A stretch of 63,412 nucleotides of DNA, counting the filler, from Reticulomyxa filosa (Eukaryota; Protista; Foraminifera), in NCBI GenBank assembly GCA_000512085.1. It is 19 parts of 19 records of this genome, joined end to end, with 100 filler letters (N's around TTAATTAATTAA, not from the genome) between each part and the next. Parts side by side here need not be neighbours in the genome. Positions count along the whole stretch, not along the records: positions 18,964 to 23,336 come from ASPP01045337.1; 18 more parts are not named here. One strand, 5' to 3'. Below, piece after piece: positions 1 to 63,412 of the stretch; position 1 is the first letter of the stretch, and each line of letters begins with the position of its first letter. The position numbers and the translations under genes are program-made. The notes beneath the pieces were generated by a model. That model made no database searches. It was not told where the DNA came from and saw only the letters and a program-made list of their open reading frames with translations.

Positions 1-60
1 CGATGTTTGGAGGAGAGAAGTCGATGTTTGGAGGAGAGAAGTCGGTGGTTGGAGGAGAGA
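1..60. repeat. 21-bp tandem repeat (~3 copies) inside coding sequence
   Basis: The unit cgatgtttggaggagagaagt is repeated and encodes HRLLSSK-type units on the minus strand. Confidence 0.85.
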
Positions 61-1440
61 ATGGGACGTCGGGGCGATCAGAACAGATACAGTAGGATCG
101 GCGGAATAAGAAAAGGTGCGCAATGCTTGCATTTCATGTTCACTGTTGTGTTTGACCTTATTTGTATGATTGTTGTCTTTGTTTGTATTGTCATGTGCAT
201 GAAGACGATGCTGATGATCATGAAGAGGATGAAGAGAATGAGTGATGCTCGTACTCTTCCGCCGACCATCGTCCCAATTGTGATGATGGGAATAGGTGAC
301 AGTGGTGGTATTACTGGAGAGAGAGCGATGTCGGTAAGGTCGGATATCGGCTTGGCCAAAGAAAATGAGTGCCTCACAGCGACGGTAATAAACGAAGCAG
401 GGATAGAACTGGACGAGCCAATGGTCGAGAACGAATAGCACATATGTGAGACGCGAGTCGAGCCGGGTGGACGAGCTCGCGAACGTGCTCACGAAAAACA
501 GCAAAGGGATTATGTTGTGCAACAACAAGAACACTACAAATTGATAAAATAATGACAGCAATACTACTTTCGAATGTCGTCTGATCCATTCCGTCTCGCT
601 TAGCCTTTTTCTCTGCTTCTTCCTCTTCTTTGCGCTCGTGCTCGTCGTTGCTATTGTACTCTTACTCCCACTTCTGCTTATGCTCATACTTGATCCCATG
701 TTCATCCCCGTGTCTATCTGTCTCTGTCGCCATCGATACTGCTTGATCTTCAGCCATTGGATGTTCACGCCCAAGCCATAGCCCAAAAGCAGACACAACA
801 CATTACGCACGTATAACGAGTCGCGTCCGAGTCTCGACAGTTCGCTCCTGTCGTCTATCAATGTCAACGACATCACTGAGATACTTATTCCTCGGATCTT
901 ATTTGTTGTTTTTATTCATTGTTTTTTTTTATTATTATTTATTTTATAATATATTATTCATATTTTTTCCCCCTTCCCTTTTCAAAAAAAAAGTTCTTAA
1001 ACCCATTGGTGAAAGGACTTGGACGGATTCTTCGCGAGGTCGAATAAATAGATTTGCGCAAAGGACACGGCCACTATTTGGATGAGCTGAATTTGACCGC
1101 AGTTTCGGATACTGTCTACTTGCATTCCTTCAAAAAATGAACTCCAACCTACCAGCAGATAGATTATACATACACTCACAATCGTGTGGTGGACCAGGTA
1201 CATGTATTGCATTATCATCTTGCCCTTCTCTGAACTTTGCTTCCGTTTCTCGCTTGTGGTTCTTGTCCGCTCTTTCTCTTCTTCCTCCTCACTTGACCCT
1301 TTCTTACAACCCCATCTTTCCAAACCATTTGCTACATATAACTCCAACACGCAAAAAACTAGCAAATAGGCCAAGGTGCTACAGATCAAAACCGTTGAAG
1401 ACGACAATTGGCAGGCCGATAAATTTTCTAATTCTACCAT
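1..1440 (-). CDS. Multi-pass membrane protein, 2 exons, 3' end runs off the window
   Basis: Exon 1 (1440 to ~1003) has about 3 hydrophobic helices. An AT-rich intron spans ~900-1003. The frame is then open from ~880 to base 1 (SVMSLTLIDD...NVLCLLLGYGLG...VVLLSLFYQFVVFLLLHNIIPLLFF...LTYVLFVLDHWLVQFYP, then a His/Ser-rich tail). The ORF track misses it because there is no stop in the window. Confidence 0.65.
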
Positions 1441-2008
1441 GTTCTTATTTTGATTCGCATTAACCTTTTTTTCGAGAAACGAGGGGATGGCACTGACTTT
1501 CTCGTTATTTTTTTAATATGATTTTGAACAACAGGTCTAAAAAGCAACATTGCAAAATATGGAGTGAACTAGTTCAGACCATTTCCAAAAATGGTGAAAG
1601 AAGATACTTGTCTATCAAATTTGCATACCCAAAAATGAAACAAACCACAAAAAAAAAGGAGAAAAAAGAAAATATGAACAAAAAAAAAAAGAAAAGTAAA
1701 ATAATGTCAATGGTACATAGTGAAAATTTTTTTAACTGTTTGCATTTTTGTTCAAAGAAAATCAAACCGAAGAATAAGACCTGCATTTTTTGAAATGCGG
1801 ACAATGAGATTTGATTTTTAATACAGACATACATATAACAAAACAAACAAGCAAGAAAAGACCAACGCATCTATACTGACTTTCGTGTCACTGGAGGGAG
1901 GGGGAAAAAAAAACAAACACAATACAAATCCAATGAACACCAAAAAAAAAAAAAATATAAACGAATGGACGCATTAAAAAGAACGGTAGTGCGCTTAATG
2001 TTCAGAGA

Positions 2009-3355
2009 TTACGTGTGAGAAAGATAGTCAGTTTGAGTGATCGCACTGGAGCCTTGTGGATCATAGCTCACAAGTATTTGTGTTTGAAAGTGTGGCGAAG
2101 AGGAAGAGACAAAGTTGGTGTCACCCGCCACTTGTTGTCGTTGTGTAAGAAGTTGATTTAAATATGTGGTGCTACGATTGGCCGAGTTATTTGGATCGGA
2201 ACCTTGTTTATTTTTTCGTGACATAACATTATGCACATATACACATATGCATATATGTACATATATATGTATATGTATACATAGATACCCAAGGTTTGTA
2301 AAGCCCATAATTCTTGCCTCATATCTTCTTCGTTTTCGTTGATTTGATCTTGACTCCATTTCCACATACTCTTTTGCCGTAATAGATTCTTTTGCACCTG
2401 TTTGTCGTGAAGACTCAAGCGCTTGTTGTTGTCGACGGTGTGCAGATCGCGCATGAGCTGTTTTTTGTGACCCATAAAGCCGGGTACGGTGTCGCCCTGC
2501 TCTCGATCTTCGTCGAGCGAGCTTTCGTCTGTGATAACGTCGTCTTGATCGTCACCGGCATTCGCCACATTGCCGCCAGTCGGCAAGACCCCTTCGGGCG
2601 TTTCGTAGACATCAGCCAATACGAGTTCGATATTGCCATCGTGTTTTATCGTATCTGATTCTATCGCCCCTGCATTTGCACCACTTTGTCCGTGTCCTTG
2701 TTCTTCTTCCGTGTCGGCGTGGACATTGATCAAACTCAGATGCGTTTCTGCGCCGGGTGTCATTTCGCGCGTTTGAGAGAATTCCAAATTTTGCAAGTTG
2801 TTATTGCTATTTTCATTGTTGTTATCTATTGTCTCTTCTTTGCTTGGGCCGTATAAGTCCTCAATGTCGCTATCGTCGTCTCCCGCTCGCTTCATCATCG
2901 CGTGTTTTTTCTTCTTTTTCCCTACCGGCGAAGAAGGTGCCGATTTGCTATTGTCCAGTTTCGATGTGCGCAGGTTGCTTTGTTGGTGAATACGGTTCAC
3001 GCTACTGCTTCTCTATTCCATACAAATGTCGCATTAGTATATGTTGTTTTTTTTTATAAAAGATAGTTTCCACTCAATCCTTTTAAGATGAGGAGAAAAA
3101 GTAGCTTACCAATGAGGGAGAGTGTGGGGACTGCAGTAGTGACACACTATGAGACAGTGACGATTGGGCTCGCATTGACCGTGCATACATTTGTACCAGT
3201 TCTTGCATTTCTTTGTCGTGTAAAGGCTTTGTGGTTGTTGGGACATACGAGTCTTGCGAACGCATTTTTGGATGCAAAGGCAAATCAGGAAGAGGCTTCC
3301 TTTGCATGTTTGAAAATGAAATATCGCCAGTATCAGTAGAACAACAGCCGCCCAT
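2009..3355 (-). CDS. Hypothetical acidic/disordered protein with MGGCCS dual-acylation N-terminus, at least 3 exons
   Basis: ATG at 3355 gives MGGCCSTDTG. A long acidic exon lies at ~3000-2290. An intron at ~2288-2204 (gtatct...aaacaag) joins LQTL to GSDPNNSANR. The true stop may lie past a further intron. Confidence 0.6.
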
Positions 3356-4301
3356 TATCTTTTTTTTAATATTGTAAATTCTTTTTTTAAAACAAAAATA
3401 ATACTTTTTGTTTTTTGTCTTTTGTTTCTTTTTGTTGCACCAGTAAAAAAATATAAGCATATCAATATTGAAAAAATTCCTTAAGATTTACTTATTTATA
3501 TAATTATTTGTTGCTATAGTGTAATTATTGCTTCGTTCGAAATAACTTTTTTTTGTCGAATTAATAGCTAGCTTGAATGTGCAAAATAAAATGTTTGTAT
3601 CTTCTTTAAATGGGTTAGTTCAAAGTGTGCGTCAAAAAATCGCAAGTAAAAAATTGAAAATTGAAAAATTATTGAAGAAAAACTGCAGTATGAAATTTAA
3701 ACCACACACATTCCAAAAAAATATTTAAAAAGCTGTCATATTTCTTAAACGATTAAGACTAGCACAAATTTGTTTTTTTCTTTATTTCACACACACGAAC
3801 AAAAGACAGCCAAGACCTAGGAAAAATGAAAAAAACAAAAGACAAATCAAGTGGCAATTCTTTTCAACAAGGTCAACTTTTTCACGAAGTAGCACCTTTC
3901 TCCTTCTATTCGGCAGGTTGAATAATAAGAAAAAAACAGTTTGCATTCAATAATGTTGTACCCCGAAACGAGCAACCTTTTTTGCCGCCCCGATTACAAT
4001 TACAGCCCAAAAAAAAATCATTGAAGGAAAAAAATTATAGAGAAACGGAAAAAATAGCTTCTCCTACCAACATAAAAAAGGAGGAGGAAAAAGAAAAAAA
4101 GAAAATAGAAAAAAAGATGAAAGAAAGTCCAAGTATTCACAAACGAAGCAAAACAAAAAAATGGAGACGAGACGAAGGAACACTTAGACAAGGCAAAATG
4201 TTCGCAAGGGATTGTGATGATTTGATTGCACACGTATTGAAACACTAAAAAAAAATAATAAAAAAATGGTGTGTATGGAAAATGAGAGGAGAAAGATGTG
4301 T

Positions 4302-6035
4302 TCAAAGTTGGAAAGGGTCCCAAGTGATGGTGACTTCAGTGACAGAAACAATAAATCCCATTGCAATGAGGCAAATAAGTTGAACATAAAAGGTATGTTT
4401 TGGAGAAGAAATTCTGGTGGCATATTTGTCTACTTGAGAATAATTCCACGTAAAATAAAATCGAATGAAGAGAAAAACAAAGAGTAAAAGAAGTCCGGCG
4501 ATCCAGGAGCCGACACTTGTAGCAGTCTTAAAAATCGACATTCGATCTTTCCATTGAATAGAAGAAGATAAGTGAGGTATTCCTTTGGAATCAGTCGTAT
4601 AGAGCGCAGCCATTATCACTTTTATTGCAATAGCAATCCACGCCAAGAGTTCTCCACGGAATATGGACACTTGTCTCTATTTTCATATAAAAAAAAGTTG
4701 GATTTATTTTGTTATTGCTCCTTTTTTTTTTTGTTGTTGTTGTAATAACAAAGAGACACACCTCTCGCAGTACGGAGGAATTAAGAAAATATTCGACACA
4801 CAATAAAATGAGTTGGTAAGCAGCCAAGCCCGCGTAAATGGGCCACACGAAAGTGTCATTAATTTTATTGCGACGATACAATGCAAATAAACATGGATAC
4901 GTGGCCATCAGCGACAACTGCGTCACTAAGATTTGATACGTCTTCAATTCGAGCCGATCCCCATCTTCAAAATAAAAGTGATCAGACAATTGGTCCACGA
5001 AATGAACACCAAGTAGCGTGACAAAGATGCCACGAATGATTAGCAAGACAGCGACAATGTATACTAACATCGCCCATTCATTGTGAAATTCGACCGTGGC
5101 CACGCCCACCAAAAGCAGTGTCTGCAGAATCCAAAAGATGGAAACGCCGACAGCACGAGATAAAGCATATTTCAAGTGTGCCCTTTTGGTTTGCTCTTTA
5201 CTCACTCGTCGAATAAACCACAATCTTCCGACCGATTCACTTATCAAGGTCATTATCCACAGGAAGCCCCAAGGCATTACTGTTAACACCACATTTGCGC
5301 CATGCACATGTTCCTCTACAATTGTGTGCAGCAGCACGGTATATACTACTGCCAACCCTGTTGCTATCGCTATATATATACATATATGTATGTATATATG
5401 TATATTTATTTATGTATGTATTTCTAAAAAAAAAGTTAGACACAATATACAAATAAATACCAAAAAAATAAAAAGAATAAACAACGTACTGACAGACAAC
5501 CAAATCAAGCGTGCAGTGATTCTTTTCCCAATCATCGTGGACTGCAAGCCTGAATACAATAACACTCCAAAGGCATACCATAGCAACACTTGAATGTTGT
5601 TTTGGACAAAAGGGACTCCGCGAATGCTTTGCAGTACGTGCAATGGCACGAGCATCAGACACGACGGCCAAGCAATCTGCGCTATCTCTTGGATATAGCA
5701 CGAGTGAATGTAGCCCCACACTTCGCGAAATGTTATCTCTGCCTTTGCTTGTGGAGACTTCATTCCGTCCAAAAACTCATCTGTTTCAAGGGCGACATCT
5801 GGAATGGGCTTGATTATCATTAAATTGCCATCATCATCGTCGTCGTCGTCATTGTCATCGTCGTTGCCGTGCTCATCACTGTTACTATCGTACCCCACAC
5901 GTTACTTGCCTCACTGTCGTCCCGTTGAATATTCCCTGCGACGCTTGACCGTGGACGTTCTGTAATATCGGAGCCCAGCAATTTCGACAGTTCCGATGAC
6001 GCATACTCATCCGAATTGCTACGCATATGTGACAC
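4302..6035 (-). CDS. Polytopic membrane protein, multi-exon, with acidic N-terminus
   Basis: ORFs 5820-6035, 5410-5898, 4591-5355 and 4302-4670 are consecutive. The last three are hydrophobic and separated by AT-rich introns; roughly 10 TM-like segments in total. There is an apparent frameshift near 5895. Confidence 0.6.
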
Positions 6036-6116
6036 CGTGATGCTTTTATAATGTACATTGCCTTTCTTTTCATTTTCGTTTTCGTTTTCGTTTTCGTTTT
6101 CATTTTCATTTTCATT

Positions 6117-6216
6117 NNNNNNNNNNNNNNNNNNNNNNNNNNNNNNNNNNNNNNNNNNNNTTAATTAATTAANNNNNNNNNNNNNNNNNNNNNNNNNNNN
6201 NNNNNNNNNNNNNNNN
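6117..6216. other. Artificial contig linker N44-TTAATTAATTAA-N44 (first of 18)
   Basis: Identical 100-nt spacer with stops in all six frames at 6117, 9441, 14003, 15855, 18864, 23337, 25307, 27631, 28731, 31900, 33078, 35797, 36910, 38085, 40181, 48305, 49645 and 60531. Confidence 0.98.
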
Positions 6217-6976
6217 TTGGTTTTTATCTTTTTTTTTTATCATTTGATAATTAAATTTCCTTCACAGCATAATCGGGTATGAAGTTATATCCCATGTACA
6301 ATTAGCCTTGAACAACAGTCAGTCACGCATGTCCAATTTTTATGTACGAGCTGTAATTATGCTAATACATTTTTAAAACTTAAATCCATAGTATTTCAAT
6401 AAATTTTGTAACTACTCAAGTCAACATAGTACTTTGCCTAAGTATTCCCAAAAAAAAAAGAACAATACAAAAATTTTGGGAATCTAAATACATTTAGCTT
6501 TTATGTTCGTTTTAATGACAAAATTAGATATGCTTTAAATATCTGATCTCAATTAACTACTCAGAACGTACACTCACTTGTTTAAGCGTATGTAATGTTA
6601 CTTCATTAATTTACGAAAAACTGAAAGCCGACAAATGATAATTTATAGCTATCACGACATTGGATTGAAAATTAAAAAACCAATCTAGGAAAGCTATTTA
6701 TGATGCATTGTTGAATGTTTTCAAACGATACAATAAGTTTTTGCTGTTGCTCAAATTATACCCAATAATATGCAGAAAACATTGATAAATTGCGAACGAA
6801 TTTTGATGAAACATTTTTTGTTTTGACTTATTTTTGTGAAGGGCAATTCATTTTTAAGTAAATTATAAAAAAAAGAATATTGATCAACAGTCCAAATAGA
6901 TCGTGAGCGATTTGAATTATGATAAACGTTTTTCCTCTTCTATATTTGTTATATCTTAGTTGAGACAAAAAAAAAG

Positions 6977-9402
6977 CTATTCTATTTTGATGCAGGCGCT
7001 CAGCAACTTCTCTGCAGTCTCTACATTCAAAAAATTACTGACAACTTTGTCCAGTACATCAGATAAGACGGAGATCTTCTCGGTTAGATATATTTGAGCA
7101 CACCAATGTATCAAATGATCATTTTCCGTTTCTATGAGTTTTGATGACAACATGCGTATAAACGATTAGAAAAACAGAGTATGAAATGGCTTCATAACAT
7201 ACCTAATAGCCTTTTAAATAAAAAGGCAAAACAAGATACTTGTTGAACAAATTGAACGGATGTTCTATCGACTTCGGAAACAGGATTGTTGCTTTCGCTG
7301 TTTGCTTTCGTTTTCCAAGTAACAATTGTGAGTAACTTTGCAATGCTTTGGAAAAGATCGAGCGAATATGAAACGTGTTCTTTTTCAGTGGATGAATCTA
7401 TTGGCTTAATTTTCTCAAATCCATATTCGATGATGTAACCACATAATCTCAACACATAGGTTCTCACAGACATGTCAAACATCAACCAAATAGCAACACG
7501 GTGTGCAGCAGATATGGCAACGATAGAATCGATCAATATGCGAAACGACTCGACTAATAACACACGATTTTTTTCGTCAAATAATTTGTCTCGAATAAGT
7601 AATTGCGACACCATCTTTACTACATTGCCTTGTTCTTGTGATGATATTTGCGACCAGGTCACTGGAAGTGTCTCGAATAATTTCTGAGTCATGCATGCAC
7701 ACAATATAAGTACTTATTATTATTATTAAACAAGAGCATTGCGTCAGAGGTCATCGACAAACAAACAAGCAAAAAATTGAATATGTACATATTATACATA
7801 TATATTTAACAAAGACAATTTGAAATAAAGCACCTGCAAAAGACAATTTCGTTGAAGAGCATCGTCCTTGCATCGCGTTACAAGTGAGACCAGATTCATA
7901 AATTCATTCATATTATTGTTGTTATTGTTATTGTTATTGTAATCGTTAATATTGTGGTTTTTGTTTGTATTGTTAGATAGCTCAAAGGAATTGTCGCCTT
8001 TTTTCAATTCTGGTATTGTTTCGCGAAGATTGGAAAGTACTATGTAATTGAACGTACGTATACGATTATGTGAATATGTTGTAATTATTGTGTCGATCCC
8101 CTTTTTTTTTCCCCCTCCGGTAATTGATTATGATGATTGATTCAAAAACGAGCCACAGAGCAAACACAAATGACAACAAAGAATAAAATACCAAATTCAT
8201 CGTCACATAGCCTTTTTAGCAGACGTTTGCGCTGGTCATTGTTATTTGTACACTTGAATATCTGTCCTACCACTTGAATCAATCGTCGACGATACTGTGG
8301 ACTTTCTTTCATTTCTGGATGAAAAATCTGTTATCAAGAAACGGACATCAAAAGTGTTGTTTGCCACACGCAGGCGGTAAGATTCAATATTGGTTAACGC
8401 AGAGTCGATTTAGAGTAGATATGCGTGTATTCAGATATTGTATTTACGTATTGCAACCGATGATCACTCTTTTTTTTTTTTTTTTTTTTTAATGTTCATA
8501 CAATGTCGATTGCTGACTTTGTACATACCGTTTCAACCAAAGTAGTCAACATCATATCTTGCACTGCAACTCCACACTTTATAACAACTCGAGACCTTGT
8601 GATGAGTGTTATACACACATAACATATCATTGCATATGAGAAGTTGTATGTCCCTTGTGCCATTCAATCGATTGTTTCAAAAAAAAAAAAAAGAAAGAAA
8701 ATACGTGATATGAATCCACATCCACGCCGATGCTGGTGTATTGTCGGTTTGACAATGACAAGGTTTGAGCAAAGAATGAAGCAAGAATTGCAGCACGAAT
8801 TGGATCACATCCGAGTTGGAAGGATTGCTGGAGCAGCAAAGCAATAAAAACTCGGAAAATATTTTGACAGCGTAAACAACAAATCGTTGATGGTAAACAT
8901 GGAGACGGCTAAAGTCTTGTTCATTGCCAAAATCCAATGTACGATCAAGAACAGTTGCATCCTTCATGTCACTGTTATTGTTATTGTCATCTTCTAATAC
9001 TGTGAGCAGTTTTTTCACCCACTCCAAAGTCATTTCGTTACTGCTAACCTCACCCATTTGCGTGCTCTTTCTTTGGATTGTGATCGATTCCAGTATTTTC
9101 AGATACAACAATACCGCTCGTCTCATCGACGTGACTGCATCATTGTCCGCGTGGTTGTCATCCATCCTCCTTGCTCCTTCCCACTCGTCGTCCACATCGT
9201 CTCTCGTTTTGGAAAATGCCATCAATCGCACTTTTTCAATACACGAAGTCAGCCCATCCAATCCTATTTTGTGGTTCATCAGTACATGCAGCATTCTTTC
9301 AACCCCAGTGTTGTAATTTTTTTTAACCTCCACCGCGTTCATTGCGTGAATACATAATCCGTCCATTTCACAATCGGGATACACATAACGCGGAAATTTC
9401 CA

Positions 9403-9404
<2 letters not shown>
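6977..9404 (-). CDS. Large helical hypothetical protein, multi-exon, 5'-truncated
   Basis: Exon-like ORFs at 8677-9384, 7792-8007 and 7192-7704, plus a terminal exon ...AEKLLSACIKIE* ending at 6977. Confidence 0.55.
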
Positions 9405-9440
<36 letters not shown>

Positions 9441-10511
9441 NNNNNNNNNNNNNNNNNNNNNNNNNNNNNNNNNNNNNNNNNNNNTTAATTAATTAANNNN
9501 NNNNNNNNNNNNNNNNNNNNNNNNNNNNNNNNNNNNNNNNTTGATTTCATCAAACAAAAAAAAAGATATTAAAAAACCAATATCATATTTAAAAACTACA
9601 AGTTTTGTAGATTTTTTTTTAAAATAAAAAAAATTAGGTCTAAATGTTGATTTTTCATGGAGAAAATCAATTATCATCATAAGATATCGTTTTATGCGTT
9701 CAGTTTTCTTTGCAACATACTGTAATTTGACTTGTTTGGCATTTGAAAAAAAAAAATGATTAGTGGGGACAAAGCAAAAAGTAGTAAAAAACCATTATGC
9801 ATTTACAATGCACAACTTTGAAAATAACATTAAATTCTGCAAAAAAAAATTTTTTTGATAACAAAAAATTGAGTTTTCTCAAAAACTACGCACGTAGAAG
9901 ACTAATTTTTTTTCACAAATATCTATACATTGAACACTTTCTGAAAATGCTTAAAAAAAGTTGGCAAATTTCATGGTTACGACACATGCACTATTGTCAA
10001 CTTTTTCTCGAAAATTTTCAAAAATCAATAAAATATTCAAATTTTAAACAATTAATAATATTTAATAAAAAACTAAATTCAAAATGATATTTAAAAATTA
10101 CAATATTTGTAAATATTTTTTTAAAAGATTAGGCCTGAATTTGTTTTTTAATTCAGAAAATCAATTATCTCTATAATGTTGTCAACTTTATTTTGCATTC
10201 TACTGTATTTTTCAGATTAAATGTATATTTATCTTTTGTTTATTTAGTTTTAATTCAACTACTATCTATAATTGACTTAAAAAGTTTGTCCAGGACAAGG
10301 CCATTATGAAAAAATAATTTTAGTTTGAAAAATTGCTTTTAAGATAATTTAAAGAATTCCTGAAAAATACACAAAGATAGCGTTTCTAAATGAAACTTGC
10401 TATAACGTGTTAGGATAAATAAATGACACTGATATCAAAAGGACAAAATTTTTGTCACCACGCCCGAAACATGAAGAAAAGTAGAAAGAAAGAAATGAAA
10501 TACAAACTATC

Positions 10512-12764
10512 TCATTGCTTTGCGATGGAGTTGGACTCGTGGAGTAGTTTTTCAATCATGGCGACCCTATTTTCATGGATTGTCAATCGCTGTTCAAATA
10601 CTCCCAATGTTTGTGTTACAATATTGAGTTGGGTCACTATGTGGTCTAGGGTAGTTGCCAATTGTTCCGGAACGATACTGTCAGTGGTAGTTTCATTTGC
10701 CCGGTGCACTTGCGTGACATCTGGAGGAGTTATAGTCTTTGCGTTGCTGTTATTGGTGTTTGAAGTTTTTGTTGCTGCATTCACAGAATCACGAGAATTA
10801 TAGTTTGCGTTGCTTACACTTTTGTGGGCAGTTCCACTAATGTTGTTCTTGGCTTGATTTATTTTTTGTTTTGTTACAACTTCAAAAATCATATTGATGA
10901 TTTTCGCAAAAATGAGTATTTCACTCAAACTAAACATTATAAAAAAAAAAGTTTGCAATGTGTTGCATTGCACACCTGGAGGTGCTGTGGCAGGCCTGTG
11001 ACTGTTTGTTTGCATTGGAAATTCTGCATTTTGATGGATTTGAATAGTTTTGGGGGGTAAAGGATTAAATGTGTTTGAAGTTTGGTGTTTTTGAACCTTT
11101 GGCAATGAGGATACGTTTTGATGTGTTTCTTGGCTCTGATCGTTTGTTACGGAGCCATTATTTTTTTTTTCGTTGCTATGAGCACTTTTTGTTTCTAATG
11201 GAAGCGCCAAAGCTGGCTGCGGTTTGCTGAACGCGGATGAATAAGGGTGGGTAGGAACTTGCAATATCTTATCAAAGTTTGTTTTCCACACCATTACAAA
11301 TGGTTCCTCTCCACAAGAACTGAAATAACATCCATCGTGTGAAAATGACACACTATGGATGGGAGACTCGTGTCCATGTATTGTGTACAGTTGGTGTCCT
11401 TCGCATAGATCCCAAACCTTTTTTTTTTTTATCGTACTCAATCTTTTTTTTTTTTTTCCCTCAAAAAAAAAAAAAAATTTTTTAAAAAATGGAGGCACGT
11501 ATCAATTACTTTGATGACTTGGTCTTGTCCTCCAGAAATTAAAAAATTCCCAGAGTGATGGAAATCAATACTGTTGACACAAGCATTATGTGCTTCATAG
11601 TGCTGAAGCAGTTTATTAGATCGAATGTCCCAAAGCTTGACACTTCGATCTTTTCCTCCACTTGCAATAAGAGTCGAATCTGGGTGAAATCGCACGCTCA
11701 TTACAACACTTTTAATGATGTGTGTATACATATATATGTATACGTATTTGTATTTATTATAGTTTTGACATTTTTTTTTGTAAATATTAAAAAAAGAGTA
11801 ACTCAGAGTTATCATAGAAGGTCTGCACACAGTCATTACTACGAATATCCCAGATTTTTACAGTTTTGTCATCTGAGCCGGTAACAACCAGCGTGTTATC
11901 AGCACTGAAGCGGGCTGATCGAACCCAGTTACTATGACCAGTCAACGAGGCTTGAAATTTGTTGGTACTGACATCCCAAATCTATTTGTTTGCATAACAG
12001 TTTGAAGGCAAATCACAAATATCCTCCCCTTCTCCTTCTACAGCTACTACACTCACACCAATTTGATAGAATAACTTTTGTTGTTTTATCGTCACTGCAT
12101 GATAGCGCATATTTTTCATCGCCACTGAAACAGACATCTCTGACAGTCGATGCATGTGCTTTTATTGCTTGTGAATCTCCTTTTCTGTATACGTAGACGT
12201 ATATATGCACAAGTTAGTGACCTCCCTGAAAAATGTTGCCAAAAACACTTTTATTAAATTTTTTTTTTTTTTTTTCCTTTTTTATTTACTTTGCTTATCT
12301 TTAAATGCAATTTATACATGCCCAAGTTTTCGTTAAGTTTCTTTTTTGTGCATTTTGACATAAAAAAAAATATTTCTTTTTTTTTTCTTCAATCCCACTT
12401 AACACGTTTGCCTCCCAAAAACGGACTGTACAGTCTTTGGAGCCTGATATAAGCAATTTGCCAGATCGGGAATAATTGACACACATCACTGCATTCTTGT
12501 GGCCTACAAATTTGAAGGCACGTAGTTGTGGCTTGAAATTCCATAGCATTATGCTCTTGTCCGCAGAACCAGTTGCCACTTGTTTCATTGAAGGACAAAA
12601 CGACACACTGTAAACCGAACCTTTTTTTTTTGTGTTATATGTGCAATTGTGCAAAACGACTCCTTTATTAACATGGATGTGTGCGACACTCAACCTTTAT
12701 GTCCACGAAATGTTCGTTCCAGTGTTGGATCTAATAAATCTTTTTCTTCTGAGGCTTCTGCCAT
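10512..12764 (-). CDS. POC1: POC1 centriolar protein (WD40 repeats plus C-terminal Poc1 coiled-coil), multi-exon
   Basis: N-terminus MAEASEEKDLLDPTLERTFRGHK|GSVYSVSF...WNFKPQLRAFKFVGHK; later repeats LTGHSNWVRSARFS and LYTIHGH...VMVWKTNFD; C-terminal PEQLATTLDHIVTQLNIVTQTLGVFEQRLT matches the Poc1 domain. Confidence 0.93.
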
Positions 12765-13520
12765 ATTTGTAAGGCAACTATAAATAAATTCAAGACCCCT
12801 TTTTGAAATTTTAAGAAAATACGAAGGCAAACAATACAAGTACAATAAAATTCGATCAATTTTTGTTATGTTTACATTATTTTTAGATATTCAACCTCTG
12901 TGAGCCTATCTGGTTATTGTCCACAACTTGGGTAAAACAACGGTCGCAGTTGGCGTTTCAAGCTCTCACTGTTGTTATTTGTAAACGTTTCGGATTTGAA
13001 AAGCACTTACGTTTTGTTTTCGGAACAAATCATAATTCCGCTTTCAGCAAGTGTTGCAAGGTTAAACGTCATAAATGCAGCGTAATATCGACATAGTGCA
13101 TTTCATAATAGTTATTCGATAAGTGTTATTAAAATTTTTTTTGACTGTTTAAATGTAACGATAACAGTTTATTGTCTAAAACCTCTTAAACAAGTTTTTC
13201 TCTTTATTGAAAACATCGTTCTTGACCGTTGTTTCAATTTGCTTGTTGCATTCGTACTTTAATTTGGAACAAATTAAATAAAATTTAAACGGGTTCTGGA
13301 TGTTTTTAGGATTTAAAACCTAAATTAAAAAAAACTAGTAACTGAAAATTGACACCAACATTTTCTGCGTATAGAAGAAAAAAAATGAAGCCTTTTAAAG
13401 AGTTTTTCAAAGTGTTTTCAAGTTGTCGTGTGATAAAGTTTTTTTCTCAGACTGACGTCACGAAAAACGTTGACTATGTAATGTCAGGGACTAGACTCAC
13501 GTATTCGAACAGTTGCAACA

Positions 13521-14002
13521 ATGACGAGTTTAGGATGTCAAAAATGCCGTTTAATTTTTCAAACCAACGAAGAGATGACGAACCATATAAAAAATTTTTG
13601 CGTGAACTCAGTATATTTTCAGCCTGATTTATTGCTCAAGCAACTGCGTCAAGAATTGCACGATAAAAAACAAGAGCCAAATTCAGAGTACGTAGGAGTG
13701 AAAAAAGCAGCATCAAATGATGTTGAACAAGTACACAAGGAAGGACATCCACTTGACTCAAATAATGTGAAAATGGGTTTGGAAGGATCCAATCAACAAA
13801 CAATAAAACACTCTGAAAACGATTTAGATGGGCAATTAATGGAACTAAGACATCGACAGCAAAAAATTGTTGAAGAAAGAAAACAAGTTGCGTCCTATCG
13901 AATATTTCCATGTTTTTATTCTTATATTATTTAATTTCGGAATTTCTTAATGTCTTAATTTTTTTTTTTTTTTTTAGGGAGTCAATCTTTGCAAGAATCG
14001 TT
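13521..14002 (+). CDS. CCDC17-like protein (N-terminal C2HC zinc finger plus coiled coil), 3'-truncated
   Basis: CQKCRLIFQTNEEMTNHIKNFC fits the CxxC-x3-F-x8-H-x3-FC pattern I recall from CCDC17 N-termini; a coiled coil follows. Confidence 0.55.
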
Positions 14003-15975
14003 NNNNNNNNNNNNNNNNNNNNNNNNNNNNNNNNNNNNNNNNNNNNTTAATTAATTAANNNNNNNNNNNNNNNNNNNNNNNNNNNNNNNNNNNNNNNNNN
14101 NNATGAACCAAACGTTGCCTTCATTCGCGAAACACAATTGAACAATAGCTGTTATTGTTGGGGACAAATCATACCGTCAAATTCCATATAGCTCAATCTT
14201 GTTATTAAAAAAGAAGCGTCTTTCTGAACACAATCGCTATCCAAAGATGATCAGGACAATGACGATATCAGTATTTTAAAATTCGACTTTAAAGGCAGTG
14301 GTATTTTTGTAATTCTATGTTTTACATTTGAAACGATTGTGAGTGGTGTGATATCACATAATTTGTTTGTCTATCAATAGAATAAAAAGTAGCTGTAACA
14401 AGTATGGAAAATTCAAAATGAAATATCTTCATTTTTATTATATGGCCATTCATCATGTAGCTGTGAATATAAATTTCAAACAACAAGACACCAGTACAAA
14501 AGATACTGCTTCTACGAGCAATCCAATATTGATCAAGTAATTATTAATATCGATAAAGGCAATGCGAAAAATATGACAATGATGAATGGTTATCAACTTA
14601 TTGGACAAATTAGTCAATGAAAATCTTAAGCAACTGTAAATGATCAATTCTTAGAGTATGTGTATTGTCCATTCTCGTGCGTCGCCAATTACTTTTATAA
14701 ATTTGTTGTAAAGATAAATGTCAATGATCAAAGTGGTATGTCACACATATATATGTAAATATATTATTCACGTAACATATATACATATATGTATTATAGA
14801 AGTGGACATGAGTGTACGTTTGGAGGAATAAATCCAGCGAGAAAGGCAACATGTGTCTGCAAATTGTCGTAGCCATTTTAACAAGTCGTTTACAAGCGCT
14901 GCTTTGTTTGAACTTGAACGTGTTCCGTACACTGGTGCAGGTATTCTCATTCGCAGTCTCATCCAAATGACAACTGCTTTTGCTTTTGCTTTTGCTAAAC
15001 GAAAATGAATGAATGTCGTCTTTCTTCTATTGTTGCTGTTGCTGATCATTGGTTTTTTTCCTTTTTGATTGAGCCCATTACAAATTGGGAAACATTATTT
15101 AATTGAACAATTGGACGAAAGCAGTCGCTATTAGAAGAAAAGACAATCCAGCAAAAAAAGTAGAGTTAATGAAGCCAACAAGAATGACATGTTAAGTTGA
15201 AAAAAGGAGAATAAGAATAAGAATAAGAATGAAGAGAAAAAGTAAAAGACCAATGTGTTGAAGAATTGTTGTGTATTTGATCAATTTTGTACCAAAGTGA
15301 TGACAGATACAACAATGTCGGAGATATCAATAACTTTTGACATTAGCAGAATCGAATGGTATCATCGAAGTGCTGCGTATCTCTTCCACATGTGAGTGAT
15401 AAGTCCTCTGGAGTTGTGGCAGTGCTTCCAACAGCATCGCAAATTAGGATGTTCACGACAGACTAGTCAAAGCATGGCAAAGGATCATATACCACCACCT
15501 TATGATATCGAAGATAGATCTCGCGAATATTACAATCATATGAACCAAGATCAAGATCAAAACAAAAATTGAAAACAAGACCGAAGTCGCAGATGATGGG
15601 GATATGACAATAACAACTCAATGAAAAATGATATTGTTAATAAAAACAAGAACAAGAAGAAGGTGCAAATGAAAACATACGATATTTTTCAATCAAAGAA
15701 ACGTCGATACGTATTCTTCGTTCTCTCGATGAGTAAACGATTACCAAAAAGGTTCGAATTTCCACATGTGAAATAACAATCCGACATATACAAACTTTTT
15801 TTGCAAATCGAAATAATCTTGGCAATGGCAACAATAATAACTAATAATAATAATNNNNNNNNNNNNNNNNNNNNNNNNNNNNNNNNNNNNNNNNNNNNTT
15901 AATTAATTAANNNNNNNNNNNNNNNNNNNNNNNNNNNNNNNNNNNNNNNNNNNNAACCACTAATTTTTTTTTTTT

Positions 15976-16483
15976 TTACAAACCCCCCTTTGCTTTGCAT
16001 ATGAATTCGATGGATTTCTTAATGTTTTTGTTTGGAAATCCTCTGATCATTTCCACGGTAATGTTGTAGTGCACGTCAATGTATATGCCGTGGTATGTTT
16101 CGTAGAGTTTCATGCTTTTCTTTGGCTTCAATTCAAACTCAAATGGCAGCTCGGTTTTACCCTTTGGCAGACGGTCTCCGGATGCCACTTCGATATTGTA
16201 GCTCATCAGTTCCATTGGCCTCAAGGCGCCCTGCAATGTCTCGAACAATCCCACACTTCGTGGAGACAATCGCAAGTTCACCACTCCTTCCACCAACAGT
16301 TTTATTCCATTGTGAGATATCTTGCCCTCTGTGCTCACTACCACCACTCCTGACACTGTTTCCTTTTTGTTTGGTGTTGTCTCTCTTTGTACTTCCGCTC
16401 TGGTTTTTTTTTTCGCATGCTTAGCTTACATTTGGTGAATATGCACGATCACAGCGATCCAGTCTCACATCAATATCCACCAT
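15976..16483 (-). CDS. VPS26C: VPS26C/DSCR3 (Retriever subunit), 3'-truncated
   Basis: MVDIDVRLDRCDRAYSPN, intron 16429-16363, then ETVSGVVVV...HNGIKLLVEGVVNLRLSPRSVGLFE...LPKGKTELPFEFEL...LYETYHGIYIDVHYNI. Confidence 0.92.
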
Positions 16484-17091
16484 TTTCTGTTTGGCTCTTT
16501 AGATTTTATGGATAATTTTAGAGGAGTTACTACTGCTCGTTCAAGAACAAACTCTGCTCTTCTTCAGTATTGAAATCTTAAGACTAACTGCTTTTCAAAA
16601 AATTTCATATATACTTGAAAAAAAAGAAGTGCTGTTTTCCAAATAAATTAGTAAAAATAAGCTCCTGCATTTGTTTATTTGCTTGCTAAAACATTATTCC
16701 CTCCAAAAAAAAAAACCATTATGTTTTCTTTTTTTGTTCCATTGTTGTGTTTGAACAAGAAGCGTAAAAGCCTAGATTTTTTTTCCTTCGAATTTTAAAT
16801 TTTTTTGTTTTATCGATCAGATAAAATCCGAAGTAGTTTTCGCCAAGTTGAGTTTCTGCAGGCCTCAAGCCAAATACACATTAAACCAAGAGTATCATCC
16901 TTTCCAATGCTTTACCAATGTCCAAAAGAGAGAGAGAAAGGGGGGGGTGTGAGGGACAAAGGGTAAGAAGATCAGAAGAAGGAAAAGGGAAGAGGAAAAA
17001 AAAAAAGAAACAACAGCAGAATGTTCTTTGTAACAACTTTGTTTTTGCTTGTGATGACAAAAAAAATAAACGAATGATGAACCACAAAGAG

Positions 17092-17507
17092 ATGAACGCT
17101 TTGCGTCGAGTTTCGCTATTGAGTCGCAGTGTGTCGTTAAACAAAGCATTGCCAGTCCACCGAGGCACTAAGCCATCGTTGTTTGGCGTGCAAAAAAGAG
17201 GTGCTTTGTGGACGGGAGAAGAGAAGAATGGGAGAACATTGAACTTTGGACGACCCCCGTTTATTATGCTTACATGTTTGCAGGATCATGGTACATGCGA
17301 TGGGGCTTCCTGCTCTTTTGGGCGTTCTGTGCCAAAATTGTGGAACATGTGTATTATGGCTATCCACCTGAAGACTGGGCCAACAAACGAGCTAAACGCT
17401 GGAGAAAACGTGAAACCCAGGTTCCATGGGGCTTTGGTAGAAGAGACTGTGATTTGATGGACATTTATTGTTGGAAGGGTGTTGATCCAAGAGATATGGC
17501 GCATTGA
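17092..17507 (+). CDS. Small mitochondrially targeted single-TM protein (possibly complex I ESSS/NDUFB11-like), one frameshift
   Basis: Arg/Ser-rich presequence with no acidic residues (MNALRRVSLLSRSVSL...). Removing one A from the A6 run at 17192-17197 joins it to RCFVDGRREEWENIELW...TM...YPPEDWANKRAKRW. Confidence 0.5.
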
Positions 17508-18377
17508 TTATGAGAACGTCTTTTTAACCTACCCCCAGAGACCCCTTTTTTTTTAAAAAAAAAAAAGGAATTAAAAAACTTAGGAGAAAAAAAAAAGGAA
17601 CACTTCTGCGAACACACAACTCACAATCCACACTTGGTTGGTTGTCTTTGTGGTTTCTGTTTATTTCACTATCATTTTTTTTTCCTCTCCCCCCATGTTT
17701 GTTGAACGCATGTTGTTAAACAACAATGACAAATTAACAAAGTTCGAAAACAGTACTGATTCTCATATCCTATCTCGCTTACTTATTTTTGAATCTCACC
17801 AATGGCAACTTTTCACCTTTTTTAATTTTTCTGTTTTCTTTTTTTTAATGCGGGGAACCGTCGCAATTTTTCAGCACAAGCTTTTCTAATTTGTCACCGC
17901 AAAAAATATGTTTTCTGGGGGGGAAGGACTAATGATAGTGTGGGTTATTCATTGTAATTAGACGCTCAAAATGACGAACAAAACTGGAGATTGTGTTTTT
18001 ACATTATCCAATTTTGGAAAAAGTAGCCAGTATTTTATGTCTGACTTTCTACGTAAGAAAGAAATGCTGTGTGTTTTAATACAAAAACAAAGTATAACAA
18101 TGCATTAACTACAAATTTTAAATAAAAGAAATATTGCAAATGTGCAAAGACAGTTTCGTACAAGTACACCAAATTATGAAAAACGCGAACAAAACACCGA
18201 AAAGATTCTGTCATTACACAAGCTGCAATTGTCGTCTTTTATGACGGCGCTCATGAACATTTTCGCGGAACTTTTTAGACTAAAAGGACAACCAAAGCGA
18301 GACCCGGGGTTCTCCTCGCGCTTTTGTTTTGTAAACCTCATTTTCAAATTTTTTTTTTTTTGAATAAAAACCGGAAA

Positions 18378-18863
18378 ATGGACCGCGTTCGAGGAGCGAT
18401 TTCATTAATCCCAGATAGTTCAGCAGAAAGGTTTGTAACAATATGATCAATCAATAAATCAGTTTTTTTTTTTTTTGAGTTTAAAGGTGGTGTTCCCTTG
18501 CTCTTTTTTTTTTAAAAAAAACAAACTGAATAAATACACATGAAAATAAAAAAGATCAGTACAAGTGAGCGAATTAGCATATTATTTGAATTTAGCATAT
18601 GAAAGTGCATATTTGAATGTAGAAGATCATGCAAAAGACATGGAATACAGTAGTCCACTAATAGAATCATTGAAGCGGAACGGGATTGGACTAAGACCGG
18701 TGCATTTTCAGAGAGTATCAATGGAAGCATTGTATGCAATGCTCCGAAGCAAAAAGCATTACAAATGGCTATTCGAGCACTTTACAACAGCTGAAATGTG
18801 GAACATTGTAGTCGAAACCTTTAAGAAATCGGCCAATAAAAAAAGGTACCTTTTTTTTTTTTT
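18378..18863 (+). CDS. Hypothetical protein, 5' part
   Basis: MDRVRGAISLIPDSSAE followed by a GT donor, then exon ~18556-18845 (SELAYYLNLAYESAYL...). Truncated at the linker. Confidence 0.45.
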
Positions 18864-18963
18864 NNNNNNNNNNNNNNNNNNNNNNNNNNNNNNNNNNNNN
18901 NNNNNNNTTAATTAATTAANNNNNNNNNNNNNNNNNNNNNNNNNNNNNNNNNNNNNNNNNNNN

Positions 18964-20108
18964 CAGAAAAAAGTATTGGAGACGTCAAAAGAAACTATAT
19001 TCGGTAAACTGGACAAAATATATATGGTAAATATCAAAATATTTTTACTTTTTTAAACAAATTTTTAAAAAAATAGACAAGTCAAGAAGCAGATTTAATA
19101 ATAGAACATTGGATTCGATCTTCAACGAATAAAAGAGGATGGATTTATGAATTTAACAAAATAATTGCAAAATATGTTAAAATTATCAACCACATTTGAT
19201 ATATTCATATAATCACATGTTGATATGTTAACATACTAACATAGGCCAAAGGTTTTAAATTGTCAAGAGTATTAAAAAGAGGATCTTACCATATTGACAA
19301 GCTAGCATTTTCGGCAGATGGTCACAAGTTTTATTTATTAGCAGAAGATGGGACATTTGAAATATGGGACATTGCATTAGGTAAGAAAATTCAAAATTTC
19401 AACAAAAGTAATGAAATGCAAGATTTTATAGTATTTTCACCAGATGGAAGTACTTTTGTATCGAATACAAACAATGGAATGCAATCATGGGATATAGAGT
19501 CAGGAAAAAAAGTGATGCTATTTGAAGGAATTATACGATATCATGAGGAAATACAATTTTCTTCAGATGGTAAATATATTGCTGTAATTTTACATGGTGA
19601 TGATATTAGATTCTGGGATGTGGATTCTGGAAAACAAATTCAAAGACTAGAAAAAAAAAATTATGTAATTGATAAGAAATATTTACCAAATAGACAAATA
19701 GCTGTATCATTAACTACCACAACAATTAGTTTATGGGATATGAAATTGGATAAAAAAGTGAAAGAAATATACATGGATCATGTCAAAAAAACAAAATTAT
19801 CTCCAGATGGTAGATTTCTTGCAGTTTTTCCATTCTATTATTCGATTATAATATGTGACTTGGAAAAAAATGTATTACAAAGAATAGAGGGAAGATATTT
19901 AAGACCTGTAATAGATTGGCAATATTTTCCAAATTGTCAAACAATTTTGATTGGATTTAATAATGGTTCACTTTTATTGTGGGATATACAATCAGAATAT
20001 GAAACAAAGATATTAGATAGACACGCTGATATAACAACAATGGCTATTTCTCCTGATGGTAATACATTCTTAGTTTCTTCTGGCGATACAATTGAAATTT
20101 GGGAATGA
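18964..20108 (+). CDS. WD40-repeat protein of a lineage-expanded family, with the N-terminal IIEHWIR module
   Basis: Exons <18964-19026, 19077-19175 and 19245-20108; repeats of FSxDG...IWD. Confidence 0.88.
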
Positions 20109-23100
20109 TTGATGTGTTGTCGATGTTTCTTTTTAACAAATAAAAGAGAGGAAGCAAAGAAGGAATTACTTCACAATAAAACACATTTGTATCAAAATAA
20201 AATTGAATCCATTTTTTATCAATTTGTTTGATATTTGTAATAAGTTTGGGAAGCTTTGTTTGATAAAATTGACAAAAATTGATTCGTTCAGTTGAATTAA
20301 AAGATAATTGAAAATAATTTTGATCGGTTGATTCATCACGACGATAAAATGCTCCATTTTGAATGGAATAAATGTTTGCTTTTGCAACAATAGCTTGTTC
20401 CACTGCTATTCCATTATACACTTCATTATATTCAACATTCAATTGTTTCGAAAGTATTTTCATTAATTCTGTATGGCTGGGAATTTTTAATAAAGGCTTA
20501 TTTAATGTGTTTCCGCCTTTCACTTTGTTTGCACTTACACTCACTATGTTCTCATTGTTACTCTTTTCTTCATTGATGGCCGCGTTGTAATTTCTTCTTT
20601 TGAACACAAAGCTCTTGTATTCCTGGTCTCTAAACCATTCATAAATTACACTACCCAAACGAATTCGATATCCAACATTGTGACTTCTCAAATAGCAATT
20701 TTGTGCATCCACTTAATTGGACGATGCGGCCAATATTTTACAATTGACAATGTATTGCCCTCACGAGGAGGAAGAGATGACAATTTATTATTATCACTAC
20801 AATACAAATGTGTCATACTCTCATTGCTATCACTATTTCTTAACTTAGTTGCATTTTTAATATATTCTTTCAACCATTCTTTGTTCTTATCAATACTTGA
20901 ATCATCTAGTTTGAAATAAGCAACTAAATAGGCTTGAATCCGTACTCATTCTTTGGATGAATTGTATTTAAAGATTGGCATAATTGTGTTACAATAACAT
21001 TCAATCAATTTTCAAAAGACAAATTATTTATTCAATTGCTTGTTTGGTTCTAATCGTCTTTGATCAACACAAGTGTGCACTCTTTATTTTCTTGACTTAC
21101 ATCTCGCCTTGAAAAAGTTCGCCAATTTGTTTGATGGAGATTGGATAGGGGAACAATATCGATCCATCTACAATATTGAGAGTACAATATCTTCATTTGT
21201 CTTTCACATTGAAGCTATTCGCTGTTGTTGATGTGATTCATTATGGAAGAGTCACTACATTAATTTTCTGGACATCATTTGCACATCGACTTTTTTTTTT
21301 GCAGTTTTGTGTGATGTTCTCTCCGGGACAGTAGTATTTTCTTCACATTTTTATACTTGCCTTCTTCTTCATTTACAGTTCCACCACCTGCACCGTCCGT
21401 CGATTTAACATATTCTAGTTTTTGTAAAAACAAAAACAACAAACAGCAAATTAATTCAAATTGTTTAAAAGAAGTACAAAAATAATAAATATTTTTTTTA
21501 ATCATTTCATACCAATCTTACTTAATAACGACAACAATAGTTTTTTTACATTGAAAAAAAAACAATTCAGTCACCAATCAAATTGCAATAATATTTTCCA
21601 CCAAATCAACACGAAAGGTCATAACAACTGTATTTTGTAAATGTTTCCATGTGTCTTTGGCGTGTTGATATCGGTGGATCATACAACACAGGCATAAATA
21701 CATGAAAAAGGCGGCGACAGACATTTGATCAAATTAGGCACATTGATGAATTCGAGTACGTTGAATGAAAGTAGTGCGTGCTAATCCAAGTGTTGCTGTG
21801 TGATTGCAAGCACATGACAATTCATTATCACTGGTTTCTTTTTATAAACATTATCCATAATCATTCATAGTTTTGATAAAACGAATACCAAAACTTTTAA
21901 GGGATTATTGTGTCGACTCTCTTTCATTCACATTTTCTCCTTGCTTTTCTTGATGTGTTTGTATTTCTTGCACTATTCATTATCAGTGTCGTATTTTTTA
22001 AGATAGTCCACTAATACTATTGATTCTTTCTTTTTTTTTCCATTCCCTTAATCTAATCTTCTTCTTATCTTTCTTCCTCTTCCTCTTTCTTGCATTCCAG
22101 CCTAAGGCAATCGCTCTACAATGAAATGATCCATGTCTACATTGTTTTGGTTAAGACACATCACAAAAGCTGAAAATATGACAAAAGTAACATATACCTT
22201 CATTCTTTGTATCTCGTATTAATATTTACCACAGCTTCATCAATTTCACTTTCTTTGATTGTATAATATTGATTGTATTTATATTGTCTTGTTATTTTTG
22301 ATAATACATTGTTAATAATATCCACGCTTTCACTTGAACAACATTTTTTGTTGTTTCAAATCTGTATCCACAGGAATAGCACATCAATTGGAGATTATCA
22401 AAGAAAGATAAACTATTCACTCCAGCAAATACTTGTCCTAAATTCACTTCGACTGATTAATATTTTTCTCCTTTTGATTGCGAGATTTGAACGTGTGGGA
22501 CTTGGTCTTATACTGTTTCAAAAGCATTAAAACTTTGTCATATTTGTTCAAACTTTCGCTAGTATGTTTGATTTTCGAAATAGATAAAACTGAACTCCTT
22601 GGATAAATGTGGTGCAATCGATAGTCAATTTGAAAATGGTTTCAAATATATAACAATATGATCTCAACGACGTTGCAAATGTACTATAGCTGTAATTTGC
22701 ATTGGTAATTGTTTGGAAGTGCAACTTGTTGTTCACATTTGCATCTATATTCGACAAAAGAACATCCAAATGAATTCTTGGACCAATGGGGTAAATAGTA
22801 CGACTGTTTTCACTGGCGATCTGTTGATTTTTTTTAGTCAATATTTGTTCCAGGAAAATTTTTTATATTTAGTGTATCGTTCGATAGGTTACCAAAAGCA
22901 CATTTTGAAATTCGGTCAAAATTACACGTCCATAAAAGCCACATTTAAACAAGATACATCTATACTATATATTACATGGTCAATGCTGCGATCAAGTGTG
23001 AGACAATGAAATAGCAGCGAATTGAATTCATATAATAAAAAGGCTGATACTATCTGCTGCATTGTTGCTATTGAACCCTTTGCATTGTTCACTTCTTGCC

Positions 23101-23336
23101 AGTATCACACTTCAGTATCTTCACCACATAAATAAAAAATTAGTCTCGAATTGATAGTCGATTGTCGTACTCAAGTTCTTTACTAAAAAAGAGTTTGGTA
23201 CACTTAATGTTGTTTATTCTTTGCTTGTTTTTCTTCGTTCTCTATAATGTTATACGTATGTTTTCACACCAATTTTTTTAACAAACACAAAAAAAAAATT
23301 TACTTAACTAATGTTATCATCACTCACAGGATCACC
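20044..23336 (-). pseudogene. Degraded coding-like region
   Basis: One 222-aa ORF plus many short ORF pieces broken by stops and frameshifts; family not recognised. Confidence 0.35.
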
Positions 23337-24017
23337 NNNNNNNNNNNNNNNNNNNNNNNNNNNNNNNNNNNNNNNNNNNNTTAATTAATTAANNNNNNNN
23401 NNNNNNNNNNNNNNNNNNNNNNNNNNNNNNNNNNNNAAATTATTAATAAAAAAATAAAAAAATCAGATATTCGATCATATGACCTTCTTTTGTTCATCGA
23501 AATTGATAGGTCACGACAGTGGGGGGGTCAATTGTTACAACGAGTTTCGAATGTAAATGTACGTATTAGTTTTTTGTTAGCACTTTTTTACTTAAAACTT
23601 TTTTTATTAAATCATGTTTTTATTTATCCTGTATTGTGATCAACAAGCAACAGCTAAAAACCGTTTCAAATCTAATACTTCAATACTTTGACTATCCAAA
23701 AAAAAAGCAAAGAACAACAAAGTTATGAATGATTCAATTTGTGTATTCCTTTTTTCTTGGAATTATCATCAATGGGAAAAATGTTTGATAGGTGTACAAC
23801 ACAATCAATCCGATAATACATTATCAAAACATGTAAATCTTCAACTTGCTACAATTACAACAAAACCATAATTTCTGAACATTCCAGGGGTGGGAATCGG
23901 ATCAGTAAATACAATTTTTGTTATTTTTTAAAGCTCTGATCTCTTGTCAAAAAATACAACTTTTTAAAAAAAGGACCCTAACGGAGAAAAGCCAACCTGA
24001 GGAACGTCGTTAAAGTT

Positions 24018-25306
24018 TTGTCTTTAAAGTCAAGATCCTTCAAAGTAGATTTGAAGGAAAAAAAGAGCTTCGAAAAGAAAGACATGACACCACAATTGCG
24101 ACTAGTGGCGGAAACACTACAGCAACGGTTGTGTGTGCGTCAAGACTGCAGAATACTCCAAGCGAGAGGTATCTTCAAACTGATGGAAGAGCTAATGACA
24201 ACGATAACGGGTTCTGAGAATTTTACGCAACCGAACGAACAGAGTGAAGACGACATTGTGACAAAGAGACATCACAAACCGACCTCTTTTTGCAAACGAA
24301 TTTGTAAGCAAAGCCACATTGGACCAAAACACAAAAGGCTATTTCACCACTCACAGTCGTCGACTCGTCAACTTTGACGACGGCGCATCTGTAGACAACA
24401 ATGACGTCAATGATGTTACAAGTGCAAGATCGTACAAAAACTCATTATGATGACGTATACTACTCAACTGCTCGTGGCTATGTCATCGGTGATCGAGTTG
24501 AAGTGATTAACAATAGAACAGGTGCTTTTTTGTTGTTTTTTTTTAACATGCAACATGTATATACGTGTACATAATACACATGGCTCTTTTTTTTTTTCTA
24601 GTTTTCATTTGTTGAATTGCGTATCGATTTTTGATAGCCTAAAAAAAAACAATATCAGAAGACCTGGAAATGAAAACCTTTCTTCGAATTTCAGCCGACG
24701 GATAGATCGAGCGTGATCATTACCCGAAGATAAAAATACGCAAGATGACGAGTTTGAACTGAATCGTCAGTTTACCGTCATCAGCAAAGATTGAGAAAAA
24801 ATTGAATCAGAACTAGTTGTTGATGTGAGCAGCATTAGCATTATCGCGTCGAAGAAGGAGTTGAGATTTTTTTTTTTTTGAGGGGGGGGGGGACATTATT
24901 TTGTAAGAACATTTTAGATTGACGTAAAAAGGGAAAACAAAACAATTCAACTGTTTTGGGTTTCAGATTGTCAGATACTGTGGGCAAGAGTAAAAAGTTT
25001 GTAGCTCATTCAAGGTGGCCGCACCATCGTCGTCCGCTACATGGGGCCTTTGATCGAATTGAATGTGGAGTGGAACTGGACGAGTGGGGTGCCAATGCTA
25101 CAATTGGGACATTCAACGGACGTAAAAATTCCAATCGTCCATCGATCTCAAGTAATTTGAATATTTGGCATCAGAAGCCATATAACGACGATGTGAGTGA
25201 ATATCAAATATTACGACATTATTGGATTTGGCAAGCTTCAGCGACAGTAAAATAATTGGATTGGAATTGCAAACATTGGTGGCTCAATGAAGATGGCAAT
25301 GCAAAT
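24018..25306 (+). pseudogene. Decayed multi-CAP-Gly domain gene
   Basis: Fragments YVIGDRVEVINNRTG, VVRYMG, CGVELDEWGANATIGTFNGRK and IIGLEL lie in different frames with internal stops. Confidence 0.6.
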
Positions 25307-26806
25307 NNNNNNNNNNNNNNNNNNNNNNNNNNNNNNNNNNNNNNNNNNNNTTAATTAATTAANNNNNNNNNNNNNNNNNNNNNNNNNNNNNNNNNNNNNN
25401 NNNNNNCAACCAATCAAATTGACGAAAATACATACTACATAAAAGGATAGACATGCGAATCGTCTCGCAGAAAGACAAAAGTGGTAAATTAAACAAGCCA
25501 AAAAGCAAGCCCACAGAGACATGATCGCTGACAATGGACGATTTGTACTTGGTTAAAGTCTATGTGCACAATGCGGATTGATACTACTGTTTGACCATAT
25601 CAACGTCGATTCATGGTCGGTTATCGGCAATCCGAGTTGCAATTGCAGCTGGTTGCGTCGTTGCAAGAGCAAACACCGGAAGCGGAGGATATAATTAATA
25701 CAAAGGAAAGTAGTGATGACAACATGTTTATTAATGGTTCCAAAACAACCCTTACTTGTTTGCTTTGTTGGTGACCATAATTATTTTATTTGTGTGTCTA
25801 TGTGTTAATGGAGGAAAACCATAAAATTTGACGTGCTCACTTGGAATAATTCAAATAATTTTTCAGTAATAATTTGTGTCACTGAATTTAAATCAAGTTG
25901 AGCCTTTTTTTTTTTTCCGTCTACTTTTAGCTATCTGCGCTTCTGGTCTTTTTATATATTCCAAAATTCACTTTTACTTGGATGTGTTATCTCAATGTTT
26001 ATTTGCCACTTTTTTTGTTATTTATTATGGACACTTGATTTCTCTGATATGTTGCCTGTGTTCAAAAGCCTAAATCAATTAAGAACTTTGGCAAAGTTTG
26101 AAGCAATTGGTATTAACTAAATAACTTATTGAATGTTTTCATTTTTAATGTTATAAAGCTGTGTCAACTACTGTATTTTAAGTGTACCGTATTGTGCAAT
26201 AAACACGTTGAGATCTAATGCCAGAAATAGAGAAATAGCACATACGAAGGCAAATGAGGACTATTATTACGTATTCGCTGCAAAAGTTAATATTCAATCT
26301 ACAGTTAAAAAAAAGCCCCTAAAATAAACACATGAACACTCAATTTGTTTATTTTATGATTTTTTTTTTAGCTGTAAATTGTGAATCAATATCAAACATG
26401 AAGACATTAAGTATCCACGTTAAATAAATATTTGAATATTTTGGCTAGTATTTAAAAAAAAGAAAGAACAAACGAATTAATATAGTTGACAACAATTTGT
26501 CAAGTTCATTAATATAACCAAATTTGATTTACAACATTCGAATCCAATGTCGCAAGATCATTTTAATACTTTCTTCACTTGACTTCATTAACCTGCAAAA
26601 AAAAATTACAATTGATTAAAAAAAAGTTCCCTCGCAAGAGAAACTTCGAAAAGTTGTTCTCAGTGAATTTTATGCAATTATTTATTATCTTCTCAAAAAG
26701 AATTTTCCAAAATTAGCAAAAATGAATTTTTTTTGAAGCATTGATCATTTTTTTAAAAATATTTTTGCTAAGACTTTGAACAATACCCCCGTTTTTTTTT
26801 GTAAAG

Positions 26807-27630
26807 ATGTATGCTCTAAATCGTGGTTTGTTTCGGGGGGGGAGGGTTTGTTGTTTTCACTTCTTGTGATATTTCAAAAGTCCACTAAAACATGATATAA
26901 TATAGAAAATGACGAAATAGTGCCACTTTGTCAAAAACACCAACAAGGTAAACAAAAAAAAGATGACTTGACAAAAAAAAAAAAGAAAGAAAGTGACACG
27001 ACCATAAATTGTCAGATGAAAGAACTTTGCAAAAACAGCACGAGAATGGGGAGCAATATAAGGAAAAAGAAAGAGTGCACATGAAAGCATTGAAAAAGGA
27101 AAATAAGCACCTAAGACATTGTCTAAAGTGTTATCAGGTTAGAATAAGAGATAAATAGTGTGTATGGGATGTTTGGTGTTTTGGAATTGGAAGGGTACAT
27201 AAATATGCACATATATATATATAGCAAACAGTGGAAAGAATCAAAGCAGAGCACAAGAATATGAAAGAATATGTCGACAGTTGGATTGTATTACTCGAGC
27301 AAAGAGGCAGCAATTATGTGACAATGAGCTCGACAGCACTTTTTCCCAATTCAAACAATGTAAGAAAAGACATGTCACCCAATCACAAAAGCAAGTCTGA
27401 CAAGACTTTCTTCCAACTCGTTTGCGAACGTATCCGACAAGACTTTGCCATTGTCGCCAACAACTTGGCGCTCCTCACGTCGCCAAAATGTATTGAACAA
27501 GGACTTTTTTTTAATGACGAGATGGCCAGCAACTATCGACGTCACAGCGATCCGTGCTCCATTCAAGGTACGTATAACGTAAGATGTAATAATGTTTAAT
27601 ATCTCAGATGCATTTAAAAAAAAAAAAAAA
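26807..27630 (+). CDS. Hypothetical coiled-coil protein, multi-exon, truncated
   Basis: Exons HDHKLSDERTLQKQHENGEQYKEKERVHMKALKKENKHLRHCLKCYQ and QTVERIKAEHKNMKEY... have GT/AG borders. Confidence 0.45.
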
Positions 27631-28830
27631 NNNNNNNNNNNNNNNNNNNNNNNNNNNNNNNNNNNNNNNNNNNNTTAATTAATTAANNNNNNNNNNNNNN
27701 NNNNNNNNNNNNNNNNNNNNNNNNNNNNNNTTTTTTTTTTTGTATTATTGAAAAAAAACCAACTTAAAAAATATAAACTGTTTAAGTTTTGTCATTATAA
27801 TTTCAATTTTAAAATTAATTATATATTTTTACATTTTAAAGCTTTACCAAAAAATGCATATGACTCACTTGCACTGAGAAGTCAGATACCAGCGATGCCA
27901 TAGTTATTCTAATTGTCTCGCAACATACAACAGCGTGAATAACACCAACATTACTAATACAATATGTAATCATTGGGATAAAACGTGTATATGCAATATT
28001 TTATCCAACATAGCAAATCGCAGTTTCTAGCATCATTCCTTCATGGCAATTGTGGCATGAATACTTCTTTCAGCAGAAATTTGAAATAGATATGTCAGTG
28101 TGCTTTTGTTAACTCACATATTATACTCTTTTAAAGCGGTTCTAAAAAAGAAATCGCTTTGCATTCGTCAATTTTATTTGATCATGAAAAAGAGTAATTG
28201 ATTTACAATGTTATTGATTATATTAACTTGGCTCCAATTTTTCAACACTGGCTAGTTTTATTAATATACTTGCAGATATAATCTACATTTTTTGATACTT
28301 GAAAGCAAAGTAAATCCAGACAAAAAGGTATAAATTCCGAGAAAGATTTGCAATTTCGTAACACAATTATTTTTCTCCCATTGAAAATTAAAAGAGCAAC
28401 AATCTTCCAAAAAAAACCAAAAAAACAATAAATTTCTCTAAAAAGAGAAAGTAATAGAGCAATAAGCATTAGTTATTTATTCTTGATGATTCTTTTAGAA
28501 AAGAAATAAATTATAACAAATAAACACGTTTACAAATGCATTTTGAAGATAAGACTTGCATTTTAGCTAACATTTGAACACCTTTTTTGGAAACAACCAA
28601 TCCCAAATCCGAAACATAATATAAAGGTTGTTTATTAGCAATTTGATTAGTAATAGGACAAATAATAATACTTTGATGAGGTTTAATCCATCGAACATCT
28701 TGACTAAGTTGATTTAATTTTGATCTTGTANNNNNNNNNNNNNNNNNNNNNNNNNNNNNNNNNNNNNNNNNNNNTTAATTAATTAANNNNNNNNNNNNNN
28801 NNNNNNNNNNNNNNNNNNNNNNNNNNNNNN

Positions 28831-29579
28831 CCCCCAACCCCACACTTGTGAACGACCCAACAAAACCAAACCCACAATTGCACGCCCCCAACAACACGTT
28901 TTCGGCATCGTCCTTCCATCCCACTGCTCTGCACACCGTGAATCTGGGCTTGGGGTCAATGTCTTTGCCACCGTTGCCACCGTTGCCTCCGTTGCCATTG
29001 CTACCGTCCCTGCCATCGTTACAATCGCTCCCACCATTGCAACCACTCCATTCCAAACTCAATTCCGGTATTGTTGTTCATTGTCATATGTCTTATGTCA
29101 TATATCATATAATCAAACCCTTCTTTTTTTTTATTATTTGAAAGATAAATAAAAAATATATGTACCATAATACAGAAAACGAAAATGGCCAGTGTCAACC
29201 ATTGGTCGTCGACTTGAATATGATCAATGAATGCGTGGTCCAACTGCTGTCGCAACTGACCAACCATGGTAGCCACTCCAATGGTCTCTTGTGTCCGCCA
29301 AACCCATTTGCCAATGTCAATGGCAATAGCAATAGCAATAATAGTGGCAGAAACGGAAGCATGTTTGTGACCCCGTTGTCTTTGGATGGCAAGGGCAACG
29401 ATAGTGTTGCAAACATTTTGAATAGTGCTGACACTATCGACAAATCTGCTGTGTGTGCAAAAATGTCCATTCATTCTAATGGCACATCCTCACTTAATAA
29501 TATCTCTATCGCTGCAAATCAGCCCCTTGCTAACAATTCTAAACACCCAACTCTTTTGTATCCCACCAAAGAATTTTAA
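28831..29579 (+). CDS. Pro/Asn/Ser low-complexity C-terminus of an unknown gene
   Basis: An exon with LPP repeats (28831 to ~29067), an intron, then an Asn-rich exon ending at TAA 29579. Confidence 0.5.
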
Positions 29580-30689
29580 TCCTCTTCTTCATTGTCATTG
29601 TTTTTTATTTTTTTATTATTATTATTATCATTCATCATTTTTTTTTTTTTATTTATTCAAGCCTTTTTTTGTGGGTGCAAACACCCCCCCCCCCTTTTCA
29701 AATATGAACGGAAGAAAAAGAAGAAATAACAAAATATCCATCTTTTTCTTTGCTTTTTTGTGTATTTTTCTCATTCATTGATTTTTCATTTTTTTTTTTT
29801 TTAAAATAGAAACGCTCTGAATTGTTGTTTCTTTCCAAGACTTTGCTCTGGTTTTGGTTGATTTTGTATTTTTTCCATCATAAATTTTTTTTCTATTTTA
29901 TTCCTTCTATTTTAATTATTTTAAAACCTGATTTTCCACTTCATATGTTTTATTGTGTCATACTATGCCAAACAGAAATGACATTATTTTTATTTAATTA
30001 ATTGAGCAGATGCTGTGATTGGTTTGACTTTTTTGTCTGGTGTCATTTCATTTGGCTGTTCAAACAATTTGTTTCTTCATAAACAAAGTCATCTTCATAA
30101 TTTATAACTTAAATATTCACTAATGTTTTGTTTACTTTTAGTTTTGGGTTGTTTATAGGTAATTTTTTTTTGAAAAAAAACTTTCTACGGAGTTGACGGT
30201 GGTTGCTTAAAAGAGGTAAACATGACAATTCAAAATTTGGCATTGTAATCTTTTTGTGAATCAAAACATATCTTTTGTTAAGCATATTAAGTGTGGCGCT
30301 AAGTTGGAACACACGGGAAGGTCACTTTCTTTTGCCAAACACAAGGTTCTTGTGAAATACTAAGAATTCAGCAAAATATCTCATAATAATAAATACACCT
30401 GACCATACGATAGTATAATTTAGATATGCAAAGGATATGAAATTCGTAAAAGAAATATGAATATTGGGAGACAATCCAAGTTTTGTATGGGATTGAATGA
30501 AAATTTTTTGTTTCAATACATTTCAGTATAGATCTTTTTTTTGGAAATTAATAAGAAAAAAACGAATTGAAAATAGCAGAATTTACATTTGTGACAATAG
30601 CCAACCATTGTAAACACAAAAAATAATTTATTTTTGGGACACCCGCGAGAAAACCAACTCTGTTTTTTTTAAAATAAATTTTTGGAGAG

Positions 30690-31899
30690 ATGCTCGCAGA
30701 TGGTGCTACCAAAGAATCTTTGAGTGAACCGTCAAAGAAATTTGAAAAGCTTGAACGATCTTTCAGCAATCTCGAAAGAGACATCCTTAAGAGAACATGG
30801 AAGTGTTGTCGTGGAAACTACAAACACGCAAAGTCTGTGCTGAGTTGTATCATTAAGAATAAGTTACAAGTGTATTTTTTATTACGACATAGCTTTCAAA
30901 CACAAAAGTAAATGTAAACACAGAATGCCATTGAATCAACAAAATTGTTTGCTGATATTATTGGAAACATTTGGTAATCGAATTGACAAAGCAAATATTA
31001 TTGACATGTGGTTTCAATGTAATCAAATCTTTGCGAACGCACGATTCGAGTTGAAAGAGAAATGTTCCAATTTGGATCTCAATGAGTTTACAAAAAGATA
31101 TATAATTTTTCCTTGGCTTGCCCTCTTTTCAAACACATATTTGTCTGTGTATTTTCATACGTGTTTAATTGAATGAACTTTTGATAGATTGGAGGAAAAG
31201 CACGAATTGAAAATTGAAAGGGAAATGTGTTTGCATGTGTTGTGGAATCTCTTATATAAACCGAAGAGTACCAAGTATCATCAAATCGGCAATGACACTT
31301 TAATTGACAACTTGAAACGTAAATGTGATCAATCTGGCGCTGATTTTGCAAAAGTGTCAAAGAATATGGAACAGCACTTTGATACAATTGGATTCCAAAA
31401 ACGGGAAGATAAAAAAAGCTGGATTTGTGAAAAACATGATCAACCAATGTGGCTTTGGAAGTGTTATCGCAAATGGATCAACAAACAGAAAATGTGTATT
31501 TATTTGTTTATTTGTATATCTTTATCATTGTAAGATGCAATCTAATGAACAACAACGACACAAAACGAACAGTTACAAGATACGATTTGGAATTCCAAAA
31601 AGTATATGGATGTTTAAGAATAAGAAATGGAAGGAGTATGAAATTCTTTTTGATTATGAACATCGAAGAATTGTATTGCTGAATATAAATCAAGGAAATG
31701 AAATGCGAAAATATAAAGTTGAATCATTGCAAATTGGAAATCCAAAGAAATCAGTTATTGAACTTGATGTTGACATTCAATGGAGCAATGATATTTCTGA
31801 CATTGAAACTACTGAAATCAAATGGTGTCATCTTGTTCTCAATAAGTCTTGGCATTTTCGCATGCTTACCAATTCCTTACGAGAATGTCTTTCCAATTG
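30690..31899 (+). CDS. Lineage-expanded protein with two CUE-like repeats and a PUB-like domain, 3'-truncated
   Basis: Four exons. CUE-like LERSFSNLERDILKRTW and LLETFGNRIDKANIIDMW; PUB-like CLHVLWNLLYKPKSTKYHQI...FDTIGFQK; then KKWKEYEILFDYEHRRIVLL. Confidence 0.6.
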
Positions 31900-33862
31900 N
31901 NNNNNNNNNNNNNNNNNNNNNNNNNNNNNNNNNNNNNNNNNNNTTAATTAATTAANNNNNNNNNNNNNNNNNNNNNNNNNNNNNNNNNNNNNNNNNNNNT
32001 GGGGCGCCGCCTTATTCTTTCTTTTTTTTTTTGATTTTCCCTTTATTTGCTTTTTTTTTAAATTTGTTGGTATACATAGTGATGACAAAAAAATGCCACA
32101 AAAGTAAAGCAAAGAAGATTTTTTGTTTTAAACATTTTGTTTAAATCAAATTTTTATTATTTTTTTGTGTAAAAAAACATCTAGCTGCTTTAGACTAACT
32201 TTGCTTACTGAGGCGTGATTTGGAGTGAAGACCCAATTGACAATTTTATCGTATGACCGCGTAGTGAGTTATGGCGTCTTTTGCTTTGTACTGTGCGGCC
32301 CATTTGACGTTTTGAACATTGGAATGGACTAACGGTAATTGTTGGCTTGCTGTCAGTGCGGATGCGATGAGCGCCGCACTGGACGTTCGCAGAATTGATG
32401 CATAGTCCCCTCTCTTTTTATCGGCACTTGGCACTGAAGCCGTTGACAATTGGTAAGCGGACAGCAAGTATTGACTCATTGCATTTATCAGTCAAAACTT
32501 TTTTTTTTGTTTTTGCTGTGATAATTATCAACAAAGTAAAATTAAATTTTTTGCATGATACTTTTTTGAGAATGTGTGAAAGATAGCCCAGTAAGGGATT
32601 ATAAATGACATTATTGTTATTGAAATTGCATTTGACAGAAGATGATCAAATGCCGACAAGTCAAATTGTTTTTTATCAACTAGTTTTTTTCTTTTCTCAA
32701 GAATCATTTCAATTTCATATTTTAGGGATTGAGATAAATTTTGTTTATCCTATTTGGAAAAATAAAAGGGCTTCGCAAGCTTCAATTGTTGTCTTCTTTT
32801 TCATTTCGCAAGACAGCAAATGAAACGTGCTTTGTTTGATGAAATTTTGTTATGTTGGACTACCCTGAGCGTAGCTTTTTTTTTGGGACTTAACATTGAT
32901 ATAATTCAAACTTGTATTAAGAAAGAAATAAAGATAGATTTAGAAATTATATATAATGCATGCATTTCCAAAAATGAAACTTATATTGTACAATTTATAA
33001 TAATGAAGACACATTTATTATTTAATAGCAAAATGCTCCATTATATTTAGATAATGAAAATTAAAACGATGTGAATTNNNNNNNNNNNNNNNNNNNNNNN
33101 NNNNNNNNNNNNNNNNNNNNNTTAATTAATTAANNNNNNNNNNNNNNNNNNNNNNNNNNNNNNNNNNNNNNNNNNNNGAACAAACAGAGTTCAAATAATC
33201 GTATTTGTAAAACAGACAATGACACAAACATTCAATTATTGGTTTTTGGTTTGGCGACATTCAATCCTTATATTCGATTGAGCTGATAATAATACCAATT
33301 TCGATGCTTTGAATCATCCTAAGAACTCCTTTTGAAAATATCATGAAATATCTTTGTTTGTCTTTTTATTTGCTGCCTCGGCTGCAGTGTGCTCCCTTTC
33401 GTCCAGTCTCCTATTCGTACCTTTGCTAACCACAGTCGGGTCCACCACATTTCCTTAGATTTTTACACTTTTTTTTTTTGAGGACGCTGGATCGAGAGCA
33501 GTTCTTGCCTTATTTTCTTATCCACGTTCATCTTGGTCGAGAGAGGAGATAAGAATACGGTTATTGGGTAACAATAGAGTTTCACGGTTATCAATTTTTT
33601 TTGTGTTGAAATTATGCAATTTTATCTTTTTTCACAATACAAATGTATTTTTTCATAATTGTAAGCATTTTTGTTGATTAACACCCTCTTCTCTATCAGA
33701 AAAAAATTTTGCTTCAAAAAAAAGTTTAATTATTTTTTAATCAAGTATTAATGATAACATTGTGGTTTTTATAAAAGAAACTTTAGTTTTAGAAAAAAAA
33801 GGTCAACTGATTGCTTGTTTTTAAGTTTCATTTGAAATTTCTTAGATTGCTGAAGAAAAGAG

Positions 33863-34395
33863 ATGGTTCGTGGTTGACCATGTTCTTTTATCCACATAAA
33901 AAATATAAGCCCATCAAAATTTGGAGCTAGTTGATCTTTTTTGTGGTCGTTGTTTTGTTCGTGTAGGCAAAGAGTGAATTCAAAAAAATTGGTCGACGAA
34001 GCAATTGCATCAGCTCCCGTTGTATTGTTTACAAAAGTGCATTGCCCATATTGCGCTCGTGTGAAAAGTTTATTACAGACAAAAACAGAAAAGACAGATC
34101 CTCGAATTTTTGAATTGGACAAAGACTTGTCCTCATCCGAGGTATCTGACGTGCAGGACTATTTGAAGGAGTTGACTGGCCAAAGAACTGCTCCACGGGT
34201 GTTCATTGGCAAGTCTTCCATTGGAGGATGCGATGATACCTACAAACTTAGTGATAATAACAAGTTGACGGGACTGATTGACCAGTTGAGATTTTTTTTT
34301 GTTTGGAAAGATATCTATAAATGCCAAGTTTTTTCATTTTTTAAAAAAATAGAGCCAAGAAAGACTTCGCTGCGAAAAGCAAGACAGATGGCTGA
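33863..34395 (+). CDS. Dithiol glutaredoxin (CPYC), 3 exons, one apparent +1 frameshift
   Basis: VVLFTKVHCPYC, TGQRTAPRVFIGKSSIGGCDD. ATG, then intron 33866-33966, then AKSEFKK; this joins LVDEAI if the A7 run (33982-33988) is A6. Last exon 34353-34395. Confidence 0.93.
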
Positions 34396-34886
34396 CTAGT
34401 CTTGGAAAACAAAAAAAATACATTGACTAGATCAAGATTGTGAGATTTTATATCTTTTGTTTGGATTTTTTGGTCCGATAATTTTTTTTGGTAATTATAA
34501 TATAGATTTTTAAATTTTGATTCTCACTGATCTTCAACTGCCTCTTGCTTTTTTGTGGCTTAAAAATTAAAATGCCAAGCCGATGAGGCAATTTACTAGC
34601 AACAATATTCGGTTGAGCAATTGTCCAATTTTGTTTATGATTTTCCCTTAGCTTAAAAAAAGATAGAAGACTATTCCACATTATTTTTAATTTGTGCAAG
34701 CCATTCACAAAAAACAAAGCTTTTTCTAAAAAAAGAAAATTGAGCAATACTTTCGATTTTGAAAGCATTTTTTAAAAATTTTTTATTTTTATCATTTAAA
34801 ATCTTTACGTTTCAGAGTGCACTGTAAAGAGGGGCCAAACAAAAAAGAAAAGATTGAGTGGAGGACTCGGTTGTTTTAGCAGCAAC

Positions 34887-35796
34887 ATGAAACCATCGTT
34901 AGTAGAAATTATATTGGTGGCGTTGCACGTATTAAGCGCGTTTTACGTGGTGTCAAGCGCAAGTGACTTGGCCAAAGACGACTCAAGCGAAAACGGCCAA
35001 AAATATTCAAATAACAAAGACGATATGGCTATATCGATAACATCATGGAATACGTTGGCCAAACATTCTATCAGTCAAATGTGGATATCAAAAACGTGTG
35101 AATGTGTGCAATGTCCAAGTGGCCATAACAACGTAACAATATTGTCGTTGGTGCAAATTTTCAACAATGGTCCGCTGCAATCAAAAAACGAAAGTATACG
35201 TCTTCTCAGAAGAAGCAATCAAATGCAGTCCAAGAAAAATATATATGTCAAGACGCTTGCAATGAACACTTTTCCACACATTTCGGAAATATCACCGTTA
35301 TCGTACGTATCAATATCCAAAGCATTATCACACAGGTACATAACAGTGATATAAAGACCTAATAAAAAAAAATGTCACAAAAAAAAAAGGGGAGGTTTAC
35401 GTATAACAAGAGATTTAAGAATGATTAGTGATTGTGTGTATGACGGATTGGATTTGAAATGAATTTTTTAAAAAAAACAAAAACATAGTGTATTGGCTAG
35501 TATTGAAGTAGAAGCAGATGTCATGGTGATAATAAGCGTACCACAGTCGAATGGGGTGTGCAAATGGTTTGGGCAGCTAGCATTCAATACATTGTATGTT
35601 ATCAGTTGCTCCGGTACCACGTTGGCGCGATCATTGAATTTGTACACCAACAATACCCACAGTTGCATCGAGTATATAATTCCAAAATCCACTCGCAATA
35701 TATTATCATCAACACGACTCGCAATGCACCGACAAGTGGATGATACAATCGCCAATCGTCAAGTCACAAGTCAATACGCGATTAACACTTTGCAAA
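34887..35796 (+). CDS. Putative secreted/surface protein, 3'-truncated
   Basis: Signal-peptide-like MKPSLVEIILVALHVLSAFYVVSSA; two exon-like ORFs. Confidence 0.5.
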
Positions 35797-35896
35797 NNNN
35801 NNNNNNNNNNNNNNNNNNNNNNNNNNNNNNNNNNNNNNNNTTAATTAATTAANNNNNNNNNNNNNNNNNNNNNNNNNNNNNNNNNNNNNNNNNNNN

Positions 35897-36909
35897 AAAA
35901 AAAAAAATTTTATTATAATACGTACATAAATATGTACATAAAAAAAAAAAATAATATACGTATAGCGTACAAAAATAACCAAAGTATGTATTGGCATATG
36001 GCAGAATGAAGGAAAATAACATGGAAACGATCCCTTGCAACACCAAGCCAACAGTGATGAAACGTACTCCCTTCATAAAGTCTTGTATTGAGAACTTTCT
36101 GGAGAAGCGTTAGGATCTCCTTTGAAAATGCTGATTCCCCCATAGCTGGTGATGAACAAGGCTTGAAGACTTATTTGCAGCCAACCCAGCCATTGCGTGA
36201 CCCAATACACCTTAAATATATTTGGGAATTTCCACTTTCGCAATTGTTGATACTTTCTCTTGTATTCCCTATATTTGCTACCTTCTTTCCAAGACCAGTT
36301 TTGTTGTTTCTTGCGTTGACGCATACCTTTCATTGACACCACGCACGCATACACACACACACATAATTGATAAATATGCACAAATGATAAATAGCAACAA
36401 GACAAACCATATTTAAGGCGTTTAGGCTTCAATCGATAACGCGAGGCATAGCGATGGTGTTTGGTATCATAACCGACGCGCTTTGTTGTTCCGTTTTTAC
36501 TTTTTTTGCTGAAAGCGCTTACGGACTGATTATCTCTCTGCTGCGGCTCATCTGCATGTTCACTTCGAAGAGGGTCGACAGGTATCTGTCTTTCGTATTC
36601 GTCCATTTGTTCTTCAACTTTGGTGACGTCATGACCGTCATTGACATCATTATCCTGTTTGACGACAAAAATGTCATTGCGTTGATTCAAAGATGTGGAG
36701 TTCTTCTCCGACACTCGAGTGGGAGTGGTGGTGGCAACACCGTCTCCCGAATTGTATTGCGGTTTATTGCCGCCATTGTCGCTAATGGATTTCACTTCCA
36801 TTTTCTCATAATCGTCGCCTTCCGAATAAGGAAGTTCGTCATATGGCTTTATGTACGCATCTTCTACTTCTTCGTCCTCGTCTTTGTCCCTATCCTCATC
36901 TTCATCTTC
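35897..36909 (-). CDS. SLC45/SUC-type (GPH family) sugar-H+ symporter fragment
   Basis: A long hydrophilic central loop is followed by PNIFKVYWVTQWLGW...LFITSYGGISIFKGDPNAS...QY, then after a frameshift near 36083 DFMKGVRFITVGLVLQGIVSMLFS. This matches the GDP...GVR-x-x-x-GL signature of TM7-8. Confidence 0.75.
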
Positions 36910-37086
36910 NNNNNNNNNNNNNNNNNNNNNNNNNNNNNNNNNNNNNNNNNNNNTTAATTAATTAANNNNNNNNNNNNNNNNNNNNNNNNNNNNNNNNNNN
37001 NNNNNNNNNTATACATACGTACGCTCATATAATATACATATATTATATTATATCTAATTCACTTTTGTGTTGGACTTGCTTGTACA

Positions 37087-37305
37087 GAGGAATACATTGA
37101 GAAAAAAAAAATTCGGCTGCGAGATCCCTTTGATAGCGAATATGATGTGACGCTCCGAGAAATGCTTTTTGGAAAAATTAATGTTTTCCATGGCAAATTG
37201 GACTGGATGTTGTACGACTTTGATACCTTGGCTTGTGTCAATTTCTTTGTGTCACCTCATTGCACGGCCAGTGATCATGATTATTTGGTTGTTGATTTCA
37301 AGTGA
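37087..37305 (+). CDS. Endonuclease/exonuclease/phosphatase (EEP) domain protein, last exon
   Basis: LRDPFDSEYDVTL...HGKLDWMLY...ASDHDYLVVDFK* carries the catalytic LD and SDH motifs. Not in the ORF track. Confidence 0.7.
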   Translation, partial: EEYIEKKKIRLRDPFDSEYDVTLREMLFGKINVFHGKLDWMLYDFDTLACVNFFVSPHCTASDHDYLVVDFK

Positions 37306-38184
37306 CATTGCTGCTCAAATGTGTCTTTTCAATTGCCATTTTTAATATATGTTTTATTAGTTTCGTGCTTTTGGTATATAACAACAACCTTTTTTTTCAT
37401 ACTGAGGAAGATACAAAACCAACTTCGCAAAAAAAGCTCTTTCCCTAAATTTTATGAAACGTGCAAACTAAAAATACCGCTTCCGTCAGAACCAAACAAC
37501 AAATACGAACCAGCAAAAATACGCTGACGACATAAATAGCATTTAAGGATGCATTGACAACAATTTTAACGAGCATTTTCTTGAAATTATTTTCAAAATT
37601 GTATAGTGATCAATCTTTAATTTTTCAAATAAATGTTAATACTGTTGAAAAGCGCGACAATACAAAGATTTGGTTAAGATACAACAATAATTTTTCATAT
37701 TCTATTTTGGCAACGATTAAATTCAAACAGTAAAAAAACATTAGCACGAAAGATAATCAAGATAAACAACTTATAAAATGAATCAAACAACTAAAGATTA
37801 ACAGCAAGCGAAATAGCGCAACAGTGAGTCTAGCAGCACGATACGACACAAACAATACTGGTATGACATAAATGATAAAAGTTATTCATGTTAGTCTCAA
37901 CAAGCGAAAGCAATACGTTTTACTTAAACAACTTCAGTGCTTTCATTCGTTTAAATTTCATTTTTTAATCAAATTTTTTCAGATTTTTACAAAACAAAGA
38001 GAATAACGATAAGTATTGTAGAGAGATTCAAGAAAGAGAACTCAGCTAAACTAAACGTATAAGAAAATTGAGAATAAAGAGAATNNNNNNNNNNNNNNNN
38101 NNNNNNNNNNNNNNNNNNNNNNNNNNNNTTAATTAATTAANNNNNNNNNNNNNNNNNNNNNNNNNNNNNNNNNNNNNNNNNNNN

Positions 38185-40144
38185 GAAATACAAATAAACA
38201 GCGCGATTGTAAAACCAAGCGAATTTAACCCATTTCATGGATCGTATGAAGGTGCCTTTGGTGGTAACCCACCCAAATACTTCTTCGCAAACCAATGGCA
38301 AGTTAATTGCAATGATCCAAAGCAAGGCCACGATTACAAATGTCCAAGATATCATTACATAACCTTGCGATTCACCGCCCAAGTTTGCGAGTAAGATATG
38401 CTTTTTTTTTTTTTAAAACAAAAAATGACAAACAAGTCAAAACAAAACAAAATCAAGTAAGGTTGCACTAATCAATTATACATACGCACAAAATATATGG
38501 ACACATATACATATACGTATATAGATATACCCGACTGAGATGCATCAAAGTATGGAAACTTGAGTCAGTAGGAACGGAGAAATCAGTGGAAAGCGTAAAG
38601 TTTGACTGCATGTAAAAGATGGAAAAGATCAATGCTATCATCACCCCAACTTCGAGGAATACTCCAAGTATGGCCAATACGTTTGGCCAGGTTATCCGAA
38701 TATAATGTGCGGTGTAATCGTCGTTTGAAAATCCCCACAATACAACGGAGGTCTCCGAGACGGCTCCAGGAGCATTTTCTTCTTGTTTCTTTGCGGAGTC
38801 GAGGACCAAGAGATTGGCACAATCTTGGCAATAGGGCTTTTTGAGGGCATCGCAAGTAGTGAAGTTGACGCAATAGTGGCAATTGGAAGTAATTTGCTTC
38901 TCACAGAAGGCGCAATTGGACAAGTATCGATTTCGATCGTTGGGCAAAGGTCCGTATTGTAAGCGTTGCTGGCATTGTGAACATTGGCGAGGTAGATGCA
39001 CAGTTGCAGGGGCGTTACCAGTTCGGTCTTGTCTTCGGAAAGGAGAATTTGTAGGATCGTTATTTCTTGCAGTGAATCCAAAGAGAGCCAAGGAGGATGC
39101 TATTTTTTTTTTTAAAAAAAAAAAACAAGGGATAAAAGATAAATTATGTACAAATAATCAAAAAAAAAAAAGTTATTACCAAAGCAAATGGCTAAGACAA
39201 CAAAGCACATGCTATACAGTATCGTCTGTGTTGTAACAGTATCTGCATGAGTTGACCATGATCCATTCTTTGGAATATTGCTGCCCAGCATTGTTATCAA
39301 TAAATATATCAAACCTCCAAACCTAATGTAATTATCATCGGACCAACATCTTATTTTAATAAAATAAATAATACAATCACACAACACAACACACAAAACA
39401 TACCAAAGGAAAATTGCAAGGAGCTGTCGAATGAGACGTGGCACTTTTGGAAACGAAGTTGCAAACAACTCCAAAAATCCGGCTATTGTCATAAACACAA
39501 CATCATCATTAAAATTTGTATACGTATACGTATATATATGTGCGTGTGTGTAAACCTGCAGGAAGCAAAGTGGCGAATACGAGACTTGCAATTGCGAATT
39601 TATACGTTTTCCAAGCGAACAGCAAAGTGAAGATTTGATAGAAATCACCCCAAATCAGTTGTGCTTGATCTTGTGCGATTTTGGCGGCCAGTTTCAATGT
39701 CATTCGACTTCGACCACGCTTGCGGCCTCCATCGGCGAGTTCACTAATGAACTCAAACAGGCGCACCAAGGTGACAATGATAAGGAGCGACCAGAACAAG
39801 AAGCGAACGAGGTAGAGTATGTCTCGGATATTGCCACGGAGCTGTTGTTTCAATATCAATCCCAGTCCAAAGCGTAGCGAGGGAGGTTCCAAAGGCACCA
39901 CTTTCATTTCCGTCACGCCCTCTCCCATGTTCTCGGTGACAATGACTTTGCGATTTTTGCGCATCCACACACGGACTAAACGATAGCTATCGCGGAGTAA
40001 AGGCAGTATTCGATACACTGTCAGAGCGAGCAGAGCCGTGAGGAATATGGCTACAACGTCCGACACTGCTTTCATAAATGACACTCGGATTTGTTTGTAC
40101 ATCAGACTTGATGATTTGTTGATGAATGGGCCTATTGTTTGCAA
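38185..40144 (-). CDS. Large polytopic membrane protein fragment with a Cys-rich insert
   Basis: About 5 hydrophobic exons; the insert reads CSQC...CAFC...CHYC...C...YCQDC. Confidence 0.6.
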
Positions 40145-41309
40145 CCAAAATAAAATTTCAAACCAATTTTTTTTTTTTTTNNNNNNNNNNNNNNNNNNNN
40201 NNNNNNNNNNNNNNNNNNNNNNNNTTAATTAATTAANNNNNNNNNNNNNNNNNNNNNNNNNNNNNNNNNNNNNNNNNNNNAAGGAGGAGGAAAATTTAAC
40301 GTTGTACAAATAAAAAAAAGAATATTTGAAATGTGAGCTGTGGATAACTTGCCAATTTTAACTGATCTGCTCATTTTTCTTGGAATCTCTCACAATAAAT
40401 CACGCTATTTTGTGTGAAAATTTAACAAAAGCACCATTTTTGCTTCTCCTTTGTTTTCTGCGGTTTTTGAAACAGAACTTTTGAAAGTAAAAAGAGGGGA
40501 AAAAATTTGTTTGAAAGCACTCTATAAGTTTGCCGCTTGAATCAGCATAACCAAATATTGATCTTATGCTTGTCATTGCACTAAACTTTTTGAAAAATGT
40601 TTGTGTGGTTGAAGCACAAGTACGACACGTGCTGACAGCACCAAAGTGATCACTGTTAGTAGTTTGGAAAATTGAGTTGAAAAAATAAATGTTTTTAAAT
40701 TAAGAAAAAGAAATATTTGTGGTCACTTATAAAGGCTTGTGTTCACCAAACATCATTTAAAAAAACTTATAAATAATTAAATTTTTGTTTAAACTATTGA
40801 TATATTTTATTGTTAAGAATGTCTCATTAAAAACAATAAAAGAGTATCCCTTACTGATATATTTGATGTTGGCATTAAAATTATTCATATGCATTCTCAG
40901 ATTCAGTCTCTATTTTACAACATTTAGATTAATAAATACCAACCTTATAAAATGGACAAACAATATTTTTTAAACATACAGACCCGCACATTTATTGAAA
41001 AAAATAAAAATGCATTTGGTAAACAAAGGACGTTATGTCTAAATCTGAGACAAAAAAATTTGATTGTAGAATGGCAACACAAATAAAAAAAATGAATGAA
41101 AAACAAATATATTGAAATAAAATTATTTTGAGAGTTCATATTTCAAAATAAACCCTGTAAATGTCATAAACGTCATTTATTTGAAAGATATTTTCAATAA
41201 GGTTTGACCTCGACCAACAAAAATATGCACATACTTTACAAATGAGGAAATATGAAGAATTTCCGAACGTCTGTGGCGTGAAGAGCTCCATTACTCCTTT
41301 TTTTGTTTA

Positions 41310-42451
41310 CTACAAAAAAGAATTAATGACATCATTCAAGTCTCTGACCCATAAAAATGATATTTTACACGTTCGAAACCAATGCTCAATGACTACAATT
41401 TCATTTTCGTCTCTCCACTAATGTGCACACAGATATGTTTGATATTCGATTATGTTTGGCAAGACAACGTATATGCATGTATAATATGTAGGGATGAATG
41501 CAAAGAAAGCAAACAAACATTGTTGATAATATCAGCAATTTTAATCTTGAAGTGATGACGTGAGTCCTTATTCTCATGCTTTCCGCCAATGACATGCAAC
41601 CAACAAAGTTGATCATCCACAATAGCACAACTTCCATGAAGAGAAATGGGTAATCGATATTTGGACAACCTCCAAATCTTCAATGAAATAGAATAGCAGT
41701 AAATAGTATCAAAGCTTTTGAGCCCAAATTTACCACCAATTAGCAATATCCAATCCTTGACACGCACAGAAGAATAATCGAACCTACCTCTTAGTTTGTT
41801 ACAAACAGTCAATTTTTGAAATTGGAAATGTTGCACTGTTTCGTCAAATGTGATCAAATATCCATGAAGTCTATTAAAAAATATCATTTGATTGCAGTTA
41901 TCTGTTTTCACAAAACAACTTGCGCCAACAATACAATCAATTGGCAAAGTTCCTTTTGCAAACAACTCGAGATTATGAAGCATTAATACCGATATATTGT
42001 TAGGTCTGTATACGACAAACAAATATTGATTCTTACTTCCTCCCACCACCACACAGGGATCTTCCAAATATGCATTTATTCCTTTTGATTTCTCTTCTGG
42101 TATCCATTCATTGTTTTTTTGAAAATTAGACTGCCACGCCCATACACTGCGATATTTCATCCATGCTACTCTGTTTTGAAAACTTCCGAGCAATAATAGT
42201 GTTACTTCCTCTTCGTTCTCTTCGTTTTCATTAGGAAGCTTTATTATTGCGTGTCCGTTGCACATTCTTTTGTCTTCATAAAAGAGTTTATACTGTTGTG
42301 TCGACATGTTGTACGAGTAGCAAGACGCTATCTTCCAAGTCCCACAGATCAAAATTTCATTTTTGAATACTACGCATTGAGGACGAAATAAACCACAAGG
42401 CAATATATCGAATATTTCCCCCCAACGTGAGGTATTTTGTTTGTTTCCCAT
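41310..42451 (-). CDS. Kelch-type beta-propeller protein of a lineage-expanded family, with the C-terminal VIEHWFR module
   Basis: MGNKQN...LPCGLFRPQCVVFKNEILICG...ILLIGG...LHVIGG. Intron 41518-41418. Last exon WRDENEIVVIEHWFRTCKISFLWVRDLNDVINSFL*. Confidence 0.85.
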
Positions 42452-43726
42452 TTTCAAGTGAGCGAGGAATCATAACTTTTTTAACTTGAACAATGAAATT
42501 AGGAAAGTACATCAACCAATCAGTGATCATTTCATGGTTGCGTAAAAAGTGATATATGATTTGTATTTCAACTAATCTGATTAGTTTTACATAGCAAAAT
42601 TTTCTTTAGGAATTAATTGTAATATTTTTTAAAGATTAAAAATTTCAAACAAGTGAATTTGCTTTTGGTCAACACTGTTTAAAAAACTAAACACCGAGCA
42701 ATCACAATTTTGCAAGCAAACACCTGGAATTTTCGATTTCCAAACACAAAGTCGTTGGAATCCAATTGTTGATTTTCACGAAATCACAACTAAAATTCAC
42801 AACAAACAAAACAAGTTTAATAACATACACCGCAATTTTTTTTTTTTTGAAAATCCATTTTCAGAATCAATATGAAACAATTTTTTTAATCATATTTATC
42901 ATGTGAAGGAATTTTGATCTGTCATCCTTCCATTTGTTTTGCGATGTTTGGTTTTATTTTTTAACTTTATTTTCACTTCATTTTTTCTCAAAATATCAAT
43001 TTTTTGAAAGCTTGTCTATTTTAAAAAAAAAAACAACTATATTTCGCACTTGGAAAAAAAAATAACAAACCATCATCACGAAAAAAATGATCAGATTATG
43101 TCTGAAATTAATCACTTTTTTCATGTTGAAGGAATTGTTAGTCATCACGTGCAAAACAAACGTTTTCTCTTCTGCACACCTTAAACATTTTCACTGCATT
43201 TATTTCACCATTATCGTAATTTTTGTGCGATTTTTCGCAACCTATTTTTTATTTGTTTTATTGGCTTTTTTTGTTCTCATCCAATTTTAAAAAAAATTTT
43301 AAAAGAAAAAAAATCAGTCGCAAAATTTTAAGAATGTTTAAAAAAAAACAAAACACTTCTATTTTATCAGCATTAAGGTTAAGACGGGGCAAGAAGTTAC
43401 TCTCATCTCTTCGTTTTTTTTTTTCTTACAATATATTTAATTACCTTTTGTTTTTTTTTGCAAAAATTAAACAAGCAAAACAAGTGTACAACCGAAAGGG
43501 AGTTTTCATTGAACGTTTAGTTTTTTTTAAAGAGGGCTTGCAGACTTTGTAAGATAAATATTTTGATTTACAAAATTTTGATTCATTTCTCCAACAAAAC
43601 TAAAACTCAAAAGTTATGTGAGCAAAATCCAATCAATCTAATATTGGACTGTGCGAAGAGGGGGAGGGACTTTTAGTTTTGTGTAGAACACTTTTAACAC
43701 AGAATATTGCACTCAAATAATTAGTA

Positions 43727-45344
43727 ATGGGACAGTCGGCAAGTTTTGGAACGACCCACGCGTTTACAAAGTCGAGTTCGCGATTGGATTCGAATGATTT
43801 TGACCATGAGGGTATCTTTGCACGTTATTATTATGACACAGCAGTGGCGGAGAAAGGAGGAGAAGTAGGAAGCGAGGAAAAAATGGAAGGAGAGAAGGGC
43901 AGAAAGAAGAAGGAGAAAAAGACGAAGCACATATGACAGTGCGAACGAACTACGCGCGAATTCGCGACCCAGTATCGCACAAGCTAGAGCATTGGTTGGG
44001 TATTGGGTTGCACAGTAAGTATGACGGGAAGAAAGCGCTACGTAAGTACGGTCGACCACGAGTGCGGTTGGTGATAGTATTGGACGTATCAGGTTCGATG
44101 TCGGATTCATTGGAATGCGGAGAAGGTTCAGAGCGCACCTCAAAGATGGAAGTGGCAAAGAGCAGTCTGTTATCAATGTTGAAGCAATTGAAAGAGGACG
44201 ATTGGTTGTCGATCGTCACGTTTAACACTGAGGCCAACGTGGCGTACCCATTGACACAATGGAAGCAAGCGAACGCAGAAGATGTGAAAAAGAAGATTGG
44301 CGAGTTGAAAGCAGGAGGAGGAACAGATTTGGGGATAGCATTTTTGGCCGCGCAGCATGTGTTTGAATCGCAAGAAGTATTGCGTAGCAATAATGTGAAT
44401 GATGATAAAGACAAACCAGTAAAGGCATCATCACATATTGAAAATCGTATAATGTTTTTCACAGATATGCAACCGACGAGTGGAGAAACTCAAAAAGGGG
44501 GTCTTTTTGCTCTTGCCGATGAATGCGGTGCCAAAGGTGTATACACCACTTTTGTTGGCATTGGACAAGACTTTGGTGCGGAATTGACCCAACATATCAC
44601 CACCAATTTGAGAGGTGGACAATACATGACCATTCGCAATGCTCGCGAATTTGAGGATTTGATGACTGAAAATTTTGACTACAGTGTCTTCCCTGTTGCC
44701 TTTGACTTCCAATTGCAACTGACTGATCCTGTAGATGCACAAAAAAATGCTGCTGCTGACTCGCATGTTAATTCTTTTGCCATTGACCATGTCTATGGCA
44801 CTCGACTGCTTTCACTGACAAAGTCATGTCCGTCAAAACTCTGTTCCCTTCACACATTGACGAACATGGCGTCACTAAAGGCTGCATGGTCTTGTTGAAA
44901 CTTAAACCTTTGTCTTTGGCCTCGTCGTCCACGCTTGCCATCAGCTACAGCTTTGAAAATGCTCTCACTGGACAGACGGAAGTGCATACGTGCAATGCAC
45001 TCTTGGACTTGTCGCAGTCTGATGAGGAGTTAATTCAGACCACTGGGGTACGTAAGGTTGTCCTTTTGACACATTTCACCAATTTGTGTCGTGCTATCCT
45101 TTGTCGTGTTCCCATCACCAATGCCACTGGCATTCCTGCTGACCCGAAATTGACTGACAATCCTAGTGTAAACTCCAATGCTGATGTCAACGCGTCTTCC
45201 TCAAATGGCGAGTCTCTACTCTCCATTAAGGATGTCATTGAGTCATTTAAACATTATTATTCCACCACTTCCAAGGCTTTGCAAGATTCCTCTCTCGATG
45301 AACAATTGCTTCTTCTTGATTCTATCGCCGAACGATTTCAATAA
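43727..45344 (+). CDS. von Willebrand factor A domain protein, intronless, two apparent single-base deletions
   Basis: MIDAS motif LVIVLDVSGSM, plus GGGTD, ENRIMFFTD, YTTFVGIGQDF and VKTLFPS...KGCMVLLKLK. Split into three overlapping ORFs with shifts at ~43890 and ~44800. Confidence 0.88.
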
Positions 45345-45666
45345 AGATTTTGTTTTTTTTTTTTAATTAGTTTCTTTGCTTTGTTTCTCTATATTAACAT
45401 AAACAGTTTATTCTGTTTGATTGTTTTTAGTTAGTTTTCCTTTGTCAAAATAATCTTGAATTTTGTCACCTATGTCAAAGAGAAATGTTACCACAGTAAC
45501 AAAAAACATTGCAAATTAAGCTTCGCAAAAGACAATTTGATTCCACATCTATCAATACAAAAAGATTGTCTCCATTGGAAATAAACAAAAATTAATTAAA
45601 AGGGAACACACGTGTTCCTTGACAGCCGAGAAAAAAAAACATTAAAAAAATCTTGATTGATTATCA

Positions 45667-47397
45667 ATGTGGTCATCGATAAAAAATCGACTCTCCAAAA
45701 GCACATTGCTGAACACTCCCTCTATGCAACCATCGCCCTTTTTGATGCATCTGGCAGTGTTAGTAGTAGGCCTCTTTTTCTTTGGACTGCTATTGATATC
45801 AATATTGATAGGATTTCATCCACCTCAACCAGACACGCCATTGATAATGCGGCAATATGGGCATGGTCACGCAGCAGGAGTTCATTCTAGTCGACACGGT
45901 TATAGTGACCATGGAGACAGTAGTCCGATCAAAGAATATGTGATGTCTCCGGATTCGATATTTGTAGCAATGCCAAGTCTAAACGATCCAGGTACACGAC
46001 AAAGGGTAGAAGAGGAGGAGGAGGTATCTATCAGGCAATACCAATAAGCAGGACGAGTTTTGAACATTGAATTCGATTTGAATTGTTTTGATTTGTGTCT
46101 GATCTGTGTTGTGTGCGATTGCAATTATTGTAGATTGTGCAGCATCCGTGGCGTCGGCCTTTGGAGCGGCAAGCGATCCAGACCGAATATTCTTTGGAAT
46201 CTATCAGCAATCGGATACAAAGCAGTATCAAGACTGTCTGAATGTTACAACATTGAACTGTCCAAAGCATCCGCTGTGTTCTCGTCTGTGGCAAGTGCGA
46301 GTCAGTCGAGTGCCGCCAAGCGATGCCAAAGGTCCAACGTGGGGTAGATACATGGCAGGTAATTAGGTGTGTGTCTGTGTTCCAAATTTTAAATTTATGT
46401 ATTTATTATATTATTATTGTTATCGTTTTTATTAATTTTTTTTTTTTTTTGCAAAACAAAGACAGACTGTACCAAAATGAAAAATGGTATTTGATAACGG
46501 ACTCACATACCTTTTTTAGAAAAGGATGGGACGACCATTTGATTAAATTATGGCATAGTGCAAACAACCCATATGCGATCATTACGCACTATCCCAGAGG
46601 AGAGGACGTCATGAACAAAACCCTTTCTTCGTGGGAAACAGATCCAACTATGACGGTGTCATATCACCTTTGCGGGTCCCTTTTCGAAAGTTAGTTCAAA
46701 TTTTTTTTTTTTTTTTTTTAATTTTATTTTTTTAAATTGTAGCTGTTATTGTTTGTTATAATAATAATAATAATAATAATAAAAAATGAACCACAATTCA
46801 ACAACTCAAAAAGGCTCGGAAAATCGTATGCCACGCAATGCAAATGGTTGCTATGTTCTGGTAAAAGACTTGTCGAAACCAATATTGGTACCCTTTTGGG
46901 GAGGTGGGTTTGCCTTCAGCGAAGGCAAGCTGTTGAAAGAAGTACCTTTGGATCCCAATACGCCTTGGCTGTTCCACGGAGAAGAGTTCCACTTTGCTTC
47001 GCGGGCATGGACGCATGGCTATGACTTTTACAGTCCTCCTTACGATGTCATGTTCCACCGGTACGCCAACAAGGCCAAACGGGGACGTATGCAGTACAAT
47101 ACCGAAGTGGCTTCCCTGCGTGACGCCAGCGAAAAACGGATCAATGCTTTGTGGGGCCTATTGGAACTGCGCACTCCTGATCCGGAGCGAATACAGAAAG
47201 CAAATCTTGTCGATTTAGATAAATACCCTCTTGGGGACAAACGCACGCTTCAGCAATTTTGGAAATTTGTTGGGATCAATCCGACCACTTTACAAGTTAC
47301 TGTTTGGAAAGAGTCACTCTGGGCTTCCGGGGGCTTGGAACGAGTCCCTTGGAACTCACCTCATGTCGATCCTGTCTTGAAAAAAATTGCGTCTTAA
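45667..47397 (+). CDS. GT60-family N-acetylglucosaminyltransferase (Gnt1/Gnt2-like), type II membrane, 4 exons
   Basis: Exons 45667-45991, 46134-46358, 46462-46689 and 46814-47397. Motifs SIFVAMPS, AKGPTWGRY, TDSH, PFWGGGFAFS, EVPLDP, LFHGEE, RAWTHGYDFYSP. N-terminal TM anchor. Confidence 0.9.
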
Positions 47398-47950
47398 TGC
47401 CATCATTACACTCATTGCACAACCTTTCTTTACTATTTGAACATATACTACATGTCTCTTTTAGATTTGCGCAACCAAATTTCATTCAAACATTTTTTCC
47501 ACATCAGTTTTCAATTTTTTGTACTCTTGGATTCGTTGCCATTTTTGCAATCGCGAGTACTTGAAATAAAAATACTCTTCCGTTGATTTGCTAGCTGCGT
47601 TTTTTTTTCTTTCCATAAGTGGCTTATTTCAAATTGTTCCACTTTTATCACTTCTAACGTGTTATCCATGGACTCGATCAAAATGTTAAACTTTCCCCCT
47701 TTTTATATCCATTGCTAAGTTTATTATGCTGATATATCCTTGCAATTAAATATAATCACTGTCTACACGGTTCAATATTATTGATTATGGATGTATATTG
47801 TCTGTACGATTTGCAATTACTTTTGATCAGCGGAGCAGCAGTGCTGAACGTTTCCAGCTTTGAAGTGTGGTCCCTTAGAAGTAGAATTTCATTTCTTCAT
47901 TTTTTTTAACCGGCAAATATTATTAAACAAAGAAATAAAGAGATCTCATA

Positions 47951-48220
47951 ATGTATGATGATATCATTCATTTAGCAATGGATCAGCAATTGCTGACCGA
48001 AATAAGAGAAAGGGATGTTGTTAATTACAAAAAGCTGCCTTTGTGGAAAGAATTGCAAAAATCAGGAGACACGACAGATTTGGAAGAAAAGCTGTCAGAA
48101 GAGAAGCAACTGACATTTGAAAATATATTTTTCAAAGAGCCTGTTGGTTATCATTTGATGAAATCTTTTTTGATTAACGAACACAGTGTAGATAAAGCAG
48201 TGTTTTTGTCAGACGTGGAG
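47951..48220 (+). CDS. RGS/RH-domain protein, probably GPCR-kinase (GRK)-like; first exon only
   Basis: LSEEKQLTFENIFFKEPVGYHLMKSFL...AVFLSDVE resembles the start of the GRK RH domain (TFEKIF...GYLLFRDF). The kinase domain is not in the contig. Confidence 0.6.
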
Positions 48221-49744
48221 GTTAGTGGCATTACCTTCAAAGCAAAAAAAAAAAAAAAAATTTTTTTTTTTTTTTTTGGAATTCCCCTTGACATCATCTC
48301 CCTTNNNNNNNNNNNNNNNNNNNNNNNNNNNNNNNNNNNNNNNNNNNNTTAATTAATTAANNNNNNNNNNNNNNNNNNNNNNNNNNNNNNNNNNNNNNNN
48401 NNNNTAATAACAAAAGAACAAAGACATAGTAACAAGAACTATAAAACTTGCATTTGCGTCATGTGTCAAGACCAGGTCCAATTGCTAATAGCAAGCTCGT
48501 TGACTCAGAAAACCTCTTTGCAATTGAAGAAAGAGTTGACGCATAAATGGCTGCATACTGATCAATGGAATCTACTGCGTACACAGAAAGTAGCGACGAA
48601 GACAAATGGACAATCATCTTTTCCATGACCATTGGTCAAAAGACCAGATCAATAGAAAAAATTTCAACTTGAAGATATTTTGGACGTTCAAGTTATGTAT
48701 ATTTATATATTATTCAAATTTGTGACAAATTTTTTTTTTTTTTTTGGATCGTAATGCATGCTTATGTGTTGTAACAGATATTGGACAAAAAAAAAATGGG
48801 GAAAGAGGCGGTACATTTTATTGGATGGGCGGAGCGTTGGGATGATCGAACACAGCTTTCGCTTTTTGATGCATTTTCTGGAGTGTAATGCATATAATGA
48901 AGACAGCTGTATTCGAAAAAAGAGACATCGTCATGAGACAGCTTTACCTCCTATAAAAAAAAATAGTAGTGGAGACAAAGAAGACCGAAGTAACAGCAAA
49001 GCCGGTCATGCTGTCCTCTTGTATTTCTCTACAAGCCAAAACTCAACATTATAAATTTCAAAATCACCGTTTGTGTTATCAACTAAGCGATGGTAACGCA
49101 ACCCAGCACATTTAGTTGATGTGTTTGTTCAAATAAATAGCAGTACTGATGCTATTTCATTTGTATAATGTGACGCAATAATTATCATCCAGTCTGTTTT
49201 TCTTTGCGTCAAGTGTTATCATCTCCAATTGACATGTGGTCTTTATTGATAAATACACTCATCTGATTTTCATTTTTGTTCCATGCTTCCTCCTCATTTT
49301 CATGAGTGCACTTGCTATTTAGCACAGAAACCGACAAATGATCAGATTTGTGAATGTCTATGAAAGAATCGTGATCGTGTTTGCTCGTAGTTTTGTTGTG
49401 AGTGGAATAGTTGTATTGATGGTTTTATCTCTTGAATTTAAATTTTTTGCTTTCAAACACGAAAATTATTTCTACACAACAACATGCTTACTGATCAGAT
49501 CCTGGTTTCTTTTTTGGGGTAACAAAAATTGGAAGATCAGATATTAGTTGATTCATCTGGTGAGGGAAAAAAAGGCAAAACAAAACAAAATAAAATAAAA
49601 AAAAAAGAGCACAAAACAAAATCCACAAACAGATCTAAAAAAGGNNNNNNNNNNNNNNNNNNNNNNNNNNNNNNNNNNNNNNNNNNNNTTAATTAATTAA
49701 NNNNNNNNNNNNNNNNNNNNNNNNNNNNNNNNNNNNNNNNNNNN

Positions 49745-50520
49745 TTGTGGTATATGTTACTCCTCTATGTTCTTTTGCGTGTGTGTGTGTGTGTGTATGT
49801 AGGGAAAGGTAAGAAATTTCCGGAAATTTCAGACACACATAATACTTGTATATATGTGTATATATATGTACATATATAAAGGACCTCTACGATTATTGGC
49901 GTGGGAAATCTTTGATCGATTGAACAAAGAACAAGTGCGGTGCAACTTGGAAACGGGCGAAGAGCGATGCATCGAAGAAGACGTGGGTCTGACGGCGTGC
50001 ACGACGGAGATGGTGAACATGGAAGAAATATACGACGTGGCGGTGCTGGACGAGATTCAGATAATGTCAGCGACGAGTCGCGGCGGGGCGTGGACGAGGG
50101 CACTGTTGGGAATTCGTGCGAAGGAGCTCCATTTATGTGGAGACGAATCGGTGAAACAATTGGTAGGCGTGTTGGCACAGCGATGCGGCGACGATATTGA
50201 GTTCCGCGAATACAAGCGACTGTGTCCTTTGCGCGTGGACAAGCCTTTGACCAACTTTACGGACATTCGCAAAGGAGATTGCATCGTCGGGTTTTCGCGC
50301 AACGACATTTACGAACTCAAGCGAAGCGTCGAAAGCACCACTCCTTTCCGCTGCGCACTGGTCTACGGTAGGCTGCCCCCTCCCAATCGTCGCACACAAG
50401 CGCAATTGTTCAATGATCAAGAGATTCCTTACGATGTCCTGATTGCATCTGATGCCATTGGTACATTACAAATATAAATACATAAATTATAAATACATAA
50501 AATATAAATAATTATTATTG

Positions 50521-50558
<38 letters not shown>

Positions 50559-51450
50559 GGAATGGGATTAAATTTAAATATCAATCGTGTAATCTTTAGC
50601 ACATTGACGAAACGTGTGAAGTGGGTAGACGTACCTTTGACGGTGAGTGAGATATTGCAGATCGGTGGACGCGCGGGCAGATTTGGACTGTACAACGAGG
50701 GCTATGTGACGTGCATGAACAAAGAAGACCATACCACGTTGAAAGAGATATTCGAAACAAACATGCGCCCCCCAATCGGCCGTCGGGCCACGTTGTATCC
50801 CGAGAAGAGTCATGTGCACTACGTTTGCGAAAATTTCCCTTGGCTCAAATTCGACGACGTCTTGAGGTCCTTTGTCAATCCCAAACAAATAGACAAGGAT
50901 ATGGAGTTCTCCACTCCGGAAATGCTCGAAATGATTTCCATTGCCTCCGCCATTCGAGATATTCCTTTGTCTGCTGATGACAAATATACTTTCTGTTCCG
51001 CGCCTATGCGAGAAAGTTTTGACCTTTTTTTTTATTCTATAATATTTATTCACTTACATTGCTCTTTCCTCATTTGATCATCATCATCATCATCATCACC
51101 ATCATCATCCCCATCCTCTTCGTAACAAAACAATAGATAATCTTGATACATTGAGTTTTATTCAAAAATGGGCCGTCTTAGTCTCGCAAGATCAATTTGT
51201 GCCATTGGAATTGGACGAAAGTACATTGGCGCACTTGGACTTAGGTAAAGTAGAGACCTTCCATTCCATTATTCAGAGCTACAACTATTTGAGATGGAGG
51301 TTCCCTTTGTTTGTCGATGGACACAAGTGCGAACATCTCTTGAATAAGTGCGCTCAAATCATTCAGGATGAATTTGATACTCTTACCTTGTCCAACAAAG
51401 AAGAGTATTTTAGAAACACCAATTTGGGCACTGCTGTCAGCGACGCTTAA
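49745..51450 (+). CDS. SUV3: SUV3 mitochondrial ATP-dependent RNA helicase, 5'-truncated
   Basis: CG|PLRLLAWE, VAVLDEIQ, RGGAWTRALLG, ELHLCG, LIASDAIG|MGLNLNI, QIGGRAGRFG. Introns 49750-49881, 50461-50559 and 51016-51136. Confidence 0.96.
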
Positions 51451-52407
51451 CAACACAACTTACACATTTTTTTTTTTCTCAATCTTTTTTTTTTTGAGGT
51501 TAAAATTTGTCAGTTTCGAGCAACGGGGCAAATTCATTAAAAAAAAAAAAAAAAGTGACGAGAGGTGCTTCAATCAAATGTTGTATTGCTATGAAACCTT
51601 CTCGCTTTTTTTTGTTTGTGTGTTGTTCTTGAATGGATTGATCCACCTCTATCGCTTTTTTTCCAGTTATTATTTGACTATTAAATTTGTTTTGTCTGAT
51701 TTTTTTCTCAGCACTTTTTTTCCTCTCACTGTTCTTCTTTTGTTTCTGTTTCAGAGAGGATTAGACAAGCATGTTTGTTGCACTCTTGATTATGCTCTTT
51801 ATAATTGCAAATGACAGACAGCACTCGTATATTCAATATCATTTTTCTGACACGTGTGCGACAGAGACATTTTCATACTGCAAGGTTCATTAATACTTAT
51901 TGCAGAGTGGATAAGATTTATTAGCGCAAATAAATTCAGAAAAATAACTAAAGCATATTATATTTTAGAGTATCTTTTGATATATTGTCTCTAATCTTAG
52001 GTGTTGTTGGGCATTTTTTTGAACAGTGGGACGAAAATTTTAATTGCATACTTTGATATTTTAAAGCATGTATTATCACGTGGTAACAAAGTACTCAAAA
52101 AATATAAAAGATTAGCATTGGCTCGATCTGTTTTTATTTCGAGGTGGCTCTCGTAACATTACCGAAGTTACTGTGATTACTCTTGCTCTAAAAGGATGTC
52201 AACAACTTTTTTTTTGATCAAACGAAAAAAAAACTTTCAAGTGAACTTTTTCACACTTCCACAAAAAAAGCAATGAAAGTGTCGATTTCAAGTAGAGCAG
52301 GAAAAAAATCACTTTACACAAAACCAAACGTATAATCAAATTCATAAGCAAAAGTGAGCTTCAACACCAACAAACCAGGAAAAGGTTTGGAAATGGAACA
52401 GTCTACT

Positions 52408-52755
52408 CTACACTTGGACACAATAGCAAACCACTAGGCAATGCAAATGGTCAGTGTCTACCTTGACAGTGATGGCAACGTCAGTTTTTGGCTGCCACCA
52501 GAATGCAGTGTTCTTTTTGTACCCACTTCCTCTTGGCAATATAATGCAATCGGTGATGTATTTGTAATTGGGTAGCTTTTTTTCTTTCAACAAACCTTGT
52601 GCACATTCCACTATCTTGTCTACCCACGTGTTCACAAATTTGCTTTGGAAATCACTTTCTTCCAACACGTCTTTTATCTCTTTTTCCAATTTTGCTGTTA
52701 ATTGTTCCACGCTTGCTTCATCCCATCCTTTCTTATCTTTTTCCTTTGACGCCAT
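52408..52755 (-). CDS. Tctex-1 family dynein light chain, intronless
   Basis: VNTWVDKIVE...PNYKYITDCIIL...FWWQPKTD...HLHCLVVCYCV; 115 aa. Confidence 0.88.
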   Translation of the reverse strand: MASKEKDKKGWDEASVEQLTAKLEKEIKDVLEESDFQSKFVNTWVDKIVECAQGLLKEKKLPNYKYITDCIILPRGSGYKKNTAFWWQPKTDVAITVKVDTDHLHCLVVCYCVQV

Positions 52756-54357
52756 TTTTTTTCTTCTTCGCCCTGTCTTCAAAAACAACAAAAATCTTTC
52801 TTATACTCTTGGAGAAAAGAAAAAGACAAGCAAAAAATTTTTTTAACCTCTTAAGCTTTAATTAGAGAAATTGATTGGTATGATGTTTTGAGTTTCAGTT
52901 TGAAAACTTTTTTCAAGTCTCGCGTCTTCCTTTTTCGAAGTTTCGTGGAAGTCAAAATCATCCCAAACTAGTCAATATTATTGTTATTTTGCGTATTTCA
53001 ATTAATTTATTTCGTGATACTTTTATGGTGTATTTGGCGCATGAAAACTACTGTTTTTTGCAAATGACAACAAAAAAAATAATTGCAGAAAATTGTAATA
53101 TTTTGGTTAGTGATTGACAGATCCGAAATGTTTACATTTTGAATTATCTCCAACTCAAAAGACAATAATAATAAAATGAAACATTACTGAAAATGTTCGA
53201 GAAATATCCACATACTCACATCCGCAAAGTGAATATGTGATATATGTAACAAAAGAGACTTCATCAAGTCTACACCTTTTTCAATCTATTGTATCATAAC
53301 AATAATAACAAATAGCAATAATAATGTTTGTATTTTTTAACATTGCTTGTGATATGGAATAAGCTCATTTCTTTATTGGCAACGATGTTGTTGCAACTCT
53401 GTCAGATATTTGCAGATCTCCACATTTTGTTACTTTTTCATTTGCAATTTATTTTGTTAGGGTTATTTTACAATTTTCAAGGGGAGGCTATCCTTTTCCA
53501 GAATGCGAATAAAATCTTTAAAACACGTGAACAAAAGACCAGTTTTTTAGTGTTACTATCTGGTAATCCTTTTCTATAATCAATTTAGATTCAGTTTGCA
53601 ATTGAATCTACACTTACAAGCGGTTTTTCTTCTCCTTTTCCATTAATCGATGAAATATTCAAATATTACGAATAGTTTTAGTTTGTGCACCCCTTGCAAG
53701 CGCCTTTCGACTACAGCTATCTTGATGTGCAACTTAATGAATAATAGTCTACGTGGGAGTTGAAAATAAGACTAACGCGCAACAAATGTCGCTAAAGTAA
53801 CGCACAAAGCAAAGTAACTGACTACAACTGCGCACATGATACAGAAACCGCATATGTAATCACAATCAATTTACTGCATTTTGCATGTAAGTTTATCTTG
53901 CCTCACTCAGAAAGACCTAATCGTTTTTATTATTTAATAATAATCAAATTCATGGTACTATATTAAGCATCTTTAGCAAAAGTTTTTGTGTGAAGATTAT
54001 CTTTTGCCATTTAAAAAAATTGTAATTTTTCCAGAAGAATATTTAATATTTGAATCAAATGCAAGTAAAAGCTGGTGTTCTTGTTCGAAAACTGCTTCTC
54101 TTTTTTTTCGGACCTTAAAACTTTAGGCAAGATATGAACGTAGTCAAAAGGCTCTTGACTAAAAGAATTTCGTTTTTGCGTCATGCTGGTTGTTCAGCTT
54201 TTAAACGACCTTGCACTAAAGTGCAGCCTTTTTGCATTCAGCAATTCACTCGTTTTACAGCAGAGCACCGTCGGTGTGTCTGAAACGATTTTTTTTTTCA
54301 AAGCTTTTTTTTTTTAAGAAAGTCATACATTTAACGGCAATAAAAAAAAACAGAATA

Positions 54358-54926
54358 ATGAACTATGAGCTCAAAACCCTAAACGAGAGAGTGCGAACAC
54401 TTGAAAGCCAATGGGGAGCCAACGTAGGTCTAGTGCACCACAATAAAGAACCACTTCTCAAGTTCCCCCAATAAAAAAAGTTCATTAGAGAGTTGATAAA
54501 GAGGGGGGGGGAAGGAGTGTACTTTTTTTTTCCCCCTCCTTTCCTAATGTCTCCCCCCTTTTTTTTTTTGTTTGAACCCTTGAAAAAGCGAAGCAACATT
54601 GTCGAACCAAAGCCAAGGAAATCAGTACGAAAAAGATGAATTGGTGCAATTTAGTTTCGTTTTTTTTGTTTAACTTTTGTAACATTGTTTTTTTGTATGG
54701 ATATGCACACATGTATATGCGTATGTACGTTGTGGGATGATGAACCCCAGAACAAATGCTATTACGAGAAAAGGAAGAATTCGAAAGAAATTTGAAACAC
54801 TTCGAAATGGCCCGAAAGGAGCTCGAACAAGAGAAAAAACTGTTGAACGAAGCGCGACAAAAGTTGACCGCTGTGCAACAAGAATGGAACAAAAAGATGA
54901 GCAACGTGTTGGAATGGGGGGTTTAA
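54358..54926 (+). CDS. Small coiled-coil protein; exon structure uncertain
   Basis: MNYELKTLNERVRTLESQW and EQMLLREKEEFERNLKHFEMARKELEQEKKLLNEARQKL...*. Confidence 0.4.
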
Positions 54927-55378
54927 AATTTTACATAGTTGTTTTGTTTGTTAAAAGAGAATAATACTTAAAATATCATCGCAGCATCACAATGGCAACA
55001 CAATAGAAAAATAATAAAAGGATGTTTTATAAGAAATTTTTTTTTGTTGTGTGCAAAATCAAAAATTTGCTTCTATTGTTGTTGGGTCCATTGCATGATT
55101 AAATAAACTTGTACACTTTGTTTTTATAAATATCTATCTCATTCTTTGCTTCGATTTACTAAAAAAAAAAAAATGCGAACGTATTAACTTTTCAACTAAA
55201 AATAAAGTGTAAAAGATTTTTTTTTACAGGTAAACTCTTATGTGCTAATCTTCCTTCATTTATGTTTATTTCACGTTTCATGAAGTTTGAAATGCAATAA
55301 GCTGTACAATAACGAAAGAGACCGGTTAACGTCCGGGAAGAAAAGGGTTTTTTTTTGGAAAAAGACTTTATTGCTAAA

Positions 55379-56936
55379 ATGATATTATTACTCGAATTTT
55401 TTACGATCTTGTTTGCCTTTGAGGGTTATGTGATTATTCGCTTCAAATTCCCCCATTCGCTCAATGACAACCAATTTTACATATTCCGTATGGTCTTGGT
55501 AGCAGTGGGTATGTTGTTAGTAGCGAGACAACTTTGGGCGTTGGCATGCCAGTTAACGAAAAAACCTGAGAGCAAAGAATATCCACAAGAGCGCCCAGCC
55601 GAGGTTGTTATTTGCATTTTTGCTTTCCTTTTTTTTTTTTTTTTTTTCTCTCTCACAAACAAATGGAAGTGGAAGTTGCGTCAATGACAAATCGCACTAC
55701 TAGGAAATCCCTGCCGACGAAGCAAAGTCAGATTGGAACAATTGGAGATTGGAGTTGCTCTATTTGGACTGCCTCTTCTTTTTTTAAAACTTTTTTCTTT
55801 CTTTCTTTCTTTCTTTGAACTCGCATTTGAATTTGTCGCATTGCATAACAAATGCATTAATAAATAATAAATAATAAATAATAAATAATAATTTGTCACA
55901 CAATCACACAGCGCACAAGAATCCACCGAAACAGATTCTGCCAAGGTTTCTACCCTCGAAAGGTTAATCTACATTTACATGTGTATACACATATATAAAC
56001 ATAAACATAAATGTAAATGTAAATGTAAAGTTGAACTGATTGTAATGTGCTGATAATTGTGATAAAACAAACTGTTTAGAGACTTGAAGAATACCCAACT
56101 AGAATTGGAATTTGCACACAAGTTTTTTATTTTTTCGCTCTATTTTTTTTTTTTTAGGAATGGAGCCACTGAGAAAGAAATTTCATGCATCTTCAATCAC
56201 TATTTGCAAAAACAAACCAAACAAATAATAATGTCGAATATAGACGAGAAGAAGACACGGCACAGCAATTACGACAATTGTGAGATTTGTATAAATGAGA
56301 AAGGGTTCAAAACAAACTCAAACTACTTTGCTATATACACATATATGTATATGCATATACATATATTGTACATATATACATATATACATATATACATATA
56401 TATATATATATATGTATATGTATGTATGTATTGTCAAAATAGGAAAGAAGAACACAGAATGCTTGAGTTATGTCGAAATCTTATTCGACAAATTACTCTG
56501 TCTTTTTGTTTTGTGTTTGCAAATGCGTATGATTGAACAAAGTAAACACGTTTGAAAAATGAAACATGTGCACAAATACATTCAGCAAGGATTTGAAAGC
56601 AGCACAACCTTTTAGAGAGTTTGGAATGCTTTGCACACACACACACACATCCACAAACGATTTTTTTTTTTTTTTTTTTTTTTTTTGTTTTTTGGAATGA
56701 TTCGGCCAAACGTAGATAAACATGCAAACACATGACAAACTCTAACAGTAAGTTCGAAGCAATGAAAAAAGAACGCGACAAGGAAGTCCGAGACAAAGAA
56801 TTTTGGCACTTGTTAACATATATATTTTTGGATCACAAAAAAAAAAAAAAAAAAAAAAAAAGGATACAATATTATAATTCATCTCAATGCAATCCTTTTT
56901 TATTTGTAATGAAATAGACAATATGAAAACGCAATG
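55379..56936 (+). CDS. Hypothetical 2-TM plus coiled-coil protein with many short exons
   Basis: Two hydrophobic helices in exon 1; short downstream exons are separated by microsatellite-rich introns. Confidence 0.35.
56331..56430. repeat. Intronic TA/TACA/TATG microsatellite
   Basis: About 100 nt of alternating purine-pyrimidine. Similar tracts lie in introns at ~2235, ~5370, ~11720, ~39520 and ~49850. Confidence 0.85.
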
Positions 56937-58574
56937 AAAGAATTAGATGTCTTGAAGTTGTGTTTTGTCCAATACAGAAACACACAATCTCATATCAATG
57001 CTAAAATTGCTCTTCACTTATTTTTTTTAAAAACATCCTTACTTCCTTTTCATTCGGTAAAAAAAAAAAAAGTTAAACAAGTTTGGCGAATTGATGAAAA
57101 TAGAAAAGAAAAACCAGTGGATGACATTCCTCCACGTGAAATAGGAGATATCAACTATGGAGATGAATTGAATGAACAGTAAAGTGTCAATTGACTCACG
57201 TGGTTATTTACACTCCTACTTTCCTCAACATTGAAGCTTTCTTTAGTTTCGATTTTTTTTTGAATAATTTCAACTTGGGGCAAGAATATGAGAGTTCTTT
57301 TTCAACGCATTCACAAAAACTCAAAAAAAAAAAAAAAAACAAAACAAAAATACTTCTAATTTTTGCATTCCATCTCTGTAGCGTTTATTCTTTTTCTTTG
57401 GACGATCCAGATCTCCATCCTTACAAAAGTCAACTACAGTTATGTGCATTAAATTTACTTTTGTAGATTATTGATATGCCACTATATATTCTTTGTTTGG
57501 TTTCTCTCGCTTGTCTTGAAAAATCGGTCATAATATCATTTTATGTGTTTTTTGTAACATCAGTATAAGGATATTTTTGCAAAATTTCAAAAGTTATATG
57601 AAAAGGGCTTTTTAACTTTAAAAAAATGCATGTAAGAATTACAATTTCGAATATAGAAAAAAATGAATGCTATAGAGTTAAATGGATAAACATTTGATAT
57701 AATCAAAGAAAAATCGATCGTCCAATTGATCGTGAAACTCTTTTAGTCAAGTAACGATTTGTATTGACGATTTTCTTCAGGCGTCGTTCTAACTGGTCTT
57801 AATCGATGCGATTATTGGATGTAACTAAAACTTTTTTCATAAAACAAACACACAAACAGAACACGAAGCGGACTTCGAGGAACTCGAGGTGCCGAATATA
57901 TAAATAAAAATAAAAAAAAAAAAATATATTTGTGAATGCAGCTTGACTTAACTGCATTAACAATAGATATATAATTTAAATTTTATTTTAAAATTATATG
58001 ATCCAAATCAGAGATGTCGCCAAGTGTTCTAAATCATCACACCAAATTTTTATTAAAATTAATTATATGTAGAAAAAGATAAAACGAAACTTTCAAACTA
58101 AACGCTCATTGGTGTAAACATTTGTAGAGCTTTCAATGTTATATATTTTGACACCTAGATCAAATCTTAAAGTGGACAGTATATTATTTGCGGTTGGATG
58201 AAACTAACAGTTTGTCGTTTTTTTGTTTTGTCCTTCCAGTACTACAGTTGGTTCCGTAATCTATTAAAGTTTCAATACACAATTTATAATTTTCGATTAA
58301 AAATTCGAATTCACAAAGAGACAATCAAGAAAATGAAATAAAAGACAAGGCAGTTTTATCTTTGTTTTTTTCCCAGTTCAACAAGGTTTTGCCGAGCATT
58401 TTGGATTTCAACTTCATTTTTTTAATGCCTTTTTGTTTTATCTCAAAGAAAACGAAAGAATCACATTCGCTAAATTTTTTTTTTGCTTTACACAATCTTT
58501 CTTTTTCTGTAGCGTATATCGCATAGTGACACACAAAGAGGAAAAATTTCATAATTAAAAAAAAAATCAAAATA

Positions 58575-59500
58575 GGCTGCGGCCGGTGCAATAACCAGAC
58601 AGCTTGTTGCATAATTACTTGTGTATGATAGATATTGCGGCGCCGACACTGGTATACATGGGCATTTACGCTGCAACGCTTATCAGTGTGTTGAGTGTGC
58701 AGTTATGCGCTTTAAGAGTGATCATGTCGGTGGCTAACGACAATGTATTACCCATCATCAAGGTGTTTGGCAAGACCAATTACAAAAGTGACCCGGTAGC
58801 CTCGGCAGTGACGTGTTTTGGCATTTCACTTATGTGTGTTTTCATCGGTGATTTGAGTGTTGTTCCACTCTTGCCTGCACAAGTTTTTTTTTTGTGGTAT
58901 GAACTTTTCATGAAGCATTGAAACTTATGATTGATACGTTGTCAAGAGGAAGGAAAGAGGACGGGGAAAGGGAAAATTAGCTTTGCTTTTGCGTAATGTC
59001 ATATTTATTTGTCGCTGTTGTTTTAACAGTTTTTTTTGGAACGTTACGACTTCATATCACTAGATTGTTTTGTGGTAAGCATTAGCCATTCGTCCGCGTG
59101 GCGTCTATCTTTTCGTTACTACCACAAATACATGGCTTTGTTGGGGTTTGTGCTTTGCTTTGGTCTGATGACTGCTACATCATGGTACGCGATAGTGCTT
59201 TTGGCATGGCAAAAATCTGTGCGTATGTGTTGTACAAAAAACCAAATGTATACTGGGGATACGCTTTGGACACCAGAGCGAAATACAAAGTTTTATTTTT
59301 TAATAAAAACAACATTTTTTTTGACTTTTTTTTTAAAAAGGCAAATGAAGCAGCGTTGGATTTTGTTCAATACAAATATCACGTGAGAAACTATCAACAC
59401 TAGTTTTTGGTATTGACGGACAACTCAAAGTCGAGATTGCCGTTGGTCAAGTTTGCTCACACACTGTAACATGGAAATGGCACGATAATGTATGGAAAGA
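58575..59500 (+). pseudogene. SLC12 cation-chloride cotransporter pseudogene
   Basis: GIYAATL...ANDNVLP...FIGDL...FFL; AWRLSFRYY; VYWG; HVRNYQH*FLVLT...RLPLVKF...L*HG. In-frame TAG at 59401 and TAA at 59467, plus frameshifts. Confidence 0.78.
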
Positions 59501-60033
59501 GGTACTGTGTGGAGCGTTTCAGGACAAAACAAATATGCTACATTTTATTGCCATTGCATCAAACGCAAAACAATAGAACTACGAACAAGGTCCAAAATTT
59601 TTGAAAAAAGCGCAAGTTTCAAATTAATGCACTAAGACAAATGTTAGTGCATGCCAAATTCAATAAAATAAAGAAATTAATCGATTATTGTAAACTAATT
59701 ATCGTTTAAACTATCAAGACTTTAATGCTAAAAGTGCAAGCTCAAATACAACGCTATATTTGCAATTAAAAACAACATCATGGGCTATATGAAATCAGTT
59801 ATTAGTCCGTGCATGGGCTGTCAATTGTATTCATAAAAAAAATTGCTGCAAAGCTTAAAACACAAGGTAAAACCAATTTGAGTATCATTATGATTGATCT
59901 AAGCTGCATATTTGTGCAAACGTAAGTGTTAAAAAATAGAACAAAAATGAAAATGATACAATATTGAAAAAATTAGTAAAAGCAAGCAAAATATCAAATT
60001 ATATTAATGTCAAAAACTAAAGCAGCAACATTT

Positions 60034-60138
60034 AAAAAAAAGAAGGGAAAAGCGAAAAAGAAAATGTTTGATTCAGGCGGCGCCATTGGCGCCGCCTGAA
60101 ATAAACGTTTTCTTTTTGCTTTTGTCTTCTTTTTTTTT
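60034..60138. repeat. Inverted repeat (fold-back) with a perfect GC-rich core
   Basis: TTCAGGCGGCGCCA-T-TGGCGCCGCCTGAA at 60072-60100, extended by imperfect A-rich and T-rich arms to ~52 bp each. Confidence 0.9.
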
Positions 60139-60174
60139 CCTATATTGAAATACATCTTCAATTTAAAAAATAAA

Positions 60175-60530
60175 TCATCCCCAAATACGAATGTTACCTT
60201 TGACTGAACCATAACACAAATCCAAATCATATGTAACATTATTTGTCTTATCTTTCTTTTTCAAAACAATAAATTTAACACATGATATTCCATTATCTTC
60301 TTTCTTATCTCCATCAATCACATATAATTCATCTTTATTTGATCGAATATCCCAAAATCGAATTGTATTATCATTTGATCCAGAACATATCACATTTGAA
60401 TTAATAATATTATTCTTTATTGCAAATGGTGAATATTCAACAGACAGCAAATAATTTGTATGTCCATTGAACACTTGAGTTTGTTTACCAGATCGAACAT
60501 CCCACAAACGAACACTTTTATCTTCTGATC
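60175..60530 (-). CDS. WD40-repeat protein C-terminus, lineage-expanded family
   Basis: VRLWDVRSGKQTQVFNGH...VICSGSNDNTIRFWDIRS...GNIRIWG*. Confidence 0.9.
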
Positions 60531-61199
60531 NNNNNNNNNNNNNNNNNNNNNNNNNNNNNNNNNNNNNNNNNNNNTTAATTAATTAANNNNNNNNNNNNNN
60601 NNNNNNNNNNNNNNNNNNNNNNNNNNNNNNCAATTTCAGTTTGGTCTCCAAAAAAAAAAAAGGGTGAGTACGATTTGCAAGAGAAAGCGTTTTAATCAAT
60701 AGTACTATTGTAGAGTTGTCAAATATTGTTTGACTTTATTCAATCAAAAAGATTTAAAAGTCTTTGTTTAATTAAAAAAAAGGCAGTCTTGGACAAAACA
60801 AAACACATTACACAAATGATACATCCAACTGAAAAAGACAAAAAATTTTTTTTCAATCGTTGTGCTAATTTCTTAAAGCACAAAACAAAAAAGGATTCAC
60901 AAATTGAATTAGAATCCACTATCAACACACAAGAAGCACGAAACACGCATCATGTGGCAGGCAGCAAATCATACAAGTGGTCTCGCAATGTGTTCCACCA
61001 TATAAACACGCTTTTTGGTGCTCTGTTTTCGATATCCCACAACATGCTACAAACCGTGCGCAACTTAAATAACCGTCGTGTTCTTTCAATCTGTATAGCC
61101 CCTTTTTTTTAAAAAAATTTCAATCAAACAATAATTATTTTTTTTTAGTTTTAGTTGTTCCTTCCACTTTTTTTTTTTTACCCCCTTCCCCAATTAAAG

Positions 61200-61651
61200 A
61201 TGTGCAAATTTCTTCAGATGGTACAAAAATTGTGTCAGCATCCGCTGATGAAACCATTAGGATTTGGGATTTGGCTTCAGGATGCTGTCTCAGAGAATTA
61301 ATAGGACATTCAATTTTTGTGAAGAAAGCATAATTTTCACCTGACGATACAGCAATTGTATCTTGCTCACTTGATGGAACAATAAGAATATGGGATGTGA
61401 TGTCAGGGAAACAAGTACAAAAATTTCATGAACACAGTTGGCCAGATGATGTGAAATATCTTCCAGATGGGCAAACTATTATTTCATCTTTTGCTTCTGG
61501 TGTATTTCGGGTCTATGATATAAAATTAAGAAAAGAAACACAGACATGGGCAGGACATCGTAGACTTACGACGTTGATTGATATTTCTCCAAATGCTTGT
61601 GTATTTGCATCTTGTTCTCATGATTCAAAAATACATTTGTGGATAGGGTAA
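61200..61651 (+). pseudogene. WD40-repeat gene with an in-frame stop
   Basis: SSDGTKIVSASADETIRIWD...GHSIFVKKA*FSPDD...IWDVMSG; TAA at 61331. Confidence 0.75.
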
Positions 61652-63094
61652 CGATAAATTGAAGACTTTTAAATCCAAATAAAATATTTATTACAATCAA
61701 TTTACGATAGACCATATTATAAGCTGAAAACAATACATTGTCACATGTTGTATGTCTTTCGTATTTCTCCAAATATTTGCAATATGCTTTTTCAGTTTTT
61801 GCTAATTCGGGTATACTCTTTAAATTCCAATTGGAAATAGCCATACGCTTGTTCACCAATGTTAATCGAATTTCACTTCCAATTTGAAACAGTATTGAAA
61901 TGGTCGTAATATTTTAATAAAATCATAAAAGTGATTTACACAACAAGTTTAAGTATTTTTTTTAAAGAAGATCAAACGTCTAGTTCAAGCTAACCTTATA
62001 TATACCAAATTGCATCACTTCATTAAAAGATGAAGAATAAAACTGTTATATATCACAATAATATTCATATATGCATTATCTATCTTTTAAGAAAATAATA
62101 AGTCAAAAATAAAATTAATAATTATATATTATATATAATATGTTTTCTTTGCATATTGATTTCTTGTTTACACGTTCTCATATTAAATCGTAATTTTAGT
62201 TTTCTTTTACTTGAAAGTATTGCTTTCAATTTGTTTTCAATTGATTGCTTTAATATAAACATTGAACAATCAATACAAAGATCATGTAGTTATAAGCTTA
62301 CAACATATATTACCAAAATAAAAGATGAATATGTGAAATCTACTTACTCAAGCGTTACCATATATCACAAAAACTTTACATAACTTGTTTTGATATAATC
62401 TTTTCTTTATATATGTGGCAGTCCAAAAAAAGACAACCATTTCATAGAAACAGACTATTTGAGTATGATTCAATCAAAAGGGACCAAATTTCTAAAAAAT
62501 TGCACAATAGGAGATTTATTCAGGCCCTTTTTTTTGCTGACCGTAAATGGCACATAATTATTTCAGCTATTCTTTACATCATTTATTTGCATTTTCTACG
62601 ATGCACACCAATCTTATTTAATTTGCAATTTGTTTTTTTTAGGATCCAAAAATATGTTGTCCCGGTCTATTAACAGATAACAATTGGATGGTATGGTTTA
62701 TCTACAATCAATTGAAACAATACAGTGTTGTGCATTTATTCTTTTCAATGAGTATAACAAAGTGTGGAAAAAAGTGACAAAAATATCGTTCGGTTCCACT
62801 ATCCAAAAAATACACATTAATTTTAGTCGTTGAACAAAGTTCAATAATTTTTTTTTGAAAAAGGACCAAACGTTTTTGTTTTCGATTCCTTAAAAAAGTC
62901 GAAAACATTTGTATATAGTCCGCAGGACGTAAGATTTTGTCGTTACAAAACGCATTAAACAAATTGGTCGAGTTTTATTGCTTGTTTAAGGAAAAGAACA
63001 ACCAATTTGAGAAGGGAAAAAAGTGTGTGGGGGGAAAAAACAACGTCAAAGGGGGGATGTCATTATTCACAAATACGTCCAGCTTATTGCATTT

Positions 63095-63405
63095 CTATGC
63101 TGTGGTGTTGGTGTCAAGGACAACTCCATCGGGGTTCTGAGGGGCATCAGCAACTTCAAAAATTTCAGATTCAGGAGCTTTGCCATCGGCTTGAGCATTT
63201 TTAATGAATGTATTATACAAAATACCGGCACAAGCGCCACCAGTGAATTCCGCAATCCAAAAGACGTAAAAGTGGTAAACGTAAAAGGGTTCGTTTTTAC
63301 CAGCAGCAGCAGAGGCAGCACAGACAGCCCCAACCCAAACTGCTGGATTGATGATACATCCACTGATACTACCAACAGTGTAGGCGGACAACATCAAAGT
63401 TGTAC
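63095..63405 (-). CDS. Aquaporin/MIP family protein, last exon
   Basis: VGSISGCIINPAVW...YVFWIAEFTGGACAGILY contains the second NPA box and TM6. Confidence 0.9.
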
Positions 63406-63412
63406 CTTTTTT

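What the first reader, a model, noticed from the sequence alone, without database searches (positions are those of the whole stretch)
19077..19175. Exon-encoded ~33-aa module shared by a WD40 protein (N-terminal) and a Kelch protein (C-terminal): candidate lineage-specific adaptor system
Seen: the phase 0-0 exon at 19077-19175 encodes TSQEADLIIEHWIRSSTNKRGWIYEFNKIIAKY. It aligns without gaps to the Kelch gene's terminal exon peptide RDENEIVVIEHWFRTCKISFLWVRDLNDVINSF (41417-41310, minus strand). Conserved positions are IEHWxR, the W eight residues after R, E/D, N, I and the terminal aromatic. Neither exon is in the ORF track. Established: F-box, SOCS/BC-box and PRANC motifs are short helical modules fused to either end of repeat-type substrate-binding domains to recruit cullin ligases. 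Inference: this is an analogous, possibly unnamed, exon-shuffled docking module that links expanded propeller families to one shared partner, such as an E3 scaffold.
Basis: partly seen in the sequence, partly recalled or inferred. Interest (0 to 1): 0.85.

Follow-up and report, generated by a model that had tools for sequence, protein, structure and literature searches.

The report
Foraminiferal helical module joining propeller domains
The 99-base exon is real and encodes a 33-residue helix-loop-helix motif, so far unnamed and seen only in the amoeboid protist Reticulomyxa filosa. It sits between, before or after beta-propeller domains in at least 75 of its proteins, and what it does is still unknown.

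Summary
The piece is a complete 4,373-bp Reticulomyxa filosa contig. Exon 19077-19175 is real, has an AG acceptor and a GT donor, is phase 0-0, and is already part of a partial GenBank WD40 protein.

A profile of the peptide, run against 1.84 billion representative proteins, gave 35 hits at E below 0.001. One is a false positive. All 30 real hits whose source was looked up are R. filosa, and 5 hits were not looked up.

Among 223 fetched proteins, 75 carry the motif. W12 and W22 are invariant, and G21, I23, F26 and Y33 are conserved in at least 90%. The architectures are:
- Kelch-module-WD40: 26
- other N-terminus-module-WD40: 32
- Kelch-module-short tail: about 15

The window's gene belongs to a subfamily with an N/Y/R-rich upstream exon, so here the module is internal, not N-terminal. 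In all 15 genomic copies examined, the module begins exactly at a phase-0 acceptor.

AlphaFold predicts helix-loop-helix at low confidence (pLDDT about 50-63), not docked on either propeller. No Pfam or PDB sequence match was found, including F-box, SOCS box, LisH and IQ.

The E3-adaptor role is untested. My best guess is an autonomous protein-contact element, possibly a LisH-like pairing motif.

The parts
18965..19003 (+). 3' end of the upstream coding exon (13 codons ending ...KKLYS), cut off by the contig edge. It is the tail of an N/Y/R-rich low-complexity region.
   Evidence: Reading frame 2 ends in LYS directly before GTAAAC at 19004. Diverged relatives P0122 and P0123 have the same '...SLYS|T' junction into the module. 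In paralogue locus L005 this frame is a 148-codon reading frame from a Met. It is 33% identical to the P0122 N-terminus, E = 9e-11. GenBank's model P0002 instead uses a donor at 19027 that is absent from the paralogues.
19004..19076 (+). Intron 1 (73 nt, GT...AG) with an A-rich tract before the acceptor.
   Evidence: Sequence. The acceptor context (A-run followed by tag, cag or aag) is the same in all 15 module copies examined.
19077..19175 (+). Module exon: 99 nt, 33 codons, phase 0-0. Predicted fold is helix 1, then a loop around the conserved G-W, then helix 2.
   Evidence: Translation. Family profile hits. Conservation. AlphaFold models of relatives P0003 and P0150 give helix-loop-helix at pLDDT 49-63.
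19176..19244 (+). Intron 2 (69 nt, GT...AG).
   Evidence: Sequence. A GT follows the terminal Tyr codon directly in 9 of 15 copies, and two codons later in a tenth.
19245..20108 (+). WD40 beta-propeller exon (287 codons plus stop), uninterrupted.
   Evidence: Translation. Pfam WD40 and beta-propeller families. 69-75% identity to the full C-termini of paralogues P0001 and P0003. The AlphaFold model of P0003:44-366 matches solved WD40 propellers at Z 24-25. GenBank's P0002 splices out of this frame near its end, which the paralogues do not support.

Best explanation
Shown. Exon 19077-19175 is a genuine coding exon of a Reticulomyxa filosa gene. The best model of that gene is an N/Y/R-rich low-complexity region, then a 33-aa module, then a WD40 propeller. 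The module belongs to a large family found so far only in R. filosa: at least 75 proteins among those fetched. It is encoded by its own phase-0 exon. It lies directly in front of a WD40 propeller, directly behind a Kelch-like propeller, or between the two.

Inferred. The module is an autonomous two-helix hairpin whose two conserved hydrophobic stripes are buried by contact with another protein surface. The mechanism I think most likely is pairing of module-bearing proteins with each other. That would form a four-helix bundle, as LisH motifs do next to WD40 and Kelch propellers, and would assemble Kelch and WD40 binding domains into dimers or mixed pairs. The descriptive part is about 0.9 likely. 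The 'autonomous contact element' part is about 0.55. The specific pairing mechanism is about 0.3.
For: Exon and gene:
- Translation, splice sites and the in-frame WD40 exon.
- GenBank's own protein contains the exon.

Family:
- 35 representative proteins at E below 0.001 in an exhaustive profile search.
- 75 of 223 fetched proteins carry the module.
- All 30 real hits whose source was looked up are R. filosa.

Exon structure: all 15 genomic copies start right after an AG, at the same aligned residue. In 10 of 15 a GT follows within two codons of the terminal Tyr.

Independence from either propeller:
- 32 occurrences have WD40 but no Kelch, and about 15 have Kelch but no WD40.
- In 10 Kelch proteins that stop 0-73 residues after the module (seven within 5), the module is at least as conserved as the Kelch domain. 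Mean pairwise identity is 0.71 against 0.65, and it is higher in 38 of 45 pairs.
- Across the family the module (0.45) is conserved like the propellers (0.52 and 0.42). The linker before it is less conserved (0.33).

Fold:
- Two AlphaFold runs on different subfamilies both give helix-loop-helix.
- The propellers score above 90 pLDDT while the module scores 49-63 and is not placed with confidence.
- Fourteen conserved hydrophobic positions form one stripe on each helix.
Against: - No experiment or model shows binding.
- The one complex job (two copies of the module) gave no verdict and counts neither way.
- The low pLDDT may only reflect a shallow alignment of 40-64 paralogues.
- The LisH resemblance is recalled from memory. 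The Pfam LisH model matched none of 72 copies, and no profile-profile comparison could be run.
- No RNA data could be found, so splicing rests on comparative evidence alone.
- Some Kelch-module 'ends' may be annotation artefacts. One has a GTAAGT one base after the Tyr codon.
Confidence: 0.4

Rival explanations
1. Passive structural element. The hairpin is a cap or rigid connector that packs on its own protein's propeller, or simply spaces two propellers. It has no outside partner.
For: 58 of 76 occurrences sit immediately before the first strand of a WD40 propeller, at a fixed distance. In one subfamily a long charged single helix runs straight into helix 1. The module's tree follows its neighbours.
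Against: AlphaFold does not dock the module on either propeller (pLDDT 49-63). The module is kept, and is as conserved as the Kelch domain, in proteins that lack WD40. It also occurs in proteins that lack Kelch, so neither propeller is required.
Confidence: 0.25
2. The module is a docking box that plugs many Kelch and WD40 receptors into one ubiquitin-ligase scaffold. It would be analogous to the F-box with Skp1, the SOCS/BC box with Elongin C, or the helix-loop-helix by which WD40 receptors such as DDB2 and CSA bind DDB1.
For: By established knowledge, a helix-loop-helix directly N-terminal to a WD40 propeller is the arrangement DDB1-binding receptors use. The same Kelch family is also fused to a U-box in P0218, which links it loosely to ubiquitination. 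In the family, 44% of the WD-dipeptide motifs end in R or K, against 9% in a mostly bacterial control. 13 of 43 proteins have a strict DWD box.
Against: No copy matches F-box, F-box-like or SOCS-box models. None of 72 has a BC-box or LPxE pattern. A DWD-box rate of 13 of 43 is about the general eukaryotic background (my own knowledge), and the window's own WD40 has none. Kelch-caspase, Kelch-TPR and Kelch-U-box relatives lack the module. No scaffold protein was tested.
Confidence: 0.1
3. An amphipathic motif that binds something other than a protein scaffold or a second module. Candidates are an IQ-like site for a calmodulin-type light chain, or a Trp-rich helix that sits on membranes or microtubules in this transport-rich cell.
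For: 48 of 72 copies fit a relaxed IQ spacing (hydrophobic, basic at +5, basic at +10, aromatic at +13), and 22 of these also have the Q. The motif has two invariant Trp residues and conserved basic residues at positions 14, 19, 28 and 32.
Against: No copy fits the strict IQ pattern or the Pfam IQ model. The near-invariant Gly and the predicted loop break the single long helix that an IQ site needs.
Confidence: 0.1

Closest known systems
LisH motif (Pfam PF08513), as in LIS1, TBL1 and muskelin
   Same: About 33 residues and two helices, with a Gly-aromatic pair at the turn. It is found beside WD40 propellers (LIS1, TBL1) and Kelch propellers (muskelin). It works by pairing into a four-helix bundle. 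This comparison comes from my own knowledge, not from a tool.
   Different: No Pfam LisH match in any of 72 copies. The module has two invariant Trp residues and a longer stretch between the aromatic of helix 1 and the Gly. Dimerisation is not shown. The module can also be C-terminal.
Helix-loop-helix / H-box of DDB1-CUL4 substrate receptors (DDB2, CSA and other DCAFs)
   Same: A short helix-loop-helix immediately N-terminal to a seven-bladed WD40 propeller. It is poorly ordered without its partner (my own knowledge; fold prediction).
   Different: No sequence relation was tested or seen. The module also follows Kelch propellers and ends some proteins. The window's WD40 has no DWD box.
F-box (PF00646, PF12937) and SOCS/BC box (PF07525)
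   Same: Short helical modules fused to WD40, Kelch or other repeat domains in expanded families.
   Different: Tested and not met: no HMM match, and no LPxE or BC-box pattern in 72 copies. The module lies between domains, or C-terminal to Kelch, rather than at the usual F-box position.
N-terminal helix of G-protein beta subunits
   Same: A helical extension in front of a WD40 propeller that exists to bind a small helical partner (G gamma). G-beta chains align with the model from residue 27 on, which includes helix 2.
   Different: The match is driven by the propeller (Z about 24), which is generic for WD40. There is no sequence similarity in the helices.

Membership tests
WD40 beta-propeller (downstream exon 19245-20108) | Matches to the Pfam WD40 repeat and propeller models, and a seven-bladed propeller fold | tested here: met
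   PF00400 at 48.5 bits (cut-off 27) plus many propeller families. The AlphaFold model of close paralogue P0003 aligns to solved WD40 propellers at Z 24-25 over 275-300 residues.
F-box / F-box-like | Match to PF00646 or PF12937, and the LPxE core | tested here: not met
   None of 72 module copies matched, although the scan was set to list hits up to E = 10. HMMER's filters drop most matches above E of about 0.1. LPxE is present in 0 of 72.
SOCS box / BC box | Match to PF07525, and the BC-box pattern [STP]Lxxx[CSA]xxx[AILV] | tested here: not met
   No Pfam match. The pattern is present in 0 of 72.
LisH | Match to PF08513, and a homodimeric four-helix bundle | tested here: inconclusive
   No hmmscan match in 72 copies. 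A profile-profile comparison could not be run because no LisH alignment was available. The dimer job gave no verdict. The resemblance in length, turn and domain context is from memory only.
IQ calmodulin-binding motif | Match to PF00612, and the pattern [FILV]Qxxx[RK]Gxxx[RK]xx[FILVWY] | tested here: not met
   No Pfam match. The strict pattern is present in 0 of 72, and a relaxed pattern without the Gly in 22 of 72.
DCAF (DDB1-CUL4 associated WD40 receptors) | A DWD box ending in WDx[RK] within the propeller, and binding to DDB1 through an N-terminal helix-loop-helix | tested here: inconclusive
   A strict DWD box occurs in 13 of 43 family members but in none of the window's repeats. DDB1 binding is not testable with these tools.
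Kelch-like propeller (upstream domain in relatives, not in this window) | Matches to Pfam Kelch models, and a propeller fold | tested here: met
   P0150 and P0134 hit Kelch families upstream of the module. AlphaFold gives residues 15-321 of P0150 as an all-beta domain, mostly at pLDDT above 90. The window's own upstream region is instead N/Y/R-rich.

The most novel reading that the evidence does not exclude
The module is a common plug. Through it, well over a hundred Kelch and WD40 receptors of this giant syncytial cell either pair with each other combinatorially or dock onto one shared scaffold such as DDB1-CUL4. That would be a foraminifer-specific counterpart of the F-box, SOCS-box or LisH systems, built on a single shuffled exon.
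Probability: 0.2. Interest if true: 0.75.

Novelty: new variant of a known kind. Interest (0 to 1): 0.45.

Why it matters
Short helical boxes such as F-box, SOCS box, BTB and LisH organise large families of propeller-type binding proteins in animals, plants and fungi. Rhizaria are barely explored in this respect.

This module is a conserved, exon-defined motif with no match in Pfam. It marks a very large family of Kelch, WD40 and Kelch-WD40 proteins in Reticulomyxa filosa, and relatives of that family are fused to caspase, U-box and TPR domains.

If the module turns out to be a pairing or docking element, it would explain how this expansion is wired together. It would also give a bait for finding the partner.

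At the least, it deserves a domain-family entry. It also gives a reliable landmark (a phase-0 exon of 99 nt) for repairing the many inconsistent gene models in this fragmented genome.

Tried and rejected
- **RNA evidence.** The look-up of sequencing runs listed no run for 18964-20300, so read laying was not used and splicing could not be confirmed with reads.
- **Word-index search.** A search restricted to the module region of P0003 found only five near-identical paralogues. It is too insensitive for a 33-aa motif, and the exhaustive profile search was what worked.
- **PDB sequence searches.** The narrow and the broad module profiles gave only chance-level hits, E = 0.2 to 1.7. An eight-residue run in yippee-like 5 is coincidence.
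- **ESM Atlas.** The feature search gave no usable hit.
- **Complex prediction.** Two copies of the module gave no answer: score 0.02 against a mark of 0.32, controls not run, my alignment not used. This is no evidence either way.
- **Fold search.** The search with the P0003 model is dominated by the propeller and says nothing specific about the hairpin.
- **Literature.** No held paper combines Reticulomyxa with Kelch. The genome paper is not held. Other papers only use an R. filosa caspase as an outgroup.
- **P0138.** This JGI metagenome protein was rejected as a family member. It matches only profile positions 3-21, within a repeated low-complexity unit.
- **Spliced model.** I did not build or search a joined model of the window's gene. 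The exons were searched separately by reference, and GenBank's own proteins P0002 and P0003 were used where a joined context was needed.

Full report
**What the piece is.** Places 18964-23336 are one complete contig of the Reticulomyxa filosa assembly GCA_000512085.1 (record ASPP01045337.1, 4,373 bp). It is AT-rich, 27-35% G+C.

**The observation.**
- AG lies at 19075-19076, after a run of A. GT lies at 19176-19177.
- After a 69-nt intron ending in AG at 19243-19244, the frame continues at 19245. It runs as an uninterrupted 287-codon WD40 reading frame to the stop at 20106-20108.
- GenBank's partial protein for this contig (P0002) already contains the exon with these boundaries. The exon is therefore annotated. 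What is not annotated is that it is a module.

**A better gene model.**
- GenBank's models of the window's gene and its close paralogues (P0001, P0002, P0003, P0005, P0007) disagree with each other upstream of the module.
- Reading frame 2 of the window (18965-19003) ends in ...KKLYS directly before GTAAAC at 19004.
- Diverged relatives P0122 and P0123 join '...SLYS' to the module in the same way.
- In paralogue locus L005 this frame is open for 148 codons from a Met. It is 33% identical to the N-terminus of P0122, E = 9e-11.
- The gene is therefore an N/Y/R-rich low-complexity region (cut off here by the contig edge), then the module, then WD40. The module is internal, not N-terminal.
- P0002 also leaves the WD40 frame near its end, which the paralogues do not support.
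- I searched the exons separately by reference and did not build a joined model.

**How big the family is.**
- The single exon has no Pfam match.
- A profile of five close copies (A2), run against 1.84 billion representative proteins, found 35 proteins at E below 0.001.
- One of these, P0138, is a false positive from a metagenome. All 30 real hits whose source was looked up are R. filosa, and 5 hits were not looked up.
- A search with the Kelch half of one hit, P0150, brought in 72 more R. filosa proteins.
- A local HMM built from 35 copies then found the module in 75 of the 223 proteins held.
- Over 72 aligned copies, W12 and W22 are invariant. G21, I23, F26 and Y33 are conserved in at least 90%. 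R14 is present in 63 of 72 and K19 in 56 of 72. Hydrophobic residues recur at positions 5, 8, 9, 13, 16, 18, 20, 29 and 30.
- None of the 72 copies matches any Pfam family below the E of about 0.1 that HMMER's filters let through, although the scan was set to list hits up to E = 10. The broad profile has no meaningful PDB sequence match.

**Where the module sits.**

| Architecture | Occurrences (of 76) |
|---|---|
| Kelch-like propeller, module, WD40 | 26 |
| Other or short N-terminus, module, WD40 | 32 |
| Kelch, module, tail of 0-8 residues | 11 |
| Kelch, module, tail of 9-60 residues | 4 |

- The 32 'other N-terminus' cases include the window's low-complexity type, one with a TRAF-type zinc finger (P0136) and one with a weak TPR match (P0146).
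- The short tails are typically S-[KR]-x-x. In locus L003, two tandem Kelch genes end this way, and the next feature downstream is a convergent WD40 gene. These ends therefore look real. One of them has GTAAGT one base after the Tyr codon, which leaves some doubt.
- Kelch relatives fused to caspase, TPR or U-box domains lack the module and use other linkers.

**Exon structure.**
- In all 15 genomic copies in the 11 loci held (about 12 are independent), profile position 1 follows an AG directly.
- In 9 of 15 a GT follows the terminal Tyr codon directly. In P0150's gene it comes two codons later, and the next exon starts at the equivalent residue.
- The module is thus a symmetrical 99-105-nt exon across subfamilies that share only about 40-50% identity in it.

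**How it spread.**
- A tree of the 72 modules is poorly resolved because it has only 33 columns. It still groups copies by their upstream partner: 5 changes, against 15.7 in shuffles, a value as low in 0 of 200 shuffles.
- The downstream state (WD40 or end) needs 5 changes.
- Most copies therefore arose by duplication of whole genes, with a handful of gains or losses of a neighbour at the exon boundaries. Frequent shuffling is not supported.
- The window's copy and its closest paralogues are recent DNA-level duplicates. Their exons are 93-98% identical with no indels. Their introns are 76-95% identical with many indels.

**Is it autonomous?**
- Across the family, the module's mean pairwise identity is 0.45. 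That is comparable with the Kelch (0.52) and WD40 (0.42) domains and above the linker before it (0.33).
- In ten Kelch proteins with no WD40 after the module, its identity is 0.71, against 0.65 for their Kelch domains. It is higher in 38 of 45 pairs.
- The module is therefore under constraint with only Kelch beside it, and it also occurs with only WD40 beside it. This argues against a mere extension of either propeller.

**Fold.**
- In the AlphaFold model of full-length P0150 (64-row alignment, mean pLDDT 90), the module is helix 362-382, loop 383-389 (around the conserved Gly-Trp) and helix 390-400. Its pLDDT is 51-59, and a long charged helix (331-359) precedes it.
- In the model of P0003:44-366, the window's close paralogue, the module is helix 5-21, a loop, then helix 26-40, at pLDDT 49-63.
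- Both propellers are confident, and the hairpin is not placed with confidence on either.
- The propeller of P0003 matches solved WD40 proteins generically at Z 24-25.

**What it probably does.**
- Each helix carries one stripe of six conserved hydrophobic residues. A lone two-helix hairpin cannot bury these by itself.
- Taken with the constraint in the absence of either propeller, I read the module as an autonomous contact element.
- The mechanism I favour, at about 0.3, is pairing between module-bearing proteins, as LisH motifs do beside WD40 and Kelch propellers. That comparison rests on memory and on domain context, not on a tool result. Pfam's LisH model does not match.
Its structural analogy is the helix-loop-helix of DDB1-binding WD40 receptors, and a U-box fusion exists in the Kelch family. 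Against it, no F-box, SOCS or BC-box signal exists. The DWD-box count is at background and is zero in the window's gene.
- A passive cap or spacer (0.25) and other ligands (0.1) are the remaining rivals.
- The single complex job gave no verdict.

**Verdict.**
- It needs correcting on position (internal, and mostly between two propellers in one chain) and on the mode of spread.
- It is unproven on function.
- The finding is a new short domain family in one protist, not a new kind of system.

Noticed in passing
window 18964-20108; L005 1405-2959; L001; L002: GenBank models of this subfamily are inconsistent. P0002 uses an upstream donor (19027) that the paralogues lack, and it leaves the WD40 frame before its end. 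P0001 cuts the module in half although the full exon is intact at L005 1950-2048. P0003 and P0007 read the upstream exon in a different frame from the one conserved in P0122 and P0123.
   Followed up: yes
L005 1405-1848; P0122 1-176; P0123 53-222; window 18965-19003: The region upstream of the module in this subfamily is a 130-220-residue low-complexity stretch rich in N, Y and R (about 11-15% each). It has a conserved start of the form M-A-[SN]-W-x-x-[RK]-N-x-x-x-F. It looks like a disordered, possibly RNA-binding or condensate-type region.
   Followed up: partly
window 20044-21167 (-) and 22200-22820 (-): Two further genes are called on the minus strand (293 and 157 aa), with no Pfam hit on record. 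The 222-codon ORF at 20044-20712 has no Pfam match. It overlaps the last 65 bases of the convergent WD40 gene.
   Followed up: partly
P0177, P0199, P0200, P0212, P0219, P0222 (Kelch-caspase); P0211, P0214 (Kelch-TPR); P0218 (Kelch-U-box): The same Kelch-like N-terminal domain is fused to caspase, TPR or U-box domains instead of the module and WD40. Five of the six Kelch-caspase proteins (not P0212) share a different Trp-rich linker, of the form ...KW[MV]KWW..., between Kelch and caspase. The family looks like a sensor-plus-effector toolkit.
   Followed up: partly
P0150 322-366 and relatives (model m1061a55d8089): In one subfamily a long helix very rich in E, R and K (about 30 residues) links the Kelch propeller to the module. 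It resembles a stable single alpha-helix spacer.
   Followed up: no
L003 4001-6960: Two Kelch-module genes lie in tandem, 49% identical. A WD40 gene converges on them from the minus strand near position 7060-7150. This is local tandem amplification of the family.
   Followed up: partly
L010 6927-7025 (-), L010 5473-5574 (-), L008 1554-1655 (+): Additional module exons were found by six-frame search next to the genes that were fetched. The copy at L010 5473-5574 looks decayed: the Gly before the second Trp is Asn, the conserved Phe is Leu, and no GT follows. The genome therefore holds more copies than the protein set shows.
   Followed up: partly
WD40 domains of 43 module-bearing proteins: The repeat-closing motif ends in R or K (WD-hydrophobic-[RK]) in 44% of repeats, against 9% in the mostly bacterial WD40 hits. 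13 of 43 proteins have a strict DWD box, and the window's own propeller has none.
   Followed up: partly
L005 252-653 (-): The gene next to paralogue P0001 has weak F-box and F-box-like Pfam hits on record. This is a hint that R. filosa may have conventional F-box proteins alongside this module.
   Followed up: no
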